This document shows positions 1 through 64,000 of a stretch of DNA of 64,000 nucleotides, piece after piece. The notes under the pieces were generated by a model. It made no database searches. It saw nothing but the letters and a program-made list of their open reading frames with translations, and had not been told where the DNA came from. This DNA comes from Candidatus Saccharibacteria bacterium UBA6224 (lineage in GTDB: Bacteria; Patescibacteriota; Saccharimonadia; Saccharimonadales; UBA4665). How positions within the stretch are numbered: the first letter of the stretch is position 1; the number at the start of each line of letters is the position of its first letter. A program made the translations under genes and the position numbers. The stretch covers positions 34,054 to 98,053 of the forward strand of contig DJWS01000008.1 in NCBI GenBank assembly GCA_002441585.1, read 5' to 3'.

Positions 1-1
1 T

Positions 2-700
2 TTTGAAGCTACTCGTGAATTAAGGTATTCCAAATACACCGAACTGGGTTGGTTGCCGGTCGAGCACGTCGTAGAAGTTAACGGAAAACGACTTGAGCCA
101 CTTGATAAATATGATGCAACATCAGAGCATGTTGCGGTCATCAAGAATAGGGGAAGCGATAAGCTGCCCGTCTTGATTGCATCAGGCCGATCAATCATCA
201 AGGCCTCAGAAGATGCGAATATCCCCGTCGAAGAACACTTTCCCGAAGTGTTTCGTGACGGTCCTGCGCCCGTAGGTTCTAATGAGGTGTCTCGCCTAAT
301 CTCTGATAGCCTGCACAGGCCTGAGCGGGCCTTGGCAAGCATCGCGGTGCAGCGTGCCATTACTTCGCGGTGCATCGAACTGGATTATGGTCCAAGCTAT
401 GCAATGATTGAGCAATATCTAAAGAAGCGGCTGGATGACACCCGTTTTCCTCACGAGATGATTTCTGATTTTCAGCCTATACCAGAATACAATGACACCA
501 TGAACGCCGTTATGTTGACGGATTGGAGGCGAGTGCTGGCCGGTACCAGGCTGGCTAAGCTCGGGGTGCCATTGACTACAAAGCTCTTTTTCGTGGGAGT
601 GGATAAGCCGGGCGGTGGTTTTGGCTACTACGGCAAGCGATTCGTCTACAGGCATGGTGCTCAGTTGCATCAAGTAGCGCCAGAAGCCCTGGGAGCGTAG
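2..700 (+). CDS. hypothetical protein, 5'-truncated by window edge (the TTG at 53 in the ORF track is probably not the true start)
   Basis: The frame is open from nt 2 to TAG 698-700. The stop lies 1 nt before the ATG of the E1-like gene, suggesting coupling. No motif recognised. Confidence 0.5.
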   Translation, partial: FEATRELRYSKYTELGWLPVEHVVEVNGKRLEPLDKYDATSEHVAVIKNRGSDKLPVLIASGRSIIKASEDANIPVEEHFPEVFRDGPAPVGSNEVSRLISDSLHRPERALASIAVQRAITSRCIELDYGPSYAMIEQYLKKRLDDTRFPHEMISDFQPIPEYNDTMNAVMLTDWRRVLAGTRLAKLGVPLTTKLFFVGVDKPGGGFGYYGKRFVYRHGAQLHQVAPEALGA

Positions 701-701
701 C

Positions 702-1697
702 ATGAGTGTCGAAGAGGTACGATTTGGCGTGGGGATGGATGATCCATTCGCGATCCAATATGAGCGTACAAAGGGCTACGAGTCCGCGGCTACGCTTGAG
801 AGAAAGATGAATACCAGAGTATGCATCGCCGGCGTTGGCGGTGGGGGCGGTTTGTTGGCCGAATCTCTTGCAAAAGAAGGATATGGCGATATTCGCATCG
901 CCGATCCGGACGAAATGTCGGCGGCAAACGCCAACCGCCTTTTCCCTGCGACGCCTGATAACATCGGCAGGAACAAAGCCGAGGTTTGGGCGGAGCGGAT
1001 TCATCTCGCAAATAGTGCTGCTCGGGTGGCTATTTTTGCGGAAGGTGTAACGGCCGACAATGTCGAGGATTTCTTCATGCAGGGCTCAAAAAAGGGCCAA
1101 CGCATCATCGCCGTTGATGAGATCGATGTTCTTCGTCCTGAGATCGCGCTGGGGTTCAACCAAACAGCACGACGATTCGGGATACCTGTTACGACGGGCA
1201 CGGACATCGGATTTGGTGGTATCGTTACTTCGATAAACCCTGAAGCTAGCAGGTACACCTTCGAGAGAGTGAACCATATCCCGGAGGATATGGTACCGTT
1301 TGAAGAGTATGAAGGCGAGCTGTCGCTATCTTCTCTGGGGTACATACCAACATATGGGAGCATTGATACGCTGTTGTCCGTCATGAAGGGGTCAGATGTG
1401 CCGACCACGCTGAGAAGCGTCCTGACTACTACGGCTATGCTGCTTGATGAAACGGAACGGATAACGATGGACGGAACGCGTGGTTTTAGGCGGCCAACAT
1501 GGGCTCCAAAACAGCGCTGGATGGACACAAATGGTACATCGGGCTCGACACGGTTCCCCCGTGCAAGCCATTACTCTCATTTGTTGCGAACCGTCCTTAG
1601 GGATAAGGTGCTGCAGATCAACCCTGACGCCGAATACACCCCTGAAGATATTGCAGCGCGGGCAGAATACCGAATCCAACACGGCGAAGCAGAATAG
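702..1697 (+). CDS. ThiF/MoeB/E1-like adenylyltransferase (non-canonical)
   Basis: Has a Rossmann loop (VCIAGVGGGGGLLAESLAKEG), an Arg-finger-like ANANRLF and an acidic AVDEIDV segment, in the order expected for the E1 adenylation fold. No CxxC zinc pairs and no obvious catalytic Cys. Confidence 0.65.
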   Translation: MSVEEVRFGVGMDDPFAIQYERTKGYESAATLERKMNTRVCIAGVGGGGGLLAESLAKEGYGDIRIADPDEMSAANANRLFPATPDNIGRNKAEVWAERIHLANSAARVAIFAEGVTADNVEDFFMQGSKKGQRIIAVDEIDVLRPEIALGFNQTARRFGIPVTTGTDIGFGGIVTSINPEASRYTFERVNHIPEDMVPFEEYEGELSLSSLGYIPTYGSIDTLLSVMKGSDVPTTLRSVLTTTAMLLDETERITMDGTRGFRRPTWAPKQRWMDTNGTSGSTRFPRASHYSHLLRTVLRDKVLQINPDAEYTPEDIAARAEYRIQHGEAE

Positions 1698-1739
1698 AAC
1701 AATAGCGAACCGATACGCTAGTGCTTTATACTGTTCGTT

Positions 1740-3947
1740 GTGAGTATTAGTCTACTGGCTATCATCAACGTCATCGTCGGCATTTCCATCCTGCTCGTAG
1801 CGGTGATGGTTTTGGTAAAGAACGTACGTCTGGCGGTCAACCGCATATTTTTCATTACGTCGGTAACGGGCCTGCTCTGGATAGGGGCTAATTTCTTTAG
1901 TAATGTGACTACGCTATCCCACGGATTGACTCTCTGGGCCAATAAGCTGGTTCTAGTGACCTCGTTATTGCTTGTATTCTCACTACTGCTCTTCATGATC
2001 GAGATACTTGGCATACAGCCATCAGGGTGGATGCGCCGACTCTTACTAATCGCCTTTGTTGTTAATACGGCTATAGCGCCTACGGCGGCGGTCGTTCAGG
2101 ATGTGGAGGCTCGGGGCCAAGTAGTGGCGATTCATTTTGGGCTACTGGCGCCGCTCTTTTTTGTCTCTTTGCTAACCCTGGTCGGTTACGCGGCCTATTT
2201 GCTGGTCATCGCTCGTAGGAATAGCTCCGGCCTCCAGAGGCAACAGATTGATGTACTGATGTGGTCATTCGTACTGGGCATGGCAGTAGCGCTAGCCTTT
2301 AACTTTGTTTTACCCGCGATCTTCGGTCTATTCGTATTAACTCAATTCGGTTTTGTCGCGATGTTCATATTTATTGGAGGTATGGCGTACGCCATAATTA
2401 AGCACAAAGTTTTTGACATTAGGCTCGTGGTGTTCCGGGCAATGGGGTATTTATTCTCTGGCGGTGTATTGATAGTTGCCTACAGCTTTCTGGTGCTTCA
2501 AGTCTTACACATCGCAGGCGTGGAGTTCTCCAACCCACAACGTGCGATATTGCTGCTTTCCATTGCTGGTATAGGAACTTTCTACCAACCATTCAAGGGT
2601 GCTTTTGACAAACTAACTGCCAGGGTATTTTTCCAAGATATTTATGATCCGCAGCAGCTGTTTGCCAATCTGAACAAGGTACTCGTGTCCAGTCTCGACA
2701 CGAAATATTTGATGATGCAGAGTATCTCAATCATAGAGACTGCCATAAAACCGGATTTTGCGGCGGTAGGATTTGCCGGTTCCAATGGACAGTATCGTTT
2801 ATTTTCGTCACGTAAACTCTCTTTTTCTGACGAGTCCATCCAGTATTTTAGAAAAACCGCGCCACACATACACACGAAGGTAATAGTTGCAGATTATTTA
2901 GATGCAGAGAGGCACAGTGGCCTCAAGGAGCTGATGGTTGCGAACGATATGGCCGTTCTAGTGCGCTTGACTAAAGACACACGGAGTACGGAGGAAGGTA
3001 TGGGCTATTTGATTCTTGGCAACAAACGGAGCGGCAATCCGTACACTCCCCAGGATGTGCGCACTCTGGAGACTGTCGCCAACGAAATGATCATAGCCAT
3101 TCAGAACGCCTTGCACTATGAAGAAATCCAGAAATTCAACGAGGTCTTGCAGGCGCGAGTCGATGCGGCCACCAGGAAGTTACGCAGCACCAACGAGAAG
3201 CTCAAGGCCCTGGACGAAACCAAAGACGACTTTATCAGCATGGCGAGCCACCAGTTACGCACACCTTTGACTAGCGTTAAGGGTTATCTGAGCATGGTGC
3301 TCGAGGGCGACGCCGGCAAACTGAATGACACCCAGAAGAAGATGCTCGGGCAAGCTTTCTTGAGTAGCCAACGCATGGTCTTTTTGATAGCCGACTTGCT
3401 TAACGTATCCCGACTCAAGACCGGTAAATTCGTCATCGAGTCGGCACCGACTGACCTCACGCACATGATCCAGGAGGAACTAGATCAGTTGACCGAGACA
3501 GCCGAGGCCCGTGAGATCACCATTACTTATAAAAAACCAAAAGACTTTCCGCAGCTGATGTTGGATGAGACCAAGATGCGCCAGGTTGTCATGAACTTCG
3601 TCGACAACGCCATATACTACACGCCCACTGGTGGTCATATAGAAATCAAGCTGGAAGAGGTCGCCCATGGCATCGAGCTAAGGGTCATCGATGATGGCAT
3701 CGGTGTGCCCAAGCACGAACAACACCACCTGTTCACCAAATTTTATCGCGCGGCCAATGCTCGCAAGGCCCGTCCCGACGGTACCGGTTTGGGGCTGTTC
3801 ATGGCTAAAAAGGTCGTTGTGGCGCAGGGCGGCAGTATCATCTTTGATAGCAAGGAAGGCGCCGGTAGCACCTTTGGCTTCCGTTTTCCCCACCGCACCG
3901 TCGTGGTCACCCACCAGCCAGTAGTGGCCGAACCGACAGCCACCTAA
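1740..3947 (+). CDS. sensor histidine kinase (multi-TM N-terminus, GAF-like middle, HisKA + HATPase_c); no adjacent response regulator
   Basis: About 7 N-terminal hydrophobic helices, H-box MASHQLRTPL, N box FVDNAIYYTP, G boxes DDGIGVP and GTGLGL. GTG start lies 7 nt after TATACT (1727-1732). Confidence 0.85.
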   Translation: MSISLLAIINVIVGISILLVAVMVLVKNVRLAVNRIFFITSVTGLLWIGANFFSNVTTLSHGLTLWANKLVLVTSLLLVFSLLLFMIEILGIQPSGWMRRLLLIAFVVNTAIAPTAAVVQDVEARGQVVAIHFGLLAPLFFVSLLTLVGYAAYLLVIARRNSSGLQRQQIDVLMWSFVLGMAVALAFNFVLPAIFGLFVLTQFGFVAMFIFIGGMAYAIIKHKVFDIRLVVFRAMGYLFSGGVLIVAYSFLVLQVLHIAGVEFSNPQRAILLLSIAGIGTFYQPFKGAFDKLTARVFFQDIYDPQQLFANLNKVLVSSLDTKYLMMQSISIIETAIKPDFAAVGFAGSNGQYRLFSSRKLSFSDESIQYFRKTAPHIHTKVIVADYLDAERHSGLKELMVANDMAVLVRLTKDTRSTEEGMGYLILGNKRSGNPYTPQDVRTLETVANEMIIAIQNALHYEEIQKFNEVLQARVDAATRKLRSTNEKLKALDETKDDFISMASHQLRTPLTSVKGYLSMVLEGDAGKLNDTQKKMLGQAFLSSQRMVFLIADLLNVSRLKTGKFVIESAPTDLTHMIQEELDQLTETAEAREITITYKKPKDFPQLMLDETKMRQVVMNFVDNAIYYTPTGGHIEIKLEEVAHGIELRVIDDGIGVPKHEQHHLFTKFYRAANARKARPDGTGLGLFMAKKVVVAQGGSIIFDSKEGAGSTFGFRFPHRTVVVTHQPVVAEPTAT

Positions 3948-3971
3948 TAGCTTTACAGATTAGGACATATG

Positions 3972-3980
3972 TGCTATAAT
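3972..3980 (+). promoter_or_regulatory. extended -10 promoter TGCTATAAT with no downstream ORF
   Basis: Exact TGnTATAAT. The same motif precedes ssrA and several CDSs in this window. Confidence 0.4.
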
Positions 3981-4115
3981 ACAGAGCAAGTATACTCAGG
4001 TGGATGAGTGACGACGTCCAATCTGTGGATAAACACTAGCGTTTGAACACATTTTGTGATACATTCAAGAAAGTTATTGAGCTCGTGACTGACCGCTCTA
4101 GAACAAATCTTATAG

Positions 4116-4150
4116 AAATCCCCCGCATGGACCAGAAGGGGGATTTTCAT
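4116..4150 (+). terminator. Rho-independent terminator-like hairpin
   Basis: AAATCCCCC (4116-4124) pairs with GGGGGATTT (4138-4146), followed by TTTTCATTTCT. Confidence 0.5.
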
Positions 4151-4205
4151 TTCTCATCTGTTATGTTATGATTTTTGGGTTGTAAGTCGTCTCGTAATAT
4201 TGAAG

Positions 4206-4294
4206 ACGCGGCCCACATACCCTTCGGGTATGTGGCCACACGCTCGGGTCATGGAAAAATATGTAAACACATTTTTCCGCGACCCTGCGCGCGT
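4206..4294 (+). other. structured three-way-junction element forming the 5' leader of tRNA-Glu
   Basis: Closing stem ACGCG (4206-4210) / CGCGT (4290-4294). It encloses a 10-bp hairpin (4213-4222/4226-4235) and a second hairpin (GGGTC 4246-4250 / GACCC 4281-4285, with inner GGAAAAAT/ATTTTTCC). The element ends exactly at tRNA position +1. Confidence 0.4.
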
Positions 4295-4369
4295 GGCCTC
4301 ATCGTCTAACGGTTAGGACACCAGGTTTTCATCCTGGCAATCGGAGTTCGATTCTCCGTGAGGTCACCA
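4295..4369 (+). tRNA. tRNA-Glu (anticodon UUC), CCA encoded
   Basis: Hand-folded cloverleaf: acceptor GGCCUCA/UGAGGUC, D arm GUCU-AACGGUU-AGGAC, anticodon stem CCAGG/CCUGG with loop UUUUCAU, T arm CGGAG-UUCGAUU-CUCCG, then ACCA. Confidence 0.9.
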
Positions 4370-4376
4370 AATTAAG

Positions 4377-4403
4377 AACGTCACCAAAGGTGGCGTTTTT
4401 AAT
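4377..4403 (+). terminator. terminator after tRNA-Glu
   Basis: AACGTCACC-AAA-GGTGGCGTT hairpin followed by TTTTTAATTT. Confidence 0.6.
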
Positions 4404-4502
4404 TTGGTTGGCTTGCGAAGCAAGCCCGAACTCCGAAGGAGTGCGATATTCGAGGACGCGCACAGGAGCTTGCTCCGAGCACGCCGCAAGAATATACAAT
4501 GT

Positions 4503-4523
4503 ATTCTCCGTGAGGTCACCAAA
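4503..4523 (+). repeat. exact 21-nt copy of the tRNA-Glu 3' end (ATTCTCCGTGAGGTCACCAAA)
   Basis: Identical to 4351-4371. Confidence 0.9.
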
Positions 4524-4541
4524 GGAGCAGGGCGACGACGG

Positions 4542-4558
4542 ATTCTCCGTGAGACCAA
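4542..4558 (+). repeat. third, degenerate copy of the tRNA-Glu 3' end (ATTCTCCGTGAG--ACCAA)
   Basis: 12/12 nt match, then a 2-nt deletion relative to 4351-4369. Confidence 0.7.
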
Positions 4559-4589
4559 TAACACCATCACCTCGGTGTATACTGTTACG

Positions 4590-6020
4590 ATGAAACATGT
4601 GTATAAGCGTGCCAAAATACTAGCAACGGTCGGGCCGGCCACCCATAGTTATGAAAAAATCGAGGCCATGGTACGAAGCGGAGTCAACGGATTTCGTCTG
4701 AATTTTAGCCATGGCAACAAAGAGCAGCGCGAGCAACAGGTCACTTGGATCCGTGATGCCGCCAAGAAGTTGGATCGCAACGTTGCCATACTGCAGGATA
4801 TCCAGGGACCCAAGATCCGTCTTGGCGACCTATCATCCAACCAGTATCCGGTAAAAAAGGGCGATGAACTGGACCTGGTCTACGGCGCGGAGCACCATGG
4901 CTCGACCATTCCGTTGCAGTACGACATATCCGAAAAGATCGAGGCTGGACAACGATTATATATCTTTGACGGCAAGGTCAGGACGATCGTCCTGGATTGC
5001 GACCCGGCGAACAAAAGCGTTCATGTTCGCGTCGAAAACGACGGATTTTTGATGAGCCGCAAGGGGCTCAACTTGCCAGACACGAACTTTGGTGGGGATA
5101 TCTTCACCGACAAAGATTACAAAGATATGGAATACGGTGCTACCCAAGATTACGACTATGTGGCCTTGAGCTTTATCCAATCCGCCGCCGACATTGAGAC
5201 AGCCCGTGGGTTTTTGGCCGAGCATGGCTCGACGGCACAGATTATTGCCAAGGTTGAGACCAAGGCGGCAATTGACCCCGATGAACTGGAGCGAATCGTT
5301 GAGGCTAGTGATGGCGTGATGGTTGCCCGGGGCGATTTGGCGGTCGAAGTCGGAGCCGAAATAGTGCCGATTGTGCAGCGACAAATCATTGCCCTGTGCC
5401 AGCGACATGTCAAATTGAGTATCGTGGCCACGCAAATGATGGCCAGTATGGTCGACAACCCGGAGCCGACTCGAGCTGAAGTCAACGACGTCTCCAGCGC
5501 AGTGATCATGGGTGCCGACTGTCTGATGCTGAGCGATGAAACGGCCAACGGCAAATATCCAATCGAGACTATCCAGAGCATGCGCCGAACCATTTTGTAT
5601 ACCCAAGAACACGCCGAAGCGTTGCCGCTGTCGCAGCCGCTGACCCTCGAGACTCACTCTGCAGCCATCAGTGCCGCAGCCGTCAGTTTATCCGAGCAGT
5701 TGCATGCCGACGCCATTGTCGCCGAGACTAAAAGCGGTGCCACGGCGGCGCATATCGCGGCGCACCGTCCCAGCCGGCCGATAGTCTCGGTGACGAGCCA
5801 GCCTCGCGTGGCTCAGCAATTGGCGTTGCTCTACGCCAACAAGAGTTTCTTGCGGCCCGATGGCGAAAAGGCCGGTCTCAACTTGGCCAAAGAACTCACC
5901 ACGCCGGACGGCTTTTTTGGTCCACGAGCAACAGTGGTGCTGGTGAGTGGTCGGCAGCCGGGGCTGATGGGCGCTACCGATACGATTCGCGTCAGGCGTA
6001 TCGATACCACGACTAGCTAG
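4590..6020 (+). CDS. pyk: pyruvate kinase
   Basis: KILATVGPA, NGFRLNFSHG, MVARGDLAVE and a C-terminal regulatory domain. Start moved to ATG 4590 because the 62 upstream codons of the track ORF run through tRNA-derived repeats. Confidence 0.9.
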   Translation: MKHVYKRAKILATVGPATHSYEKIEAMVRSGVNGFRLNFSHGNKEQREQQVTWIRDAAKKLDRNVAILQDIQGPKIRLGDLSSNQYPVKKGDELDLVYGAEHHGSTIPLQYDISEKIEAGQRLYIFDGKVRTIVLDCDPANKSVHVRVENDGFLMSRKGLNLPDTNFGGDIFTDKDYKDMEYGATQDYDYVALSFIQSAADIETARGFLAEHGSTAQIIAKVETKAAIDPDELERIVEASDGVMVARGDLAVEVGAEIVPIVQRQIIALCQRHVKLSIVATQMMASMVDNPEPTRAEVNDVSSAVIMGADCLMLSDETANGKYPIETIQSMRRTILYTQEHAEALPLSQPLTLETHSAAISAAAVSLSEQLHADAIVAETKSGATAAHIAAHRPSRPIVSVTSQPRVAQQLALLYANKSFLRPDGEKAGLNLAKELTTPDGFFGPRATVVLVSGRQPGLMGATDTIRVRRIDTTTS

Positions 6021-6064
6021 CCGTATTCTGCATAAGCGTGATAAAATGAGCGAAAAGGGTGGGG

Positions 6065-7378
6065 ATGAGCTTTAGTAAGAAGACGATTCGCGACATTAAT
6101 CTGGACGGCAAGACTGTGCTGATGCGGGTTGATTTCAACGTTCCCCTAGATAAGGGCGTAATTGCCGATGATTACCGAATCCAACAGGCGTTGCCGACCA
6201 TCAACTATCTGCTTGAGCGTAAGGTGCGTTTGGTCTTGTGCTCACACCTGGGGCGACCGGAGGGCAAGGCCAATAACGACGACAGTCTGTTCCCGGTCGC
6301 GAAACGCCTGGGCGAACTGCTTGGCAATGATAAGGTCAACTTCGTCAAAGATTGCGTCGGCCCCCTGGTGGTCAAGGCCGTCAAAGCGATGGCCCCTGGC
6401 GATGTGGTGTTGCTTGAGAACGTCAGGTTCCATGCCGAAGAAGAGGCCAACGATGACAATTTTGCCCAGCAACTTGTCGCCGATACGGGCGCCGAGGTGT
6501 TCGTGCAAGATGCGTTTGGCGTAGTCCATCATGGGGCAGTCTCGGTGTCTGAATTGCCGAAGTATTTGCCGGGAGTAGCCGGGCTACTACTGGAAAAGGA
6601 AGTCGACACCATAACGAGAGTGATGCAAGATCCGGAGCGTCCCTTGGTGGCAGTTGTCGGCGGAGCCAAGATTTCCGACAAAATAGACATATTGACCAAG
6701 TTTATCGACATCGCAGACATCGTGGCCGTCGGTGGCGCAATGGCCAACACCTTTTTATTGGCCGATGGAATAGACGTCGCTAAAAGCCTGGTAGAACACA
6801 ACGATGTCTCAATCGCCAAAGACATTCTCGAGAAAGCTCGCGCCAAAGCCAAACAGGGCAACTTCGTCTTTTATATACCCCAGGATGCGGTAGTGGCGCA
6901 TGCCATCGATAAGACAAAACCGACGCGCATCGTCGACTGGAGCGCTCATGTCATCTCGGCCATCGAGAATTATCCTAAGCGACCACCGCACTCCGCATCG
7001 ACCATCGCCGACGACGAAATGATACTGGATATCGGCCCATTCTCGGCTTCTTTCATTGCTGGGACATTGCAGTTGGCCAAGACGGTGGTCTGGAATGGAT
7101 CGCTCGGCGTGGCCGAACAAACCGGTCTGCAAGGACCAGTGGGGCCGTATGCTCACGGCACGCACGTCGTGATGGAGGCGATATTGGGCGAGCGGGGCAA
7201 CAAGCCATTCAGCCTGGTTGGCGGTGGCGATACCGTGAGTTTCATCCAGAGCCAAGGGCTGACGCCATATTTCAATCACGTTTCCACTGGTGGCGGTGCC
7301 TCGTTGGAGCTCATGGCTGGTCGCAGCTTGCCCGGCGTCGAGGCGCTGCTGGATAAAACTGAAAATGAGGTACAATAA
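6065..7378 (+). CDS. pgk: phosphoglycerate kinase
   Basis: KTVLMRVDFNVPL, GGAKISDKI, STGGGASLE. ATG 6065 follows GGGTGGGG; TGATAAAAT at 6039-6047. Confidence 0.9.
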   Translation: MSFSKKTIRDINLDGKTVLMRVDFNVPLDKGVIADDYRIQQALPTINYLLERKVRLVLCSHLGRPEGKANNDDSLFPVAKRLGELLGNDKVNFVKDCVGPLVVKAVKAMAPGDVVLLENVRFHAEEEANDDNFAQQLVADTGAEVFVQDAFGVVHHGAVSVSELPKYLPGVAGLLLEKEVDTITRVMQDPERPLVAVVGGAKISDKIDILTKFIDIADIVAVGGAMANTFLLADGIDVAKSLVEHNDVSIAKDILEKARAKAKQGNFVFYIPQDAVVAHAIDKTKPTRIVDWSAHVISAIENYPKRPPHSASTIADDEMILDIGPFSASFIAGTLQLAKTVVWNGSLGVAEQTGLQGPVGPYAHGTHVVMEAILGERGNKPFSLVGGGDTVSFIQSQGLTPYFNHVSTGGGASLELMAGRSLPGVEALLDKTENEVQ

Positions 7379-7389
7379 GCATTAACGTT

Positions 7390-8169
7390 ATGAATACTGC
7401 TCGTAAATCGCTCATCGTTGGTAACTGGAAGATGAACTTGTCAGCTCATCAGGCTAGCACGCTATTGCACCGTCTGAATGAACACATCGAAGTCCATCAC
7501 AATACCGAAGTCGTACTGGCACCGAGCTTCCTGGCGCTGCAGCCACTCAGTGTCGAGATTGATCGGCGTAAATTTCGTCTGGCAGCCCAAGACGCGTTTT
7601 ATATGGACGAGGGTGCTTACACGGGCGAAGTAAGTTTTTCGATGCTAAACGATTTAGTGCACTACGTCATTGTCGGGCACAGCGAGCGCCGTAAATATTT
7701 TGGCGAAACCCTAGAGACGGTACGAGAAAAGGTCTCGGCAGCCATACGCAATCAGATCTCACCCATCATTTGCATCGGCGAAACCTTCGAGGAGCGCAAA
7801 AACGGCGAGACCAAGCAGGTGTTGCACGACCAGCTCGTATCGGCCCTGAGCAATCTGACCAGTTTAGACATCGAAAAAGTGGTCATTGCCTACGAGCCTG
7901 TCTGGGCGATTGGTACTGGCGTGACGGCCAAGCCGGAACAAATCAACGATGCCATAACCTACATCCGTCACAATATCCAAGAATTGTATGGGCCAAGGGC
8001 ATCGCAGGCGGTCAGGGTTTTGTATGGAGCTGGCGTAGAGCCTGATTACGTCAACGATCTATTGAAGCTGCCATGTGGCATCGATGGGTTGCTGGTTGGT
8101 GGCGCGAGTCTTAATTATCACAAATTCGCCGGCATCGTAGCGGCGGCTCAGCGACGGCAGTACGAGTAG
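7390..8169 (+). CDS. tpiA: triosephosphate isomerase
   Basis: VGNWKMN, VGHSERR, AYEPVWAIGTG. Confidence 0.92.
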   Translation: MNTARKSLIVGNWKMNLSAHQASTLLHRLNEHIEVHHNTEVVLAPSFLALQPLSVEIDRRKFRLAAQDAFYMDEGAYTGEVSFSMLNDLVHYVIVGHSERRKYFGETLETVREKVSAAIRNQISPIICIGETFEERKNGETKQVLHDQLVSALSNLTSLDIEKVVIAYEPVWAIGTGVTAKPEQINDAITYIRHNIQELYGPRASQAVRVLYGAGVEPDYVNDLLKLPCGIDGLLVGGASLNYHKFAGIVAAAQRRQYE

Positions 8170-8178
8170 GGGCTATAA

Positions 8179-9060
8179 ATGGCACAAGTTAAGGCAAAGA
8201 AGTCGGATAGTACATCGAAGAAGATAATTGACGTGAAGCCGGATGGCGACGGGGCTGTCGGTAATTCCCGGTCCATCATCGTCAATAATCGGCCTATCTT
8301 GAAGGATCCGATGATGGCAGAAGTGAGTAAATTGACTGGCGGTGGAAGCGCCGAGCCAGAGGACAAACCGGCCGGTAAGGCCAGCGACAAAGCAGGTGAT
8401 GAAGACAGTGAGCGTGTGGTAGTGCGGCGCGAGAATAAAATCCAGCCGATAAACTCCAGCACCGAGTCCGCGGCTGAAGCTCCTGAAGACAAACCAGCGG
8501 ATGAAACCGATACGGCGGATGCCAAAGAAGAAGCAGCGCCAGACAAGGCGGCTGCCGATACCCCTGGTGCGCCCGATGTACCTGCCGATGAGACCAAGGA
8601 CGAGCCAGAAGCTGAGACCGAGACGGATACGAAGGACGAGTCGGACGAACAGCCCAGCGAAGATGACAAGCCGGCGGAACCAGAGGCGGCTGCCGATACG
8701 TCTGATGATACAGAAGCTCCCAAGGTAGACGAGAGTCCTGGCGGTGCACAAGCCGGGCGAAGTTTTGATGATACGCAGTCGGGTCAAGCCGAACCTGCCA
8801 ATATCGAGCCGGATGCGAAGGGCAAAAAGGAATCCGAAAAGCCTGATTATGGCCAACTGACTTCCGACCAGCAAAAGGCCGTCGAGACTGGCGAGTATTT
8901 CTTGCCAATCCAGACTGCCGAAGGTCGCCGGGTGCGGCGCGAGATACTGGCAGCGGCTTTATTCGTCCTGATACTTGTGATCGCATGGGTGGACATCATG
9001 CTCGATGCCGACCTTATAAAGATAGACGGCGTCCGTGCGCTGACCAATTTTTTCAAATAA
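8179..9060 (+). CDS. acidic low-complexity protein with C-terminal TM anchor (hypothetical)
   Basis: D/E/P/A-rich over ~200 aa, with a C-terminal helix ILAAALFVLILVIAWVDIML. The long antisense ORFs here are composition artefacts. Confidence 0.55.
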   Translation: MAQVKAKKSDSTSKKIIDVKPDGDGAVGNSRSIIVNNRPILKDPMMAEVSKLTGGGSAEPEDKPAGKASDKAGDEDSERVVVRRENKIQPINSSTESAAEAPEDKPADETDTADAKEEAAPDKAAADTPGAPDVPADETKDEPEAETETDTKDESDEQPSEDDKPAEPEAAADTSDDTEAPKVDESPGGAQAGRSFDDTQSGQAEPANIEPDAKGKKESEKPDYGQLTSDQQKAVETGEYFLPIQTAEGRRVRREILAAALFVLILVIAWVDIMLDADLIKIDGVRALTNFFK

Positions 9061-9112
9061 TCACGTAAAAACTACTCCAGTATTGGCGCTAGCTTTTTGG
9101 TAAAATAGCCAA

Positions 9113-11299
9113 GTGCAAGATTTATTAGTGGGGTTGAACCCGGAGCAACGCCGGGCTGTCGAGACGACCGAAGGGCCGCTCTTGATTCAGGCTGGTGCCG
9201 GGAGTGGCAAGACCAAGACATTGACACACCGCATTGCCCATATCATCGACAGCGGCAAGGCAACGCCCTATAACATCTTGGCCGTGACCTTCACGAACAA
9301 GGCAGCCAAAGAAATGCGTGCTCGGGTGGCCGAGCTGCTTGGCGAAAATGCCGACAATCGTAGTTTCATGCCTTTCATGGGAACATTCCACGGTATCTGT
9401 GTGCGTATGCTTCGCCAAGACGGCGAATACATCGGCATTCCCAAATCGTTCGTCATTTTCGATGAGTCCGATCGCCAGGCGGCCGTCAAGCAGGCCAGCA
9501 AACAACTAATGCTGGATGAAAAGAGTTTTCCGGCCAAGTCCTTATCCGGCATGATCAGTAGCGCCAAGAATGAAATGATGTCGCCTCAGGAATACGCCGG
9601 GACGGCCAATTCGCCAACCCAAAAAGCGGCCGCCCAAGTGTTTCCATTGTATGAAAGAGCGCTCAAGGATGCCGGGGCGTTAGATTTCGACGATCTTATT
9701 AGCCGCACAGTAGCCCTACTCAAATCATCGGACGAAGTGCGGACAAAGTGGCAGCGCCAATTCCGCTACATCATGATCGACGAATACCAGGACACTAACG
9801 AAGCCCAGTACCGACTAGTCAAGCTGCTAGTCAACGACAGCCGCAACATCGCCGTAGTCGGTGACGATTGGCAGTCGATTTATTCGTGGCGTGGTGCCGA
9901 TTTCCGTAATATCTTGAACTTCGAGCGCGATTACAAGGACTGCACGGTCATCAAGCTAGAACAAAATTATCGCAGTACCAAGCATATCCTGGATGCCGCG
10001 CACGCGGTCATCACCAAGAACCAACAGCGGAGTGACAAGCGATTATGGACGGCGGCGGGTGATGGTCTACCGGTCCAGCTACTGCAAGTGGCCAGCGAGC
10101 GAGTAGAAGGTGATGCCCTGATGCGGCGCATCAAGAACGGCGTCGATACCGGCCGGCGCCACTACCGCGAGTACGCGGTGTTGTACCGGACCAACGCGCA
10201 GAGTCGCAGTATCGAGGAGGCGTTCGTACACTACGGTATTCCTTACCGAGTGGTCGGTGGCGTGCGCTTTTATGATCGTAAGGAAATCAAGGACTTGGTC
10301 GCCTATCTGCGTTTGATTTTCCAGCCCGAGGACAGGGTGAGCTTCGAGCGTATAGTCAACGTGCCGGCCCGAGGGGTCGGTGCGAAAAGCCTGCTTAATT
10401 TCAACACTTGGCGGGCGTCGGAAAACCTGCAGTTGCAAACGGCCCTGACGCAAGCGGGTGATTGCCCAGGCCTGACGCCCAAGGCCAGGCAGGCACTGCT
10501 GGAGCTTGGCGACATGCTGCAGGCGCTCCGTGAGGTCATGTATGACACCAGTGTGTCGGGGTTGATCGATTCCTTGCTACGACGTATCGACTACCTGCGC
10601 TTTTTGGACGATGGCACGCCGCAGGGTGAGGCACGACAGGAAAACGTCAAGGAACTTTTGAGCGTTGCACAGGAATATCAAGACATGGGGCTTGAAGGAT
10701 TTTTGGAGGAAGTTGCTCTGGTCAGTGACCTGGATGGGGCTGACTTCAATGGCGACGCCGTGACACTCATGACCTTGCACGCTGCCAAAGGTTTGGAATT
10801 TCCGGTCGTGTTCATGGTTGGGCTGGAGGAAACTATCTTTCCGCACAGCCGAGCGCTGTACGACCAGTCTGAGATGGAGGAAGAGCGTCGGTTGTGCTAC
10901 GTTGGCATGACACGGGCTCGCGAGGAGCTGTACCTGACGTGTGCGACAGCTCGCATGTTATATGGCGGTGTCCAGCACAATCCTCCTTCACGATTCCTCA
11001 GCGAAATAAATGCTGATTTCGTGCAGACCAATCCGTTCGGCGAGGTCGGCCGCGGGTTGGATTACGGGTTTGGCAAATCCCAGACTTTGTTTGGTGGCGA
11101 TTCTCCTAGTCCCAGCGCGCCCACGAGTAACGAACCGCGCTACGTGCCCGAGCTTGATGAAGGCGACGCCGTACGACACCCACAGTTCGGCACAGGTACG
11201 GTAGTAGAAATAGACGGTGACAACGCCACCATCTATTTTCGTGGCAAAGGCACCCGCAAGCTCAATACTGCTTTCGCTCCTCTCGAAAAACTGTCTTGA
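9113..11299 (+). CDS. pcrA: ATP-dependent DNA helicase PcrA/UvrD
   Basis: Walker A AGAGSGKTKT, DEYQDTN, LEQNYRS, TLHAAKGLEFP, YVGMTRAR. GTG start lies 6 nt after TGGTAAAAT (9098-9106). Confidence 0.9.
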   Translation: MQDLLVGLNPEQRRAVETTEGPLLIQAGAGSGKTKTLTHRIAHIIDSGKATPYNILAVTFTNKAAKEMRARVAELLGENADNRSFMPFMGTFHGICVRMLRQDGEYIGIPKSFVIFDESDRQAAVKQASKQLMLDEKSFPAKSLSGMISSAKNEMMSPQEYAGTANSPTQKAAAQVFPLYERALKDAGALDFDDLISRTVALLKSSDEVRTKWQRQFRYIMIDEYQDTNEAQYRLVKLLVNDSRNIAVVGDDWQSIYSWRGADFRNILNFERDYKDCTVIKLEQNYRSTKHILDAAHAVITKNQQRSDKRLWTAAGDGLPVQLLQVASERVEGDALMRRIKNGVDTGRRHYREYAVLYRTNAQSRSIEEAFVHYGIPYRVVGGVRFYDRKEIKDLVAYLRLIFQPEDRVSFERIVNVPARGVGAKSLLNFNTWRASENLQLQTALTQAGDCPGLTPKARQALLELGDMLQALREVMYDTSVSGLIDSLLRRIDYLRFLDDGTPQGEARQENVKELLSVAQEYQDMGLEGFLEEVALVSDLDGADFNGDAVTLMTLHAAKGLEFPVVFMVGLEETIFPHSRALYDQSEMEEERRLCYVGMTRAREELYLTCATARMLYGGVQHNPPSRFLSEINADFVQTNPFGEVGRGLDYGFGKSQTLFGGDSPSPSAPTSNEPRYVPELDEGDAVRHPQFGTGTVVEIDGDNATIYFRGKGTRKLNTAFAPLEKLS
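11243..11292 (+). repeat. 50-bp direct repeat, copy 1 (inside pcrA 3' end)
   Basis: Identical to 11383-11432. Confidence 0.95.
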
Positions 11300-11382
11300 T
11301 CGGTAGGGAAAAGAGCAGCCCGACAAAAAGTCACGTCTTTTTGCCGGCGCGATGAGAAAAACCGCAGGTTTGTCTCATACTA

Positions 11383-11432
11383 GGCAAAGGCACCCGCAAG
11401 CTCAATACTGCTTTCGCTCCTCTCGAAAAACT
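11383..11432 (+). repeat. 50-bp direct repeat, copy 2 (intergenic, non-coding duplicate of pcrA 3' end)
   Basis: 50/50 identity with 11243-11292, checked base by base. Confidence 0.95.
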
Positions 11433-11474
11433 TTGAATTCACATCTGTTGACAATGGCTCATCACTGTCGGGTT

Positions 11475-11483
11475 TGGTATAAT
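11475..11483 (+). promoter_or_regulatory. extended -10 promoter TGGTATAAT upstream of the G5-domain gene
   Basis: Exact TGnTATAAT. A TTGACA sits at 11448-11453, but 24 nt upstream, so the spacing is non-canonical. Confidence 0.45.
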
Positions 11484-11548
11484 CACAATCGTTGCACTCG
11501 GACGCTACGCAATCATAACAGTGCGCGGCAAACGGTTGTCCATCTATC

Positions 11549-12781
11549 ATGAAACGCATTTTTCGCCGCACCAAGCGGTTCAGCCTCTCACCCAAAAGGA
11601 GCCGACTGGAGCATTTCCGCTTCTTGAGTCGGCATCCACTTGCAGTGCCGGTCGTCGTTCTGGTGACTTTGACGCTGGCAAGTCTGGTTAGTTATTTCTG
11701 GTTATTTCACAAAGAAGTTAGGCAGATAAATCCCGACAGTGCCTTCATCGTGATTATCTCGCATGACAAGGAAGTCGAAACCGTGCCCAGCCGTAAACAA
11801 ACGGTCGGCGAATTGCTGATAAAGCTCAACATAGGTCTTAACAAAGGTGATGTGGTCGAACCGGCGCCAAGCACTGAGATAGCGCAGGATGACTTCCGCA
11901 TCAACGTTTATCGTGCCGTGCCGGTTCAGGTAGTCGATGGCGCGCACAAGACATTCGCCTTCAGTGCTGCAACCACTCCGCGCAGTATCGCCACGCAAGT
12001 CGGTGCCAAATTGTATGCCGAAGATGATGTAGTCACAGAACCAGTCACTAATTTCTTGAGGCAGGGATCGATTGGCGAGCGGGTGCTAGTCGACCGTTCG
12101 GTTCCGATTCATCTGAATTTGTATGGTACCAAGCTAAGCTTGCGTACGCATGCCGATACGGTCGGTGAAGTGCTGGAACAAAAGGGCCTTAAGCTGGCCA
12201 GCGACGACCAGGTATTGCCGAAGCCTGACACTCCAATCACTCCTAATCTACCGATATTCGTAGCCAGAAAGGGTACGACACTGCAATCCGTCGTCGAGCC
12301 TATACCGATGCCAGTCAAGACCATCGATGACCCTAATCTGACATACGGTATCCGTGCTATTCGCCAGCAAGGCTCCCCCGGTAAACGAGTAGTCACTTAC
12401 CAGATCGACAAGGCGACAGGCCTGCGCAAGATAATTCAGCGGGTGACCATATCGCCGCCAGTAGAACAAATCGTCGTGATTGGTCAGAACTTGAGCGGTA
12501 GCCGAGGAGACGTAATCCGCGCCGGTATTGCCGCCAGCGATTACCCGTACGTCGATTACATCGTCAGCCGTGAGTCGCGTTGGAACCCGACTGCCATGAA
12601 TTCATCTTCGGGCGCGTACGGTTTGTGCCAGGCCTTGCCGGGCAGTAAGATGGCGACTGCTGGCAGTGACTGGCAGACCAATCCGATCACACAACTTAAG
12701 TGGTGTGACGGCTATGCGACGGGCCGCTACGGCAGCTGGTATGCCGCCTACCAACATTGGGTAAGTCACCATTGGTGGTAA
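11549..12781 (+). CDS. YabE/RpfB-like peptidoglycan-binding/lytic protein (TM, DUF348-like repeats, G5-like, lysozyme-like C-terminus)
   Basis: N-terminal TM. C-terminal SRESRWNPTAMNSSSGAYGLCQALPGSKM resembles the transglycosylase E-S...GL-Q motif. Lies upstream of rsmA, as yabE does in Bacillus. Confidence 0.65.
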   Translation: MKRIFRRTKRFSLSPKRSRLEHFRFLSRHPLAVPVVVLVTLTLASLVSYFWLFHKEVRQINPDSAFIVIISHDKEVETVPSRKQTVGELLIKLNIGLNKGDVVEPAPSTEIAQDDFRINVYRAVPVQVVDGAHKTFAFSAATTPRSIATQVGAKLYAEDDVVTEPVTNFLRQGSIGERVLVDRSVPIHLNLYGTKLSLRTHADTVGEVLEQKGLKLASDDQVLPKPDTPITPNLPIFVARKGTTLQSVVEPIPMPVKTIDDPNLTYGIRAIRQQGSPGKRVVTYQIDKATGLRKIIQRVTISPPVEQIVVIGQNLSGSRGDVIRAGIAASDYPYVDYIVSRESRWNPTAMNSSSGAYGLCQALPGSKMATAGSDWQTNPITQLKWCDGYATGRYGSWYAAYQHWVSHHWW

Positions 12782-12782
12782 G

Positions 12783-13571
12783 ATGCGTGACGATTTAACA
12801 CCCAAGAAATCGCTCGGACAGCACTGGCTGCACGACCCTGCTACATTGCACGCTATCTGCGATGCGGCAGAGATTATGCCAGGCGATACGGTTCTCGAGA
12901 TTGGTCCCGGACTTGGCACATTGACAGCGCTGCTTACCCGCGTCTCAGGGTCCGTCGTAGCGGTCGAGTTCGATGACAATTTGGCCGCGAATCTGCCAAG
13001 CATGGTAAAAGCTGCCAATTTGCAGGTGGTAAATCAGGACATCCTGAAGTTTGATCTGGGCAGCCTTCCGACAAATTACAAAGTGGTGGCCAACATCCCA
13101 TACTATCTGACCAGCAATCTTATACGTGTGCTGAGTGAGTCGAGCAATCCTCCGCGTGTCGCCGTGCTGCTGATCCAAAAGGAGGTCGCCTGGCGTGTCT
13201 GTGCCAAACCCGGCAATATGTCCATCTTAAGCGTGACAGCTCAATTTTATTGGGAAGCTAGCCTAGGCGTCGAAGTACCGGCCGAGCTGTTTACTCCGCC
13301 ACCAAAGGTAGACTCGCAAGTGCTGATATTGCGCTATCGCCAGCAACCGTTGTTCGAAGATGTCGATACCAAACAATTTTTCCGTCTAGTCAAAGCCGGC
13401 TTCAGCCAAAAGCGCAAAACGCTGGTCAACGCTCTGAGTGGTGGTTTGGCAATCAGTAAAGACGATGCCAAAAACCTACTCGACGCCGCCGGAATACCTC
13501 AATCTAGCCGAGCCCAGGCGCTAGGACTTATCGAGTGGTATTCGCTGTACCAAGCTAGCCAAAACGCTTAG
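12783..13571 (+). CDS. rsmA: 16S rRNA (adenine1518/1519-N6)-dimethyltransferase
   Basis: KKSLGQHWL, LEIGPGLGTLT, NIPYYLTS. Confidence 0.9.
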   Translation: MRDDLTPKKSLGQHWLHDPATLHAICDAAEIMPGDTVLEIGPGLGTLTALLTRVSGSVVAVEFDDNLAANLPSMVKAANLQVVNQDILKFDLGSLPTNYKVVANIPYYLTSNLIRVLSESSNPPRVAVLLIQKEVAWRVCAKPGNMSILSVTAQFYWEASLGVEVPAELFTPPPKVDSQVLILRYRQQPLFEDVDTKQFFRLVKAGFSQKRKTLVNALSGGLAISKDDAKNLLDAAGIPQSSRAQALGLIEWYSLYQASQNA

Positions 13572-13576
13572 GTTTA

Positions 13577-13585
13577 TGCTATAAT
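13577..13585 (+). promoter_or_regulatory. extended -10 promoter TGCTATAAT of ssrA
   Basis: Exact motif, 78 nt upstream of the mature tmRNA 5' end. Confidence 0.55.
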
Positions 13586-13662
13586 AGCAGTAATGTCGAG
13601 AGACATTACAGATGGCGCAGCATATTCATCCACCGAAATGTCTGTACATTACAGACATTTCG

Positions 13663-14054
13663 GGGGCTGAAATTATGCTCGACGTTGGACTTTATCGGTT
13701 AGATCAGCGGGTCGCTTGTCAGCGTATAGACATTTTCAATAGATGCAAAATCTACTGATCGCGAAAGTCTGATTGCTGAGTTGAGCCAAAAGCTCTTCCC
13801 ACAACAGGCCTACGCATTTGCAGCCTAATTTTAGACTGCAATGCCTGACGTGACTTCAGATAGCTGAATGGCATTTATATTTTCTGGATGCTCAGGTACT
13901 CCCATCCGTAGTACTTGCTAAGACCAGGATTGCTCGTGCGAAATGTTTGTTTGTTTCGATACTCGCACGCTAAGACTATAAAACGAACTATGCTCGTAGA
14001 CGACTAGCCAAGATAAACTGACGGACCCGGTTGCAATTACCGGCAGCTCCACCA
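13663..14054 (+). ncRNA. ssrA: tmRNA (SsrA), ~392 nt
   Basis: 5' GGGGCTGAAATTATGCTCGACG and 3' GACGGACCCGGTTGCAATTACCGGCAGCTCCACCA match the canonical tRNA-like domain, including the G3:U pair. The internal tag frame ends ...QQAYAFAA-TAA (stop 13826-13828). Confidence 0.9.
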
Positions 14055-14063
14055 AGAAGAATA

Positions 14064-14090
14064 CCCCAGCCGTTCGCTGGGGTTTTGTTC
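14064..14090. terminator. terminator after ssrA (also faces the convergent Zn-ribbon gene)
   Basis: CCCCAGC-CGTTC-GCTGGGG followed by TTTTGTTCTTGTTT. Confidence 0.7.
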
Positions 14091-14099
14091 TTGTTTGGC

Positions 14100-14483
14100 C
14101 TAGAAATCTAGTTGACTGAAGAACGTCGCATCAGTCGCCGTGAGCGTCATGGGAACGTCCTTCAGCTTGGCTAGCTGGTCCGGGACAACCCAACGATAAT
14201 TGCATCTGGTGCAGGCGTCAACCATCACGCCCGTGAAGTTGTAGTCGATGTAGTCCATCTTGGCCTCGCAGTGCGGGCAAATAATGCTGCGGTAGCGGTT
14301 GGTCGATGATTCCAGGTCGCTACCCTCGCGGGCTTCGATTTGTTGCATGATTTGGCCATCCTCGTTACTGAGATGGCCTTCGGCTATCAGGATGCCGTGT
14401 TTTTGTGGGCAGACATAGGTGTCCTCGACTGATGGATTCAGGTGATGACGGCAAACGGGGCAACGAAAATCTTCTACTTCCAT
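14100..14483 (-). CDS. zinc-ribbon protein (two CxxC pairs twice; TFIIB-type zf-like C-terminal module)
   Basis: CPVC...CPQKH and CPHC...CTRCNYRW. Start set to ATG 14483 (MEVEDF) because a TACAAT box (14490-14495, minus strand) lies inside the longer track ORF, 6 nt upstream. Confidence 0.6.
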   Translation of the reverse strand: MEVEDFRCPVCRHHLNPSVEDTYVCPQKHGILIAEGHLSNEDGQIMQQIEAREGSDLESSTNRYRSIICPHCEAKMDYIDYNFTGVMVDACTRCNYRWVVPDQLAKLKDVPMTLTATDATFFSQLDF

Positions 14484-14615
14484 GGCATCATTGTAGCGTA
14501 GTGTGGTAAGTGCTACCAATTCTAATGACAGCTACCTGGTTCGGTGTCCGGTTTCTTACTGCCCAAATGGCACTGCCGCATTACACTGCGGGATAGATTA
14601 ATGGAGGGAATGATT

Positions 14616-15062
14616 ATGCCAACAAGCAAACAGCATGAGACCAAATCACATTCAGCGACCAGGAGCCATCGGGCAGAGCCAGGCACGAAGGGTGGCGGTG
14701 ATTATTATCGAATTATCGTACGTCCTAGCTCACAGTTCCGATCTTTCAGGACGCAGGACGTTGGTGATCCTGGCGGAATACAGCGCGTCACCGGGCACAG
14801 GTCCAGCGGCTCGTGGGCGACGCAGGCCTGGCTTGTCAGCAAGAAATTTGCCCATGTCAGTGGCGATACTTTGGTTGCTGATGACTCTGATGCCAAGGAT
14901 CTGCTGAAGAGTTTAGGAAGCGAACCTGTTCACAAAAAAGGCGATGTGTTCGTTGCCAAGGATCGCAAGAACGTGGCTGAGAAGGATAAGCCGACGCCTG
15001 CCCAACGTCGTGCCCGGGCCAGTAATATCAAGAAGGCGCAAGCGGCACGCCACAAGAGCTAG
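14616..15062 (+). CDS. basic hypothetical protein
   Basis: GGAGGG lies 7 nt upstream of ATG 14616. Lys/Arg-rich termini. No family recognised. Confidence 0.5.
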   Translation: MPTSKQHETKSHSATRSHRAEPGTKGGGDYYRIIVRPSSQFRSFRTQDVGDPGGIQRVTGHRSSGSWATQAWLVSKKFAHVSGDTLVADDSDAKDLLKSLGSEPVHKKGDVFVAKDRKNVAEKDKPTPAQRRARASNIKKAQAARHKS

Positions 15063-15067
15063 ACCAA

Positions 15068-15418
15068 TTAGCGCGAGGGGTGTGGGTTGTTACGGTCTGG
15101 GCTGACATGGCCAGCCCACAAATCCCGGTAAGGTTCTAAATAAGCAGCGACATCATTCAGTGCTGTCGGTGATACCTGTACCAGTTGTTCCTTGCCGCGC
15201 CGGCGCTTAAGTATGAGGTTGGCTCGCTCGAGTACCTGCAAGTGTTTCGATATGGCAGCAAATGAAAGGTCGTAGGCCGCAGCGATTTCGGTGATGGTCA
15301 GTGCCCGCTGGGAGACCCGTGCCAATATGTCGCGACGGGTGTGGTCGGCCAGGGCGCCGAATGTCGAATCTAGCGGAGAGGAATCATATTCAACCATATA
15401 GTTGAACGATAGGTCCAT
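15068..15418 (-). CDS. ArsR/SmtB-family transcriptional regulator
   Basis: LADHTRRDILARV...LTITEIAAAYDLSFAAISKHLQVLERANLI is a typical ArsR wHTH. Confidence 0.8.
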   Translation of the reverse strand: MDLSFNYMVEYDSSPLDSTFGALADHTRRDILARVSQRALTITEIAAAYDLSFAAISKHLQVLERANLILKRRRGKEQLVQVSPTALNDVAAYLEPYRDLWAGHVSPDRNNPHPSR

Positions 15419-15437
15419 AGCTACCTGATGTCAAGCG

Positions 15438-16469
15438 CTAGCTCTTGTTTGGCATCAAGTGGACAACGAAGGTGGAGCCTTTGCCAGGTTTGCTGGTGAC
15501 GGTTATCTGGCCATTTTGCTGTTGGGCCAGCTTGGCGGCTAGCGCCAACCCCAGCCCATGGCCACTCACCCGCCGGGAGGTTCGAGAGGGATCGACACGA
15601 TAGAATCGGGTAAAGATGCGCGATAAGTCTTCAGCCGCGATGCCGACCCCCTGATCAGCTATACTCACCAGGACCTCCTTGCCTTGGCGCCTGGCCGTAA
15701 TACTGATCGTCGTATTGTCAGGGCTGTACTTTATGGCGTTGTCGAGTAGGATGGTGATGATTTGCTCCAGGCTGACGGGGTTAGCGTGAGCCCGGATGTC
15801 GCCTACCTTGTCCTCTATGACGATACGTTTGGTCTGGGCGCTACGGTAGAGCTTATCGATAGCTTCGCGAGTCACATCTGATAATGAAACCGAGCTTAGC
15901 GGGGGCGACTTCCCATCTTCACGCGCCAGGTGCAGCAGGCCTTCCGATAATCGTTGCAGCCGGGTGACTTCTTCAAGGTTGCTTTTTAGCAGCGCCTTGG
16001 AGCGGGCAAGGGTAAGCTTGGGATTGCGCAAGGCTACTTCGTTCTCGGTATGGATGGTAGCCAACGGAGTACGGAGCTCGTGCGACGCATCGGCCGCGAA
16101 TCGACTTTGCGCCTCCAGCGCCTCTTCGATGGGCTCCAGCGTCCGCCGTGCGAGTATGTAACTGATAAATGCACCCAGGATCAGGACGAACGCGTTTAGC
16201 GCCACCAGGCGTATTAGTAATTCATGCCTTCCGTCGCTGAGTCTATCCTGCAAATAATCGCGGAAGACATTGGAATCACGGATAGTCAGTTGGCTATAAG
16301 TACTGCCGGGTGGCAACTGCTGGCCAATCTCTTGGACTGAAGTGTGATAAGTTACCACACTGAAGCTGATGCTCATGGTCATGATGATAAGTAAATAAGA
16401 CGCGGCGAGTTGGATGGTGTGCGCATGTGGCCGTAAGTTTTGGCGGAGTTGTAAGATAATATCTGACAT
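15438..16469 (-). CDS. sensor histidine kinase (2 TM, HisKA, HATPase_c)
   Basis: H-box ADASHELRTPL, LDNAIKYSP, DQGVGI, GHGLGLA. Confidence 0.85.
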   Translation of the reverse strand: MSDIILQLRQNLRPHAHTIQLAASYLLIIMTMSISFSVVTYHTSVQEIGQQLPPGSTYSQLTIRDSNVFRDYLQDRLSDGRHELLIRLVALNAFVLILGAFISYILARRTLEPIEEALEAQSRFAADASHELRTPLATIHTENEVALRNPKLTLARSKALLKSNLEEVTRLQRLSEGLLHLAREDGKSPPLSSVSLSDVTREAIDKLYRSAQTKRIVIEDKVGDIRAHANPVSLEQIITILLDNAIKYSPDNTTISITARRQGKEVLVSIADQGVGIAAEDLSRIFTRFYRVDPSRTSRRVSGHGLGLALAAKLAQQQNGQITVTSKPGKGSTFVVHLMPNKS

Positions 16470-16471
16470 AC

Positions 16472-17149
16472 CTAAGCTTCTATCTTATAGCCAAACCCTC
16501 GGACAGTCCTGATAAGCGCCGGCCCGTTGAATGGTCGATCTACCTTGCTGCGCAAGTAGGTTATAAATACCTCGACATTATTAGGAAGAATGTCGGCGTC
16601 GAAGTTCCATACATGATGAATGATGTTTTGTTTGCTGAGCACCTTCCCCTTATTGCGCAGCAAGTATTCGAGCAGGGCAAATTCCTTGGCTGATAAATTG
16701 ATGGATTTGCCGGCCCGCTTGACCTCTTTGCTGACGGTGTCTAAGGAAAGGTCGTCGGCAATAAGGGTATTACCGACGCTATCGTGTGGTCGTCGCATCA
16801 AGGCACGGATACGAGCCAATAGCACTTCGAACGAAAATGGCTTAACCAGGTAGTCGTCTGCTCCCGCGTCTAGTCCAGCCACGACATCCCGGGGCTGATC
16901 CTTGGCGGTAAGCATAAGGATAGGGGTGTGATTGTTGTCCTGCCTGAGTTGCCGGCAAATAGAAAACCCGTCTACCCCGGGTAGCATTACGTCCAGGATG
17001 ATAAGGTCGTACTCTTCGTACAGGGCGCTATTGAGCCCCTCGTTTCCCTCGTATGCTACATCTACCACGAACGATTCTTGCTCCAACCCATCACGAATCG
17101 CATTAGCAATCTTATGCTCGTCCTCTATGACTAGTACTTTCATGGGCAA
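16472..17149 (-). CDS. OmpR-family response regulator
   Basis: Receiver domain (VLVIEDE...DLIILDVMLPG...LTAK) plus a winged-helix C-terminus (VRGFGYKI). Confidence 0.9.
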   Translation of the reverse strand: MPMKVLVIEDEHKIANAIRDGLEQESFVVDVAYEGNEGLNSALYEEYDLIILDVMLPGVDGFSICRQLRQDNNHTPILMLTAKDQPRDVVAGLDAGADDYLVKPFSFEVLLARIRALMRRPHDSVGNTLIADDLSLDTVSKEVKRAGKSINLSAKEFALLEYLLRNKGKVLSKQNIIHHVWNFDADILPNNVEVFITYLRSKVDRPFNGPALIRTVRGFGYKIEA

Positions 17150-17217
17150 ACTCTACGACTCCAAGCTTAAATTTGGTTGAAAATACCAACACTACCACTG
17201 TACCACTACTGCAATAC

Positions 17218-17250
17218 CAAAACTCACGGCTGGCGCGCCGTGAGTTTTTA
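17218..17250. terminator. bidirectional hairpin terminator
   Basis: AAAACTCACGGC...GCCGTGAGTTTT, with A/T runs on both sides. Confidence 0.65.
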
Positions 17251-17264
17251 GGGCAAGTATTTGC

Positions 17265-17534
17265 CTAGTAGCCGGGTTGGAGTCCTCCACCCTGGCCCGG
17301 CCACAGATATTGGACGAATCGTTTGCCGCTTAGACTGAGTTCAATAAGTGGCCCATAGGCGGTCTGTTGTGTTAGCCGGACCAGGCCGCGGTGCTGCAAT
17401 GACGATATGATATGTATGATTCTCCGCCTGGCAATGTGAAGCGAATTGGCCAGGTTATCGAAATCCTCTTGGCCGCTCTCATCAATCTGCTGCAGGACCA
17501 GGGCGTATTCCTCGGGTATGTTTACTGATTTCAT
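17265..17534 (-). CDS. small winged-helix (MarR-like) protein
   Basis: Start at MKSVNIPEE (ATG 17534), preceded by GAGAGGAG. LANSLHIARRRIIHIISSLQHRGLV looks like a recognition helix. Confidence 0.55.
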   Translation of the reverse strand: MKSVNIPEEYALVLQQIDESGQEDFDNLANSLHIARRRIIHIISSLQHRGLVRLTQQTAYGPLIELSLSGKRFVQYLWPGQGGGLQPGY

Positions 17535-17568
17535 AACAACTCCTCTCATTTTTGTTACGTGATGCTCC

Positions 17569-17703
17569 TTAGGCGCGAGCATGCACATGACGTACAAAGC
17601 GCGAATGGAACCACCGCCCGAACGATGCGAGTAACGGCAGGCTGAGCCGTGAAGGCTCATAGTCAATATGCATGTTGGTATCGAGCGACAGTCTTGTTTT
17701 CAT
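17569..17703 (-). CDS. 44-aa small ORF upstream of the wHTH gene (below ORF-track cutoff)
   Basis: AAAGGAGGG lies 4 nt upstream of the ATG. Hand-translated as MKTRLSLDTNMHIDYEPSRLSLPLLASFGRWFHSRFVRHVHARA. Confidence 0.35.
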   Translation of the reverse strand: MKTRLSLDTNMHIDYEPSRLSLPLLASFGRWFHSRFVRHVHARA

Positions 17704-17896
17704 TGGACCCTCCTTTCTGTGCGATTTGATATCGTATCCGCACCTGACTCCGACTATATCGAGCGTTTCTTAGCCGTGCCTTAAAACGGTTGCGTTTATC
17801 GTAAAAGCTCTGAGCAGCTACGCCCTAGTAGCGGATATGCAATGCTCATAAATTCGCGAAAGGATGCCGATAGCCGAGGCTTGACTTGTCCCGAGC

Positions 17897-17905
17897 TGCT
17901 ATACT
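17897..17905 (+). promoter_or_regulatory. extended -10 TGCTATACT, 7 nt before ATG 17913 (leaderless arrangement)
   Basis: Motif and spacing read directly from the sequence. Confidence 0.5.
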
Positions 17906-17912
17906 AGCGTTT

Positions 17913-18770
17913 ATGTCAAAACGATTCATCCATACGTTATCTGTACTTAGTCTTGTAATAGCACTCGCCGGTAATGGTGTGGCGCTCGCAGCCAAGCCGG
18001 GTGGGGGTGGCAAGGGTCCGACAACGACCACGTTGGGCTATGATGTTTCCCATCCGCAATGTGGTACGCAGCTACCCTCCGGCCAAGCATTTGGAATTGT
18101 CGGCGTGAACGGAGGCACGGCTGCCAAACCAAGCCCTTGCCTGCCTGCGCAGCTGAACTGGGCCGCGACTTCCACGGGCAGTATCACCGCTCAAGCCAAA
18201 ACACAGCTGTACGTCAATACTGCAAATCCAGGACAGGTTATGGATCAGATGTCGACACCATGGCCGACCAGCAACAGCGGTGTCGTAACTAATCCTTATG
18301 GTACGTGCACTGGCGCTAACGATTCTGCTTGCTCATGGGAATACGGATGGGGGAGGGCTGACTACGCTGCCGATGAGGTATTTGTTCCTGCCGCGACATC
18401 AGCCGGTCTGGATGCGGACGTAAGTCATTATCTATGGTGGCTCGATGTTGAAACGGGTAACACCTGGCAAACTGGCACGGCTGACGCATACGCCAATAAT
18501 GTCGCGACACTCGAGGGAGAGTCCGCAAACTTTCAGTACCGAGGTGCTAAAGTAGGTCTTTATTCGACAGCCTATCAATGGGGTCAAATCACCGGCAATC
18601 TGGCTGGCCAGGGTGGCAACTTGATTGGGCTCGACAACTGGCGCCCGGGTGGTGCCAACCTAAGGACTGCCAAGCAGGCCTGCTCCGCCGATCCGTTGAC
18701 ACCAAATGGCCGGGTGGTGCTTACCCAATTTGTTTCTAAAAATCTCGACAACGACTATTCCTGTATCTAG
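17913..18770 (+). CDS. secreted lysozyme-like (GH25/DUF1906-like) protein
   Basis: Signal peptide. GYDVSHPQCG...FGIVGVNGG resembles the N-terminal strand motifs of GH25-type TIM barrels. The assignment is tentative. Confidence 0.45.
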   Translation: MSKRFIHTLSVLSLVIALAGNGVALAAKPGGGGKGPTTTTLGYDVSHPQCGTQLPSGQAFGIVGVNGGTAAKPSPCLPAQLNWAATSTGSITAQAKTQLYVNTANPGQVMDQMSTPWPTSNSGVVTNPYGTCTGANDSACSWEYGWGRADYAADEVFVPAATSAGLDADVSHYLWWLDVETGNTWQTGTADAYANNVATLEGESANFQYRGAKVGLYSTAYQWGQITGNLAGQGGNLIGLDNWRPGGANLRTAKQACSADPLTPNGRVVLTQFVSKNLDNDYSCI

Positions 18771-18800
18771 TACCAGACAAATGTCTGCTATGCTGGTGAC

Positions 18801-19529
18801 ATGAAAAGCGCTATCAGTATCAGTGGCTTGTCAGTTACGCTGGGGCGCAAATTCGAGGCCTTGCATGATGTGACGCTCGAGCTCCCCGAGGGGCGAATTA
18901 CTGGCTTGATTGGTCCGAGTGGGGCCGGCAAAACCACGCTCATGCGCGTTATTGTCGGAAGGCAAAAATTTAATTTGGGACAAGTCGAGATTCTAGGGCT
19001 TCCGGCCGGTTCGCCGGAGCTGCGACCACGTATGCGCTACATGACGCAAGAATTGTCGGTGTATGCCGATTTGACGCTCATGGAAAATCTGCGTTACTTT
19101 GCACGCATGTATGGCTACCATGGCCGAGCCGCCAAACAAGCTGCCACAGAGGCTATCGATAAGGTATCTCTGACTGGCAAGTCGGGTGTCCTGGTGTCTG
19201 ATTTATCCGGCGGCCAGAAGCAGCGTGTCTCGTTAGCTATCGCGTTGATAGGCCGTCCAGAGTTGCTAGTGCTGGATGAGCCGACAGTCGGTCTGGACCC
19301 GGTTCTGCGCGAGGAGCTATGGAGCTTATTCCGCGAACTTGCTGCCAATGGCGTGACCGTCGTCGTGTCGAGCCATGTCATGGATGAGGCCGAGCGCTGC
19401 GATGAACTAATATTGATTCGTGACAGTCGCATAGTCGCCCATGACACACCCGATGCGCTGCGTAAACGCACCGACTCGGATACCATAGAGCAAAGTTTCC
19501 TGAAGCTGGCAGGGGGCAAAGCGGTATGA
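18801..19529 (+). CDS. ABC transporter ATP-binding protein (ABC-2/DrrA type)
   Basis: Walker A GPSGAGKTT, signature LSGGQKQR, Walker B LLVLDEPT. Confidence 0.9.
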   Translation: MKSAISISGLSVTLGRKFEALHDVTLELPEGRITGLIGPSGAGKTTLMRVIVGRQKFNLGQVEILGLPAGSPELRPRMRYMTQELSVYADLTLMENLRYFARMYGYHGRAAKQAATEAIDKVSLTGKSGVLVSDLSGGQKQRVSLAIALIGRPELLVLDEPTVGLDPVLREELWSLFRELAANGVTVVVSSHVMDEAERCDELILIRDSRIVAHDTPDALRKRTDSDTIEQSFLKLAGGKAV

Positions 19530-20260
19530 GTATACGGCGAACCTTCGCTACGGCCCTCCGGGTATTGAATCAGCTACGGCATGATCCGCGCACCCTTGCG
19601 CTAGTACTGGTCGTGCCATGTGTCCTTATGTTCCTGCTGAAGTACATCTTCGACGGCAATCCGCTGATATTCAATGCCGTGGCGCCGATGCTACTAGGCA
19701 TATTCCCGTTGCTGATGATGTTCCTCATCACGTCCATAGCTACTCTTAGGGAGCGCAAGACCGGTACGCTGGATCGACTCATGACCATGCCTATCAGCAA
19801 GCTCGATTTCATATTCGGTTACGCCATAGCCTTTTCGGCGTTAGCTTTCGTACAGGCCAGTATCGTCAGTCTCGTGACGCTGGGCTGGTTGGGCGTGACT
19901 GTTCAGGGTGGCACAATATCGCTCCTCGTCGCGGCCGTGGCGGCAGCCCTGCTGGGCACAGCGCTGGGCTTGTTCGTCAGCGCGTTTGCGACCAGCGAAT
20001 TCCAGGCGGTTGAGCTGGTCATGCCCACCCTGATGCCCCAAATACTGGTCTGTGGGTTATTTGTGCCGCGCGAGCAGATGGCGACAGCCCTCGAAAAAAT
20101 TTCCGATTTTCTGCCCTTGACCTACAGCGTGGACGCCATGAGACAAATAACCATACATACTGGCTGGTCCAGCGATTTAACGTTTGATCTGGCGGTTGTA
20201 CTGGGCTGTACGGTGGTGGCATTGCTGCTTGGTTCGGTGACGATTCGACGGCAAACCTGA
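19526..20260 (+). CDS. ABC-2 type transporter permease
   Basis: Six hydrophobic helices; 4-nt overlap with the ATPase gene. Confidence 0.8.
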   Translation: MSIRRTFATALRVLNQLRHDPRTLALVLVVPCVLMFLLKYIFDGNPLIFNAVAPMLLGIFPLLMMFLITSIATLRERKTGTLDRLMTMPISKLDFIFGYAIAFSALAFVQASIVSLVTLGWLGVTVQGGTISLLVAAVAAALLGTALGLFVSAFATSEFQAVELVMPTLMPQILVCGLFVPREQMATALEKISDFLPLTYSVDAMRQITIHTGWSSDLTFDLAVVLGCTVVALLLGSVTIRRQT

Positions 20261-20439
20261 TGGATGACTCGGGCGAAACGGCGCTGCCATGCGACGATAA
20301 ATTGGCTTTTGATACGCAGCGCCAGGCGAGTGCTGCTGCGAATGTCGCCCAGTATCAGCACGGCGCCATTTTGCGTCCCTACCGCTGCCGGCACTGTTCG
20401 CTGTGGCATCTGACGACGAAAACCACAAATGATAGCTAG
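20260..20439 (+). CDS. 59-aa Cys-containing small protein (CxxC-WHL), coupled to permease stop (TGATG)
   Basis: Hand-translated as MDDSGETALPCDDKLAFDTQRQASAAANVAQYQHGAILRPYRCRHCSLWHLTTKTTNDS. One codon below the ORF-track threshold. Confidence 0.5.
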   Translation: MDDSGETALPCDDKLAFDTQRQASAAANVAQYQHGAILRPYRCRHCSLWHLTTKTTNDS

Positions 20440-20583
20440 TCAACTTGTGTCTACTGTGGTAGAGTAGTCATACTAGAAAAGCTGCTAATACCTTGTTTCA
20501 GGTTCTAGGTACTATAAATAAAGTGTTTCAGGAGCGCAGCTAACTGGTTTGCCAGTTTACTCCGAGAACAGTAGGAGATATAA

Positions 20584-20871
20584 ATGGCAATTAAACTTTT
20601 TGTTGGCTCCCTCTCATGGGGTGTGACAGACGACATGTTGAGCGACTTTTTCGCACAAGCAGGTACGGTCACCTCAGCCAAAGTCATCATGGACCGCGAC
20701 AGCGGCCGCAGCAAGGGCTTCGGTTTTGTTGAGATGAGCAGTGACGATGAGGCCAAGAAGGCTATCGACGAACTCAACGGCAAAGAGCTGGATGGCCGCG
20801 CCGTGAACGTCAGCGAAGCTCGTCCACGCGAAGAGCGTCCACGCCGCGATTTTGGCGCCAACCGCTACTAA
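20584..20871 (+). CDS. RRM-type RNA-binding protein
   Basis: RNP2 KLFVGSL and RNP1 KGFGFVEM. AGGAG lies upstream. Confidence 0.9.
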   Translation: MAIKLFVGSLSWGVTDDMLSDFFAQAGTVTSAKVIMDRDSGRSKGFGFVEMSSDDEAKKAIDELNGKELDGRAVNVSEARPREERPRRDFGANRY

Positions 20872-20892
20872 ATTGCAACTGAGCAAACCAAG

Positions 20893-20918
20893 AACCACCC
20901 GGCAACGGGTGGTTTTTA
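20893..20918 (+). terminator. terminator after the RRM gene
   Basis: ACCACCCG-GCAA-CGGGTGGT followed by TTTTT. Confidence 0.75.
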
Positions 20919-20968
20919 TTTGGCTGGTTTTCTTGACCCCGCCAGCCCCACAGCTTACGCTAATAAGG

Positions 20969-22267
20969 ATGAAGGAGCGCATCACCCAGGCCAAAGACCA
21001 GGCGAAAGAGTTAGCCGAAAAGACAGCCAGCAAGCTGGGTCTGATTCGTGGTGATCGGGAACTTGGGGCCGCCGATGTCGCGGCCGCCCGCGAATATATC
21101 CATAACTACTGGGCTAATCTGGAGCGCTTTCACCCTCGTGACGACGAAAGCTTGCTCGGCCTGCCCAAGCCCTACCTAGTGCCCAGCTTCGAGGAAAACG
21201 CCAGCTTCGACTACAACGAGCTCTACTACTGGGATAGCTATTTCATGGTCCAGGGACTCTATGATTCCGAGCATCGAGAGCTGGTTACGGGCATATTGGA
21301 GAATTTGCTCAGCCTGTTCCAGCGCTTCCGGGTGGTGCCCAACGCCTCTCGCACCTATCTGATGGGTCGATCACAACCGCCGTTCCTGTCTACGTTCATC
21401 TTTGAAGTCTACGAGCACTTTGATGCTGGTGATGAGTGGCTCAAGGATGCCATCGAGCTGGCCAAACAGGAATACGAAATTGTCTGGATGGGCACCAAGA
21501 AGCCGAACGACCGGTTGGTTTATCGCAAATTGAGCCGATACTACGACATCAATTACCTGCATGATCTGGCCGAAGCCGAAAGCGGCTGGGACATGACACC
21601 ACGCTTTAGCCGCAAAGCGCTCAACTATTTGCCAGTTGACCTAAATGCCTTGCTGTATAAATACGAGATGGACTTTTTCCGAGCGGCCGAGATATTTGGC
21701 GAAGCGGAAGAGGCGAAGCGCTGGCGCGCGGCTGCCGAAGAACGCAAACATACCATGAACGAACTGATGTGGGACAAGCTGCGCGGACTCTATTACGACT
21801 ACAATTTTGTCCGCCAAAAACGCGGCAACGTCAGTAGTCTGGCTGCATATTTCCCGATGTGGGCCGGTATGATCAGCCAGCGTCAGGCCGAATCGATGGT
21901 CCGGGCGCTGCACCGTTTCGAGAACAAGGGAGGCTTGGCCACCACTGACGCCTTGCCGATTGGGCAGTACATGCGCGGCAGCATGCCGACCCAGTGGGCC
22001 TACCCGAACGGCTGGGCGCCGCTGCAGTTCATCGTCATCCAGGCGCTCGAACGGTATGGCTACCACGAGGATGCTCGGCGCATTGCCCACAAGTGGCTCC
22101 GGGCCAACTTGGATTGGTTCAATGCCCATGGAGTGTTCTTGGAAAAATACAACGTCGCCTCGCCCGACAAGCCGCCAGTGAAGGGCGTGTATCCGTCACA
22201 AACCGGTTTCGGCTGGACCAATGCCATCTTCGAGCGGCTGTGCCAAGAATACATCGATAAACCGTAA
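20969..22267 (+). CDS. trehalase (GH37)
   Basis: YYWDSYF, QPPFLS, ESGWDMTPRF, GWAPLQ. Start moved to ATG 20969 because the track ORF N-terminus spans the upstream terminator. Confidence 0.85.
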   Translation: MKERITQAKDQAKELAEKTASKLGLIRGDRELGAADVAAAREYIHNYWANLERFHPRDDESLLGLPKPYLVPSFEENASFDYNELYYWDSYFMVQGLYDSEHRELVTGILENLLSLFQRFRVVPNASRTYLMGRSQPPFLSTFIFEVYEHFDAGDEWLKDAIELAKQEYEIVWMGTKKPNDRLVYRKLSRYYDINYLHDLAEAESGWDMTPRFSRKALNYLPVDLNALLYKYEMDFFRAAEIFGEAEEAKRWRAAAEERKHTMNELMWDKLRGLYYDYNFVRQKRGNVSSLAAYFPMWAGMISQRQAESMVRALHRFENKGGLATTDALPIGQYMRGSMPTQWAYPNGWAPLQFIVIQALERYGYHEDARRIAHKWLRANLDWFNAHGVFLEKYNVASPDKPPVKGVYPSQTGFGWTNAIFERLCQEYIDKP

Positions 22268-22298
22268 TTAACTCGTGCGACGCATCGCGGCCAACCGG

Positions 22299-22307
22299 TG
22301 GTATAAT
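22299..22307 (+). promoter_or_regulatory. extended -10 TGGTATAAT upstream of tRNA-Val
   Basis: Exact motif, ~140 nt before the tRNA. Confidence 0.4.
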
Positions 22308-22446
22308 TCGTTGAGTTACTGCAGTTTTCGAAATTATAGCCCAAGGAGCGTCAGCGACTGGGTAGAATTTTGAGAGGACGACCGTAGTTGCAAGTCGAAG
22401 CTTTTGGCAGATGCCAAAATGAGACAGTCAGCGTACGGAAGGACAA

Positions 22447-22523
22447 GGGGCTGTAGCTCAGCTGGCTAGAGCGCAGCATTCACATTGCTGAAGTCGGGGG
22501 TTCGAGTCCCTCCAGCCCCACCA
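22447..22523 (+). tRNA. tRNA-Val (anticodon CAC), CCA encoded
   Basis: Acceptor GGGGCUG/CAGCCCC, D arm GCUC/GAGC, anticodon stem CAGCA/UGCUG with loop UUCACAU, T arm GGGGG-UUCGAGU-CCCUC. Confidence 0.88.
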
Positions 22524-22544
22524 TTAACTGGTATACTTTTAGCT

Positions 22545-22595
22545 ATGAGCAATTTCGTAACCTCGAACATGCACATGATGCCCCCGCGGGCATAA
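22545..22595 (+). CDS. 16-codon mini-ORF MSNFVTSNMHMMPPRA, a diverged duplicate of the metG promoter/start (possible leader peptide)
   Basis: TGGTATACT (22529-22537) lies 7 nt before the ATG. The first 4 codons match metG. A hairpin ATGCCC-CCGC-GGGCAT (22578-22593) overlaps the stop. Confidence 0.3.
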   Translation: MSNFVTSNMHMMPPRA

Positions 22596-22647
22596 CTTCT
22601 CTTTGACCAACTTCTTTATTACGCACTAACCAGGTAGACTAAACACT

Positions 22648-24081
22648 ATGAGCAATTTTTATGTAACGACTTCTATTCCCTATGTTAACGGCGAACCGCA
22701 CGTCGGTCATGCGCTTGAATTTTTGCAGGCGGATGTTTTGGCCCGCTACGCCAGGCAGCGCGGTGCGCCGACAATTTTTAGCACCGGCAGCGATGAGCAC
22801 GGCACCAAAGTAGCCCAAACAGCCGAAAAACTCGGTAAGACGCCACGGGAATTCGTCGACGAGGTGAGTGCCAAATTCAAAGAACTATTGACTGACCTAA
22901 ATATCAGTAACGACCGCTTTATCCGCACCACCGACAAGGGTCACGAGCAGCGCTCGCAGCTCATCTGGAAAGCGCTGAAGGACGATATCTACAAGGCCAA
23001 ATACACCGGTTGGTACGATGTCAAGCAAGAAGAGTTCGTCTCCGAAAGTCAGGCCGATCCGGAGCGCAAAAAACCTGATCACCCACAGGCTTACCAAAAG
23101 ATCGAAGAGGAAAATTACTTCTTCAGACTCAGCAAATACACTGACCGGATTCGCGATGCCATCGAAAAGGGCGAGTTGAATATCCTGCCCGTGACCCGAC
23201 GTAACGAAACGCTGGCCCTACTTCGTGAAGGCCTCGAAGATATCAGTGTTTCGCGTCCAAAGGATAAGCTGTCGTGGGGCATACCGGTACCGGGGGACAA
23301 GACACAGGTCATGTATGTCTGGTTCGAGGCGTTGATGAACTACATAACCGTCCTAGGATATCCCGAGCACGACGACTTCAAGGACTATTGGCCGGCTAAC
23401 GTCCAGGTAATCGGCAAGGACATTTCCCGCTTTCACACGGCCATCTGGCCGGCAATGTTAATGGGGCTGGGTCAACCATTACCCAAGACCGTCTATGTCC
23501 ACGGCTTTATCACACTAAATGGTGAAAAGATGAGCAAAAGCATTGGTAATGTGGTGGCTCCTGCCGAAATCCTGGCTAAACACGGTGTCGACGCTTTCCG
23601 TTACTACTTCTTGCGCCACATCCCATCCTACGAAGACGGTGACTTTAGCTGGGAGCTGTTCGAGAACGCCTACAACAACGAGCTGGCCAACGAACTCGGC
23701 AACGCCGTTCAGCGAACTGTCGTCATGATCCAGAAATACCAAGGTGGGCTGATCGGTGATATCCCGCCCTCCGAACACGATATCGCCGGCTATAACGCCG
23801 CACTCGAAGCCTGCCAGTTCGACCGGGCTCTTGATGAAGTCTGGGAAAAGGTTCGCGGCCTAAACCAATATATCGACGAGGCGAAGCCCTGGCAGATTGC
23901 CAAAGACGGCGACGAGGAGCATCTGCGCGAGGTACTGGCCCAGCAGGCGAGCGATTTACTGCAGATAGCCGAACTGCTCGAGCCATTTTTGCCTGACACC
24001 TCAGCCAAGATACGGGGCATATTTAATGAGGGTATCGTCCGACCGACCGAGACCACACTATTTCCCAAGACGGAACAGTAA
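22648..24081 (+). CDS. metG: methionyl-tRNA synthetase (short form, no C-terminal EMAPII/Trbp domain)
   Basis: HIGH-type PYVNGEPHVGH, KMSKS, anticodon-binding helical domain. Confidence 0.92.
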   Translation: MSNFYVTTSIPYVNGEPHVGHALEFLQADVLARYARQRGAPTIFSTGSDEHGTKVAQTAEKLGKTPREFVDEVSAKFKELLTDLNISNDRFIRTTDKGHEQRSQLIWKALKDDIYKAKYTGWYDVKQEEFVSESQADPERKKPDHPQAYQKIEEENYFFRLSKYTDRIRDAIEKGELNILPVTRRNETLALLREGLEDISVSRPKDKLSWGIPVPGDKTQVMYVWFEALMNYITVLGYPEHDDFKDYWPANVQVIGKDISRFHTAIWPAMLMGLGQPLPKTVYVHGFITLNGEKMSKSIGNVVAPAEILAKHGVDAFRYYFLRHIPSYEDGDFSWELFENAYNNELANELGNAVQRTVVMIQKYQGGLIGDIPPSEHDIAGYNAALEACQFDRALDEVWEKVRGLNQYIDEAKPWQIAKDGDEEHLREVLAQQASDLLQIAELLEPFLPDTSAKIRGIFNEGIVRPTETTLFPKTEQ

Positions 24082-24091
24082 CGAGGTTGTC

Positions 24092-24910
24092 GTGGAGCTT
24101 TTCGATACGCATTGTCACATTCAATCTGCTGGGCTAGGTAAGGGCGAGCGGACTACGCGCGAGCTCTGGGCTAAGGACGATCACGTAACGATCAACGACT
24201 TGGTTGAACGTGCTCATGAGGCTGGCGTGACAAGGATGATGTGTGTCGGTTGCGATATTGCTGACAGTGAGTTGGCGATTGACTGCGCCAATGGCCGTGA
24301 CGGCCTGTTTGCATCCATTGGTATTCACCCGCACGAGGCGCAACACGTTGCCGGTAAACCGGAGCAAAAGCTGGCTTTCGCGGCTCTGGCCAATGCACCA
24401 AAGGTGGTAGCCGTCGGTGAATGTGGGCTCGACTATTACTACACTCATTCCCCGCGAGCGGCGCAACTGGAAATCCTGAAATTTCAGCTTGATCTAGCAT
24501 TAGAACACGGTTTGCCACTCATCTTCCACGTTCGTGAAGCATTTGATGACTTCTGGCAGCTATTCGACAACTATCCATCCGGTTCAATCAGGGGCGTCCT
24601 TCATAGCTTCACAGATTCGCTCGAAAATATGCAGCGGGCAGTAGCGAGCGGTCTGTACATAGGCGTCAACGGTATCGCGACCTTTGTTAAGGAAGAGGAA
24701 AAACGTGTGATGTATCGCACAATCCCACTCAACTCACTACTGTTAGAGACCGATGCCCCCTTCTTGACACCAACACCATACCGTGGTAATATCAACGAAC
24801 CAAAACACATACGCACTATTGCGGAATTTCTTGAATCGATTCGCAGCGAAAGCCAAAACGATATAGCCGAGGCAACCACCAGGAATGCCAGAGCACTCTT
24901 TAGTGTCTAA
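24092..24910 (+). CDS. tatD: TatD-family metal-dependent hydrolase
   Basis: ELFDTHCH, GECGLDY, HSF...D. GTG 24092 lies 5 nt after GAGG. The longer track ORF overlaps metG. Confidence 0.85.
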   Translation: MELFDTHCHIQSAGLGKGERTTRELWAKDDHVTINDLVERAHEAGVTRMMCVGCDIADSELAIDCANGRDGLFASIGIHPHEAQHVAGKPEQKLAFAALANAPKVVAVGECGLDYYYTHSPRAAQLEILKFQLDLALEHGLPLIFHVREAFDDFWQLFDNYPSGSIRGVLHSFTDSLENMQRAVASGLYIGVNGIATFVKEEEKRVMYRTIPLNSLLLETDAPFLTPTPYRGNINEPKHIRTIAEFLESIRSESQNDIAEATTRNARALFSV

Positions 24911-24931
24911 ACAGGTGAATTATTAGAGAAC

Positions 24932-25240
24932 ATGAGTAAATTAGCAGAATTTGCAGTAAATATGGGTCTGATTAAGTCGGAATACGTCACGACGCTTCCG
25001 CTCAAAGAGCAGTCTAACGACATCAAGACGCTGGCTCGTATGCCGGAGATGGCCCCTGTAGTTCAGGAGATGGCCCATCTAATTTTGCAAGCCGAAGCCA
25101 ACGTTGACGCCACCTGGACGCTATACAATCGCGAAAATCACGAGTTGACTGCCTATTTCCCCGATCCGGAACAGTCGGCGACTCCTCAGCAGCAACCGGC
25201 TGCTGAAGCAAATCCTTATTACGACAATCAGGCGGCCTAG
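24932..25240 (+). CDS. hypothetical protein
   Basis: ORF only; no motif recognised. Confidence 0.45.
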   Translation: MSKLAEFAVNMGLIKSEYVTTLPLKEQSNDIKTLARMPEMAPVVQEMAHLILQAEANVDATWTLYNRENHELTAYFPDPEQSATPQQQPAAEANPYYDNQAA

Positions 25241-25243
25241 ACC

Positions 25244-25618
25244 ATGAAGATTGCACGAGCCGTTTCCAAGCGATCGGGCGAGCAGAAGCGAATCAATGCT
25301 CATCGGGCACTTTTGCGCCACCTGGCGAAGCTAGGCGGTGGCGTGTTTGGACCGATTCCCGAAGGCGTGCGTCGAGAATTCTTCTGCCTGGATGAGTTTA
25401 CTTGGGTCTGGCACGAAGAGTGGACCGACCAAAACGGTGAGCGCCAGGCGCTGACCACCCGTTACGATGTACGCCCCACCGGCGTGCTGAAATCACAAGG
25501 CACGAACTCCTACCAGCACCTGAGCGCCGAAGAAGAGCGCAACTTCCGGGCAGCCGTCAAGCTGTATAGCGAGGGCGCTCGCGCTGAACTTGACCGACTA
25601 ATGCAGGCTTCGGCCTAA
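25244..25618 (+). CDS. hypothetical protein
   Basis: ORF starts 3 nt after the previous stop. No motif recognised. Confidence 0.45.
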   Translation: MKIARAVSKRSGEQKRINAHRALLRHLAKLGGGVFGPIPEGVRREFFCLDEFTWVWHEEWTDQNGERQALTTRYDVRPTGVLKSQGTNSYQHLSAEEERNFRAAVKLYSEGARAELDRLMQASA

Positions 25619-25636
25619 GCACTAGCGGCCATAGCT

Positions 25637-25645
25637 TGCTAAACT
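25637..25645 (+). promoter_or_regulatory. extended -10 TGCTAAACT, 6 nt before ATG 25652 (leaderless arrangement)
   Basis: Read directly from the sequence. Confidence 0.5.
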
Positions 25646-25651
25646 AGTATC

Positions 25652-26791
25652 ATGTCTACGCACCGGGTGTATCTAGATCATGCGGCCGCGACACCCGTCG
25701 CGCCGGAAGTGCTAGCAGCCATGCAGCCATTTTTTGGCGAGCTTTTTTATAATCCTTCAGCGACTTACCAAGCGGCTCGATCGGTCGCTCGAACTCTGCA
25801 AGACGCCCGAGCTCGAGTGGCCGCTATCCTAGGCTCGCGAGCTAACGAGGTCGTTTTTACGGCCGGTGGCAGCGAAGCTAACAATTTGGCCGTCCATGGC
25901 GCCATGCGCCCGTTATCTGGTAAGAACGTGGTGGTCAGCGCCATTGAACATGACTCCGTCTTGGAGGCGGCCAGACGATACGATGTCCGTGTCGTGCCCG
26001 TGGACAAGCGTGGCATCGTCGACCTGGCTGCCCTTGATAAGCTAATCGATGACGACACGGCGCTGGTGAGCATCATGTACGCCAACAACGAGATCGGCAC
26101 TATCCAGCCAATACGTGATATCTCACAAATAATCCAGCGCAAACGTTCGGAGCGGAGCAAGGGTGGCCTGCCACTCCTGTTTCATACCGACGCCGCCCAA
26201 GCCAGCAATTATTTGGATTTGCATGTTGCTCGTCTGGGCGTTGATATGATGACTCTCAATGGCGGAAAGATTTATGGTCCAAAGCAGAGTGGCTGCTTGT
26301 TCGTGAAGGCCGGGGTCATCTTACAACCGATTGTCGACGGTGGCGGCCAAGAGATGGGGCTTAGGAGCGGCACGGAGAATGTCGCAGCGGCTGTCGGATT
26401 TGCCGAGGCCTTGGAGCTTGCCGTAACGATACGCCACGATGAAGTAGAGCGTCTGCAAGGCCTGCAGCGACGATTGATTGACGGAACCCTTAGGGCATAC
26501 CCGTCCGCCAGGCTCAACGGCACACGCAACAAGCGATTGCCGAACAATGTCCACGTGACATTTCCCGGTATCGATAACGAACGCTTGCTAATACAACTTG
26601 ATGAGCTAGGGATTATGGCCGCCGCCGGTTCGGCCTGCAGTGCCAGCGACGATGAGCCGTCTCATGTATTGGGCGCTCTCGGGCTTAGTGATGAGCAAGC
26701 GCGCAGTTCCGTCCGCATGACGCTTGGTCGAACGACGACCGAGCAGGATGTTGACTACGTCATGACAGTGCTCGCCAAATTGCTCGCCTAG
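25652..26791 (+). CDS. cysteine desulfurase (NifS/IscS class V aminotransferase)
   Basis: YLDHAAATP, HTDAAQ, the PLP Lys region LNGGKIYGPK, SGTENV, and the active-site loop AAGSACSA. Confidence 0.88.
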   Translation: MSTHRVYLDHAAATPVAPEVLAAMQPFFGELFYNPSATYQAARSVARTLQDARARVAAILGSRANEVVFTAGGSEANNLAVHGAMRPLSGKNVVVSAIEHDSVLEAARRYDVRVVPVDKRGIVDLAALDKLIDDDTALVSIMYANNEIGTIQPIRDISQIIQRKRSERSKGGLPLLFHTDAAQASNYLDLHVARLGVDMMTLNGGKIYGPKQSGCLFVKAGVILQPIVDGGGQEMGLRSGTENVAAAVGFAEALELAVTIRHDEVERLQGLQRRLIDGTLRAYPSARLNGTRNKRLPNNVHVTFPGIDNERLLIQLDELGIMAAAGSACSASDDEPSHVLGALGLSDEQARSSVRMTLGRTTTEQDVDYVMTVLAKLLA

Positions 26792-26832
26792 AGCGATACA
26801 GCCTCAAATATTCGTGTATACTCGTAATCAAG

Positions 26833-27684
26833 ATGCTCACGCTTATTCGTCATAGCCTCCGCATTCTCGCTCTTGCCGCGCTGGTGGGCTTGTCGATGGT
26901 CGGCCTTGTCGGGGCTGCCAACTCGAGCACGCGGGCACCAGTAACTCAAAGTTATGGCACTGATGATACTTTGCAAAAGGGTATGCTGGTCCGAATCAAC
27001 GCCAAGGACAGCGCCAAGGTCAGCATCCTTAAGCAGGATGAGAGCGACAAGATGCACGGTGTCGTCGTGTCTGCCAACGATGCGGCACTATCGCTCACCG
27101 GCAATCCAGACAAGCGGCAGGTTTATGTGGCGACATTCGGCAAGTACAACGTTCTTGTCAGTACTCAGAATGGCCCCATCAAAATCGGCGACCTGATCAG
27201 CATATCGACCCTGAACGGCATTGGCATGAAAGCTGACGGTGAGGAAAAGATGGTCCTTGGCAAGGCGCTGACCGCTTTTGACGGATCGGATGCTGAAGGC
27301 ACGGCTAGTCTTACCGACGGAGAAGGTAAAAAGAGTACGGTCTCGCTAGGACGTATCAGCGTTCAGGTATCGGTCCAGAGTAACCCTTTGCAATCTGCTG
27401 GGCTGCCGAGTGCCTTGACCCAATTTTTGAGCGATATCGGTTACTCGGTAACCAAGAAAAACGTCAGCGTCGCGCGCCTCTACTTGGCGACTCTGATATT
27501 GCTGGTGGCCTCTATCGTATCTGGCGTCATGCTCTTCAGTGCCGTGCGCAGCACCCTGGTATCCATTGGTCGTAATCCGCTGGCCAAGCAGGCTATCGTG
27601 CGCAGCATGTTCCAAGTGGTCATCACAAGCTTGATTATTTTCATTATTGGCGTCTTTGGAGTATATTTACTACTAAAGCTTTAG
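26833..27684 (+). CDS. secreted-domain protein with C-terminal F-type c-subunit-like hairpin lacking the carboxylate
   Basis: Signal peptide, ~180-aa beta-rich domain, then two TM helices joined by SIGRNPLAKQ. Lies in the atpE syntenic position upstream of atpF. Confidence 0.6.
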   Translation: MLTLIRHSLRILALAALVGLSMVGLVGAANSSTRAPVTQSYGTDDTLQKGMLVRINAKDSAKVSILKQDESDKMHGVVVSANDAALSLTGNPDKRQVYVATFGKYNVLVSTQNGPIKIGDLISISTLNGIGMKADGEEKMVLGKALTAFDGSDAEGTASLTDGEGKKSTVSLGRISVQVSVQSNPLQSAGLPSALTQFLSDIGYSVTKKNVSVARLYLATLILLVASIVSGVMLFSAVRSTLVSIGRNPLAKQAIVRSMFQVVITSLIIFIIGVFGVYLLLKL

Positions 27685-27817
27685 CTTTTTGAACCTTCCG
27701 ATGCGTGCAGATTTCAGGTGTATCGTGGCCCAAGCCTACCAATACCCTGATTTTTGAATGGCTCATGAGAGGGTATTCGTGTAGTAAAGCGATTGAAAAT
27801 ATGGTGGGAATACAAAT

Positions 27818-28441
27818 ATGACAATCTGGTGGCTCGTTCTTATACTGGCGTTCATCGGCGCGACAGGGATTGGTTTTATCTGGATTGCAGTGTCACTCGG
27901 TCGCGTCCAGGGTGGCGGCAAACGTAGTCTCGGACAGTCTATAGAGGAGGCCGCCGAGGATGATGTCGAGCATATCTTCAACGACGAATTCCGTGAGGAG
28001 CTACGCAACCGCGGGCGTTTACACTTCGAGAAAATCATCGGCGAGAATGCCATGTTCCTGCAGCAGGACCTCAGGCTGACAACCAGTCAGCTTAACGAGT
28101 ACATGAAGGCAGAGATTACCCAGAAGCTCAAGGAAGAATTCGCCAAATACGAAGAATCCATCATGGACGCCAAGCAATTGGCCATCGAAGCCATCGAGAA
28201 GACCAACACCGCCATCGATGAGCAGCGCAAGGCGCTCGGTGAAGAGCTACAGCGCGAGGTTTCCGAACAAAAGATCCATCTCATCAAACACTTCGAAGAC
28301 AACATGGCTGACGTTATTAATCACTATGTCTTGGCCGCCATCGGTAACCAAATCGACCTGACCGACCAGCTGGAATACATCCTGACGGAGCTGGAGGCGA
28401 ACAAGGCGGCCATCGTCGAGGATATCAGCAATGGTGCCTGA
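27818..28441 (+). CDS. atpF: ATP synthase subunit b-like (single TM + long coiled coil)
   Basis: N-terminal helix WWLVLILAFIGATGIGFIWIAV followed by a charged helical region. Position in the operon fits. Confidence 0.65.
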   Translation: MTIWWLVLILAFIGATGIGFIWIAVSLGRVQGGGKRSLGQSIEEAAEDDVEHIFNDEFREELRNRGRLHFEKIIGENAMFLQQDLRLTTSQLNEYMKAEITQKLKEEFAKYEESIMDAKQLAIEAIEKTNTAIDEQRKALGEELQREVSEQKIHLIKHFEDNMADVINHYVLAAIGNQIDLTDQLEYILTELEANKAAIVEDISNGA

Positions 28442-28934
28442 GCAGCGGCCGGGTTTAGTGCTACCGCCGTTAGTCGTCGGCGTCGCTGATATCATGCGGC
28501 TTAGGCGCGAGCTTGATGCTTTGTATGAATACTTGCACCAAGCGGCCCTGCGCGAGATTCCGGCCGATCAGCTGAAGTTACCCAAGACCAGTCGCATACT
28601 CGACGAGCTGGCATTGGCCAACAAGATCAATCTGCTCGATCGCGACCAGTTCGAACGCGTAGCGACAGAATTGGAGCGTATCCAGGACACGGCGCCCCAG
28701 ATACACATATCATTCTCGACCGACCCGTCCTCGGCTTTCGTGGGTAAGATTGTCGATTGGCTACGTCAAAACGTCCACCCTGGTTTATTGATACAGATCG
28801 GGCTGCAGCCGACGTTGGCGGCCGGTTGTCTGGTCCGGACCACCAACAAACAATTTGATTTAAGTTTGAAACAGCACTTCAAGGCGGCCCGGCCGATGCT
28901 GGTCAAGAAACTGCAGGAAGGTTTGCCGGCATGA
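28431..28934 (+). CDS. atpH: ATP synthase delta/OSCP-like subunit (divergent)
   Basis: The C-terminal pattern [28 protein letters not shown] parallels delta (..liGG..v.vgd...D.S....l). Overlaps both the b and alpha genes. Confidence 0.5.
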
Positions 28935-30702
28935 GTGCCGATAATCGACACTACGAACGCCTGGTTGCTGCCGGTAAGCCCGTCGGCGAGGTTGTTGCCG
29001 TCGATCGCTTCCTGATTCGCGTCCGCGGCTTGCACCCGGTCAATACCCATGCACTTGTCATGTTCGCCGATGGCACCAAGGGTCTTGTCCATCACGTGCT
29101 GGAGGATTACGTAATCGTTCTTCATTTGGGCACAAGCAATATCGTGCCTGGCATGACCGTCGTTCAGCAGCACGATGAACTGGTTAGCAAGGTCGGCAAG
29201 GATTTCATCGGTCGAGTCATATCGGTCAACGGCGAGCCACTTGACGGTGGCGAGCCTATCGGTGCTGATGCCGTCGCGCCGGTCTTCCACAATGCTCCTA
29301 AGTTGTTCGAGCGCCAGGCGCTAGATACCCAGCTTGAGACAGGCATCATGATATTGGACGAGCTTTTCCCGCTGGTCCGGGGTCAGCGCATGGCTATCTT
29401 GGGCGACAGCAAGGCCGGTAAGACTACCATGGCGCTGCAACTGGCGCTAAACCAGAAGAACACCGACGTCATCAGCGTGTATGTCCTGATTGCCAAGCGC
29501 CGCAGTGATGTCGACGCCCTTATTAGCCGCCTCCAAGCCAACAATGCCCTAGAATCGGCCATCGTCATCGTCTCGACAGCCTTCGAATCGTTGGTCATGA
29601 GTTATCTGGCGCCTTATGTCGGCTGTGCCATCGCCGAATATCTCTGGCAGCAGTGCGACCGTGATGTCTTGATCGTCTACGACGACCTGACCAGTCATGC
29701 CCAGGCATATCGAGAAATCTCGCTATTGGCTGGAACCAGCCCGGGTCGCGACAGCTACCCTGGTGATATGTTTTATTCGCACTCCTCACTACTGGAGCGT
29801 GCCGGACGAATTTCACGCAACCAAAAAACACTTACCGCCCTGCCAATCGTGCTGGCCAACGACGGTGATATAACCGCTTTCTTGCCGACCAACGTCATGT
29901 CTATTACTGACGGTCAGTGGATATTGGACATGGCTATCTTCAAGGATACTATGCGCCCGGCCGTCAGCGCTGGACTGAGTGTTACTCGTATTGGTGGTGT
30001 CGGCCAGAACGACAAACAAAAGGAACTGGCCGCCCAAACTATCAAGGTGCTCAATGCTTACCGCCAGGCCCAGGAATATTCCCGCTTCGGTTCCGAGTTG
30101 TCCGATGAGGCCAAGCGTACGCTGCACATCGGTGCCCAGCTGTACAAGTTGATGAACCAAGCCCCCGACGAGACATACTCCATCCTACAACAGACGGCGA
30201 TGTTCGATATCGTACTTAATGAGAGTGGCGACCAGGTGATAGACGTGCCAGTTATGAAAGAAGAGGCCAAGAAACTGCTCAAAGAGGGCAAGTACACCGA
30301 TCACGATTCATTCACCGAGGCGCTGCGCAAGGTCTGTCACATTGCCCCACCGACGCCCGCAGAGTCGATTGATGAAGGGGTAGCCGAGGCTCCAAAATCT
30401 GCCGAACCCGACTCGTCTTCTAGCGCCAAGGGTGATACCAAGACCGATGCAGCCGATAAGTCAAAGGACGAAGCCGGAAATGCTGACAAATCAGAAGAGC
30501 CGGAGCAATCCAAGCCTGAAGATGCCAAATCTGATGAAAGCCAAGGAGCATCGGGTACCATGCTTCCAACGCCACCCGGTCAAGAAGTGCATCCGGACAA
30601 ACCGGATGCCCCAGCATCGACCGAATCCAACGAAGCTGAAGACGCTACTCACGAGGACCATGACAAAGAGTCAGCCGATAAGCAGCACGAGGAAGCCCAC
30701 CG

Positions 30703-30706
<4 letters not shown>
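28931..30706 (+). CDS. atpA: ATP synthase alpha subunit with ~110-aa acidic C-terminal extension
   Basis: [53 protein letters not shown]. The tail is rich in D/E/K/S/P. Confidence 0.88.
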
Positions 30707-32867
<2,161 letters not shown>

Positions 32868-32874
32868 GGCGGCC

Positions 32875-33204
32875 ATGGTAAAACGAACCGACGCCAGTAC
32901 CGGCAAGATCATCGATGACGGCAAGACCGTCGAGGATCCCAGCGTAGATGAGAATGGGCGCAAGCTCCTCAAGGTCAAGGTTTATTCGCCGTTCCACCTA
33001 TATTTCGATGGACCGGCTTATAGCATTACTGGCGTCAACCGAACCGGTGAGTTCGATGTTCTGCCGCAGCACCACAATTTCATAACTCTGCTCGAACCGT
33101 GCGAATTACGTATCGAAACTCAGCGCGAAACCGAGCCGATAAAAATCTCTGGCGGAGTCATGCATGTGCGTGGCGATAGCGTGGTCGTCTTTTTGGACGT
33201 CTAG
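32875..33204 (+). CDS. atpC: ATP synthase epsilon subunit (beta-sandwich only, no C-terminal helices)
   Basis: LKVKVYSP...GEFDVLPQHHNFITLLEPCELRI...ISGGVMHV matches the epsilon N-domain pattern. Confidence 0.7.
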   Translation: MVKRTDASTGKIIDDGKTVEDPSVDENGRKLLKVKVYSPFHLYFDGPAYSITGVNRTGEFDVLPQHHNFITLLEPCELRIETQRETEPIKISGGVMHVRGDSVVVFLDV

Positions 33205-33210
33205 CCTGGC

Positions 33211-34203
33211 CTATCCCAGGACGATGTAGTCAAAACCGAATGAACTGCTGGCGGGTGCGGCATTGGTCGTACAAACACTAAAGCTGCTGCTTGTCCGGTT
33301 GACGTAATAACCCAAGGATCCAGCTGCCGAACCGATAGGCGTGACAACGACGTGGGGCGTGCTGCTGAAGGCGCTAGAAAAGTTCACGGTGATGAAACAG
33401 CCAGCTCCAGGGCTGCTGCCGGTGTTAATCTTAATGGAACCGGACGTATCAGACCCGCTGACGGATGTCGTTCCGCCGCCACCAAGTGCCGATCCGCTGC
33501 TGCGCGAAGGTGTTGCGCCGCCGGCCACGATGTGATGTGTCAGAGTCAAGTTACTGCTGAGCTGGAGCGATCCGGTGGTAATCCGGCTGACCGATAGCCC
33601 GCCGTTGAAAGTTGTACTGCCATTGACGCTCAGCGCACCCTGGAGTGTTGTCTGGCCTTGCACGGCCAGGTTATGAGCGACCGATAAATCATTAGAAATA
33701 CTGACGTCCTGCAACACACTCTGCCCGCCGACGTTGATGCCTGTTAGTGACAATTGGTCGCCAACGACCAATCTGCCGGCAACCTCTACGTCACCGCGGA
33801 GTAAGACCGAGCCGTCAAAAATGGCGTTGCTCTGTACGGTCAAAACTTGCTTGCTGTCGCCGACCGAGACATCGCTGTTGGCCAACTGCTTCAGGCTGTC
33901 AGTGGACAGGGATTGGGTTTTGATATCGCCGCTTCTGACGGTGTCTTTCTTGGTATTAAGATAATAAATCCCGCCACCACTACCCGCTAGCACCAGCAAG
34001 AAGATGAATGACAATAAATATATATTGACGTGGGATAACAGCGCGCCGAATCCGCCGCGCTTGAACCGCGCCGCCGGCCGCTCGCTCGGTGCCGCAGGTT
34101 GACTGTCGGTCGAAGAAGTGGAAGCTTGCTGTGGGGCGTCACTGGCTGGCGCTTCGAGCGATTCTTCCTCGTCCGGATTGTTGGGGGTAGGGTTTTGATC
34201 CAT
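33211..34203 (-). CDS. membrane-anchored protein with beta-helix-like repeat region (hypothetical)
   Basis: Acidic/Pro-rich N-terminus, one TM (IYLLSFIFLLVLAG), a repetitive V/L-x-G-x-L/V segment (bactofilin/polymer-like repeats), and a C-terminal Ser/Gly-rich domain. Confidence 0.55.
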   Translation of the reverse strand: MDQNPTPNNPDEEESLEAPASDAPQQASTSSTDSQPAAPSERPAARFKRGGFGALLSHVNIYLLSFIFLLVLAGSGGGIYYLNTKKDTVRSGDIKTQSLSTDSLKQLANSDVSVGDSKQVLTVQSNAIFDGSVLLRGDVEVAGRLVVGDQLSLTGINVGGQSVLQDVSISNDLSVAHNLAVQGQTTLQGALSVNGSTTFNGGLSVSRITTGSLQLSSNLTLTHHIVAGGATPSRSSGSALGGGGTTSVSGSDTSGSIKINTGSSPGAGCFITVNFSSAFSSTPHVVVTPIGSAAGSLGYYVNRTSSSFSVCTTNAAPASSSFGFDYIVLG

Positions 34204-34306
34204 GCTTGACTAATTACTCTTGTGCTTACTGTACATGATACAGCACCCGGGCGCTAAGCGTAAACGGATTGCCATCATTAGCTGTACAGGCTACAATGGC
34301 ACTACA

Positions 34307-35821
34307 ATGTTCCGAACAAAAACGCGAATCAAGAGATGGTTGAGTCTGGCGGCGCTAGCTTGCCTCGTCGCATTGGCGCCGGTCATGAGCGTGAGGGCGG
34401 TTTGCGACCCCAATGCCCAGACTTGCTCGAACAATTATCAAGTGACCGAATCGTTCTTTGGGGCGGGCGGCAGCCAAAACGACACATGCTCTGCCACCTA
34501 TTGCGCCAAGCAATCGGTCGGTGCCCTAGGGGTCGGACACACCGGCAGTTTCAATAGCTACCAGGGGGGTGTACTCGGTGATACGGCACCAGCGGCCTAT
34601 TGGCGCATGGGTGAGCTAACCGGTACGAACATGTTTGATATGACCGGCAACGGCCACAGCGGAACCTACTCGGGCGGATTCACGCTAGGTGCCACCGGCA
34701 TTCCCGCCATATCGGACGACTCAGCGGTTACCTTCAACGGTACTAGCGGCCTGAGCACGGTAGCCTACAACTCTGCCCTCGATTACAACTCCAGTGCCAC
34801 GCAGACGATAGAGCTGTGGTACAAGGGTACTCAAACTAGTTCGACCAATACCAAATCGGCCGTCCCGGGCTTGATTACCGCGAATACAGATGGCAGCAAC
34901 CAAAAATTCGTGGTCGGCTTGCTAACCAGCGGGGCGGTCTCGGTTGGCTACGGTACGGCCTATGCCGGCGTCAATGGTTCTACGGCAGTCAACGACGATG
35001 CTTGGCACCAAATCATCTGCACCATAGATTATTCCGGCGGATCGGCCGATATCGTCTTGTATGTCGATGGCACCGTGGATGCCTCGGGCACGGTCGCCAT
35101 GGACGGCGGTACGGGTTCGCCATCGATTACCATAGCCCAGAACCCGCAGGCCAGCGGTGGCGATGCCTACACGACCGGCACAATCGACGAGGTGGCGATT
35201 TACGGCAAAGTGTTGTCGCCCCAGCAGGTCACCAGTCATTACAAAGCTGGCACCACAGGCATCGGTTATCAGGCACAGGGCGGCTTCAATACCGATCGGT
35301 GGCCTTCACTGGAATTCATAGTGAATACCCCATCGGTCAATGTAGGAATCTTGAGTTCGGCCGAGACTCACGTCGGAACGGCGGAGTTCCAGGTCAAATC
35401 GTACTTGGCGCAGGGCTATCAAGTTCGCACCGAATCGGTAGGGCCGACAAGCGGTGGTCATACTTTCAGCTCCCCAGCCTCGCCAACCGCTAGTGCCGTA
35501 GGCACCGAGCAGTTCGGTATGAACATAGCTGCCAACTCTTGCCCCGGCACCGCACCGGGATCAGGTAGTGGTAGCTGCTCAGGTTCTTTGGGCCAGAGCC
35601 CATCACAAGAACCTGATGCTAGCTTTAGCTATGGTGTCGCAGCTCCCAACTACAACACGCCAGACTTATACAAATACGCCAACGGCGATACGATCGCTCT
35701 GTCCAACAGCAGCTCAGGTACCACGGTCTACACAATTAGCTACATCTTCAATATCACTGCAACTACCCCAGCCGGCACCTATACCATGAACCAAGATCTA
35801 GTCACTACCAGCACCTTCTAG
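34307..35821 (+). CDS. secreted protein: Cys-rich N-terminus, LamG (concanavalin-like) insert, pilin-like C-terminal domain ending ...PAGTYTMNQDLVTTSTF
   Basis: Signal peptide from ATG 34307, with TACAAT 34292-34297 lying 9 nt upstream. LamG pattern AYWRMGE..D.TGNGHSGTY...TIELWYK...DEVAIYGKVLS. Confidence 0.65.
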   Translation: MFRTKTRIKRWLSLAALACLVALAPVMSVRAVCDPNAQTCSNNYQVTESFFGAGGSQNDTCSATYCAKQSVGALGVGHTGSFNSYQGGVLGDTAPAAYWRMGELTGTNMFDMTGNGHSGTYSGGFTLGATGIPAISDDSAVTFNGTSGLSTVAYNSALDYNSSATQTIELWYKGTQTSSTNTKSAVPGLITANTDGSNQKFVVGLLTSGAVSVGYGTAYAGVNGSTAVNDDAWHQIICTIDYSGGSADIVLYVDGTVDASGTVAMDGGTGSPSITIAQNPQASGGDAYTTGTIDEVAIYGKVLSPQQVTSHYKAGTTGIGYQAQGGFNTDRWPSLEFIVNTPSVNVGILSSAETHVGTAEFQVKSYLAQGYQVRTESVGPTSGGHTFSSPASPTASAVGTEQFGMNIAANSCPGTAPGSGSGSCSGSLGQSPSQEPDASFSYGVAAPNYNTPDLYKYANGDTIALSNSSSGTTVYTISYIFNITATTPAGTYTMNQDLVTTSTF

Positions 35822-35940
35822 GCGGCTGTGGATAACTAGGCAGTAATATTGGCACAAAAGTATTGCACACGTAACCACTAGCGTGATATATTCACCTCAG
35901 GAATAACCCAAAACAAATAGTCGTAACAGGAGAAATAGAA

Positions 35941-37071
35941 ATGAAAAACATAAGAAGTGCTTTGCAGCGACCCCTGCATGCCATAGCCGCCCTGGCGTTT
36001 ATGCTGGGTACCGCAGGGGCTGCAGTATTGCCGGGGTTGGCCTCTGCCTACGGCAGCGTGAGTAGCCGTGAAATCAAGATAAGCTCGTCAGTACCCGGCG
36101 CCACCGGCGTTTCATACGCGGTTACGTTTACTCCAACAACGACAGCCCAAGAACTGATTGTCGACTTTTGTGGAGATACACCTCTGATTGGGGCAACTTG
36201 TGCGTTTGCGGGAGCATCTGTCCCGAACGTTGCAAGTGCAGTCGCTTCTACGGGTACACTTACTACACCTGGCACGGGTACGCCCAAGCACACTCTTCGT
36301 GTGACGGGCCTAACCATGACGGCGGCAACTCCATACACTATCACATTCACTGGCATGCAAAACCCGTCGGGTACGCAATCCTTCTACGCACGTATCCTTA
36401 CCTATGCCACGGGAAATTCATCGCAATACGTCCAGGCTGACACCACTGGTGCTGCAACCACTATCGGTGCCAATGTGGTCGATGCTGGCGGTATTGCACT
36501 CAGTACTGCCGCCACTATTAGCGTGACCGCACGCGTCATGGAGTCACTGAGCTTCTGCGTTTACAGTACCGCATGCGGTGACGTTCCAGCCGTCGAGATT
36601 GGTTCTGGCTCGCCTCCGGTCATTGATAGCTTGGCTGTCTATACGAACACCACTACACCGCTTAACTTCAGTCTCTCATCTAACGCCTCAAGTGGCGTAG
36701 TCATACGCCTCAAGGGTGGAATCCTCACAAGTGGTGCTAACAACATACCAGCAGTAAACGCAGGTGGTGGTACGGCAGGTGCTATCACTGCGGGTACGGC
36801 AGCCTTTGGCGTCCAGGTCCCGGCCACTACTGCAGGCGCAGTCGGTCAGGTAGATGCTGACGCCAACTACAGTGCCGCCTCCGGTTACGGTTTCGATACT
36901 ACGTCCGCCGACAACGTAACCACCACGTATGGCGATGTCTTCTGTGACACGAACAGCGCCCCACTAAACACTGCAATCGTGCCTATAACATACGGCGCAA
37001 CTGCAAACATCACCACGCCAGCCGGTGTCTACACTGCAACTCACCAACTGATTGCAACCGGCACGTTCTAA
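35941..37071 (+). CDS. secreted two-domain protein, paralog of 37088-38146; ends ...PAGVYTATHQLIATGTF
   Basis: AGGAG RBS and signal peptide. Shares DFCGDTPLIGATC with its paralog (FCDDTPLVGQPC). Confidence 0.65.
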   Translation: MKNIRSALQRPLHAIAALAFMLGTAGAAVLPGLASAYGSVSSREIKISSSVPGATGVSYAVTFTPTTTAQELIVDFCGDTPLIGATCAFAGASVPNVASAVASTGTLTTPGTGTPKHTLRVTGLTMTAATPYTITFTGMQNPSGTQSFYARILTYATGNSSQYVQADTTGAATTIGANVVDAGGIALSTAATISVTARVMESLSFCVYSTACGDVPAVEIGSGSPPVIDSLAVYTNTTTPLNFSLSSNASSGVVIRLKGGILTSGANNIPAVNAGGGTAGAITAGTAAFGVQVPATTAGAVGQVDADANYSAASGYGFDTTSADNVTTTYGDVFCDTNSAPLNTAIVPITYGATANITTPAGVYTATHQLIATGTF

Positions 37072-37087
37072 CACGTACAATAAGGAT

Positions 37088-38146
37088 ATGCGATTTGGTC
37101 GGCTTCTTCCTCGCCGCATACTCCCAGTCATACTCTTGGTCTCGCTTCTTCTCCTGGGAGCGAGGCCATTGCTGTTTCGCGCTCAGGCGGCTACATTTCC
37201 CAAGCGATCAGTTCAGCTCGGTAGTATTGTCGCGGGCGATACATCAAGCTACAAATTCGCCTTCATTGTTACTACACCAGGTGCCCAAGTGGGCTCTATC
37301 CGTTTCCAATTTTGCGATGATACTCCGCTCGTCGGGCAGCCGTGCAATCCGCCGACGGGCTTCGATGCATCCGGCGCAGTTCTCGTGGACCAGCAGAACA
37401 ATGCCGGGTTTACGATTGGCGCAGGTACGAATGCAAACACGATCGTCATCGGCCGCACACCGGCGATCGCGTCGATTGGTATGTCAACATATGATTTCTC
37501 CGATATCGTAAACCCGGCGTCTAGTGGCACATATTTCGTCAGGGTAGAAACGTTCGGCAGCAATAATGCCACGGGCCCTCATGTCGACTATGGTGGACTT
37601 GCGTTTGCCATGACAGAGCAAGTGACCATCAGTGCTGAAGTCCCGCCATTTCTACTTTTTTGCAACGGTGTAACGATAACTGGTTTTGATTGCACTACCG
37701 CTACCGGAGATTATATAAACTTCGGGGAATTCTCCACTTCGTCACCCCGGACCGGGACTACCCAGATGCTATTAGCAACTAATGCCGACGGAGGGTACAG
37801 CGTGACCGTACAGGGAACGACAATGCTCTCGGGAGTCAATAGTATACCGGCACTGAACGTTAATGACGTCTCACGCCCAGGCACAAGCCAGTTCGGCATC
37901 AATCTTCGTAATAACTCCGATCCTAATGTAGGCTCCGATGTCGCAGGGCCAGGAGTGGCCTCGCCGCGCCCTAACTATGCTATCCAAAATAGATACCGCT
38001 TCGTGTCGGGGGAGCAGATTGCATTCTCCACCACATCTGATGATTACCGCAAATACACTGTGACATATCTCGTGAATATCGCGAACGGCCAGCCAGCCGG
38101 CATATACGTCAGCACGCTTACCTACACGGCCCTAGCAACATTTTGA
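37088..38146 (+). CDS. secreted two-domain protein, paralog of 35941-37071; ends ...PAGIYVSTLTYTALATF
   Basis: Start at MRFGRLLP (AAGGA RBS) with a signal peptide. The inner block INFGEF...NADGGYSV.V.G...SG.NSIPAL...TSQFGINL is conserved with its neighbours. Confidence 0.65.
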   Translation: MRFGRLLPRRILPVILLVSLLLLGARPLLFRAQAATFPKRSVQLGSIVAGDTSSYKFAFIVTTPGAQVGSIRFQFCDDTPLVGQPCNPPTGFDASGAVLVDQQNNAGFTIGAGTNANTIVIGRTPAIASIGMSTYDFSDIVNPASSGTYFVRVETFGSNNATGPHVDYGGLAFAMTEQVTISAEVPPFLLFCNGVTITGFDCTTATGDYINFGEFSTSSPRTGTTQMLLATNADGGYSVTVQGTTMLSGVNSIPALNVNDVSRPGTSQFGINLRNNSDPNVGSDVAGPGVASPRPNYAIQNRYRFVSGEQIAFSTTSDDYRKYTVTYLVNIANGQPAGIYVSTLTYTALATF

Positions 38147-38214
38147 GCATATTGTGCAACCACTACCGTTTTGATACTATAAGTCCAACGTCTTAAGAGG
38201 GAATTAATAGGAAC

Positions 38215-39216
38215 ATGAAAAAACTTCAACAATTGCTCATGGCTGGGCTGGTATTAGGTGCTGCGGCTGTATTGGTAATTTCTGCTAACGTTTCGGCGGC
38301 AACAAGCAGTGGTAACGGGATGCGAGTATCACCCGTAAGAACTGACTTGGTCATGCAGCCGGGAGATTCTAAAACGATTAGTGTTTATGTCCAGAATGTC
38401 ACTAACGGTACAGAAAACTTGAGGGTCATCGCCAACGATTTTGTCGCCAGCGAAGATGAGAGTGGGGCTCCGGCGCTGCTTTTGAACGGAGAGGCCAACG
38501 ATAGGCACGGGCTAAAGAAATACATCTCAGCACCAGGAACATTGACCATTGAGGCCGGAAAGCAGAAGGAAGTCAGGGTGACGATTTCCATACCTAAGGG
38601 CTTGCCTGGCGGTGGCTACTATGGCGCCATTCGATTCGCACCGGCATCGACGAGCAGCACAGAAAACGCCAACGTCTCCCTCTCAGGAAGTGTCGGCTCG
38701 TTGATTCTTGTGAGAGTTCCTGGTGATGTCACGGAAAAAATGTCACTAGTCAGCTTCGATGCTAGGTCTAAAAACTCCAAGACCCAGGAAGATTCTGCCC
38801 GAACGGTCTTTACGTCCGGAAAGAATGTATGGGCTACGGTGCGTCTTCGCAATGAAGGCAACATCCAAGAGCAGCCATTCGGTAAGATTCTCTTCAAGAA
38901 AGGCAACACTACTCTAGGCACCTATGAGTTGAACGCCGGGGACCAGCCAGCTAATGTTCTACCAGATAGCATTAGGAAATTCAGTATTCAGCTCAAGGAC
39001 GTGGGCTCTTTTGGCAAATACACGCTCGAAGGTAATTTCGGCTATGGTACGGCAGGACAACTACTTTCAGCTAAAACCACATTCTACGTTATACCGGTAT
39101 ACATGATTTTTCTTGGTATCGGCATCGTAGCACTCATTCTGTTCCTTATCTTCGGTTTGCCGCGCTTGATCCGCAACTACAACAAGCGGGTGCTTCGTAA
39201 AGCCGGCCGTCGCTAA
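38215..39216 (+). CDS. DUF916/DUF3324-like cell-surface protein with C-terminal TM anchor
   Basis: Signal peptide. Two Ig-like modules (SPVRTDLVMQPGDSKTISVYVQN...IPKGLPGGGYYGAIRF; then LRNEGNIQEQPFGKILF...LPDSIRKFSIQL...FGKYTLEG). C-terminal TM plus a basic tail (RNYNKRVLRKAGRR). Confidence 0.6.
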   Translation: MKKLQQLLMAGLVLGAAAVLVISANVSAATSSGNGMRVSPVRTDLVMQPGDSKTISVYVQNVTNGTENLRVIANDFVASEDESGAPALLLNGEANDRHGLKKYISAPGTLTIEAGKQKEVRVTISIPKGLPGGGYYGAIRFAPASTSSTENANVSLSGSVGSLILVRVPGDVTEKMSLVSFDARSKNSKTQEDSARTVFTSGKNVWATVRLRNEGNIQEQPFGKILFKKGNTTLGTYELNAGDQPANVLPDSIRKFSIQLKDVGSFGKYTLEGNFGYGTAGQLLSAKTTFYVIPVYMIFLGIGIVALILFLIFGLPRLIRNYNKRVLRKAGRR

Positions 39217-39286
39217 CGAGGATGCCTTGGGGTGGTGGTCGTGAGTCCTTGTCGCCAGCCATCATCTCGGTTATGGTAGTAATAAG

Positions 39287-40192
39287 ATGATTACCACCCG
39301 ACGCATAGTCGCCTGTTGCCGCTCAGCTACGTTGGTGTTGCTGCTGGGACTTTTGGTGGCGCCGATTGGCTCGGTAGCCGCGATAGGCTCACCAGATCCA
39401 GAGCAGGGCGGGTCTGTCGGTCTGGAAGGACGTATCTCATCACCGCCGCCCACCCAAGCCGCCAGCATAACCACACCACGTAATGGTCAAGTCTTTGATT
39501 CGTCACCGATAACCGTAGCCGGCCTGTGTAAGACGGATTTGCTGGTCAAGGTATTTGCCAACAACGTGTTCGTCGGCTCGGTCCTATGTAAGAACGGCAG
39601 TTACTCTCTGCAGGTCGGACTGTTTAGTGGCCGGAATGACCTGGTGGCCCGGGTTTATGACAATCTCGATCAGGCGGGGCCCGATTCCAACCTTGTCAGC
39701 GTGACGTTCAACGATGCTAATTATGCGGAGTTCGGCACGCAACTGACCCTGACCAGCAATTACGCCCGTCGTGGCGCCAACCCCGGCTCTACCTTGACTT
39801 GGCCCATCGTCTTGAGCGGTGGCTCTCCACCCTATGCTATCAGTATCGACTGGGGCGACTCATCTGGTGCTCAGCTGCTTAGCCAATCATTTGCCGGCAA
39901 CATCACACTTTCACATGTCTACGAGACGGCTGGTATCTACACCGTAGTCATAAAGGCGACCGATCGCAACAAAAGTACTGCCTATCTTCAGGTCGTGGGT
40001 GTCGCCAACGGCGAGGCGAAGCAAGCCGCCACTGACACAGGCACGACTAACAAGGTCAGCGTAGCCCCGGAATGGTACTGGTTCTTGCCAATCGTGCCGC
40101 TGCTGATTGTGGCATTCTGGCTGGGTGGACGCAACGAACTGTATGTCATTCGTCGTCGCTTGGACCAAGTCCGCAACGCCAGCCGCGGTTGA
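39287..40192 (+). CDS. secreted Ig-like + PKD-domain protein with C-terminal TM anchor
   Basis: The PKD-like segment is ISIDWGDSSG...LSHVYETAGIYTVVIKATD. C-terminal helix WFLPIVPLLIVAFWLGG. Confidence 0.6.
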   Translation: MITTRRIVACCRSATLVLLLGLLVAPIGSVAAIGSPDPEQGGSVGLEGRISSPPPTQAASITTPRNGQVFDSSPITVAGLCKTDLLVKVFANNVFVGSVLCKNGSYSLQVGLFSGRNDLVARVYDNLDQAGPDSNLVSVTFNDANYAEFGTQLTLTSNYARRGANPGSTLTWPIVLSGGSPPYAISIDWGDSSGAQLLSQSFAGNITLSHVYETAGIYTVVIKATDRNKSTAYLQVVGVANGEAKQAATDTGTTNKVSVAPEWYWFLPIVPLLIVAFWLGGRNELYVIRRRLDQVRNASRG

Positions 40193-40245
40193 TCCAAGGT
40201 CAGAAACTCGGCACGATTAAGAATATTTGTTAAAATAGGCAAGTT

Positions 40246-41304
40246 ATGTCAAAAGATAATTCTCACACGAAGGTCTTTGTCGGTATGTCTGGTGGTGTCG
40301 ACAGTTCCGTCACGGCGGCGCTCCTGAAGCGTCAGGGTTATGATGTGACCGGTGTGTACATGAAGAATTGGAGCCGGGACTTGCCAGGGTTCCAATGCCC
40401 CTGGAAAGAAGATTATCAGGACGCCAAACGCGTGGCGGTACAGCTAGACATTCCTTTCAAAATGTACGACTTCGAGACCGAATATCGGCAAAAGGTGGTT
40501 GACTACATGTTGGATGGCTACAAGGCGGGCATTACGCCCAATCCGGACATCATGTGTAACCAGGAGATCAAGTTCAAACTATTTCTCGAGACGGCATTGG
40601 CTGATGGCGCGGACATGATAGCGACCGGTCATTACGCCCGTATCCATGACGGCCAATTGCTGACGGCGGCCAACGTCGACAAAGACCAAACATATTTTTT
40701 GTATCGGGTATCGGAAGATGCCTTGCGGCACTCGCTGATGCCGGTCGGTGAGTATAAGACCAAGTCCGAGGTTCGGGCGGTGGCCAAAGAACTCGGGCTC
40801 AGTACGGCCGATAAAAAGGACAGTCAGGGCATTTGCTTCGTCGGCAAGGTTGGCATCCGTGAATTCCTGGAGCAATTTGTCGAGACAGAGCCGGGCGCCA
40901 TCATCGACCAGCATGGTCGGCGCCTAGGCGAACATGACGGGGCATTGTTTTATACGATTGGCCAGCGCCACGGCCTAAACGTCGGGGGTGGCTTGCCGTA
41001 TTACGTAGTGGGCAAAGACATGGCCAAGAACGAAGTGTATGTAACGACCGACCTTAATGACGAGCGGTTATGGAGCAAAGAGCTGCAACTCACGAGCCTT
41101 CATTGGATAAATAATCAGCCTGACTCGGCTGGGACATATCAAGTACGTACCCGCTATCGGCAACCATTAGTCGACTGCACCGTGAGACTTGAAGACGACG
41201 GTGCGCGCGTAACAATGAGCGATGCAGTGCGAGCCATCACGCCCGGCCAGTCGGCCGTACTGTACGATGGTGAGCGTGTTTTGGGTGGCGGAATCGTCGT
41301 CTGA
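40246..41304 (+). CDS. mnmA: tRNA 2-thiouridine(34) synthase
   Basis: PP-loop VGMSGGVDSSV, ATGHYAR, KDQTYFL, GICFVG. Confidence 0.92.
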   Translation: MSKDNSHTKVFVGMSGGVDSSVTAALLKRQGYDVTGVYMKNWSRDLPGFQCPWKEDYQDAKRVAVQLDIPFKMYDFETEYRQKVVDYMLDGYKAGITPNPDIMCNQEIKFKLFLETALADGADMIATGHYARIHDGQLLTAANVDKDQTYFLYRVSEDALRHSLMPVGEYKTKSEVRAVAKELGLSTADKKDSQGICFVGKVGIREFLEQFVETEPGAIIDQHGRRLGEHDGALFYTIGQRHGLNVGGGLPYYVVGKDMAKNEVYVTTDLNDERLWSKELQLTSLHWINNQPDSAGTYQVRTRYRQPLVDCTVRLEDDGARVTMSDAVRAITPGQSAVLYDGERVLGGGIVV

Positions 41305-41397
41305 GACCACCCGTGTGATGGGCTTAACGAACTGTCTGTGACTCATCATCGTAAGCAACGTTGTGTCAACTAGCCACCTCTGTTAGAATGGGGTGAT

Positions 41398-43287
41398 ATG
41401 ACAGCCCAAGAGATTCGCCAAAAATACCTAGATTTTTGTAAGCAGAACGGCCACGCTATAATCGCGCGGGCGCCGCTGGTGCCCAAGGACGATCCGACCA
41501 CACTGTTTACCGGCAGTGGCATGCAGGCCTTGATGCCATACTTGCTTGGCCAAGAACATCCGAACGGCAAGCGCCTGGCCGACAGCCAGACATGCTTGCG
41601 CGCCCAGGATATCGAGGAGATCGGTGACAATCGCCACACGACGTTCTTTGAGATGCTGGGCAATTGGAGCTTGGGCGATTACTTCAAGGCCGATCAGCTG
41701 CCTTGGTTCTTTGACTTTTTGACTGAGGTCGTCGGACTAGACCCAAATCGCTTGTACGTCACCTGTTTTATGGGTGACGAAGCCAACGGCATCCCCCGTG
41801 ACGAAGAAAGCGCCAAGATTTGGAAGGACTTGTTCGCCGCCAAGGGTATCATCGCCGAAACACAGGATATCGGCAGCGAAGCCGATGGCGCCAAAAAAGG
41901 CATGGAGCCACACGCCCGTATCTTCTATTATGACGCCAGCAAGAACTGGTGGTGGCGCGGCGACAAAATTAACGACATGCCAGAGGGCGAGCCGGGCGGA
42001 CCGGACAGCGAAGTTTTTTACGAGTTCGATTATATCGTTCACGATCCGAAATATGGCGAAAAGTGTCATCCTAACTGCGATTGCGGCCGCTACATGGAAA
42101 TCGGTAACAGTGTGTTTATGGAATATGTCAAAACTGCTCAAGGCTTCGCCAAGTTACCTAAGCAGAACGTCGACTTTGGCGGTGGACTGGAGCGCATTGC
42201 CGCAGCTGCCATAGATGACCCGGACGTGTTCAAGATCAGCGTGATGAAACCCATAGTGACCAAGCTGGAAGAGATTTCCGGCAAAAATTACGAAAGCCAC
42301 ACCGAAAGCATGCGCGTAATCGCTGATCACTTGCGGGCCGCTACGTTCCTGGCAGTCGACGGTGTGGTGCCGAGCAACAAAGAACAGGGCTACGTCATGC
42401 GCCGCTTGCTCCGCCGGGCTATTCGCTTTGCCTTTGAGCTGGGCGTCGAGCAGAACTTTTTGGAGCAAATCGTCCCGGTGATTGCTGACTTGTATCACGC
42501 TGATTTCCCCGAAGTAGCCGAGCACCGCGAAGAAGTCATTGCTGTGCTGGTGAAGGAAGAAAAAGTCTTCCGCCAGACACTCCGCAAAGGCATCCGCGAA
42601 CTTGAGAAGCTCAAAGAGAATGGCTTGACGGGTTCTGATTTGTTCAAGCTCTACGACACCTATGGTTTTCCGGTGGAACTCAGTGTTGAGGAAGCATTTA
42701 AGCAAGAAATTACCGTACCCGACAACTGGCGCGAAGAGTTCGATGCGCACATGGCCGAGCAGCGACAGCGCTCGCAGACGGCAGCCAAAGGCGTATTCAA
42801 GGGCGGATTGGGCGGCAAGACCGACCAGCACAAAAAATACCACACCGCCACGCACCTGATGTATCAGAGCTTGCGCACCGTCTTGGGCGACCACGTGATT
42901 CAACACGGTTCTAACATTACCGAGGAGCGCTTGCGCTTCGATTTCAGCCACACCGACAAAATGACGCCGGAACAAATCAAGCAGGTCGAAGACATGGTCA
43001 ACGAACAAATCGACAAAGACTTGGTAGTGACATGGGAAGAGCACCCGACCAAGGAGGCTATCGAAGGATTACACGTACTCGGCGCCTTTGGCGATCGCTA
43101 CGGTGATGTGGTGAAATGCTATCGCATGCAAGCCAAAGACTCAGACACGCCATTCAGTTTTGAAATTTGCGGTGGCCCGCATGTCGACCATACCGCGCAG
43201 TTGGCTGAAGGCGGCAAACGATTCAAGATCCTCAAGGAAGAATCTTCTAGCGCCGGTATCCGTCGCATCAAAGCCGTGTTGCAATAA
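41398..43287 (+). CDS. alaS: alanyl-tRNA synthetase, short form (catalytic + tRNA-recognition + editing, no C-Ala domain)
   Basis: DDPTLLFTGSGM-type motif (DDPTTLFTGSGMQ), FFEMLGNWSLGDYFK, editing HTATHL and CGGPHV. The protein is 629 aa. Confidence 0.9.
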   Translation: MTAQEIRQKYLDFCKQNGHAIIARAPLVPKDDPTTLFTGSGMQALMPYLLGQEHPNGKRLADSQTCLRAQDIEEIGDNRHTTFFEMLGNWSLGDYFKADQLPWFFDFLTEVVGLDPNRLYVTCFMGDEANGIPRDEESAKIWKDLFAAKGIIAETQDIGSEADGAKKGMEPHARIFYYDASKNWWWRGDKINDMPEGEPGGPDSEVFYEFDYIVHDPKYGEKCHPNCDCGRYMEIGNSVFMEYVKTAQGFAKLPKQNVDFGGGLERIAAAAIDDPDVFKISVMKPIVTKLEEISGKNYESHTESMRVIADHLRAATFLAVDGVVPSNKEQGYVMRRLLRRAIRFAFELGVEQNFLEQIVPVIADLYHADFPEVAEHREEVIAVLVKEEKVFRQTLRKGIRELEKLKENGLTGSDLFKLYDTYGFPVELSVEEAFKQEITVPDNWREEFDAHMAEQRQRSQTAAKGVFKGGLGGKTDQHKKYHTATHLMYQSLRTVLGDHVIQHGSNITEERLRFDFSHTDKMTPEQIKQVEDMVNEQIDKDLVVTWEEHPTKEAIEGLHVLGAFGDRYGDVVKCYRMQAKDSDTPFSFEICGGPHVDHTAQLAEGGKRFKILKEESSSAGIRRIKAVLQ

Positions 43288-43323
43288 GATTCGATGAGAA
43301 TTGCCGGAGGCATATTGTTATAC

Positions 43324-43353
43324 AAAAAATAAGACACCTGGAGGGGGTGTCTT
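43324..43353 (-). terminator. hairpin terminator for the minus-strand gene 43374-43898 (also downstream of alaS)
   Basis: AAGACACC...GGTGTCTT, with the A-run 43324-43330 giving the minus-strand T tract. Confidence 0.65.
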
Positions 43354-43373
43354 ATGGTGGAGTACTAAGTGAT

Positions 43374-43898
43374 TTACAGTTCGCTCATCGGGAAATCGTT
43401 GAGTGCGTACCATTCTTCAATCGGAGAGGTTGGGCCATCGATCATCCCAGTATGTCTTCGTGTCAATTCGCCAATCCTGCGTTGACGCATACGGGCTTCT
43501 CGGCGTTCGCGCACTGGGCGAAGCAAAGCTTCCATGTGTACCTCACGTTCTTCGAGCGGGGGAGCAGTTTGAATATCTAGATCGGTTTCGGGAAAGCCCC
43601 GCAGTTCGGCGGTTTGACGTAGCGCGCGTCCAATCAACTTGGCCACAGCCTTGGTCGTACCATTTAGCCGAGGGTCTACTCGCACTTCGCCGATGGAGCG
43701 TCCAAACTCGTGCTTTAAGGCGCCCACCGCAACAATGCCTGAGTGATCCCAGACAGCCACGGCATCCTTTTTGGACTCCGAGAGTTGTGATAAACCAAAA
43801 CTTTGGAACTCGGCATCCATATGAGGATCGGGCGTCGCACCTTCTGGTACGGCAGCATCCAGTATGTACTGGTGCCCCTCTGCTACGATTTGTGACAT
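43374..43898 (-). CDS. hypothetical protein
   Basis: AAGGGG lies upstream of the ATG, and a terminator follows. No family recognised. Confidence 0.5.
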   Translation of the reverse strand: MSQIVAEGHQYILDAAVPEGATPDPHMDAEFQSFGLSQLSESKKDAVAVWDHSGIVAVGALKHEFGRSIGEVRVDPRLNGTTKAVAKLIGRALRQTAELRGFPETDLDIQTAPPLEEREVHMEALLRPVRERREARMRQRRIGELTRRHTGMIDGPTSPIEEWYALNDFPMSEL

Positions 43899-44200
43899 TA
43901 CAAAAACCCCTTACACATCCGCAAGTTACCTTGCATGTTTATTGATAATTAATTGTTACACTCTTGCCTAGGAAATCCCCGATGCCCTTCCGGAACTTGA
44001 TAGGTAAGCCGAATGTGGCTACAGATGCAGCTTGCATTCCGGACCACATTATATCACCGAAATGTCAAGTTTTCAAGTGGTTTGTGAAAATAATCACAGC
44101 GCAAACAAAATTTTGTGGTTTAATGTCGGGCAAACATGGCCCGTGGCTTGGGCGGAAGAACTACTCGTCAAACATATAATCGTGCTAGAATAAGACGCAT

Positions 44201-45529
44201 ATGCTTGAACCAATCAAAGCTCTGGGTCGTTCGGCCGCGACGCGTGCCGGCACCGCTGCGCGCAGCGCGCTGACCGCAGCTAGCAAACTCAAATCCAACG
44301 AAGAAGAATACATCGTCGGACTAGACATTGGCACCGAGGTGGTCAAGGCGCTAGTAGGCAGGGTGACGCCCGAGGGTGACATCGAGGTCATAGGCGTGGG
44401 GCGACAGCACCAAAAACTTAGCGACATGCAGGCCGGTGCCATCGCCGACATCGTTAGCGTGGTCCAGAATTGTGACAAGGCATTAGGCCAGGCCGAAGAG
44501 CAGGCTGGCGTCAGTGCCCGGACAGCTGTGATCGGCATTGCCGGAGAACTAGTCAAGGGTACTACCACCACGGTGCGTGTGACTCGCAAGGATGCCAACA
44601 AACAGATTGATATAGAGGAAATGGAACGCATCATCCACGTCGTGCAACAGCGCGCCGAACAGCGTGCCAAGCAGCAATTGGCCGTCGAGTTGGGCGGTAA
44701 AGAAGTCGACGTGCGGCTGGTTAATAGCGCGCTCGTCAGCATCGAGATCGATGGCTATCCGGTAACCAACCCGATAGGTTTCCAGGGCAAGGACGTAGTG
44801 GTGCAGCTGTACACCGCCTTCGCGCCGATGATTCATATCGCGGCACTGGAACGGACCGCGCAGGAGCTTGACCTCGATCTTCTGGCCGTTGCCGCTGAGC
44901 CGTTCGCCGTATCCCGGTCGGTCATCGGCAACAAGCAGAGCGGTAACTTCAGCGCCATTCTGATGGACGTCGGTGGTGGCACGACCGATATTGCCGTCAT
45001 CAACGATGGTGGTGTCCAGGGAACCAAGATGTTCGGCATCGGCGGTCGGGCCTACACGCGGGCAATCGAGCGGGGCCTAGGCATTGAATTCGATGAGGCG
45101 GAGCATCTCAAGCTGGCGCTCGGTGAAGGTACCGTACCGGCAGCGAAGAAGAAAGAGGCCGATGAGGCGCTCGACAAGACCGTCGAAGTCTGGACCAGTG
45201 GTGTCGAATTGGCTCTGAGCGAATTCGACCAATTAGATCACTTGCCCCACCGGATGTTCTTGTGCGGTGGTGGCTCCAGCCTTGACGCCCTAGTCGATGC
45301 ATTGGAAAAGACGGAATGGTACCGCACACTGCCGTTCACTCGCAAGCCCTCCGTTCATCATATTCGTCCCGACCAGGTAGTTGGCATCACCGACAAGACC
45401 GGCGATGTTACCGATCACACCTTTATTACGGCGCTCGGGCTACTCAGGGTAGGCCTAGATACGTTACAATTCACAGAGAACGACTCCGGTTCGATTCGCG
45501 ATAAGATCGACAGGATGCTTCAGGTATAA
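44201..45529 (+). CDS. ftsA: cell division protein FtsA (actin-like ATPase)
   Basis: IVGLDIGTEVVKALVG, DVGGGTTDIAV, LCGGGSSL, and a C-terminal amphipathic tail. Confidence 0.8.
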   Translation: MLEPIKALGRSAATRAGTAARSALTAASKLKSNEEEYIVGLDIGTEVVKALVGRVTPEGDIEVIGVGRQHQKLSDMQAGAIADIVSVVQNCDKALGQAEEQAGVSARTAVIGIAGELVKGTTTTVRVTRKDANKQIDIEEMERIIHVVQQRAEQRAKQQLAVELGGKEVDVRLVNSALVSIEIDGYPVTNPIGFQGKDVVVQLYTAFAPMIHIAALERTAQELDLDLLAVAAEPFAVSRSVIGNKQSGNFSAILMDVGGGTTDIAVINDGGVQGTKMFGIGGRAYTRAIERGLGIEFDEAEHLKLALGEGTVPAAKKKEADEALDKTVEVWTSGVELALSEFDQLDHLPHRMFLCGGGSSLDALVDALEKTEWYRTLPFTRKPSVHHIRPDQVVGITDKTGDVTDHTFITALGLLRVGLDTLQFTENDSGSIRDKIDRMLQV

Positions 45530-45532
45530 ATT

Positions 45533-47233
45533 ATGGCTAGCGCACAACCCAACAAAGAAACGATTTATGTTGATGTAGATGATGAGATAACCAGCATCAT
45601 CGATAAAGTCCGCAACAGCAGCGGCCGCATCATTGCTTTGGTGTTGCCCAAACGGGCGGCAACTCTTCAGAGCGTCGTGAACATGAAACTACTCAAGCGC
45701 AGCGCCGAACAGGCTAACAAACAGCTTGTACTGATTACCACCGAAGCCGGATTGCTGCCACTGGCGGGGGCGGTCGGCCTGTATGTTGCCGATTCGTTGC
45801 AGTCCAAGCCCGAGATCCCACCAGTACCAAATCGAGTAGCCCCCAAGGGCGAAGACGAGGTGGTGCTGGATGACGAAGAATACACCGCCGAAAACGCTGG
45901 CGACCAACCGGTCGGAGTGCTGGTGGACAAATCTGGCACTGGTCTGGTGATTTCCTCGAGTGTCGATACCGAGGACACCCCAGCTACGCCTGCTGCTGCC
46001 GCGGCGGCCGCCGTCAAGAGCAAGGCTGGCGCGCTCGCAAAGAACAAGAAGCTACGCGTACCTAATTTCAATAAGTTTCGCTTGATGCTGGCTCTCGGTG
46101 TACTGGGTGTCTTGCTTATCATCGGGCTCATTTACTACCTAGTCGCCCTGTTGCCGAAAGCACAGATTGCCATATCGACCAACGCCCAGGACGTCAACAG
46201 CAGTCTGGACGTATCATTGGATACCACCGCCTCAAAGGTTGATGTGGCGAAAGCCATTGTCCCGGCCACTGCCGTACAACAGCAAAAGACTTACACTAAG
46301 CAGGTCGATGCCACCGGCAAGCAAAACCTTGGCGAAAAAGCGACCGGAAACGTCGTTATGACGGTCTGTGTGAGCGGCTTCGATTTCCCGAACGACGTGG
46401 CTACTGGTACCGGTATTAGCGCCGGTGGACAGACATTCATCACCCAGAAACGGGCCTCATTCAGCCCAGACGGACCCGACCCCGCCAACAGCTGCTACAG
46501 GTACAAATCAGGCTCGATCAAGATTACTGCCCAAACGGCCGGTACTGCCTACAACAAGGATTCCGGCACGACCTTCGCGGTGAACGGCCGACCTGACGTC
46601 AAGGCTATCGGTTCGGCCGATGGTGGCACCGACGATATTCGTCAGGTAGTCAGTCAAAGCGATATTGATAACGCCCAAGGCCAAATCAACACCAACGACA
46701 CAGCCATCAAGGAGGCACTGTACCAGCAACTTACCCAAGATGGTCTATTCGGCATCCGGGCAACTTTCAAGGCCAGCAAGCCGACAGTCAGCAGTAGTAG
46801 CCAAGTCGGGGACGAAGCCAGCACTGTCACGGTAACCTCGGCCATTACTTACACCATGTACGGCACCAAGCGTGATAATCTCGTCCAGCTCATCAACGAT
46901 GACGTCAGCCAGCAGGTCGACACCAGCAAACAGGGCATCATCAGTGATGGCCTCGACAAAGCATCCTTCGGCTACCAGGATGGTAGCGATACGACGGCTC
47001 GAGTCGAAATGTCGGCAACCGCGACGGTCGGCCCTAAGATTGATGAAGCCGCCATCCGGCAACAAGTAGCCGGCAAGAAGAGTGGTGAGGCCAAGGATAC
47101 CATCGGCCAAATCCCCGGGGTCACTGATGTCCAGGTCAAGCTCAGCCCATTCTGGCTTACCGCTATTCCAAGCAATCCCGATAAAATAACTGTGACTATT
47201 GGTAAGGCAGCTCCCGCCCCTAGCGGCTCGTAA
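45533..47233 (+). CDS. bitopic membrane protein coupled to ftsA (hypothetical)
   Basis: Starts 3 nt after the ftsA stop. Has a ~90-aa cytoplasmic domain, an Ala/Pro linker, one TM (LMLALGVLGVLLIIGLIYYLVALL) and a ~370-aa extracytoplasmic domain. Confidence 0.6.
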   Translation: MASAQPNKETIYVDVDDEITSIIDKVRNSSGRIIALVLPKRAATLQSVVNMKLLKRSAEQANKQLVLITTEAGLLPLAGAVGLYVADSLQSKPEIPPVPNRVAPKGEDEVVLDDEEYTAENAGDQPVGVLVDKSGTGLVISSSVDTEDTPATPAAAAAAAVKSKAGALAKNKKLRVPNFNKFRLMLALGVLGVLLIIGLIYYLVALLPKAQIAISTNAQDVNSSLDVSLDTTASKVDVAKAIVPATAVQQQKTYTKQVDATGKQNLGEKATGNVVMTVCVSGFDFPNDVATGTGISAGGQTFITQKRASFSPDGPDPANSCYRYKSGSIKITAQTAGTAYNKDSGTTFAVNGRPDVKAIGSADGGTDDIRQVVSQSDIDNAQGQINTNDTAIKEALYQQLTQDGLFGIRATFKASKPTVSSSSQVGDEASTVTVTSAITYTMYGTKRDNLVQLINDDVSQQVDTSKQGIISDGLDKASFGYQDGSDTTARVEMSATATVGPKIDEAAIRQQVAGKKSGEAKDTIGQIPGVTDVQVKLSPFWLTAIPSNPDKITVTIGKAAPAPSGS

Positions 47234-47251
47234 GCGAGCGGCAACTGAAGT

Positions 47252-47662
47252 ATGAATGCTCAGACAAGCGGAGAAGTCATCGCCCTGGACGTCGGTTCGG
47301 TGAGAATCGGCGTGGCTCGGGCGTCGCGAATCGTACGCCTGGCGGAGCCGCTGATAACCTTACGGAACGACGAGTCAGTCTGGAGCGAGCTGAACTCCTT
47401 GATTGCTGCTCATGATGTTCACACTATCGTCGTTGGGTTGCCGCGAGGTTTGGATGGGCAAGAAACCGCCCAGACGACCACGGTTCGCCAGTTTGTCGAA
47501 GAGCTAGGTAAGCGCGTCGATCGACCAATCGTCTTTCAGGATGAGGCTCTGACATCGCACAAGGCCGAGGCCGAGCTGGCCGCCCGAAACAAACCATTCG
47601 CGAAAGAGGACGTGGACGCCCTGGCGGCGGTCTACATCCTGGAGGACTATCTGGCCGCTTGA
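47252..47662 (+). CDS. ruvX: YqgF/RuvX putative pre-16S rRNA nuclease
   Basis: IALDVGSVRIGVA, VVGLPRGLDG. Confidence 0.88.
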   Translation: MNAQTSGEVIALDVGSVRIGVARASRIVRLAEPLITLRNDESVWSELNSLIAAHDVHTIVVGLPRGLDGQETAQTTTVRQFVEELGKRVDRPIVFQDEALTSHKAEAELAARNKPFAKEDVDALAAVYILEDYLAA

Positions 47663-47684
47663 CGTGCTAGACTAGTAACAGCCT

Positions 47685-48722
47685 ATGACACGTTATCAGC
47701 GACAATATGGCAATCGTCGCCGCTTTCCGCGCCGCTTATTGATCCTAGTCATTATCATCGCGCTCATTGCCCTTGGCGGGAGCGTGATCGTTCGCCGTCA
47801 GTACAGCGACAATTTGCGTCCGGTCAGCAGCAGTACCCAAGAAGTTCACGTCACCATCGCGAGCGGTTCCTCGAGTAGTGTCATCGCCAAGCAGCTATTG
47901 GACGCTGGGCTGATAAGGAACTCCCAGACCTTCGAACTTTATGTAAATTCGCACAATATTCGTGACAAGTTGCAGGCTGGCACCTACAGCTTTAGCCAGA
48001 GCATGAGCACCGCCGAAATCGCCGAAGCTATTGCCGCTGGCAAAGTAGCGACCGACCTGGTGACAATTCTGCCAGGACAGAGGATCGACCAAATCCGCGA
48101 GACGCTGATCACGGCCGGGTTCAAACCAATTGCTGTCAATGCCGCCCTGAACGCCGCTAACTATCGCAATGATTATCCGGCGCTAGCCGACAACCCGAGC
48201 AAGGCGACCCTGGAAGGGTTCTTATACCCCGATTCCTACCAGCTAACTGCCGAGACCCAGCCGAGTGAAATCGTGGCTGAAGCGCTCAAGGAGATGCAGA
48301 AATATTTATCGAGTGATGTACGAGTAAGTTTTGCGCGCCAGGGATTAAGTGTATATCAGGGTGTCAGTTTGGCTTCGATCGTCGAGCAGGAAGTACCAGG
48401 TACGGCCGATCGCGCCAAGGTGGCGCAAGTCTTTTTGTTGCGACTGAAACGCGACATGACACTGGGATCAGATGTTACAGTCAACTATGCCAGGGCCGTC
48501 CATAATGGTTTATATGATACGACAGAACACAAGGGCTTGCCGCCAGGGCCTATCGGTACAGTAAGTAAAGAAGCGCTCCAGGCTGTGGCACACCCGGCAT
48601 CGACCGACTGGCTGTTTTTTGTATCTGGCGATAACGGCACGACATACTTCTCGCACACCTATGAAGAACACAAAGCCCTGATTGCCAAATATTGTCACGC
48701 CGCCTGTCCAAGTGGTGGCTAG
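47685..48722 (+). CDS. mltG: endolytic murein transglycosylase MltG (YceG family)
   Basis: N-terminal TM, LEGFLYPDSY, ASIVEQE, GLPPGPI. Confidence 0.88.
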   Translation: MTRYQRQYGNRRRFPRRLLILVIIIALIALGGSVIVRRQYSDNLRPVSSSTQEVHVTIASGSSSSVIAKQLLDAGLIRNSQTFELYVNSHNIRDKLQAGTYSFSQSMSTAEIAEAIAAGKVATDLVTILPGQRIDQIRETLITAGFKPIAVNAALNAANYRNDYPALADNPSKATLEGFLYPDSYQLTAETQPSEIVAEALKEMQKYLSSDVRVSFARQGLSVYQGVSLASIVEQEVPGTADRAKVAQVFLLRLKRDMTLGSDVTVNYARAVHNGLYDTTEHKGLPPGPIGTVSKEALQAVAHPASTDWLFFVSGDNGTTYFSHTYEEHKALIAKYCHAACPSGG

Positions 48723-48728
48723 GGGCAT

Positions 48729-48749
48729 AACAGGGGTTCCAACAGGGGT
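48729..48749 (+). promoter_or_regulatory. tandem direct repeat AACAGGGGT-N3-AACAGGGGT just upstream of the -35 region
   Basis: Two exact 9-mers with a 12-bp period. An AAC trinucleotide recurs at 48753. Confidence 0.3.
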
Positions 48750-48775
48750 GGCAACTTGTGCTTAATGGCCAAAAT

Positions 48776-48784
48776 TGTTATACT
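48776..48784 (+). promoter_or_regulatory. extended -10 TGTTATACT
   Basis: Motif read directly. TTGTGC at 48756-48761 lies at 17-bp spacing. Confidence 0.45.
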
Positions 48785-48790
48785 CACCGG

Positions 48791-49003
48791 TGCAGTGCGG
48801 TTTTTAGGGGCAGTTGCCCTTATACACCCGCACCAGCTCGATGCGTGACGGGTGATAATTAAACCCGAGACGCGCCGAGTATTACCCGTTAATACGGGCA
48901 GGAGATTTGTATTAGTCATCTCGGATCCAAAACCTCAATCGGTCGATTCATAGCCCCCAAAGAGCGCGGGGCACTGCCTTTTCGCGGCCTAGAGTTAGGC
49001 GCG
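48791..49003 (+). promoter_or_regulatory. ~210-nt structured 5' leader of the LysM-CHAP gene; riboswitch candidate (ydaO/c-di-AMP class suspected, unverified)
   Basis: Nested stems: GTGCGG/CCGCAC enclosing AGGGCA/TGCCCT; CTCG..GCGT-GA-CGGGT/ACCCG-AG-ACGC..CGAG; CCCGT/ACGGG. Contains ACCCG and GGGTGA elements reminiscent of ydaO. Confidence 0.35.
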
Positions 49004-50059
49004 ATGCGAGCCTCGTTACGTCGCCGTGTCATACGAATCGGCCTGGTTGGTGTCAATATGGCCATCCTAGCCGTCGTGGCATTTTTGGTGCTTGGCCACT
49101 CTGGCGCAACCGGTGCCCCAGATCCTAGGGCAGAAAATAGCGCTATTGCCACCCCACAACTGTCAGCACTTGATCAATTGGCTTCGGCCAGTATCGCGCA
49201 AACCGCTGCTCAAATGACAGGTGTTGGCGAGGTTATCCCTATCACTAACCAGGCGGATACCGAACGAGCTCAGTTGAGCCAGGCCTCGATCAGCAATGAC
49301 ACGCTAGCGTCCAAGCCGCAGGTGATAGCCTCGGCCTATAAAGCCAATAATATCGTCCTTTATATAGTAAAATCAGGCGATACTATGTCGAAACTCGTCG
49401 ATAAGTTCGGTGTTTCCTCGGATAGTATCCGTTGGTCCAACAATCTCAGCAACGACAATATTTCACCTGGTATGAAACTGTATATTCCCCCGGCCGAAGG
49501 CCTGGTCTACAAGGTCAAGAAAGGTGATACGCCGGCCTCACTGTCCCTCAAGTATAATGTTTCGAAGGCTAAGATTATCCAATACAATGACGCCGAGCTG
49601 CATGGTCTGAAGGTCGGATCGCTAATCATCCTGCCGGGTGCCACCAAGGCACAGCAGGTCAGCCGGTCGTACTCAACATTCCGCCAGCCATCCTACGGCT
49701 ACAACGGTTACGACTATGGTTACTGCACCTGGTGGGTGGCCAACGAGCGCGCCAAGGCGGGCAATCCGCTGCCAGTCGGACTCGGTGATGCCAGTAGTTG
49801 GCCGTACTGGGCGAAAGTATTCGGTTTGTCGTATGGCTACTCGCCTCGAGTCGGTGCGGCAGTAGTCACCAGCCGGAGCGGTGCGGGGCACGTCGCCTAT
49901 GTCGTCCAGGTGAACAGCGACGGCAGTATTTGGATATCACAAATGAATTCCAGTGGTCAGCGTAGCTTGTCTGACCCCACGCCGGTTCGCGGCTGGAACG
50001 TCGTATCGTACCGCCATTGGGATGCTGGTAGCGCCAACTCATTCTTCTATATTTATTAA
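49004..50059 (+). CDS. peptidoglycan hydrolase: TM/signal, 2x LysM, C-terminal CHAP
   Basis: LysM repeats YIVKSGDTMSKL...KLYIP and YKVKKGDTPASL...LIILP. CHAP catalytic Cys in GYCTWWV and His in GHVAYV. Confidence 0.85.
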   Translation: MRASLRRRVIRIGLVGVNMAILAVVAFLVLGHSGATGAPDPRAENSAIATPQLSALDQLASASIAQTAAQMTGVGEVIPITNQADTERAQLSQASISNDTLASKPQVIASAYKANNIVLYIVKSGDTMSKLVDKFGVSSDSIRWSNNLSNDNISPGMKLYIPPAEGLVYKVKKGDTPASLSLKYNVSKAKIIQYNDAELHGLKVGSLIILPGATKAQQVSRSYSTFRQPSYGYNGYDYGYCTWWVANERAKAGNPLPVGLGDASSWPYWAKVFGLSYGYSPRVGAAVVTSRSGAGHVAYVVQVNSDGSIWISQMNSSGQRSLSDPTPVRGWNVVSYRHWDAGSANSFFYIY

Positions 50060-50116
50060 ATCAAGCCGCCTTTTGGCCGTTTACCGCGGCCGCATAATTG
50101 GCTATTCTGGAGACGT

Positions 50117-51403
50117 ATGTTCATAGACGCAGTAAAAGTTGATGTGGTGGCCGGCGATGGCGGTAATGGCAAGGTTAGTTTTCGCCATGAGAAATTTATC
50201 GACCGCGGTGGCCCCGATGGTGGCGACGGCGGCAACGGTGGCGACGTAGTCTTCGTGGCCAGCCGCAACCAGAACACACTGGCGAAGTTCCGGTTCGATA
50301 AATTAGTTAAGGCGGAGTCAGGCCATCCCGGCGGCAAACAGCGCATGCATGGACGCAGTGCGCCTGCTCTAGAGGTTGCCGTACCCGTCGGTACTGTCAT
50401 TAGCGACCAGACCGGTCGCGAGCTAGCAGATTTAACCGAGGACGGTCAGCGCGCCGTGATTGCCAAGGGTGGCAAGGGTGGCTTCGGCAACGCTCACTTC
50501 GTCAGTTCGCGCCGCCAAGCCCCAAAGTTTGCCGAAAAAGGTGAACCGGGTGAAGAGTTACAGGCCTCACTCGAGCTCAAGATGATTGCCGACGTCGGCC
50601 TGGTCGGTCTGCCCAACGCCGGCAAGTCGACGCTATTGGCACGTCTCAGCAACGCCCGTCCGGAAATTGCCAACTACCCGTTCACGACGCTTACGCCCAA
50701 CCTTGGCGTGGTCGATATCGATACGACCAGCTTGCTGTTTGCCGATATCCCCGGGTTGATTGAGGGTGCCAGCGAGGGCAAGGGCCTGGGGCACACCTTC
50801 TTGCGCCACGTCGAACGGACAGCCGTCATGTTGCACCTGATCGATGCCTACGAAGAGGATCTTGTAGGCGCTTATCAAACGATTCGCAACGAACTAGCAG
50901 CATATGACAAGAAGTTGGCTAAGCGGCCGGAAATCATTGCCCTCAACAAGACTGAGGGATTGGACCAGGAAATGATTGACGATATGCTAGCCCGCCTTCG
51001 CAAAGTGGCCGGTGCCAAAGCTCAGCTATTTGCCATCTCGGGTCAGTCGGGCAAGGGTCTAAAAGAACTGCTGTATGCCCTCAAGGCTCAAACCGAAAAA
51101 ACCCGTGCTGCCGAAGCGGCCGCAGCATTAAAACGCGCCAATCAGAGCGACGCGGATATCCCAGTGCTCAGATTGCCAGATGATGACCGTTCATGGACAA
51201 TCGACAATACCGACGACGGCTATCTTGTGCAGGGCACTAAAATCGAGCAGTTCGTGCAACGAACGGACTTTGAGAATGAAGAGGCAGTTCAACGCCTGCG
51301 CGATATCATGCGCAAGAATGGCATCATGCATGAGCTGGTCCGCCGCGGCATCGAAGCTGGCCAAAAGATCAGTTTCCCCTCCGGACACTCTTTCGAATAT
51401 TGA
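50117..51403 (+). CDS. obg: GTPase Obg/CgtA
   Basis: Obg fold with Gly-rich GGDGGNGG, G1 GLPNAGKST, G3 DIPGLIEGA, NK.D-type ALNKTE, and a C-terminal OCT domain. Confidence 0.92.
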   Translation: MFIDAVKVDVVAGDGGNGKVSFRHEKFIDRGGPDGGDGGNGGDVVFVASRNQNTLAKFRFDKLVKAESGHPGGKQRMHGRSAPALEVAVPVGTVISDQTGRELADLTEDGQRAVIAKGGKGGFGNAHFVSSRRQAPKFAEKGEPGEELQASLELKMIADVGLVGLPNAGKSTLLARLSNARPEIANYPFTTLTPNLGVVDIDTTSLLFADIPGLIEGASEGKGLGHTFLRHVERTAVMLHLIDAYEEDLVGAYQTIRNELAAYDKKLAKRPEIIALNKTEGLDQEMIDDMLARLRKVAGAKAQLFAISGQSGKGLKELLYALKAQTEKTRAAEAAAALKRANQSDADIPVLRLPDDDRSWTIDNTDDGYLVQGTKIEQFVQRTDFENEEAVQRLRDIMRKNGIMHELVRRGIEAGQKISFPSGHSFEY

Positions 51404-51513
51404 AAAACCTGTCGCTGACTTGCGCGATCGGGCTAATAAAAATCGTCCGTACCTCGCTGGCCACCCAACCTCGCGGCTATTCGACCAGGGCTGCGTGCTA
51501 AACTGGTAGTCAT

Positions 51514-52959
51514 ATGGCTGCCAGTTTCTTTTTTTATGATCTAGAGACCAGCGGGATAAGCCCCCGCGAATCGCGGATTATGCAGTTTGCCGGTCAGCGT
51601 ACTGATATGCGGCTTAACCTTGTCGGCGAACCTGTCGATGTGCTCATCAAGCTCACTCCCGACATCCTGCCCGAACCAGATGCAATCCTGCTTACCGGCA
51701 TCACTCCACAGCAAACACTGGCCGACGGCTTGACCGAAGCTGAGTTTCTCAAACTTTTTACTGATACCGTGGCAACCAAAGATACGATTTTCGTTGGTTA
51801 CAACACGATTAGATTCGACGACGAGTTCATGCGCTATATGCACTATCGTAACTTCTACGACCCCTATCAGTGGCAATGGAAAGAAGGTCGGGGGAAATGG
51901 GACCTTCTCGATGTAGTTCGGATGACACGAGCGCTCCGACCAGATGGTATCGAGTGGCCATTTGCGACTGATGGCAAGCCAACAGTAAGTTTGGAATACA
52001 TGACAAAAGTTAACAAGCTGGCGCACGATAACGCCCATACCGCGCTGGCGGATGTCCAGGCGACTATTGCATTGGCGCGGTTGATTCGCGACAAGCAGCC
52101 AAAACTGTTCGATTATTTGCTGAGTATCCGGACCAAGAAAGCTGTCAGCGACGTGGTGCTTGGGGGCCAACCCTTCGTTTATACCTCGGGCAGGTTCTCA
52201 TCGGAATACCAAAAAACGACTGTCGCTGTAACCCTAATCCCGCAAACAAACCAGGGCGTAGTAGTCTACGATTTGCGCCATGATCCTACAGAATTCATTT
52301 CAATGACACCCAACCAGTTGGTTGAGCGTTGGGAATATACTCGGGACGAAACCGCCCCCAGTAGGTTGCCGGTCAAATTGTTGCAGTTCAATCATTGCCC
52401 GGCTGTGGCACCGTTATCGGTGTTGCGCCAAGGTGATGCCATGGAGCGCTTGCAGATTGATCTCGACATCATGACCAAGCACCACGAAATGTTAACCGCC
52501 AACCCTGGTTTTATCAATAATGTGGCTGCTGCCTTGGAACTGCGTAACAGACAGCGTCAGGTTGAATTCGCCAGCGCATCACAATCGGTCGACGCGCAAT
52601 TGTACGATGGATTTTTCGACGAACATGATGGCCAGCTGTTGTCGGTAGTACGTGCCGCCGAACCTAAGGAAATGTCGAGTCTAGGTGAAAGATTGCACGA
52701 TCCACGTCTTCAGGCACTCTTGCCGCTATATCAGGCGCGCAATTATCCGGCCAGTCTGACACCCGAACAACGAACCTACTGGGATGAATTTTGTCGGACG
52801 CGGTTGCAGGCTGGCGGCAGCGAAAGCCGCTTGGCCAAGTTTGCTACTCGCCTGCAGGAGCTTGGTTCTCGTACCTCGCTGACCAAGCAGCAGCGATACG
52901 TCCTAGAAGAACTGCAGCTGTACGCCGAATCAATCGTGCAGCTCGATCCAGATATTTAG
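51514..52959 (+). CDS. sbcB: exodeoxyribonuclease I
   Basis: FFFYDLETSG, GYN.IRFDDEF, HTALADV, and an ExoI C-terminal domain. Confidence 0.88.
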   Translation: MAASFFFYDLETSGISPRESRIMQFAGQRTDMRLNLVGEPVDVLIKLTPDILPEPDAILLTGITPQQTLADGLTEAEFLKLFTDTVATKDTIFVGYNTIRFDDEFMRYMHYRNFYDPYQWQWKEGRGKWDLLDVVRMTRALRPDGIEWPFATDGKPTVSLEYMTKVNKLAHDNAHTALADVQATIALARLIRDKQPKLFDYLLSIRTKKAVSDVVLGGQPFVYTSGRFSSEYQKTTVAVTLIPQTNQGVVVYDLRHDPTEFISMTPNQLVERWEYTRDETAPSRLPVKLLQFNHCPAVAPLSVLRQGDAMERLQIDLDIMTKHHEMLTANPGFINNVAAALELRNRQRQVEFASASQSVDAQLYDGFFDEHDGQLLSVVRAAEPKEMSSLGERLHDPRLQALLPLYQARNYPASLTPEQRTYWDEFCRTRLQAGGSESRLAKFATRLQELGSRTSLTKQQRYVLEELQLYAESIVQLDPDI

Positions 52960-53143
52960 TCTTGGTACGCATGGTCATTGCGACGCTGAAGTAACAAATT
53001 GCAAACCACAAACGATGTTCGTGATTACGGTCGTAGTAAACGGTGTATGCCAACATTACCAGCAGGGCACAAAGCAGCCAGCTAAAAAAGGTTATGTGAA
53101 TTGAAGTACCGGGTACTTGCCCAAGCATTAAAAAATTGATCAT
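52844..53143 (-). CDS. small membrane protein (hypothetical); 3' part overlaps sbcB convergently
   Basis: GAGGTGAGG RBS lies 4 nt upstream of the ATG. Hydrophobic N-terminus IHITFFSWLLCALLVMLAYTVYY. The true extent is uncertain. Confidence 0.4.
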   Translation of the reverse strand: MINFLMLGQVPGTSIHITFFSWLLCALLVMLAYTVYYDRNHEHRLWFAICYFSVAMTMRTKTKYLDRAARLIRRTAAVLLGRIAAAWSARYENQAPAGE

Positions 53144-53208
53144 TTGGCCTCACCTCGTTAGCCAAATTATAACGCATAGTTGTCATAGGGACAATTATAT
53201 TTTAAACA

Positions 53209-53619
53209 CTAGCGTTGTTTTTTAGAGCGGAATCGTTCCATCCGATCACGATTGAGCAGGGCGATAGCGAGCGAAATAAAAAATAGTGACACAGCCAGGG
53301 TGATTTGCCAGATAGCGGCGTGATGCCAGGCCAGCAGTGCTACGGTCATCCACAAAAATACGACGACGGCATCGTATAGCCATTGCACCCAGGGAACGGG
53401 CGGAAATAATTTTTTCACAAAATTACCACCATGTTTGAGGAAGTAATCGCGCAGCCGTTCGGCCCAGACGTTATTGATTGACAACAGCCCCAGGCCAGCG
53501 ATGAAAAGCGGGATGCCTCCCGGTCCAGGCAGCCAACCCGTCAGGATGGACGCGACGATAAGGCCATAGCCGGCCGCGTCGGTGAGGACTCGTTTGGTGT
53601 TGCGTCGCAAGAAATCCAT
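53209..53619 (-). CDS. PGPGW-domain membrane protein
   Basis: TGWLPGPGGIPLFIAGLGLL motif and four hydrophobic helices. Start set at MDFLRR (ATG 53619), 7 nt after a TACAAT box (53627-53632, minus strand). Confidence 0.7.
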   Translation of the reverse strand: MDFLRRNTKRVLTDAAGYGLIVASILTGWLPGPGGIPLFIAGLGLLSINNVWAERLRDYFLKHGGNFVKKLFPPVPWVQWLYDAVVVFLWMTVALLAWHHAAIWQITLAVSLFFISLAIALLNRDRMERFRSKKQR

Positions 53620-53741
53620 ATCAAGCATTGTACTGCACTATAGACCGATGGGACATCCATTCAATAAGCGTAAGCGTTTTGTAATGCTGCTAACGCGGCG
53701 TACACTAAAAGTATACTCTGTAAAACTATGGGAGAGTGGAC

Positions 53742-54671
53742 ATGACGGGACAAGGAGGATGGGAAGACCCCTATCAAGCTCCGGCAATAGGCTTTGCTGC
53801 GGCGCTAAAGGAAGGAACTCGTTGGCTCGATGAGGCGCCGGATGCACCTCAGACACTATACCCCCACGTAGACAAGGAACATGCCCGACGGGAGACCGTG
53901 GAAAGCGGGTCGCACATACCCCAGATACACTTGGAAATCGGACGTCGTGTGTTGTATAAGTCTCGAGGCTCGGACTGGAGGAATGTACCCAAGATGTTGG
54001 CTCGAGCAAACTCGGGAATGCGGGCTATCGAGCCCATAGAGCACACCCGTTACAGCGTTGATTATTTGACCCCCGACGAAATGGACGACATCGTGTCGAG
54101 TAGATTTGGTGATGCTGGACGCGGCGACGGCCCAGCCAAACAGAAAAGGGCTATTCGAGATTTGTCAGAAAAAATAAATCGTTACCTTGGTGGGCAGTAT
54201 CAGTCCGACCAGGATGAGCTGTTCGCATTTGGCGAACGGAACCCCGAAGAATCCGCAAAAGCCTGGGACTTGGCGGCAGACCCGGACAACCCGAAATGGT
54301 TCGATACTGATAAGCATGGCAAAACCTTGCCTGAAAATGAGAATCTCCCATGGGAATCCGTCAGTGGGTTATGGATACCTGGAGAGTACGCGGTCGAGCT
54401 CGAGGCGCCATCTCCGAACACTTCGCATGCAAGCGTTATGCTCCTGGATAGGATGGGGACTTTACGCAAGGGCCGGGAGCGGCTGGTAAGCGCACTAGAT
54501 AGTGAGTTCGGACTCGATGTCAGCAACGTGCAGCCATCGGATGAATGGGTGGGCAGTTTTGATATCCTCAGGGCAATTGGTGGCCGGAGCATCGTGGGTT
54601 TGAGATACCGCATTCCAGCGCTACCGGCAACGGTGATGCTCAAGCCCCCTCATGTACATGAAATATCGTAA
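53742..54671 (+). CDS. hypothetical cytoplasmic protein
   Basis: GGGAGAG lies upstream of ATG 53742. No TM, no signal peptide, no family recognised. Confidence 0.5.
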   Translation: MTGQGGWEDPYQAPAIGFAAALKEGTRWLDEAPDAPQTLYPHVDKEHARRETVESGSHIPQIHLEIGRRVLYKSRGSDWRNVPKMLARANSGMRAIEPIEHTRYSVDYLTPDEMDDIVSSRFGDAGRGDGPAKQKRAIRDLSEKINRYLGGQYQSDQDELFAFGERNPEESAKAWDLAADPDNPKWFDTDKHGKTLPENENLPWESVSGLWIPGEYAVELEAPSPNTSHASVMLLDRMGTLRKGRERLVSALDSEFGLDVSNVQPSDEWVGSFDILRAIGGRSIVGLRYRIPALPATVMLKPPHVHEIS

Positions 54672-54679
54672 AAATAGTG

Positions 54680-54688
54680 TGCTATACT
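54680..54688 (+). promoter_or_regulatory. extended -10 TGCTATACT
   Basis: Exact motif. AAGGAG and GTG 54711 lie downstream. Confidence 0.45.
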
Positions 54689-54710
54689 GACCGCGTATAA
54701 AGGAGTTCTC

Positions 54711-55526
54711 GTGTCGCAGTCAGAACAGGCCCCGATTTCCTATTTGCGGGCGGTGCGTGAAGTTATACCTAACAAAGATATCCGAGCCTTTTTAGCAAGA
54801 GCTCATGCATTCAGTGGTATGGTCTTTGGGCATAGCACATCGCAAAGTCTTAGAGTCCCGGTCAATACCGAGGAAGCGCTGCATGACGACTATACGCCGC
54901 AGTACGAAGGTGTCGGCGTGCCCGAGGCGCCAGTATTCGCCATGAACGGACTGAGGGTTGTATTGTTCGAGCGACGGGCTCGGGCATCACAGCACGTGAA
55001 TGAGGTACTGAGCCGGGCGGGCAATCGAATGACGGCAACCAAGATTCGTAGCGGTAGTCGGCCGCGTCATGTCCAGACCGGTGGCAAAGTGGTGCAGACA
55101 AGACCGAATACTTTGCCCGCAGAGCTCGCCGTAGCTCAAGAGGGGCGAGGATTTGGCGAGGGGAGGCTGCGAGCTCATGTTCTGGGCGTAGTAGACTCAA
55201 CCCGCCTTGATACGTTTGACGGTATAGAGTATTCCCTGGAAATCAATCCGATTAGCATGCCAGCCAGGGTCCTGATGGACCAATCGACCATCATCAAGAA
55301 AAACGTTCAGAGTACGGTAGCGGGTAGGCCGTTGTTTAAGTCGGATATCGTTTTTGAATCTGAAAGGTCGCCGCTTCATATACCATTCCTGCAGATCCCC
55401 GAGCGGGTAGTAAGCCGCGATCCGGCGGCGTGCGAGCGCTTCTTGGACAGTGTCCAGTGGCAGGCCGAATTCGATATAGAACTTGCCCCAGTCGAATGGA
55501 GCCAAAAGCTTAGGTCGGACGTATAG
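54711..55526 (+). CDS. hypothetical cytoplasmic protein
   Basis: AAGGAG lies 6 nt before GTG 54711. No family recognised. Confidence 0.5.
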   Translation: MSQSEQAPISYLRAVREVIPNKDIRAFLARAHAFSGMVFGHSTSQSLRVPVNTEEALHDDYTPQYEGVGVPEAPVFAMNGLRVVLFERRARASQHVNEVLSRAGNRMTATKIRSGSRPRHVQTGGKVVQTRPNTLPAELAVAQEGRGFGEGRLRAHVLGVVDSTRLDTFDGIEYSLEINPISMPARVLMDQSTIIKKNVQSTVAGRPLFKSDIVFESERSPLHIPFLQIPERVVSRDPAACERFLDSVQWQAEFDIELAPVEWSQKLRSDV

Positions 55527-55570
55527 CACTCGATTTTTCCTAAAAAACAGCGTATAATCTTCTGACTGTT

Positions 55571-58381
55571 ATGAGTGACAAAATCGTAGTTAAGGGTGCC
55601 CGCGAACACAACCTCAAGAACATTGATGTTGAGTTACCGCGTAACGAGCTGGTTGTTATTACTGGGCTTAGCGGCTCAGGAAAATCCAGCCTGGCTTTCG
55701 ATACCATCTACGCCGAGGGGCAGCGGCGGTATGTCGAGTCGCTTAGCTCGTATGCTCGCCAATTCCTGGGACTTATGGAAAAACCGGACGTTGACCAGAT
55801 TGATGGTCTAAGTCCGGCCATCTCAATCGATCAGAAATCGACTAGTCGCAACCCGCGCAGTACGGTCGCGACAGTGACCGAAATATATGATTATCTGCGC
55901 TTATTGTTCGCACGTGTCGGTGTGCCTCATTGTCCGATTGATGGCAACGAGGTCGTTCGACAAACCGCGGCCAATATCATAGATCAGGTTGCGGCCTTGC
56001 CTAAAGGGGCACGGCTGCTTATTTTGGCCCCGGTCATCATTGACAAGAAGGGCGCCTTCGAACACATCCCTGAACAGTACACGCGCGCCGGTTTTGCACG
56101 GGTACGAGTCGATGGCGTGGTTTACTCGCTCGAAGAATTTCCCGAGCTCGACAAGAACTACAAGCATACCATCGAAGTAGTGGCTGATCGTTTGGTCAAC
56201 AATGATGATAATCGAACCCGTTTGAGTCAGAGCGTCGAACAAGCACTGGAAGTTGCCGAAGGCCGACTGAACGTTGTGGATGCCGACACCAAGACCGAGC
56301 ATAGCTATAGCCTGATGTATGCTTGCCCAGATCATCCCGATATCACGATCCCGGAGCTGGAACCGCGCACCTTCAGTTTCAACAGCCCACATGGTGCCTG
56401 CCCGGTATGCACCGGTCTAGGTTCCCGTCTTGAGGTGGACCCCGAGCTAGTCATGCCTAATGGCAAATTGACCATTGCCGAAGGGGCGATTCGGCCCTTC
56501 AATCGATTCAATGCCGATGCCTGGTGGATGAAGAAATTGCAGGCCGTAGCTGATAGTCACGGCTTCAGCCTGCATGTCCCAACTGGTCAACTACGATCCG
56601 AGGACATCGACAAAATCATGTACGGCACGGGCGAACAGACATATAGGGTGAGCCTGGGTGGTGGCCGTAGCTTCAATACGACGTATGAGGGCGTGGTGCC
56701 CAACCTAGAGCGCCGTCACAACGAAACCGATAGTGATTTCGTTCGCCGCGATATCGAGAAATTTATGATCGAAAAAGCATGCTACCGATGCAAGGGCTTG
56801 CGCCTGAAGCCGGAGGTGCTGGCAATTACTATCGGCAGCAGCTCTATCATGGATGTCTGTCAGTTGAGTATCGATGAGGCCCTGGAATGGGCGAACTCAC
56901 TTGAGCTAAGCACGACCCATCAAAAAATTAGCAAACAGATCATGAAGGAAATATGCGCTCGTTTGCAGTTCTTGGTCGACGTCGGCTTGAACTATCTGAA
57001 CTTATTGCGAAGCGCCACGACATTGTCGGGTGGTGAGGCCCAGCGAATCCGGCTGGCAACACAGATAGGCTCGGGCTTGCAGGGCGTGTTGTATGTTTTG
57101 GATGAGCCGAGTATCGGTCTGCACCAGCGCGACAACGGACGCTTGATTGATACGCTCCAACATCTGAAGACGCTAGGCAATACGGTCGTCGTGGTTGAGC
57201 ACGACGAGGATACTATCCGGACCGCCGACTACCTTATCGATATCGGTCCGGGTGCTGGTATACATGGCGGTCATGTCGTAGCCTCCGGCACTCCCGAACA
57301 AGTGTCGAAGACCAGGGGCAGTATCACGGCCGAATATTTGTCTGGTAAAAAAACGATTGCCACACCAAAGTCTAGGCGCAAGGGCAATGGCAAGTCGCTC
57401 ATTATCCGGGGGGCGCGCGAAAATAACCTCAAGAACGTGACTGTCGAGATACCGCTCGGTGAATTCGTAGTGGTTAGCGGCGTATCAGGCTCGGGCAAGT
57501 CCAGCCTGATAAATGACATTCTGAGCAAGGAATTGCAGGCCCGATTGATGCGCGCCAACACTGTTTCTGGCAAGCACGACGAGATCGAAGGCATTAAGCA
57601 ACTGGACAAGGCGATAATTATCGACCAAAGTCCGATCGGCCGTACGCCGCGCAGCAACCCAGCGACCTACACCGGGCTATTCACTCCCATTCGCGAACTC
57701 TTCGCCAGTGTCCCTGAGGCAAAACTCAGGGGCTACACCGCCGGACGTTTCAGTTTCAACGTCAAGGGTGGGCGCTGCGAGAATTGTGCCGGCGACGGCA
57801 TTATCAAGATTGAGATGCACTTTTTGCCCGATGTCTATGTGCCTTGTGAGGTCTGTCACGGCAAACGTTATAATCGCGAGGCGCTCGATATTCAGTACAA
57901 AGGTAAAACGATTAGCGACGTATTGGAAATGACGTGCGAGCAGGCTCTCGATTTTTTCAAGAATCAACCAGCTATTGCCCGCAAACTACAGACGCTGGTC
58001 GATGTCGGCCTGGGCTACATCGGTCTCGGCCAGCCGGCTACTACATTGTCGGGCGGCGAAGCACAGCGCATCAAATTGAGCACCGAGCTAAGTCGCCGCG
58101 CCACCGGTAAGACGCTGTATATTCTAGACGAGCCGACTACCGGTTTGCACATGGCCGATGTCAACAAGTTGCTGCACATGTTGCACGCCCTTGTTGATGC
58201 TGGTAACAGCATAGTCGTTATCGAGCACAACCTGGACGTCATCAAGAACGCCGATCATGTCATCGATATGGGCCCTGAGGGCGGCAATGGCGGCGGTAAC
58301 ATCATCGCCGAAGGCACGCCCGAACAAGTTGCCAAAGCCACTGGTAGTTACACCGGCAAATTCCTCAAAAAGCTACTCTAG
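55571..58381 (+). CDS. uvrA: excinuclease ABC subunit A
   Basis: Two ABC modules ([14 protein letters not shown]; [13 protein letters not shown]), LSGGEAQR twice, and zinc-finger CxxC pairs. Confidence 0.95.
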
Positions 58382-59016
58382 TTATCAATTGACCGATTGC
58401 GTCGTCGAAATTTTGAAGTTATCGCGGAACGGACGCGCGGGTCCTTGAAGGCATGGTATAGCGTCGGCACCAAGAATAGCAGGACTATTCCGATCAGCAC
58501 CGGCTCGATGTAGTGTTCGATGCCCGGGATGCGGCTACCGATGTAATAGCCTGATAGTGTGACGACCACTGTCCAGGCGATATCACCGATCGCATCATAA
58601 ATCATGAACTGTTTGAGGGGCATGTTTCCAGCACCGGCAGTCACTGGCGCGAAGGTGCGGACAATAGGTACGAAGTGTGCTATCAGCATGGTCTTACTGC
58701 CGTATTTCTCATAAAACTTCTCGGCACGCATGATGTAATCGTGTCGAAAAACCAGGCTATCTTTCTTGAATAGCTTCGGCCCTAAGCGGTTCCCGATATG
58801 ATAGCCGATATTGTCGCCCAAAATGGCAGAAACGGCAATCACGACCATCACTTCTGGCAACGAAAAATAGCCTCCCGCCGCCGCCAGTATGCCGGCCGAG
58901 AACAGCAGGGTATCGCCAGGGAAAAGGAAGCCGACCATCATGCCCGACTCGGCAAAGATAATCAGGGCTATCAGCAGCAAGCCGCCGGATTGAAGGATGG
59001 TATTTACATCAAGCAT
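58378..59016 (-). CDS. DedA-family membrane protein
   Basis: [31 protein letters not shown]. Its stop overlaps the uvrA stop (CTAG). Confidence 0.85.
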
Positions 59017-59067
59017 CGTTAGACTTAAGCCTATATGGTTTTGTCGTCAGCGTCCAGTCCCGGATGA

Positions 59068-59076
59068 TGCTATACT
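59068..59076 (+). promoter_or_regulatory. extended -10 TGCTATACT upstream of rplY
   Basis: Exact motif. GGAGGG RBS and ATG 59108 lie downstream. Confidence 0.5.
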
Positions 59077-59107
59077 AGTATCTGATAACGTGACAGGAGG
59101 GAACAGA

Positions 59108-59854
59108 ATGTCTCAAGATACTATTAGTCTCACCGTCGAGCCACGAGAAGTTACCGGTAAGGCAGTCAAGCACCTGCGCCGTAGCGGCATCGTGCCAGGG
59201 GTCATTCACGACCATGGCAAGGAGTCGGTCAATGTCCAGAGTGACTACAACAAGATCATGAAGGTCTACCGCGAGGCCGGTCGACACCATCCGGTTGAAC
59301 TCACCGCCGGGGGCAAGAAATATTTAGCCATCATCAAGAAGGCGACTTTCGAGCCCAAGAAGAATCAGCTCAGTCACGTCGTGTTCAATGCCGTGGATGC
59401 CAAGCAGAAGGTCGAGGCAGCCATTCCGGTACGTCCGAAATATGACGAAGATAACGAGTCGAGCCCGGCCGAGCGCACTGGCCTTATCGTATTGGCCAAC
59501 CTCGACGAGGTATTAGTCGAAGCGGTGCCAAGCAAACTGCCCGATGCGCTTTACTACGATGCCGAAAAGCTAGTCGAAGTGGGCGATCATCTGACGGTTG
59601 CCGACCTGATCGTACCCGAAGGTGTCGAGGTTAAGGCCGAGCCCGAACACGCCATTGCGACCGTTTACGAGCCAAGCGCGATTGCTGCTGCTAACGATGA
59701 TGCCGGTGGAGATGCCGCAGCCGAAGATGCCGCGGATGTCGAATCCGAGCACGAAAGCACTGCCGAAGAGGGAACTCAGGCCGATGAGATTCGACCAGGT
59801 GGTAAAGAACAAAAAGAGAGCAAAGACGAAGGGCGCAACCCCGAAAAACAATAG
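59108..59854 (+). CDS. rplY: 50S ribosomal protein L25/Ctc with acidic C-terminal tail
   Basis: The pattern L.VE.RE.TGK...LRRSG.VPGV.H matches. Start moved to ATG 59108, which follows the RBS. Confidence 0.85.
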   Translation: MSQDTISLTVEPREVTGKAVKHLRRSGIVPGVIHDHGKESVNVQSDYNKIMKVYREAGRHHPVELTAGGKKYLAIIKKATFEPKKNQLSHVVFNAVDAKQKVEAAIPVRPKYDEDNESSPAERTGLIVLANLDEVLVEAVPSKLPDALYYDAEKLVEVGDHLTVADLIVPEGVEVKAEPEHAIATVYEPSAIAAANDDAGGDAAAEDAADVESEHESTAEEGTQADEIRPGGKEQKESKDEGRNPEKQ

Positions 59855-59874
59855 CTCGACGCATTCACGTCAAA

Positions 59875-59906
59875 ACGGGCCCCGAGAGGGCCCGTTCTGT
59901 TTTTTA
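59875..59906. terminator. bidirectional terminator between rplY and the ABC exporter gene
   Basis: ACGGGCCC-CGAGA-GGGCCCGT followed by TCTGTTTTTT, with an A-run upstream. Confidence 0.8.
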
Positions 59907-59910
59907 GTCC

Positions 59911-61692
59911 CTATTCCTCGATGAATCCGCCGCTTTGGTGGGCCCACAGCTTGGCGTAGACACCCTTCTTTTTAAGCAGGGTTTTATGTGAACCTTCTTC
60001 GACGATTTTGCCGTTGTCGAGGACGATGATGCGATCCATATGTTGGATAGTGCTGAGTCGGTGGGCGATGACGATGGTGGTGCGGCCTTCCATCAATTTC
60101 CACAAGGCGTCCTGAATGAGCACCTCGCTTTCGCTGTCTAGTGCCGAGGTCGCTTCGTCGAGCACCAGTATAGGGGCATCCTTGAGCATCGCCCGGGCGA
60201 TGGCGACACGTTGGCGTTGACCGCCACTAAGCTTGACGCCGCGTTCTCCCACCAGAGTTTCGTAGCTGCTTGGTAGCTGGCTGACAAATTCATGCGCATG
60301 CGCATGCTTGGCCACCCGTTCGATGTCAGTTTGATTAGCCAGGGGGTCCCCGTAGCCAATGTTTTCGGCAATCGAGCGGTGGAACAACAATGGCTCCTGG
60401 GGGACATAGGCCAGTTTGGCATGCAGGTCGTCCTGGGTTATGGCGCGTGTGTTCTGGCCATCTATGCGGATTTCACCCGATTGGACGTCAGAAAATCGCA
60501 ACAGCAGGCGGGTAAAGCTGGTCTTGCCGGAACCAGAATGGCCGACCAAACCGATTTTCTCTCCCTCCTCGATTTTGATACTGAGCTTATCGAAAATAGG
60601 TTCATTAGCACCATTATGTACGAAAGTCACATTATCGAACTCGATGACGCCACGCTCGATTCGGCTGGGCTCGGGGTTCTCTGGATCTTGGACTGCCGGA
60701 GTCTGCCCAAGTATGGCAACCATGTCGGTTGCATCACCAAAAGCGCGGTTATAGTTGCGCAAGCTGTTGTTGCCGAACGTGAATAGTTGTTCGACGACAC
60801 TTGCGGTGTAGCTCAATATCAAGAACACCGTAGCTACGTTGGCTCGGAAGAACATGACCGACACGACAGCCATGACAAGTGAGCTGGCTGATATGGTACG
60901 AGTCAACATGCCCAGCGCGTTCATTTGTCTTTGGTGTAGTCGGGCCATGTCCATCAGGGCGGAGTGGGTGGTGTTGGTTGCCTTGCGAAACCGGACGCGT
61001 TCGTATTGACCACGAGCAAAACTTTTGACGGCCATAGCATTGGTGATAGCATCCGCCAGAAAACCAGTCTGCTTGCTTTCGGTAGAGGCGTATTTGGTGC
61101 CGACCCGTCGGACGGGTTTCGATATTTTGAAAGCAATCGTCAAAAAGATAAGTACATAGATGACTAAAGACAACACGAAAAGCGGTGCCCGCGGCAGTAA
61201 TATTATGATGACGATGATGATGCCGGCAATCATCGGATAGACCTGGAAGACCGTCGTGTCGGCGATACGGACGTAACTACCAAGCAGCTTGTTGGTCTGT
61301 GAAACCAGCGAGCCGGTGAAATTGTTGGCGTGGAAGTCGGCCGTCTCATTCAGCATGTGGTCGAAGACCTCTTCGGCCATATCTCGTTGCATGTTGGCCT
61401 CCAGACGCCACATGAAGTGATCGACGATACGCCACATCAATATCCCGCTCAGCACCAGGACGATATAGCTGATCAGTGATGACCCAAAACTATCCCACAA
61501 CTGGTTGGATTGGTAGTCGTGCGAAGCTAGACGACTTAGGACATCGGCCAGAATCAAGGCTGGCAGATAGCCGTTGACCAAGACTGTTATGGGCAAGCTT
61601 ACGCCCAGCGCTATGACATATCGTGGATAGCGCAGCACGCGGCGCCAATAAAAGGACGCGACTAGATTGGATTTGGCCGGATGTTTGTTCAT
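59911..61692 (-). CDS. ABC exporter, fused permease/ATPase (MsbA/multidrug type)
   Basis: Six N-terminal TM helices, Walker A GHSGSGKTS, LSGGQRQR, ILVLDEATSALD. Confidence 0.9.
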   Translation of the reverse strand: MNKHPAKSNLVASFYWRRVLRYPRYVIALGVSLPITVLVNGYLPALILADVLSRLASHDYQSNQLWDSFGSSLISYIVLVLSGILMWRIVDHFMWRLEANMQRDMAEEVFDHMLNETADFHANNFTGSLVSQTNKLLGSYVRIADTTVFQVYPMIAGIIIVIIILLPRAPLFVLSLVIYVLIFLTIAFKISKPVRRVGTKYASTESKQTGFLADAITNAMAVKSFARGQYERVRFRKATNTTHSALMDMARLHQRQMNALGMLTRTISASSLVMAVVSVMFFRANVATVFLILSYTASVVEQLFTFGNNSLRNYNRAFGDATDMVAILGQTPAVQDPENPEPSRIERGVIEFDNVTFVHNGANEPIFDKLSIKIEEGEKIGLVGHSGSGKTSFTRLLLRFSDVQSGEIRIDGQNTRAITQDDLHAKLAYVPQEPLLFHRSIAENIGYGDPLANQTDIERVAKHAHAHEFVSQLPSSYETLVGERGVKLSGGQRQRVAIARAMLKDAPILVLDEATSALDSESEVLIQDALWKLMEGRTTIVIAHRLSTIQHMDRIIVLDNGKIVEEGSHKTLLKKKGVYAKLWAHQSGGFIEE

Positions 61693-61927
61693 GATACCTC
61701 GCCTCCTGCGAAGTCTATTGATTGAGAGGTCGTTGAAATTTTTGAGTTAAAATTTATGGTTACGGGAGAATGTTAGCGAGTCGCGGTCACGACGATACCA
61801 AACACAGATCGTATTGTGATTTTCATGGTTCTTTCGCCGCTCCAGCTTAATTGCTAAATAATACCCCGTATCATATACTGTCGTAGTAAAGAACGCAACC
61901 ATTTTACAGGTTGCGAACCTACGCCAC

Positions 61928-63613
61928 ATGGAACATGACAGGTTTAAGCCTCCAGCCAAGGAGGCGACTAACACGTTTGAGGGCGATGACGACGACTCAA
62001 GCGCCAAGAAAAAGAAGCAGCGAGCGAAAGACATTGCTCGATTTCTTGCCGCCCAGAATATCGATAAACCCCAAGCAGTCAATGCTCCGCCGAAGGAGGA
62101 ACGTTCTATATGGCAGAAGCTGACGGGTCAGTCGGCCGAAGAAGACAAACCGCGAGAATTGGACGATGAGGCGGATCAGGATAAAACCGACGAAGCAATT
62201 GATAAAAACGACCAGCTTGAGGCGGACCGCCCTGTCGATGAGCTGTCGGAGCAGGAGCAAATCGTTACGGCTGAGGCCTACGTAGAGGAGCGTCTGCATG
62301 AGCTGGCCGATGAAGAACTTTCAGCGGCAGAACGCGACGAGGCTATGCCGGAGGCCCACAATGCAGCGGTGGCGTTCCTGGCGACATTACGCGAGCGTTT
62401 GGCTCGCGCGGCTGACGGGGAGGCGTCAGTCGAAGAGGTCATCGAAAGCTCATACGAAGAAGTCGTTGGTGCTTCGAGGCCGGCGGTCGGCACTGAAATG
62501 CCTATAGAATTGACGCACGAAGCGACGATCCCGCTTGGAGACAACGCGGCAAATATTCCACCCCCGCCCAGTACACCCAGGCGTTCGACACCGAATCCCG
62601 AAGATCCACGACGTCGTCACCAAGAAGCCGACGCAGGTGGAGCCACGGCCCCGGAGGTTCTATCGACAGCAGCTAACATGGCTGCTGCTGGCGAGCGCAC
62701 GATTCCCATCGAAGAAGCAATGTATTTTGAGCGGCGAGCACAACAGCGGGGACTGCTAGTCGGGGGCATCGTCGGCTATCTGATTGGACGCCGGCGGGGT
62801 CGGATTAAGACCGAGAAACGCATGGCTCGGGTGCAACAACAGCTTGAGAAGCAAGTTGTTGAAGTCCAGCAACAAGTCATAAGAAAAGAAGCCGAGCTTG
62901 AGCGGACGGTCAATTCTCATCGACGCGAAACGTACGCTTCTGAGCAGGCATATAAGGCTGAACGGTTAAACGAAGCGAGGCAAAGTCCGGCGTCACAGGA
63001 AATCCACATAGACAGACCTAAGACCAGAGCTGAACATACTGCTACGGCTTCTGCTGCTGCCAACGTGCCCTCCATCGAACGTCAGGGTCGGGCGCCAGTA
63101 TCCGCGCACGGCATTGCTGCGGAGCGAGCATTGACCATAAATACTCCAGTGGCCGAGATGAGCCGCCAAGAGCTCTTGAACGAGAGCGCCAACATTCGGG
63201 TGGGTGAGTCTAACTTGCGTCGTGTGTATGATGCCCGCTTGGTTGATGAGAGCGGGCTACGTCGCCTGGTCCAAGAATATAAAGCCGGACATGATATGCG
63301 CCGAGTCTTGGCCCGAGAATTTCTTATAAAGGAGCTACGGTTCGAGCGAGATCCTCAGTTACGCCAAGCAGTCCTGGACGATCCATCCGGCATCAGGGGT
63401 GGTGGAGTCTCCCAACAATCGCTTACCCAGCACCGCACCGACTCATCATCAGTCGACTTGCCCGGTGGGGGCCCGAAGGCAGCTGCTCCCCGTGCCGGGT
63501 CAAATACGCGCCGTAACCAGCAAACATCAGTGTCTCCGGCCATCTTGGCTCTACTGACTTTCCTCACCATCGCCCTGGCTCTCTACGCCCTGTGGCTGAC
63601 CGTCACGCGTTAA
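61928..63613 (+). CDS. acidic/coiled-coil membrane protein (hypothetical)
   Basis: D/E-rich N-terminal 200 aa, a central TM (LLVGGIVGYLIG), coiled-coil segments, and a C-terminal TM (ILALLTFLTIALALYALWL). Confidence 0.55.
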   Translation: MEHDRFKPPAKEATNTFEGDDDDSSAKKKKQRAKDIARFLAAQNIDKPQAVNAPPKEERSIWQKLTGQSAEEDKPRELDDEADQDKTDEAIDKNDQLEADRPVDELSEQEQIVTAEAYVEERLHELADEELSAAERDEAMPEAHNAAVAFLATLRERLARAADGEASVEEVIESSYEEVVGASRPAVGTEMPIELTHEATIPLGDNAANIPPPPSTPRRSTPNPEDPRRRHQEADAGGATAPEVLSTAANMAAAGERTIPIEEAMYFERRAQQRGLLVGGIVGYLIGRRRGRIKTEKRMARVQQQLEKQVVEVQQQVIRKEAELERTVNSHRRETYASEQAYKAERLNEARQSPASQEIHIDRPKTRAEHTATASAAANVPSIERQGRAPVSAHGIAAERALTINTPVAEMSRQELLNESANIRVGESNLRRVYDARLVDESGLRRLVQEYKAGHDMRRVLAREFLIKELRFERDPQLRQAVLDDPSGIRGGGVSQQSLTQHRTDSSSVDLPGGGPKAAAPRAGSNTRRNQQTSVSPAILALLTFLTIALALYALWLTVTR

Positions 63614-63632
63614 TCGGGTACAATAGGATTTC

Positions 63633-64000
63633 ATGCAAAAGATACTGCTTTATTACAAATTCGCACCAATTGCCGATACGCAGGCGATGGTCCTCTGGCA
63701 GAGAACGCTCTGCGAGAGTCTTGATTTGCGTGGACGGATTCTCATCAGCCCCCATGGGCTCAATGGTACGGTGGGGGGTGATATCACCGACCTCAAACGT
63801 TATATCAAGGCCACCAAAAGCTATCCGGCGTTCAAAGATATCGTCTTCAAATGGAGCGATGGCAGTCGTGAGCATTTTCCGCGCCTGAGCGTCCGGGCCC
63901 GCAAAGAGATAGTCGGCTTTCATGCACCAGATGAGACCAGGGTTGATGAACATGGTGTCGTCGGCGGCGGCAAGCACCTCAAGCCAAAACAGGTCCATGA
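63633..64000 (+). CDS. trhO: rhodanese-related sulfurtransferase TrhO/YceA (UPF0176), 3'-truncated by window edge
   Basis: Hand-translated as MQKILLYYKFAPIADTQAMVLWQRTLCESLDLRGRILISPHGLNGTVGG..., which matches the UPF0176 N-terminus. Absent from the ORF track because there is no stop within the window. Confidence 0.75.
   Translation, partial: MQKILLYYKFAPIADTQAMVLWQRTLCESLDLRGRILISPHGLNGTVGGDITDLKRYIKATKSYPAFKDIVFKWSDGSREHFPRLSVRARKEIVGFHAPDETRVDEHGVVGGGKHLKPKQVH

Follow-up and report, generated by a model that had tools for sequence, protein, structure and literature searches.

Rotary F-type ATPases are defined by the coupling of F1 to an ion-conducting pair made of subunit a and the c-ring. 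To our knowledge, the F1-like ATPases of Mycoplasma are the only documented exceptions, and one of them powers gliding. The M. mobile F1-like X0 ATPase (MMOB1660/1670) is the type 2 gliding motor, and MSC_0618/0619 are of type 3. In these systems, a divergent alpha/beta/gamma/epsilon-like set is encoded together with non-Fo membrane proteins, and ATP is thought to power mechanical work at the surface of the cell instead of ion transport.

Within the CPR, WWE3 and OP11 have been reported to possess ATPase operons whose a, b and c genes are not recognisable (PMC3812714). The operons of WWE3 RAAC2 and OP11 (Kantor et al. 2013, PMC3812714) resemble the locus presented here in that CPR F1 genes lie beside membrane proteins without Fo homology. 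They differ in belonging to other phyla and in having three adjacent genes; an external domain, the loss of a carboxylate or a family-wide analysis are not described in that report (PMC3812714). A further point of reference is the set of proteolipids that have lost their ion-binding Glu or Asp, namely duplicated A/V-type K and c subunits and those in ProAD, which holds 20 F/N-type and 41 A-type 'non-catalytic' c/K subunits (PMC11738941). Finally, Southlakia, another Saccharibacterium, carries a canonical, contiguous operon in the order AtpZ-a-c-b-delta-alpha and onwards (PMC10633639). A protein like the one described below, or such an operon type in Saccharibacteria, was not found described in the literature.

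The window, the whole 64-kb stretch of DNA that was analyzed, contains an ORF at 26833..27684 (+) whose product of 283 amino acids is named X; the ORF reads as described in a first-pass annotation of this DNA. Hydropathy marks three hydrophobic segments (residues 2-31, 210-246 and 253-283), and the AlphaFold2 model (pLDDT 82) consists of a helix at 2-21, beta strands spanning 37-183, a helix at 194-207 and a hairpin of helices 213-247 and 249-282. The two C-terminal hydrophobic helices with a short loop, noticed earlier from the letters, are seen by both means, and the signal peptide and beta-rich domain reported upstream of them are predicted as well, the domain measuring here about 150 amino acids. 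The predicted Sec signal peptide covers residues 1 to ~28 (26833..26916, +), as indicated by hydropathy and the model helix 2-21, and has a basic n-region, a hydrophobic core and a VGA-A site at which cleavage may take place. It is followed by the external beta-rich domain (residues ~35-190; 26935..27402, +), recognized by Foldseek fold matches. Hairpin helix 1 comprises residues 213-245 (27469..27567, +) according to hydropathy, AlphaFold2 and family columns, with R215 and Y217 at its outer boundary and R239 at its inner one. The loop G246-R247-N248-P249 (27568..27579, +) is invariant across the family, and helix 2 extends over residues 250-283 (27580..27681, +) in the family column profile, with Q261 as a conserved polar residue and F270, G273 and Y278-L-L-L also conserved. 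From the position of the signal peptide at the N-terminus, both termini and the N-domain would be outside the cell and the loop in the cytoplasm.

The placement of X immediately 5' of atpF-H-A-G-D-C, in the atpE slot, is confirmed by the b-like, delta, alpha, gamma, beta and epsilon genes found downstream. Relatives keep this position: the b-like gene is directly downstream of X in 140 of the 145 loci with room after X (in two loci that the script scored as lacking b, b in fact abuts X), and all six F1/stalk genes are found in 100 of the 105 loci with at least 6.5 kb of room. The clade with an X-headed operon is a large one of environmental Saccharibacteria, comprising at least 350 GTDB species and at least 362 JGI contigs. 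Across these loci, the stop codon of X and the start of b lie a median of 32 nt apart, and in 56 of 81 cases the gap does not exceed 40 nt and contains GGTGGG alone. The 133-nt gap in the window is peculiar to its sub-lineage; most lineages have 16-40 nt containing only the GGTGGG ribosome-binding site. The other junctions of the window operon measure -11, -4, -4, -4 and +7 nt. A promoter-like element, TATTCGTGTA followed by TACT, lies 15 nt before the ATG of X (26809..26818, +), and orthologous loci have GCG(G/T)TATACT 8-20 nt ahead of the X start codon; X is preceded at close range by a -10-like box. The exact 10-mer has only one other site in the window, at 27774..27783 (+), 35 nt before the b-like start codon. 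Since the gap to the next gene is short and holds only a ribosome-binding site, X is the first gene of a seven-gene operon, co-transcribed with b-delta-alpha-gamma-beta-epsilon across a deep clade.

By itself, conserved gene order is weak evidence for a link between X and F1, since the flanking aminotransferase and surface-protein genes show the same degree of synteny as the F1 genes. The reading that we prefer, tentatively and with slightly less than even confidence, is that X serves a divergent F1 ATPase, one with a stalk but without subunit a, as its membrane partner and stands in for Fo. The strongest rival, somewhat unlikely in our estimate, holds that X is an independent envelope protein, a hairpin-anchored socket or base for fibre-like surface proteins that merely shares the transcript; atpB and atpE would then reside elsewhere in a split operon, and the likeness to c would be generic. 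Collinearity of the whole neighborhood within the clade favors this rival, whereas the spacing of 16-40 nt with a lone ribosome-binding site speaks against it, being maintained among operon loci in which X identity falls to 30%.

The downstream genes encode F1 and stalk subunits. The b-like peripheral-stalk protein (27818..28441, +), delimited by an alignment of 20 lineages, has a single transmembrane helix at its N-terminus and a long helix, and is almost invariant over residues 53-89; weak ATP-synt_B matches occur in 2 of the 20 members, and NCBIfam gives no match for b. Next is a divergent delta (OSCP; 28431..28934, +), with Pfam OSCP in 15 of 15 orthologues (best E=6.6e-5) and an NCBIfam delta match at E=0.003 and 17.6 bits against an equivalog cut-off of 115. 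The remaining four genes were assigned by Pfam and NCBIfam. F1 alpha (28931..30706, +) scores 408.9 bits against a cut-off of 554, is 37% identical to its E. coli counterpart, keeps the P-loop Lys164 and the Arg finger R353, and carries an acidic C-terminal tail of ~135 amino acids. F1 gamma (30703..31557, +) scores 94.4 against 194.45, with 19% identity to E. coli gamma. F1 beta (31554..32867, +) scores 429.6 bits against 462.85 at 41% identity to E. coli, retaining GGAGVGKT, E185 and R186 and having NELSASD in place of DELSEED. Epsilon (32875..33204, +; 45.5 against 67.25) consists of the beta-sandwich alone, without the C-terminal inhibitory helices, and has an N-terminal extension of ~30 amino acids. 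Every F1 subunit falls below its NCBIfam equivalog cut-off; alpha, beta, gamma and epsilon nonetheless show clear Pfam domains. To judge from their sequences, the F1 genes are catalytically intact yet unusually divergent.

Membership in the Mycoplasma F1-like clade (MSC_0618/0619, MMOB1660/1670) was considered and rejected, as the alpha and beta scores are too low: the window proteins match the Mycoplasma NCBIfam models at 277-369 bits, where the cut-offs are 520-850, and these values lie below their canonical atpA/atpD scores. The locus further differs from the Mycoplasma systems in its canonical order b-delta-alpha-gamma-beta-epsilon, its genuine delta (OSCP) and b-like stalk, and its c-like hairpin partner.

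Genes for subunits a and c were absent from the 64-kb window, from 80 GTDB loci and from 80 JGI loci, amounting to ~3 Mb of flanks. Within 10 kb past either end of the window, no Fo genes occur, so that ~84 kb of this genome is covered; on the preferred reading, atpB and atpE would be absent from the rest of the genome as well, but a separate locus for them may exist there. Among the matches listed by a c-subunit profile search for Saccharibacteria c subunits, cyanobacterial and plastid proteins predominated. For the split operon that the envelope-protein explanation entails, the lack of any a or c gene in those flanks is unfavorable, as are the contiguity of the sole canonical Saccharibacteria operon examined, that of Southlakia, and the divergence of the F1 subunits, which is much greater than a working synthase usually tolerates.

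The hairpin of X was compared with F-type c subunits (PF00137/COG0636) at the levels of residues, profiles and fold. Shared features are two helices of ~35 residues, termini outside, a short cytoplasmic loop with an R-(Q/N)-P motif and a gene directly upstream of an atpF-like gene. The loop R and P are the sole invariant columns across nine diverse c subunits, and both are invariant in X; in hhalign alignments, the GRNP loop and the ARQP/ARNP loop of c subunits fall in register. Within the X family, G-R-N-P occurs in 289 of 289 hairpins (200 of them non-redundant), a degree of conservation far above chance, and such an invariant cytoplasmic loop is unexpected in a pure surface anchor. The position of the ion-binding Glu/Asp of c subunits is occupied by L267, whose TTG codon at 27631-27633 was read directly from the DNA. 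This position, +20 from the loop Arg, is acidic in 0% of the 200 non-redundant members. Both helices of the window protein are devoid of Asp and Glu, and helix 1 lacks GxGxGxG, as first noted; the last acidic residue is D201, and the column profile of the family shows no GxGxGxG either. X is thus unlike F-type c in having no carboxylate at +20 or elsewhere in the membrane core, no GxGxGxG, no significant profile match and no adjoining subunit a gene, and in carrying an N-terminal signal peptide and an external domain. The carboxylate-free proteolipids are alike in being c/K hairpins that lost the ion-binding residue and unlike in being recognized by c/K profiles, in having no external domain and in lying beside a normal a or I subunit.

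At the sequence level, an ungapped alignment to the Bacillus PS3 c subunit had been proposed. It holds to the extent that 10 of 31 positions are identical and that its loop is invariant family-wide, while the pairwise match itself is marginal: Smith-Waterman z values against composition-preserving shuffles are 3.1 for PS3, a score equaled by 5 of 500 shuffles, 2.7 for the bovine and 1.4 for the E. coli subunit. A match to PF00137 (ATP-synt_C), the check that the first-pass annotation had set, did not materialize at E<=10 for 21 hairpins and 10 full proteins. The whole X protein matched no family in Pfam or NCBIfam searches, and PDB sequence searches with X and with the hairpin profile gave nothing relevant and no c subunit at E<=10. 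Against NCBIfam, the hairpin from the window has a single match, nearly full length, to the N-ATPase c subunit model TIGR03322, at E=0.032 and 14.8 bits against a cut-off of 130.85. By hhalign, F1-linked hairpins matched c with probabilities of 8.9% and 2.4%, the aligned part being the loop alone; when the comparison was enlarged to 289 hairpins and 76 c subunits, the probability fell rather than rose. An exhaustive HMMER search with the hairpin profile yielded 731 clusters, and the best 150 of the 731 were all X-family members. In the hairpin alignment, the mutual-information signal mostly reflected a split into two subfamilies, not contacts. One X-family member is labeled as a COG0636 c/K subunit in IMG.

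At the fold level, the likeness is closer. A hairpin-only AlphaFold2 model (pLDDT 89) was searched against the PDB with Foldseek, and F-type c subunits fill all of the best 50 matches, led by Chloroflexus 9itt_I (TM 0.90, rmsd 1.1 A, 25% identity); in its predicted fold, the hairpin superposes on c subunits at 1.1-1.5 A. This match may be unspecific, since the VirB2-type pilins of Southlakia also match 'F1F0 ATP synthase subunit C' in ECOD, and helical hairpins in general tend to match c subunits. The pilin resemblance and the non-significant profile tests both favor the envelope-protein explanation. On the preferred reading, the X hairpin is c-subunit-like and probably c-derived, the slot, loop and fold together suggesting homology to c.

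Turning to the external N-domain, Foldseek matched it in the PDB to the Sf11 capsid (9ocb_J, E=1e-4) and to Borrelia phage BB1, HFTV1 and TW1, and in BFVD with E values as low as 2e-9. In sequence, 5 of 29 members matched the Pfam family XM1_gp53_minor_capsid (PF23982) at 3e-4 for the best of them, short of the gathering score, and 2 of 29 matched Phage_cement_2 (PF09956), also sub-threshold. According to the predicted structure, the N-domain has a phage decoration/cement or fibre-anchor-like fold. It resembles the head decoration and cement proteins (PF23982, PF09956) in fold and by these weak sequence matches; unlike them, it belongs to a secreted cellular protein in which it is joined to a membrane hairpin, and no relative was found in a scan of 2.9 million viral contigs. 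A fold of this kind would suit an envelope socket for fibres, as would the six secreted or fibre-like proteins encoded downstream of the operon in the window.

The envelope-protein explanation also gains from family members that live apart from ATPase genes. A subfamily homologous to X over its full length (26-32% identity) is encoded between rplU and giant beta-helix surface proteins or fibre proteins, with no ATPase gene within 10 kb. The X family is not tied to F1 everywhere, and this counts against the reading of X as an Fo partner. The earlier proposal of a c-ring-like, externally decorated and ion-uncoupled variant stands as regards slot, topology, loop, missing carboxylate and c-like fold, and falls short in the profile match and in the family's occurrence away from ATPase genes.

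If X does stand in for Fo, as we prefer, a mechanism can be outlined. In c-rings, an R-Q/N-P loop at the equivalent position docks the foot of gamma and epsilon. The GRNP loop of X would likewise face the cytoplasm and contact gamma/epsilon. The complex would translocate neither H+ nor Na+, because its membrane core contains no ionisable group and the operon no a subunit. F1 would most likely run as an ATPase, because its catalytic residues are kept and the inhibitory C-terminal domain of epsilon is lost. Its torque or strain could then be taken up by an X oligomer, putatively a homo-oligomeric ring, which would bear phage-decoration-like domains at the surface. This arrangement, probably a new variant, would be an F1 ATPase uncoupled from ions whose membrane partner is c-like and carries external decoration. 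In its fullest form, this becomes a transmembrane mechanical drive, in which an ATP-burning F1 turns a carboxylate-free c-like ring without subunit a or ion flow, and the external domains move or tension surface structures of these epibiotic bacteria, for instance the neighboring fibre-like proteins. We consider this fuller version unlikely.

Against a rotor, it can be said that in the absence of an a subunit nothing obvious braces the stator against it. A second rival builds on this point and makes X a c-derived, non-rotating dock or regulator by which gamma/epsilon, or else the b-like stalk, is kept at the membrane, with ATP hydrolysis transmitted to the external domain by push and pull and without continuous rotation. 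Direct binding between the hyper-conserved, membrane-proximal block of the b-like protein (residues 53-89) and the GRNP loop, likewise invariant, is conceivable and would tell against rotation. Decoration proteins usually sit on capsids as fixed trimers, and an external domain of that fold would fit a static arrangement. In more than 350 species, however, selection has kept both the rotor parts (gamma, epsilon) and the stator parts (b, delta) complete, which is hard to account for unless they rotate relative to each other, and we consider a static dock improbable. A decaying ATP synthase remnant after Fo loss, with X as an unrelated gap-filling gene, would agree with divergent F1 subunits below family cut-offs and with the dispensability of the canonical synthase in Southlakia (PMC10633639), and is rejected as highly improbable on the signs of purifying selection, namely that all seven genes remain collinear and undamaged in 100 of the 105 long loci, that catalytic residues are retained, and that identities across the clade are 52-98% for the b-like protein, with a median of 68% for beta.

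Should a and c be truly missing, the locus would be the second instance, independent of the first, in which an F1 motor has been put to use outside bioenergetics, differing from Mycoplasma in that the stalks are kept and a c-shaped partner reaches the cell surface. The statement 'F-type ATPase present' would then have to be read differently in CPR metabolic reconstructions, and epibionts without a respiratory chain would have a concrete candidate for energizing their surface structures. The system would also be a natural experiment on a c-like ring deprived of its carboxylate. If canonical a and c genes were instead found elsewhere, the result would be a new, widespread family of hairpin-anchored surface proteins with a phage-like domain.

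The rplU-linked subfamily, encoded beside giant adhesin-like proteins, offers one further observation. Its hairpins match c subunits with hhalign probabilities of 20-32%, and they carry a mid-membrane Glu in helix 1 at Arg-17, which is the register of A24 in c subunits. If a mechanical drive of the kind outlined above exists, this Glu-bearing sister subfamily may be its ion-binding form.

The open reading frame at 26833-27684 on the plus strand encodes X, a protein of 283 residues whose hydropathy profile places hydrophobic segments at the N-terminus (residues 2-31) and the C-terminus (210-246 and 253-283). In an AlphaFold2 model made with 29 homologues as input (pLDDT 82), a helix at residues 2-21 is followed by a beta domain (37-183), a short helix (194-207) and two long helices that pair as a hairpin (213-247 and 249-282), in agreement with the two-helix hairpin described in the first-pass annotation. 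That description also had Leu267 in place of the ion-binding glutamate, hairpin helices without Asp or Glu and no GxGxGxG motif; each detail is borne out, as the codon at 27631-27633 is TTG, no acidic residue occurs past D201 and the glycine motif is absent. Across the family (289 hairpins, 200 non-redundant), G246-R247-N248-P249 is invariant and an acidic residue is never found at +20 from the loop Arg (R247); a polar residue, Q261 (+14), is also conserved. At E≤1e-3, 1428 homologues were retrieved, all unnamed or 'hypothetical' and, where a taxon is stated, all from Saccharibacteria. Relatives were present in 350 stretches when one genome per GTDB species was scanned, and numbered 362 in a JGI metagenome scan; an exhaustive profile search with the hairpin as query yielded 731 clusters at 50% identity. 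The external beta domain resembles phage capsid decoration and cement proteins (Sf11, Borrelia BB1, HFTV1 and TW1; Foldseek against the PDB, E down to 1e-4) as well as decoration and fibre-anchor domains among predicted viral structures (Foldseek, E down to 2e-9). Sequence matches to XM1_gp53 and Phage_cement_2 were sub-threshold, and no relative turned up in the viral contigs scanned.

Two defining features of a c subunit, its carboxylate and its Gly motif, are missing from the X hairpin. The proposed likeness to a c subunit did not extend to a profile match: ATP-synt_C was absent at E≤10 from 21 hairpins and from 10 proteins of a divergent subfamily encoded beside rplU, and a search of all PDB sequences with the hairpin profile retrieved no c subunit. 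When X hairpins were aligned with nine diverse c subunits by hhalign, 22 columns around the loop matched in the right register with a probability of 8.9% (P=0.0037); a larger comparison of 289 hairpins and 76 c subunits gave only 2.4%. These sequence tests establish neither c identity nor membership of PF00137. A model of the hairpin by itself (pLDDT 89) gave F-type c subunits for all of its top 50 PDB matches, with TM-scores up to 0.90, rmsd of 1.1-1.5 A and identity of 15-28%. In NCBIfam the window hairpin matches only the N-ATPase c subunit (E=0.032, nearly full length), another family member matches PRK07159 subunit C (E=0.039), and the loop Arg and Pro are the sole invariant residues in the c-subunit alignment. 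One rplU-linked protein, P0439 (cluster of P0315), carries the IMG name 'F0F1-type ATP synthase membrane subunit c / vacuolar-type H+-ATPase subunit K' and has no Pfam ATP-synt_C match. These weaker signals all lie in the c-subunit direction. Since VirB2-type pilins likewise receive the ECOD match 'F1F0 ATP synthase subunit C' in the structure-based annotation of Southlakia, the fold match alone is unspecific for c; derivation of the X hairpin from a c-type proteolipid is somewhat more likely than not.

X was said to stand immediately 5' of the ATPase genes, and b-like (27818-28441), delta (28431-28934), alpha (28931-30706), gamma (30703-31557), beta (31554-32867) and epsilon (32875-33204) do follow in that order. 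The position is also conserved in related genomes. Among the 145 loci where 900 nt or more follow X, 140 have the b-like gene directly 3' of it (L092 and L093, where b abuts X, are among the 140). All six genes are present in 100 of the 105 loci that extend for 6.5 kb or more, and this arrangement persists at X identities as low as 30%. Conserved order is a weak argument when taken alone, because the upstream aminotransferase and downstream surface-protein genes are as syntenic as the F1 genes; the tight X-b spacing is the stronger one. The median gap from X stop to b start is 32 nt, and 56 of 81 gaps are at most 40 nt and hold only a GGTGGG ribosome-binding site; a -10-like GCG(G/T)TATACT lies 8-20 nt ahead of the X start codon. 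Within the window, the gap is 133 nt. There the exact 10-mer TATTCGTGTA has only two copies in 64 kb (chance expectation about 0.1), both on the same strand, at 26809-26818 (15 nt ahead of the X start codon) and 27774-27783 (35 nt ahead of that of the b-like gene); near-copies occur at both sites in the closest relative. The pair resembles an extended -10 promoter present in duplicate, or else a shared operator. At the level of predicted transcripts, X is a member of the ATPase operon. The gene immediately upstream of X encodes a class V aminotransferase (cysteine-desulfurase-like, 25652-26791), which holds the same position in nearly all F1-linked loci (46-84% identity) and is parted from X by a promoter-like element.

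The catalytic subunits keep their key residues: GGAGVGKT, Glu185 and Arg186 in beta, and the P-loop Lys and Arg finger in alpha. Delta is genuine, with OSCP matched by 15 of 15 orthologues. All subunits fall beneath NCBIfam equivalog cut-offs, and identity to E. coli is only 41% for beta and 37% for alpha. Unlike its E. coli counterpart, alpha ends (about 30296-30703) in an acidic low-complexity tail of about 135 residues rich in Asp, Glu, Lys, Ser and Pro, whose length varies among orthologues of 548-598 aa. Epsilon is a beta-sandwich alone, with an N-terminal extension of about 30 residues and no C-terminal helical inhibitory domain. The b-like protein has the architecture expected of a b subunit, yet gives weak ATP-synt_B profile matches in only 2 of 20 members. 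Its residues 53-89 (27974-28084), IFNDEFREELRNRGRLHFEKIIGENAMFLQQDLRLTT, are nearly invariant in 20 lineages, conserved far beyond a normal b subunit, while the neighbouring TM helix varies freely; such conservation hints at a specific partner on the cytoplasmic side of the membrane. Neither an a nor a c gene was found in the window, among 160 related loci or up to 10 kb past either window end. The Saccharibacterium Southlakia epibionticum has one canonical AtpZ-a-c-b-delta-alpha... operon, every component of which is dispensable for growth on the host (PMC10633639). In contrast to that operon with its a and c, the X-type operon has divergent F1 subunits and carries X in the a/c slot.

The best-supported account, which we hold tentatively, is that X may act, through its c-like hairpin, as membrane partner to an ion-uncoupled F1-b-delta ATPase, either rotating or serving as a fixed dock. 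No description of an X-type protein or operon was found in the literature searched; the nearest precedents are a single paragraph noting that a, b and c genes could not be recognised in WWE3 and OP11 (PMC3812714), the 'non-catalytic' c/K subunits of ProAD (PMC11738941) and the F1-like ATPases of Mycoplasma.

The divergent subfamily (full-length identity 26-32%, architecture unchanged) comes from the rplU-linked loci L084-L086, L088, L089 and L170-L173, where the X-like gene lies at about 10001-10890 (7213-8040 in L086). The gene order there is FtsA-FtsZ-NrdR-RNR-IleRS-rplU-X-like; next come surface proteins of 1100-3000 aa, which in three loci are beta-helix giants of 2000-3000 aa. Since no ATPase gene occurs within 10 kb of these X-like genes, the X family is not tied to F1 everywhere. 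In the main rival explanation, which is the less likely of the two, X would be a surface anchor independent of F1 and linked to it through co-transcription alone, with the true a and c genes elsewhere. The hairpins of the two types match each other with an hhalign probability of 99.6%, and the rplU-linked ones score 20-32% against c profiles, somewhat better than the F1-linked ones. Their helix 1 has a conserved Glu 17 residues before the loop Arg, in the register of E. coli c Ala24; they also have Glu at +11, Arg at +14 and a Trp near the C-terminus. Miller, Oldenburg and Fillingame reportedly found in 1990 that the Asp61 carboxyl of E. coli c could be moved to position 24 with function retained. 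Within the family, only the F1-linked branch is carboxylate-free.

An F1-linked locus from an NCBI MAG contig labelled 'Candidatus Limnocylindria' (L043) is 100% identical to L159, JGI contig Ga0193742_1000106. Its odd taxon label and its metagenome (a soil sample) are shared by the rplU-linked paralogue P0288 of L085, a hint that both paralogue types may be in one mis-labelled Saccharibacteria bin. The operon is followed at 33211-40192 by six genes whose Gly/Ser/Thr-rich, fibre-like products are secreted or anchored at the N-terminus, and synteny of these genes extends to most related loci. The first one (33211-34203, minus strand) has a 30% match in L088 (20,822 bp) around 19.6 kb, close to the 3' end of the gene for a giant beta-helix protein downstream of the rplU-linked X paralogue.

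Follow-up and report, generated by a model that had tools for sequence, protein, structure and literature searches.

Genes and features at the locus

The DNA analysed here, hereafter called the window, is a stretch of 64,000 nucleotides from Candidatus Saccharibacteria bacterium UBA6224. The list of open reading frames (ORFs) in the window includes five clustered genes on the forward strand, ORF1 to ORF5 (Table 1), exactly where the initial annotation had placed them. The first three encode secreted proteins with a C-terminal domain (CTD) and a terminal motif in common, and the last two encode proteins anchored in the membrane at their C-termini. The signal peptides (residues 1-31 in ORF1 and 1-36 in ORF2) and the C-terminal transmembrane (TM) helices of ORF4 and ORF5 are legible directly from the sequences, the helices as first described. 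HMM searches of the window found the CTD in ORF1-3 only and a chaperone in ORF4 only. As had been noted, motif searches revealed no LPXTG-like motif in the six proteins checked and, using crude regular expressions, no sortase TLxTC motif or type IV prepilin N-terminus in any ORF of the window.

Table 1. Coordinates of genes and features, numbered from the first nucleotide of the window.
Feature	Position	Strand	Evidence
Tail-fibre-like protein, 330 aa	33211..34203	-	weak PHROG tail-fibre matches, E 4e-4
Promoter-like site TTGCCA-17-TACAAT	34269..34297	+	consensus match only
ORF1, PamT-type tip subunit, 504 aa	34307..35821	+	NF058579, NF058581, alignment to short PamTs
LamG/concanavalin-A-like insertion, aa 80-320	34544..35266	+	Pfam PF13385, E 8.6e-17
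ORF1 acceptor (Pam pilin C-terminal) domain, ends in TTPAGTYTMNQDLVTTSTF	35267..35818	+	NCBIfam, BLAST, HMMs
ORF2, variable-class shaft pilin (predicted), 376 aa	35941..37071	+	NF058581 68.4 bits, cut-off 55
ORF2 linker and putative donor strand TISVTARVMESLSFC, aa 192-206	36514..36558	+	family consensus
ORF3, conserved-class pilin, 352 aa	37088..38146	+	NF058581 162 bits, cut-off 55
ORF3 linker and putative donor strand VTISAEVPPFLLFC, aa 179-192	37622..37663	+	conservation
ORF4, membrane-anchored chaperone, 333 aa	38215..39216	+	Pfam, AlphaFold2, Foldseek, hhalign
ORF4 G1-like strand LSGSVGSLILVRVPG, aa 156-170	38680..38724	+	model, conservation
ORF4 C-terminal TM helix, then basic tail	39088..39159	+	helix 295-331 in model; sequence
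ORF5, PamR, 301 aa	39287..40192	+	NF058578 equivalog 387 bits, cut-off 300
ORF5 mature N-terminal donor-like strand GGSVGLEGRISSPPP, aa 41-55	39407..39451	+	consensus
ORF5 C-terminal TM helix WYWFLPIVPLLIVAFWLGG, then basic tail	40073..40129	+	sequence

The cluster lies in the gene order atpAGDC, tail-fibre-like gene, PamT, pilins, chaperone, PamR, mnmA and alaS. A survey of synteny in relatives had been put forward, and this order is kept in related Saccharibacteria loci (n=52) wherever the contig reaches far enough. The tail-fibre-like gene, which is divergent to ORF1 and whose product carries an N-terminal TM anchor (residues 60-82), keeps its place and direction in about 43 related loci, representing all those with a contig that extends there. 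Its product is a conserved neighbour and may belong to the pilus. Because a promoter-like site ends 9 nucleotides upstream of the ORF1 ATG, the ORF1 mRNA may be leaderless. ORF2 is preceded by a GGAG Shine-Dalgarno sequence 8 nucleotides upstream.

Relationship to the Pam pilus

Matches above the NCBIfam cut-offs identify ORF1 as PamT, ORF5 as PamR and the CTD of ORF1-3 as the Pam pilin C-terminal domain. The system had been proposed as novel. It is real, but it has already been named and modelled as the Pam pilus (NF058578, NF058579 and NF058581) and is described in a 2026 preprint on Ca. Mycosynbacter amalyticus. In that organism, filaments of PamA and PamB were solved by cryo-EM at 2.8 and 3.6 Å, and the strand donated between subunits is the linker between the N-terminal domain (NTD) and the CTD (bioRxiv 10.64898/2026.03.03.709456). 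The chaperones are TM-anchored and PapD/FimC-like, PamT is a single-domain tip, PamR is a terminator, and the filament-forming proteins are among the most abundant in the cell. The neighbourhood includes ATP synthase genes and a conserved 'tail fibre-like protein' (bioRxiv 10.64898/2026.03.03.709456).

We consider it very likely that the five genes form a compact operon that is a Saccharibacteria copy of the Pam pilus in this Saccharimonadales genome, a judgement that extends to the assembly scheme proposed below. Family membership, domain architectures, conserved motifs and synteny are established here, as are the homology of the chaperone and, at the level of structure prediction, its fold. 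Filament formation and linker-strand exchange are taken from the preprint on the orthologous system. The two systems agree in their protein families, in pilins with an NTD-linker-CTD build and paired cysteines (as in PamA/B), in a TM-anchored two-domain chaperone, in the N-terminal strand and C-terminal TM helix of PamR, in having ATP synthase and tail-fibre-like genes next to the operon, and in a CPR/Saccharimonadia host. However, one chaperone is encoded here rather than two (PamC/D), there are two linker-bearing pilins rather than three (PamA, PamB and PamE), and PamT carries a 241-residue LamG insertion instead of being single-domain. Because the numbers of chaperones and linker-bearing pilins differ, the order of assembly may differ from that in M. 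amalyticus. ORF2 and ORF3 can be assigned to PamA, PamB or PamE by gene position alone.

Pilins and their C-terminal motif

ORF2 and ORF3 are full-length paralogues, as had been recognized (26% identity over 365 residues, E 6e-14). ORF1 and ORF3 have their last ~163 residues in common (28%, E 1e-11), the BLAST alignment of ORF1 with ORF2 is confined to the last 46 residues, and HMMs unite all three. An internal block reported for the trio stood in part; its 'SG-x-N-x-IPA' and 'GGY' elements occur in ORF2 and ORF3 or in ORF3 only.

The three C-terminal sequences were quoted exactly in the initial annotation, and conservation of their motif is far beyond chance. Among 121 homologous proteins (118 from related loci and the three of the window), Gly occupies position -14 in every case and Tyr position -12 in 120, and the last residue is invariably F or Y. 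In chaperone-usher pilins, too, a conserved Gly lies about 14 residues before the C-terminus, and an aromatic residue is found close to that end. The motif forms the last β-strand in the ORF3 model, and such extreme conservation could be taken to mean that this strand itself is the donor or edge strand that complements neighbouring subunits, as was originally suggested. We regard this as highly improbable, given that the solved Pam filaments donate the inter-domain linker and use the CTD as acceptor, and that a separate donor-type motif resides in the linkers and in PamR. Moreover, the C-terminal motif is equally conserved in the PamT tip, which has nothing to donate to. Because it is present even in this subunit, the motif (Gly -14, Tyr -12, terminal F/Y) is a signature of the acceptor domain and not the exchanged strand.

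Matches to NTD and CTD HMMs give ORF2 the build NTD, linker and CTD. Its class varies in copy number among relatives from 0 to 4, usually 1-3, and has the linker consensus [IL]-T-[IV]-T-A-[RK]-V-x-E-x-L-x-F-C, in which A is present in 47 and V in all of 52 sequences. The ORF3 class occurs as one copy per locus covering that position, always directly upstream of the chaperone gene. An AlphaFold2 model of ORF3 (pLDDT 91.1) comprises two β domains, with NTD strands at residues 40-176 and the CTD at 221-350, connected via a linker strand (189-194). The linker is the most conserved stretch of the family, and V185, P186, P187 and C192 show little or no variation. ORF3 is PamE-like by position and is predicted to be the proximal adaptor subunit. 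The linkers of ORF2 and ORF3 contain a donor-type motif, h-x-h-x-[A/G]-x-[V/I], that recurs at the N-terminus of mature ORF5 and is conserved in both pilin classes and in PamR.

A chaperone related to WxLIP proteins

The initial annotation linked the cluster to the WxL/Csc clusters of Bacillota, and for ORF4 this link holds. The WxLIP proteins of those clusters consist of DUF916, DUF3324 and a TM helix (PDB 9i1y, 9i25). ORF4 matches DUF916 (PF06030, 31.9 bits, cut-off 27.3) and has no Pfam match to DUF3324, so the DUF916/DUF3324 tandem that had been proposed is recovered from Pfam in its first half; profile-profile alignment to WxLIP proteins nevertheless covers both domains (hhalign against eight WxLIPs, E 5e-19 over 240 columns). 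EfmWxLIP1 is the only significant match of the ORF4 profile among PDB sequences. The AlphaFold2 model (pLDDT 87.2) shows two β-sandwiches and a TM helix, and a loop at residues 147-158 is disordered (pLDDT <50) ahead of a strand at 160-168. Its top Foldseek matches are the WxLIP structures 9i1y/9i25 (E 4e-12), followed by CfaA (E about 1e-10), CsuC, Caf1M, FimC and PapD (to 3e-7). Profile and model comparisons thus indicate that ORF4 is a true homologue of Firmicutes WxL-cluster WxLIP proteins, with which it shares the C-terminal TM anchor and disordered loop, and that it has a PapD/CfaA-like two-domain fold. ORF4 matches neither the NCBIfam Pam models nor the Pfam PapD family, and it is predicted to be the counterpart of PamC/PamD from its fold, architecture and position. 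The membrane-anchored Ig-like assembly factor that had been envisaged accordingly appears, from model and Foldseek matches, to be a chaperone.

In WxLIP, the equivalent loop adopts a strand conformation and fills a gap in WxL (PMC10599100). By analogy, the ORF4 strand at residues 156-170, in which L156, S159, V160, S162, L165, V168 and G170 are invariant, is predicted to cap the pilin groove.

If the parallel with WxL clusters were complete, ORF4 would hold one copy each of ORF1-3 in a surface complex that does not polymerize. The genuine WxLIP homology of ORF4 favours this arrangement, as does the parallel layout of the clusters, in which a protein with a host-binding head is followed by small partner proteins and a TM-anchored Ig tandem. 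WxL clusters, which encode small and large WxL proteins, are described as surface complexes and not as pili (PMC10599100, PMC9772566), and single copies of WxL proteins are believed to bind peptidoglycan. We nevertheless find such a complex unlikely. Orthologues build long filaments, whose structures were determined by cryo-EM, and rank among the most abundant proteins of the cell. A dedicated terminator and anchor (PamR) is encoded, and ORF2 and ORF3 are two-domain pilins whose linkers carry a conserved donor motif and whose orthologues form filaments. The cluster also differs in having no W-x-L motifs and no LPXTG protein, and the Pfam WxL model (PF13731) matches no protein here and 0 of 80 Pam proteins scanned. 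When the pilin CTD was compared with the WxL domain, one of the three pilin classes gave P about 0.002 and the other two gave nothing, which is no more than suggestive of homology between the domains; the earlier reading of a WxL system minus its W-x-L motifs is unproven for the pilin domain.

A LamG domain in the predicted tip subunit

ORF1 scores 136 bits with the pilin CTD model (NF058581, cut-off 55) and 245 bits with the PamT model (NF058579, cut-off 240). The latter exceeds the cut-off by just 5 bits because the LamG insertion, correctly recognized at the outset, splits the match into two stretches. The 241-residue insertion lies between a Cys-rich N-segment (residues 32-79) and the CTD. 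Alignment to short PamTs and comparison of linker motifs revealed no donor strand or donor-type motif in ORF1.

The PamTs of 245-290 residues in the related loci that hold this gene have no LamG domain. The insertion is rare, recurring at the identical site in a few metagenomic operons (P0241-P0245, P0249 and locus L061), once as a tandem pair with divergent LamG domains. In four distant full-length homologues, the LamG domain is 30-46% identical and the CTD 55-66%; in the closest homologue (P0241) the reverse is found, with the CTD more divergent than the LamG domain.

ORF1 resembles FimH and PapG in joining a lectin-type domain to a donor-less acceptor pilin domain and in being the first gene of its operon, although its lectin is LamG/ConA-like and nested after the Cys-rich segment instead of fused at the N-terminus. 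ORF1 is very probably a two-domain, FimH-like tip adhesin, in keeping with the tip role first proposed for it. The ligand would probably be a host-surface glycan; we infer this class here, and LamG domains also serve non-adhesive roles. The LamG domain belongs to the concanavalin-A-like lectin/glucanase superfamily, and Csc/WxL clusters were first proposed to function in carbohydrate utilization (PMC1534035). The operon might on these grounds encode a Csc-like cell-surface complex that captures or degrades polysaccharides, in which LamG would be a carbohydrate-binding or glucanase module and no pilus adhesin. This has very little probability in our estimation: no glycoside hydrolase family matches above threshold, the genomic context is that of a Pam operon, and LamG is accessory to a conserved fibre because nearly all related operons lack it.

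Proposed assembly of the pilus

ORF5, first described as an Ig/PKD protein, is an RbmA-like tandem Ig/FnIII protein with weak PKD matches in Pfam, and is predicted to terminate the fibre and anchor it in the membrane. The N-terminal consensus of PamR is S-[VTI]-G-[LIV]-[EQ]-G-x-[IV]-x-S-P-P-P, with G45 and P55 invariant in 51 sequences, and the strand pattern in ORF5 (h-x-h-x-small-x-h) is that of the pilin linkers.

The earlier proposal of fibre subunits with a tip is borne out by the NCBIfam matches and by the filaments of orthologues. The following account of how strands insert, how the subunits are ordered and which ORF4 strand does the capping is our inference. All five products would be exported by Sec, and ORF4, a PapD/WxLIP-type chaperone, would be kept in the membrane by its C-terminal helix. 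Its strand at residues 156-170 would temporarily occupy the open groove of each pilin CTD until, by donor-strand exchange, the NTD-CTD linker of an incoming pilin displaced it from the preceding subunit. Having an acceptor domain and lacking a donor strand, ORF1 could only occupy the distal tip, where it would present its LamG domain. ORF2 would form the shaft and ORF3 the proximal adaptor, into which the N-terminal strand of ORF5 would insert to stop growth, while the ORF5 TM helix anchored the fibre.

This scheme parallels the chaperone-usher pili of Gram-negative bacteria (Pap, Fim, CFA/I, Csu and Caf1), in which a similarly folded chaperone completes an incomplete Ig-like domain with its own strand before the strand of the next subunit does so, and a donor-less tip subunit nucleates the fibre. 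Pam assembly would differ in proceeding without an usher or outer membrane, with a chaperone that is membrane-anchored instead of soluble and a donor that is an internal linker instead of an N-terminal extension. Pam pilins also possess a further domain at the N-terminus, and their fibre is linear, not coiled (bioRxiv 10.64898/2026.03.03.709456).

The Pam preprint makes no mention of lectins, adhesins, WxL or DUF916 (bioRxiv 10.64898/2026.03.03.709456). The LamG domain in the predicted tip subunit is the unusual feature of this operon and goes beyond what the preprint covers, and the WxLIP homology of the chaperone, as indicated by profile and model comparisons, is a second such point.

The Pam pilus operon and its relatives

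The five genes (ORF1 to ORF5) belong to the Pam pilus family, whose strand-swapped surface fibres are known from Ca. Mycosynbacter amalyticus. When compared with the models of NCBIfam release 20, ORF1 scores 245 bits against the PamT equivalog NF058579 (cut-off 240), in two stretches split by a LamG insertion, compared with 318 bits for a typical short PamT. The Pam pilin C-terminal domain model NF058581 (cut-off 55) gives 136, 68.4 and 162 bits for ORF1, ORF2 and ORF3, respectively, and ORF5 reaches 387 bits against the PamR model NF058578 (cut-off 300). The initial annotation regarded the system as a candidate for a novel one, but the Pam pilus has already been described in a preprint and is annotated in the same NCBIfam release. 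The cluster that it noted is real, and its guess at function (fibre subunits, a tip and an assembly factor) was largely right. Some variable-class pilins of related loci (L004:3692-7672 and others) score only 21-40 bits against the pilin domain cut-off of 55, and automatic annotation will therefore miss them.

In M. amalyticus, cryo-EM of thin filaments at 2.8 and 3.6 Å identified the pilins PamA and PamB, in which a subunit's linker serves to complete the following subunit's C-terminal domain (10.64898/2026.03.03.709456, 2026 preprint). The operon also encodes the PapD/FimC-like chaperones PamC and PamD, which carry C-terminal transmembrane helices, a further pilin (PamE) and PamT, a single-domain, donor-less tip subunit (10.64898/2026.03.03.709456). 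PamR is RbmA-like, with an N-terminal strand predicted to terminate the fibre and a transmembrane helix predicted to anchor it, and a 'tail fibre-like' gene and ATP synthase lie beside the operon (10.64898/2026.03.03.709456). These published features match the operon in the window, although extracellular filaments have been shown only for M. amalyticus. By position only (the T-A-E-D-R accession order of the preprint), ORF3 would be PamE and ORF4 would be PamD. The window operon is compact relative to that of M. amalyticus, with one chaperone and two linker-bearing pilins; no second chaperone, additional pilin or PamR paralogue was found within the window.

Genes of the Pam operon and neighbouring genes noted in the text
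Feature	Positions	Strand	Basis
ATP synthase alpha subunit	28931-30706	+	
Tail-fibre-like protein	33211-34203	-	
ORF1, PamT with LamG	34307-35821	+	ORF call
ORF2, variable-class pilin	35941-37071	+	ORF call
ORF3, conserved-class pilin	37088-38146	+	ORF call
ORF4, chaperone	38215-39216	+	ORF call
ORF5, PamR	39287-40192	+	ORF call
Alanyl-tRNA synthetase	41398-43287	+	

On one side the operon is flanked by atpAGDC and a divergent gene whose product is a membrane protein of 330 aa, and on the other by mnmA and alaS. Using ORF5 to scan one genome per species, we recovered 52 loci, all from Saccharibacteria/Saccharimonadales or from unclassified bacterial MAGs. On every contig of sufficient length, the genes run atpAGDC, the tail-fibre-like gene on the opposite strand, PamT, variable pilins, conserved pilin, chaperone, PamR, mnmA and alaS. 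The sole departure from this order is one locus with an inverted chaperone gene. Variable pilins (360-480 aa) usually number one to three per locus, with a range from none to four, and the conserved-class pilin (~350 aa) is present in one copy. In lying beside a tail-fibre-like gene and ATP synthase in a CPR genome, the operon has the genomic context of Pam. As an instance of this system the locus is ordinary, the same operon being present in about fifty related species. What is new beyond the published system is the lectin-bearing variant of the tip and the homology of the chaperone to WxLIP, the DUF916 and DUF3324 protein of Bacillota WxL/Csc clusters, which had not previously been pointed out.

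Several neighbouring features were also recorded. The tail-fibre-like protein, which has an N-terminal membrane anchor, is encoded divergently beside PamT in an arrangement conserved across about 43 loci. At 591 aa, the ATP synthase alpha subunit includes an acidic, Lys/Ser-rich low-complexity C-terminal tail of ~110 aa, compared with about 475-533 aa for the complete atpA ORFs of relatives. The alanyl-tRNA synthetase (629 aa, with a length of about 630 aa throughout the related loci) seems to be without the C-terminal part that is usual in bacterial AlaRS. In seven related loci (L004:18110-19261, L006:15830-17053, L008, L015, L029, L039 and L052), a PamR paralogue that is absent from the window is encoded downstream of alaS, at a distance of a few kb. 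These paralogues have 343-407 aa and are mostly about 30% identical; the two copies scanned with NF058578 score 174-185 bits, under the cut-off, and a second Pam module may include this paralogue. At the start of ORF1 (34269-34310), a -10-like TACAAT ends 9 nt before the ATG and no Shine-Dalgarno sequence is visible, and therefore the transcript may be leaderless; the start of ORF2, unlike that of ORF1, is preceded by a clear GGAG. An upstream TTG at 34220 is an unlikely start for ORF1, as it would add 29 residues before the signal peptide.

Other known pilus types were also considered. Sortase-assembled Gram-positive pili use LPXTG sorting signals and a pilus sortase, neither of which was found here: in agreement with the initial annotation, there is no LPXTG-like motif, and a crude scan for the sortase signature TLxTC was negative for every window ORF. 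The class III signal peptide motif of prepilins (G-F-T-L-I-E) is likewise absent from the window, and nothing like the outer-membrane usher of chaperone-usher pili is encoded among the five genes and their flanking genes.

Acceptor domains and putative donor strands

ORF1, ORF2 and ORF3 begin with ordinary Sec signal peptides, as read from their sequences, and the C-termini that were first quoted for them are exact. The view that ORF2 and ORF3 are paralogous throughout is borne out by 26% identity over 365 aa (E 6e-14), and the last ~163 aa of ORF1 are common to ORF3 (E 1e-11). An HMM built from any one class retrieves the three secreted proteins and no other protein of the window. Among 121 related proteins (118 from related loci and the three of the window), the C-terminal motif has G at position -14 in every member and Y at -12 in all but one, and every sequence ends in F or Y. 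The shared motif is beyond chance. However, the implication that this C-terminal strand is the exchanged one very probably does not hold, as the motif also occurs in the predicted donor-less tip subunit; it would mark the acceptor domain.

The best-conserved stretch in both pilin classes is the linker between the N-terminal (NTD) and C-terminal (CTD) domains, the putative donor strand. It reads [LVI]-x-[VI]-S-A-E-V-P-P-[YF]-L-x-F-C in the conserved class and [IL]-T-[IV]-T-A-[RK]-V-x-E-x-L-x-F-C in the variable class. This alternation recurs at the mature N-terminus of PamR, in the form S-[VTI]-G-[LIV]-[EQ]-G-x-[IV]-x-S-P-P-P, and ORF5 also has the C-terminal transmembrane helix of PamR; its matches to Pfam PKD domains are weak. 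No donor-type strand was found in an alignment of PamTs. Putative donor motifs in the shaft subunits and terminator, with none in the tip, are the distribution that donor-strand exchange would predict.

In its AlphaFold2 model (pLDDT 91.1, pTM 0.54), ORF3 has strands at 40-176, a linker strand at 189-194 and strands at 221-350, and the low pTM would fit two loosely coupled domains. ORF2 is matched by both the NTD and CTD HMMs. Full-length Foldseek searches with ORF3 gave only generic two-Ig-domain matches (integrins, MSCRAMMs, PapG, RbmA and BslA), with no WxL chain among the 50 matches listed. Sequence searches of a PDB set without Pam structures, using ORF2, ORF3 and profiles A2 and A3, likewise returned nothing relevant and no WxL chain. 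The NTD of the conserved-class pilin (ORF3 aa ~46-165) shows a weak, colinear resemblance to Pfam DUF2808 (PF10989), which is matched by 20 of 60 family members (best E 2.8e-4, all under the gathering score). DUF2808 is a possible relative outside the Pam family.

A predicted tip subunit with an inserted LamG domain

The LamG domain first noted in ORF1 is confirmed by Pfam (E 8.6e-17). It occupies an insertion of 241 aa (aa 80-320) between a Cys-rich N-segment and the acceptor domain, so that ORF1 has 504 aa, compared with 245-290 aa for PamT in nearly all relatives, where the longest ORFs have 314 and 358 aa. PamT is single-domain in M. amalyticus but LamG-bearing in the window, and the Pam preprint makes no mention of lectins or adhesins (10.64898/2026.03.03.709456). 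A few metagenomic proteins (P0241-P0245 and P0249) have the same build. Among the best 150 matches in 1.84 billion representatives, there are three full-length LamG-PamT clusters and about 30 short PamTs; otherwise, in the same search, the LamG part resembles repeats of giant multi-LamG proteins.

Wherever context is available, a Pam operon begins with the gene for the LamG-PamT protein, and in one related operon (L061) this gene is present twice in tandem, with LamG domains that are divergent. In four distant full-length homologues of ORF1, the LamG domain is 30-46% identical and the acceptor domain 55-66%. In another PamT homologue (P0265), this site holds an insertion of another kind, which is not LamG and has roughly 180 aa; the site may be a hot spot for the insertion of tip domains. 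From its sequence, ORF1 is predicted to be a FimH-like two-domain tip adhesin. The consensus of the PamT N-segment (34400-34543, ORF1 aa 32-79), 'CSSNYQVNEAFFGAGG', was likened to the TCR-beta CDR3/J sequence 'CASS..EAFFGQG' (E 0.56), a match that was set aside as probably due to chance. Both regions have G-strand-like FGxG bulges.

The chaperone is homologous to WxLIP

As first proposed, ORF4 contains DUF916 (PF06030, 31.9 bits; gathering score 27.3), which is found in nearly all of its homologues, and NCBI names them DUF916 proteins. Its AlphaFold2 model (pLDDT 87.2) has two beta-sandwiches and a C-terminal helix (295-331). In the model and the family alignment, a disordered loop (147-158) leads to an invariant strand (160-168), a layout that is also that of the F1-G1 region in chaperone-usher chaperones. 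The best Foldseek matches (E 4e-12) are 9i1y and 9i25, the 2026 structures of a WxLIP of E. faecium, alone and in complex with a long WxL protein, ahead of the chaperones of chaperone-usher systems (E 1e-10 to 3e-7). With the family profile, EfmWxLIP1 is the sole PDB sequence at E below 1 (E 0.026). The WxL clusters compared were from Enterococcus, Bacillus, Lactobacillaceae, Lactococcus and Listeria plasmids, and alignment of the ORF4 family with eight WxLIPs (hhalign) extends over both domains with a probability of 99.1% and E 5e-19.

ORF4 is therefore a homologue of WxLIP, sharing its DUF916, DUF3324 and C-terminal transmembrane architecture. On its modelled fold, it would be a PapD/FimC-like chaperone bearing a transmembrane helix at its C-terminus, and the counterpart of PamC and PamD. 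Despite the similar fold, it has no match to the Pfam PapD family (PapD_N or PapD_C), and the protein is membrane-anchored rather than soluble.

Relationship to WxL/Csc clusters

The link to WxL clusters put forward in the initial annotation thus stands for the chaperone, but the case for the pilin domain is weak. A WxL/Csc cluster would have two or more proteins with a WxL domain, which contains two W-x-L motifs. The Pam pilin domain has Tyr where a WxL domain would have Trp, and Pfam WxL (PF13731) matches neither ORF1-3 nor 80 family members. The CTD of the conserved class does align with WxL domains (hhalign, P 0.002-0.004), scoring 24-26 compared with a maximum of 17.3 in 40 column shuffles. 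The landmarks are colinear, with GYxVxV corresponding to GWxLxV and the C-terminal YxxTLTY-COOH to YxxTLTW. The same comparison was negative for the CTDs of PamT and the variable class against 10 or 24 WxL domains (P 0.15-0.7), and a larger WxL profile brought no gain. Reciprocal HMM-versus-ORF searches between WxL and Pam were not significant, with their best matches in register. With the pilin-domain case this weak, the locus is assigned to Pam rather than WxL. A WxL/Csc cluster also frequently, although not universally, includes the small LPXTG protein CscD, whereas no LPXTG-like motif occurs here.

For WxLIP, a disordered hairpin loop is predicted to turn into a strand, which would run parallel to one of the WxL strands and so fill a gap in that protein's sandwich (Hassan et al., PMC10599100). 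This predicted insertion is donor-strand complementation in all but name. It is conceivable, though on balance doubtful, that Pam pili of CPR bacteria and WxL/Csc clusters of Bacillota are two branches of one old usher-less, strand-complementation family for single-membrane envelopes, built on a membrane-anchored DUF916/DUF3324 chaperone. Among the papers searched, none links WxL or DUF916 with CPR. The chaperones are homologous, and in this reading the CTD of the Pam pilins is a putative homologue of the WxL domain, with Tyr for Trp. If these two domains are homologous, donor-strand complementation would serve to hold or assemble the WxL proteins of enterococci, listeriae and lactobacilli, and in both systems the lectin-headed first genes (for LamG-PamT here and for the legume-lectin protein of a B. 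cereus cluster) would encode tip or host-binding subunits.

That B. cereus cluster, on a plasmid of strain FM1 (L063:3165-9002), encodes a legume-lectin-domain protein, an LPXTG protein, three WxL proteins and a WxLIP, an order with the same head-to-tail logic as LamG-PamT, pilins and chaperone. Two annotated WxL-domain proteins, 'YESKLTYSIVTGP' of pXO1 (L059:5217-5822) and 'YETTVTVAVVQGP' of a Listeria plasmid (L060:5270-5971), lack Trp in the second motif and are thereby nearer to the Pam C-terminal motif. Pairs of WxL and WxLIP genes also lie within conjugation or T4SS-like regions of B. anthracis pXO1 (L059), B. cereus pJ7_1 (L069), B. thuringiensis (L068) and the Listeria plasmid (L060). 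Their neighbours encode CpaB, CpaF/VirB11-type ATPases, a T4SS coupling protein and a thioester-domain adhesin, and this gene content hints at a possible role in mating-pair adhesion.

Proposed assembly and implications

Based on the preprint model and the conserved motifs, we infer an assembly course in which the products would be exported by Sec and each acceptor domain would be capped by ORF4. ORF1 would then nucleate the distal end, ORF2 units followed by ORF3 would join by linker insertion, and ORF5 would end and anchor the fibre.

According to the Pam preprint, the way in which the pili contact the host envelope is not known (10.64898/2026.03.03.709456). For host recognition by ultrasmall CPR episymbionts, a LamG-bearing Pam tip is a concrete and testable candidate, and one related operon has it in duplicate, with lectin domains that diverge. 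Furthermore, the firm homology between the Pam chaperone and WxLIP ties a CPR pilus to the WxL clusters of Firmicutes, which have been described as involved in virulence (PMC10599100), and suggests that these clusters work by strand complementation.
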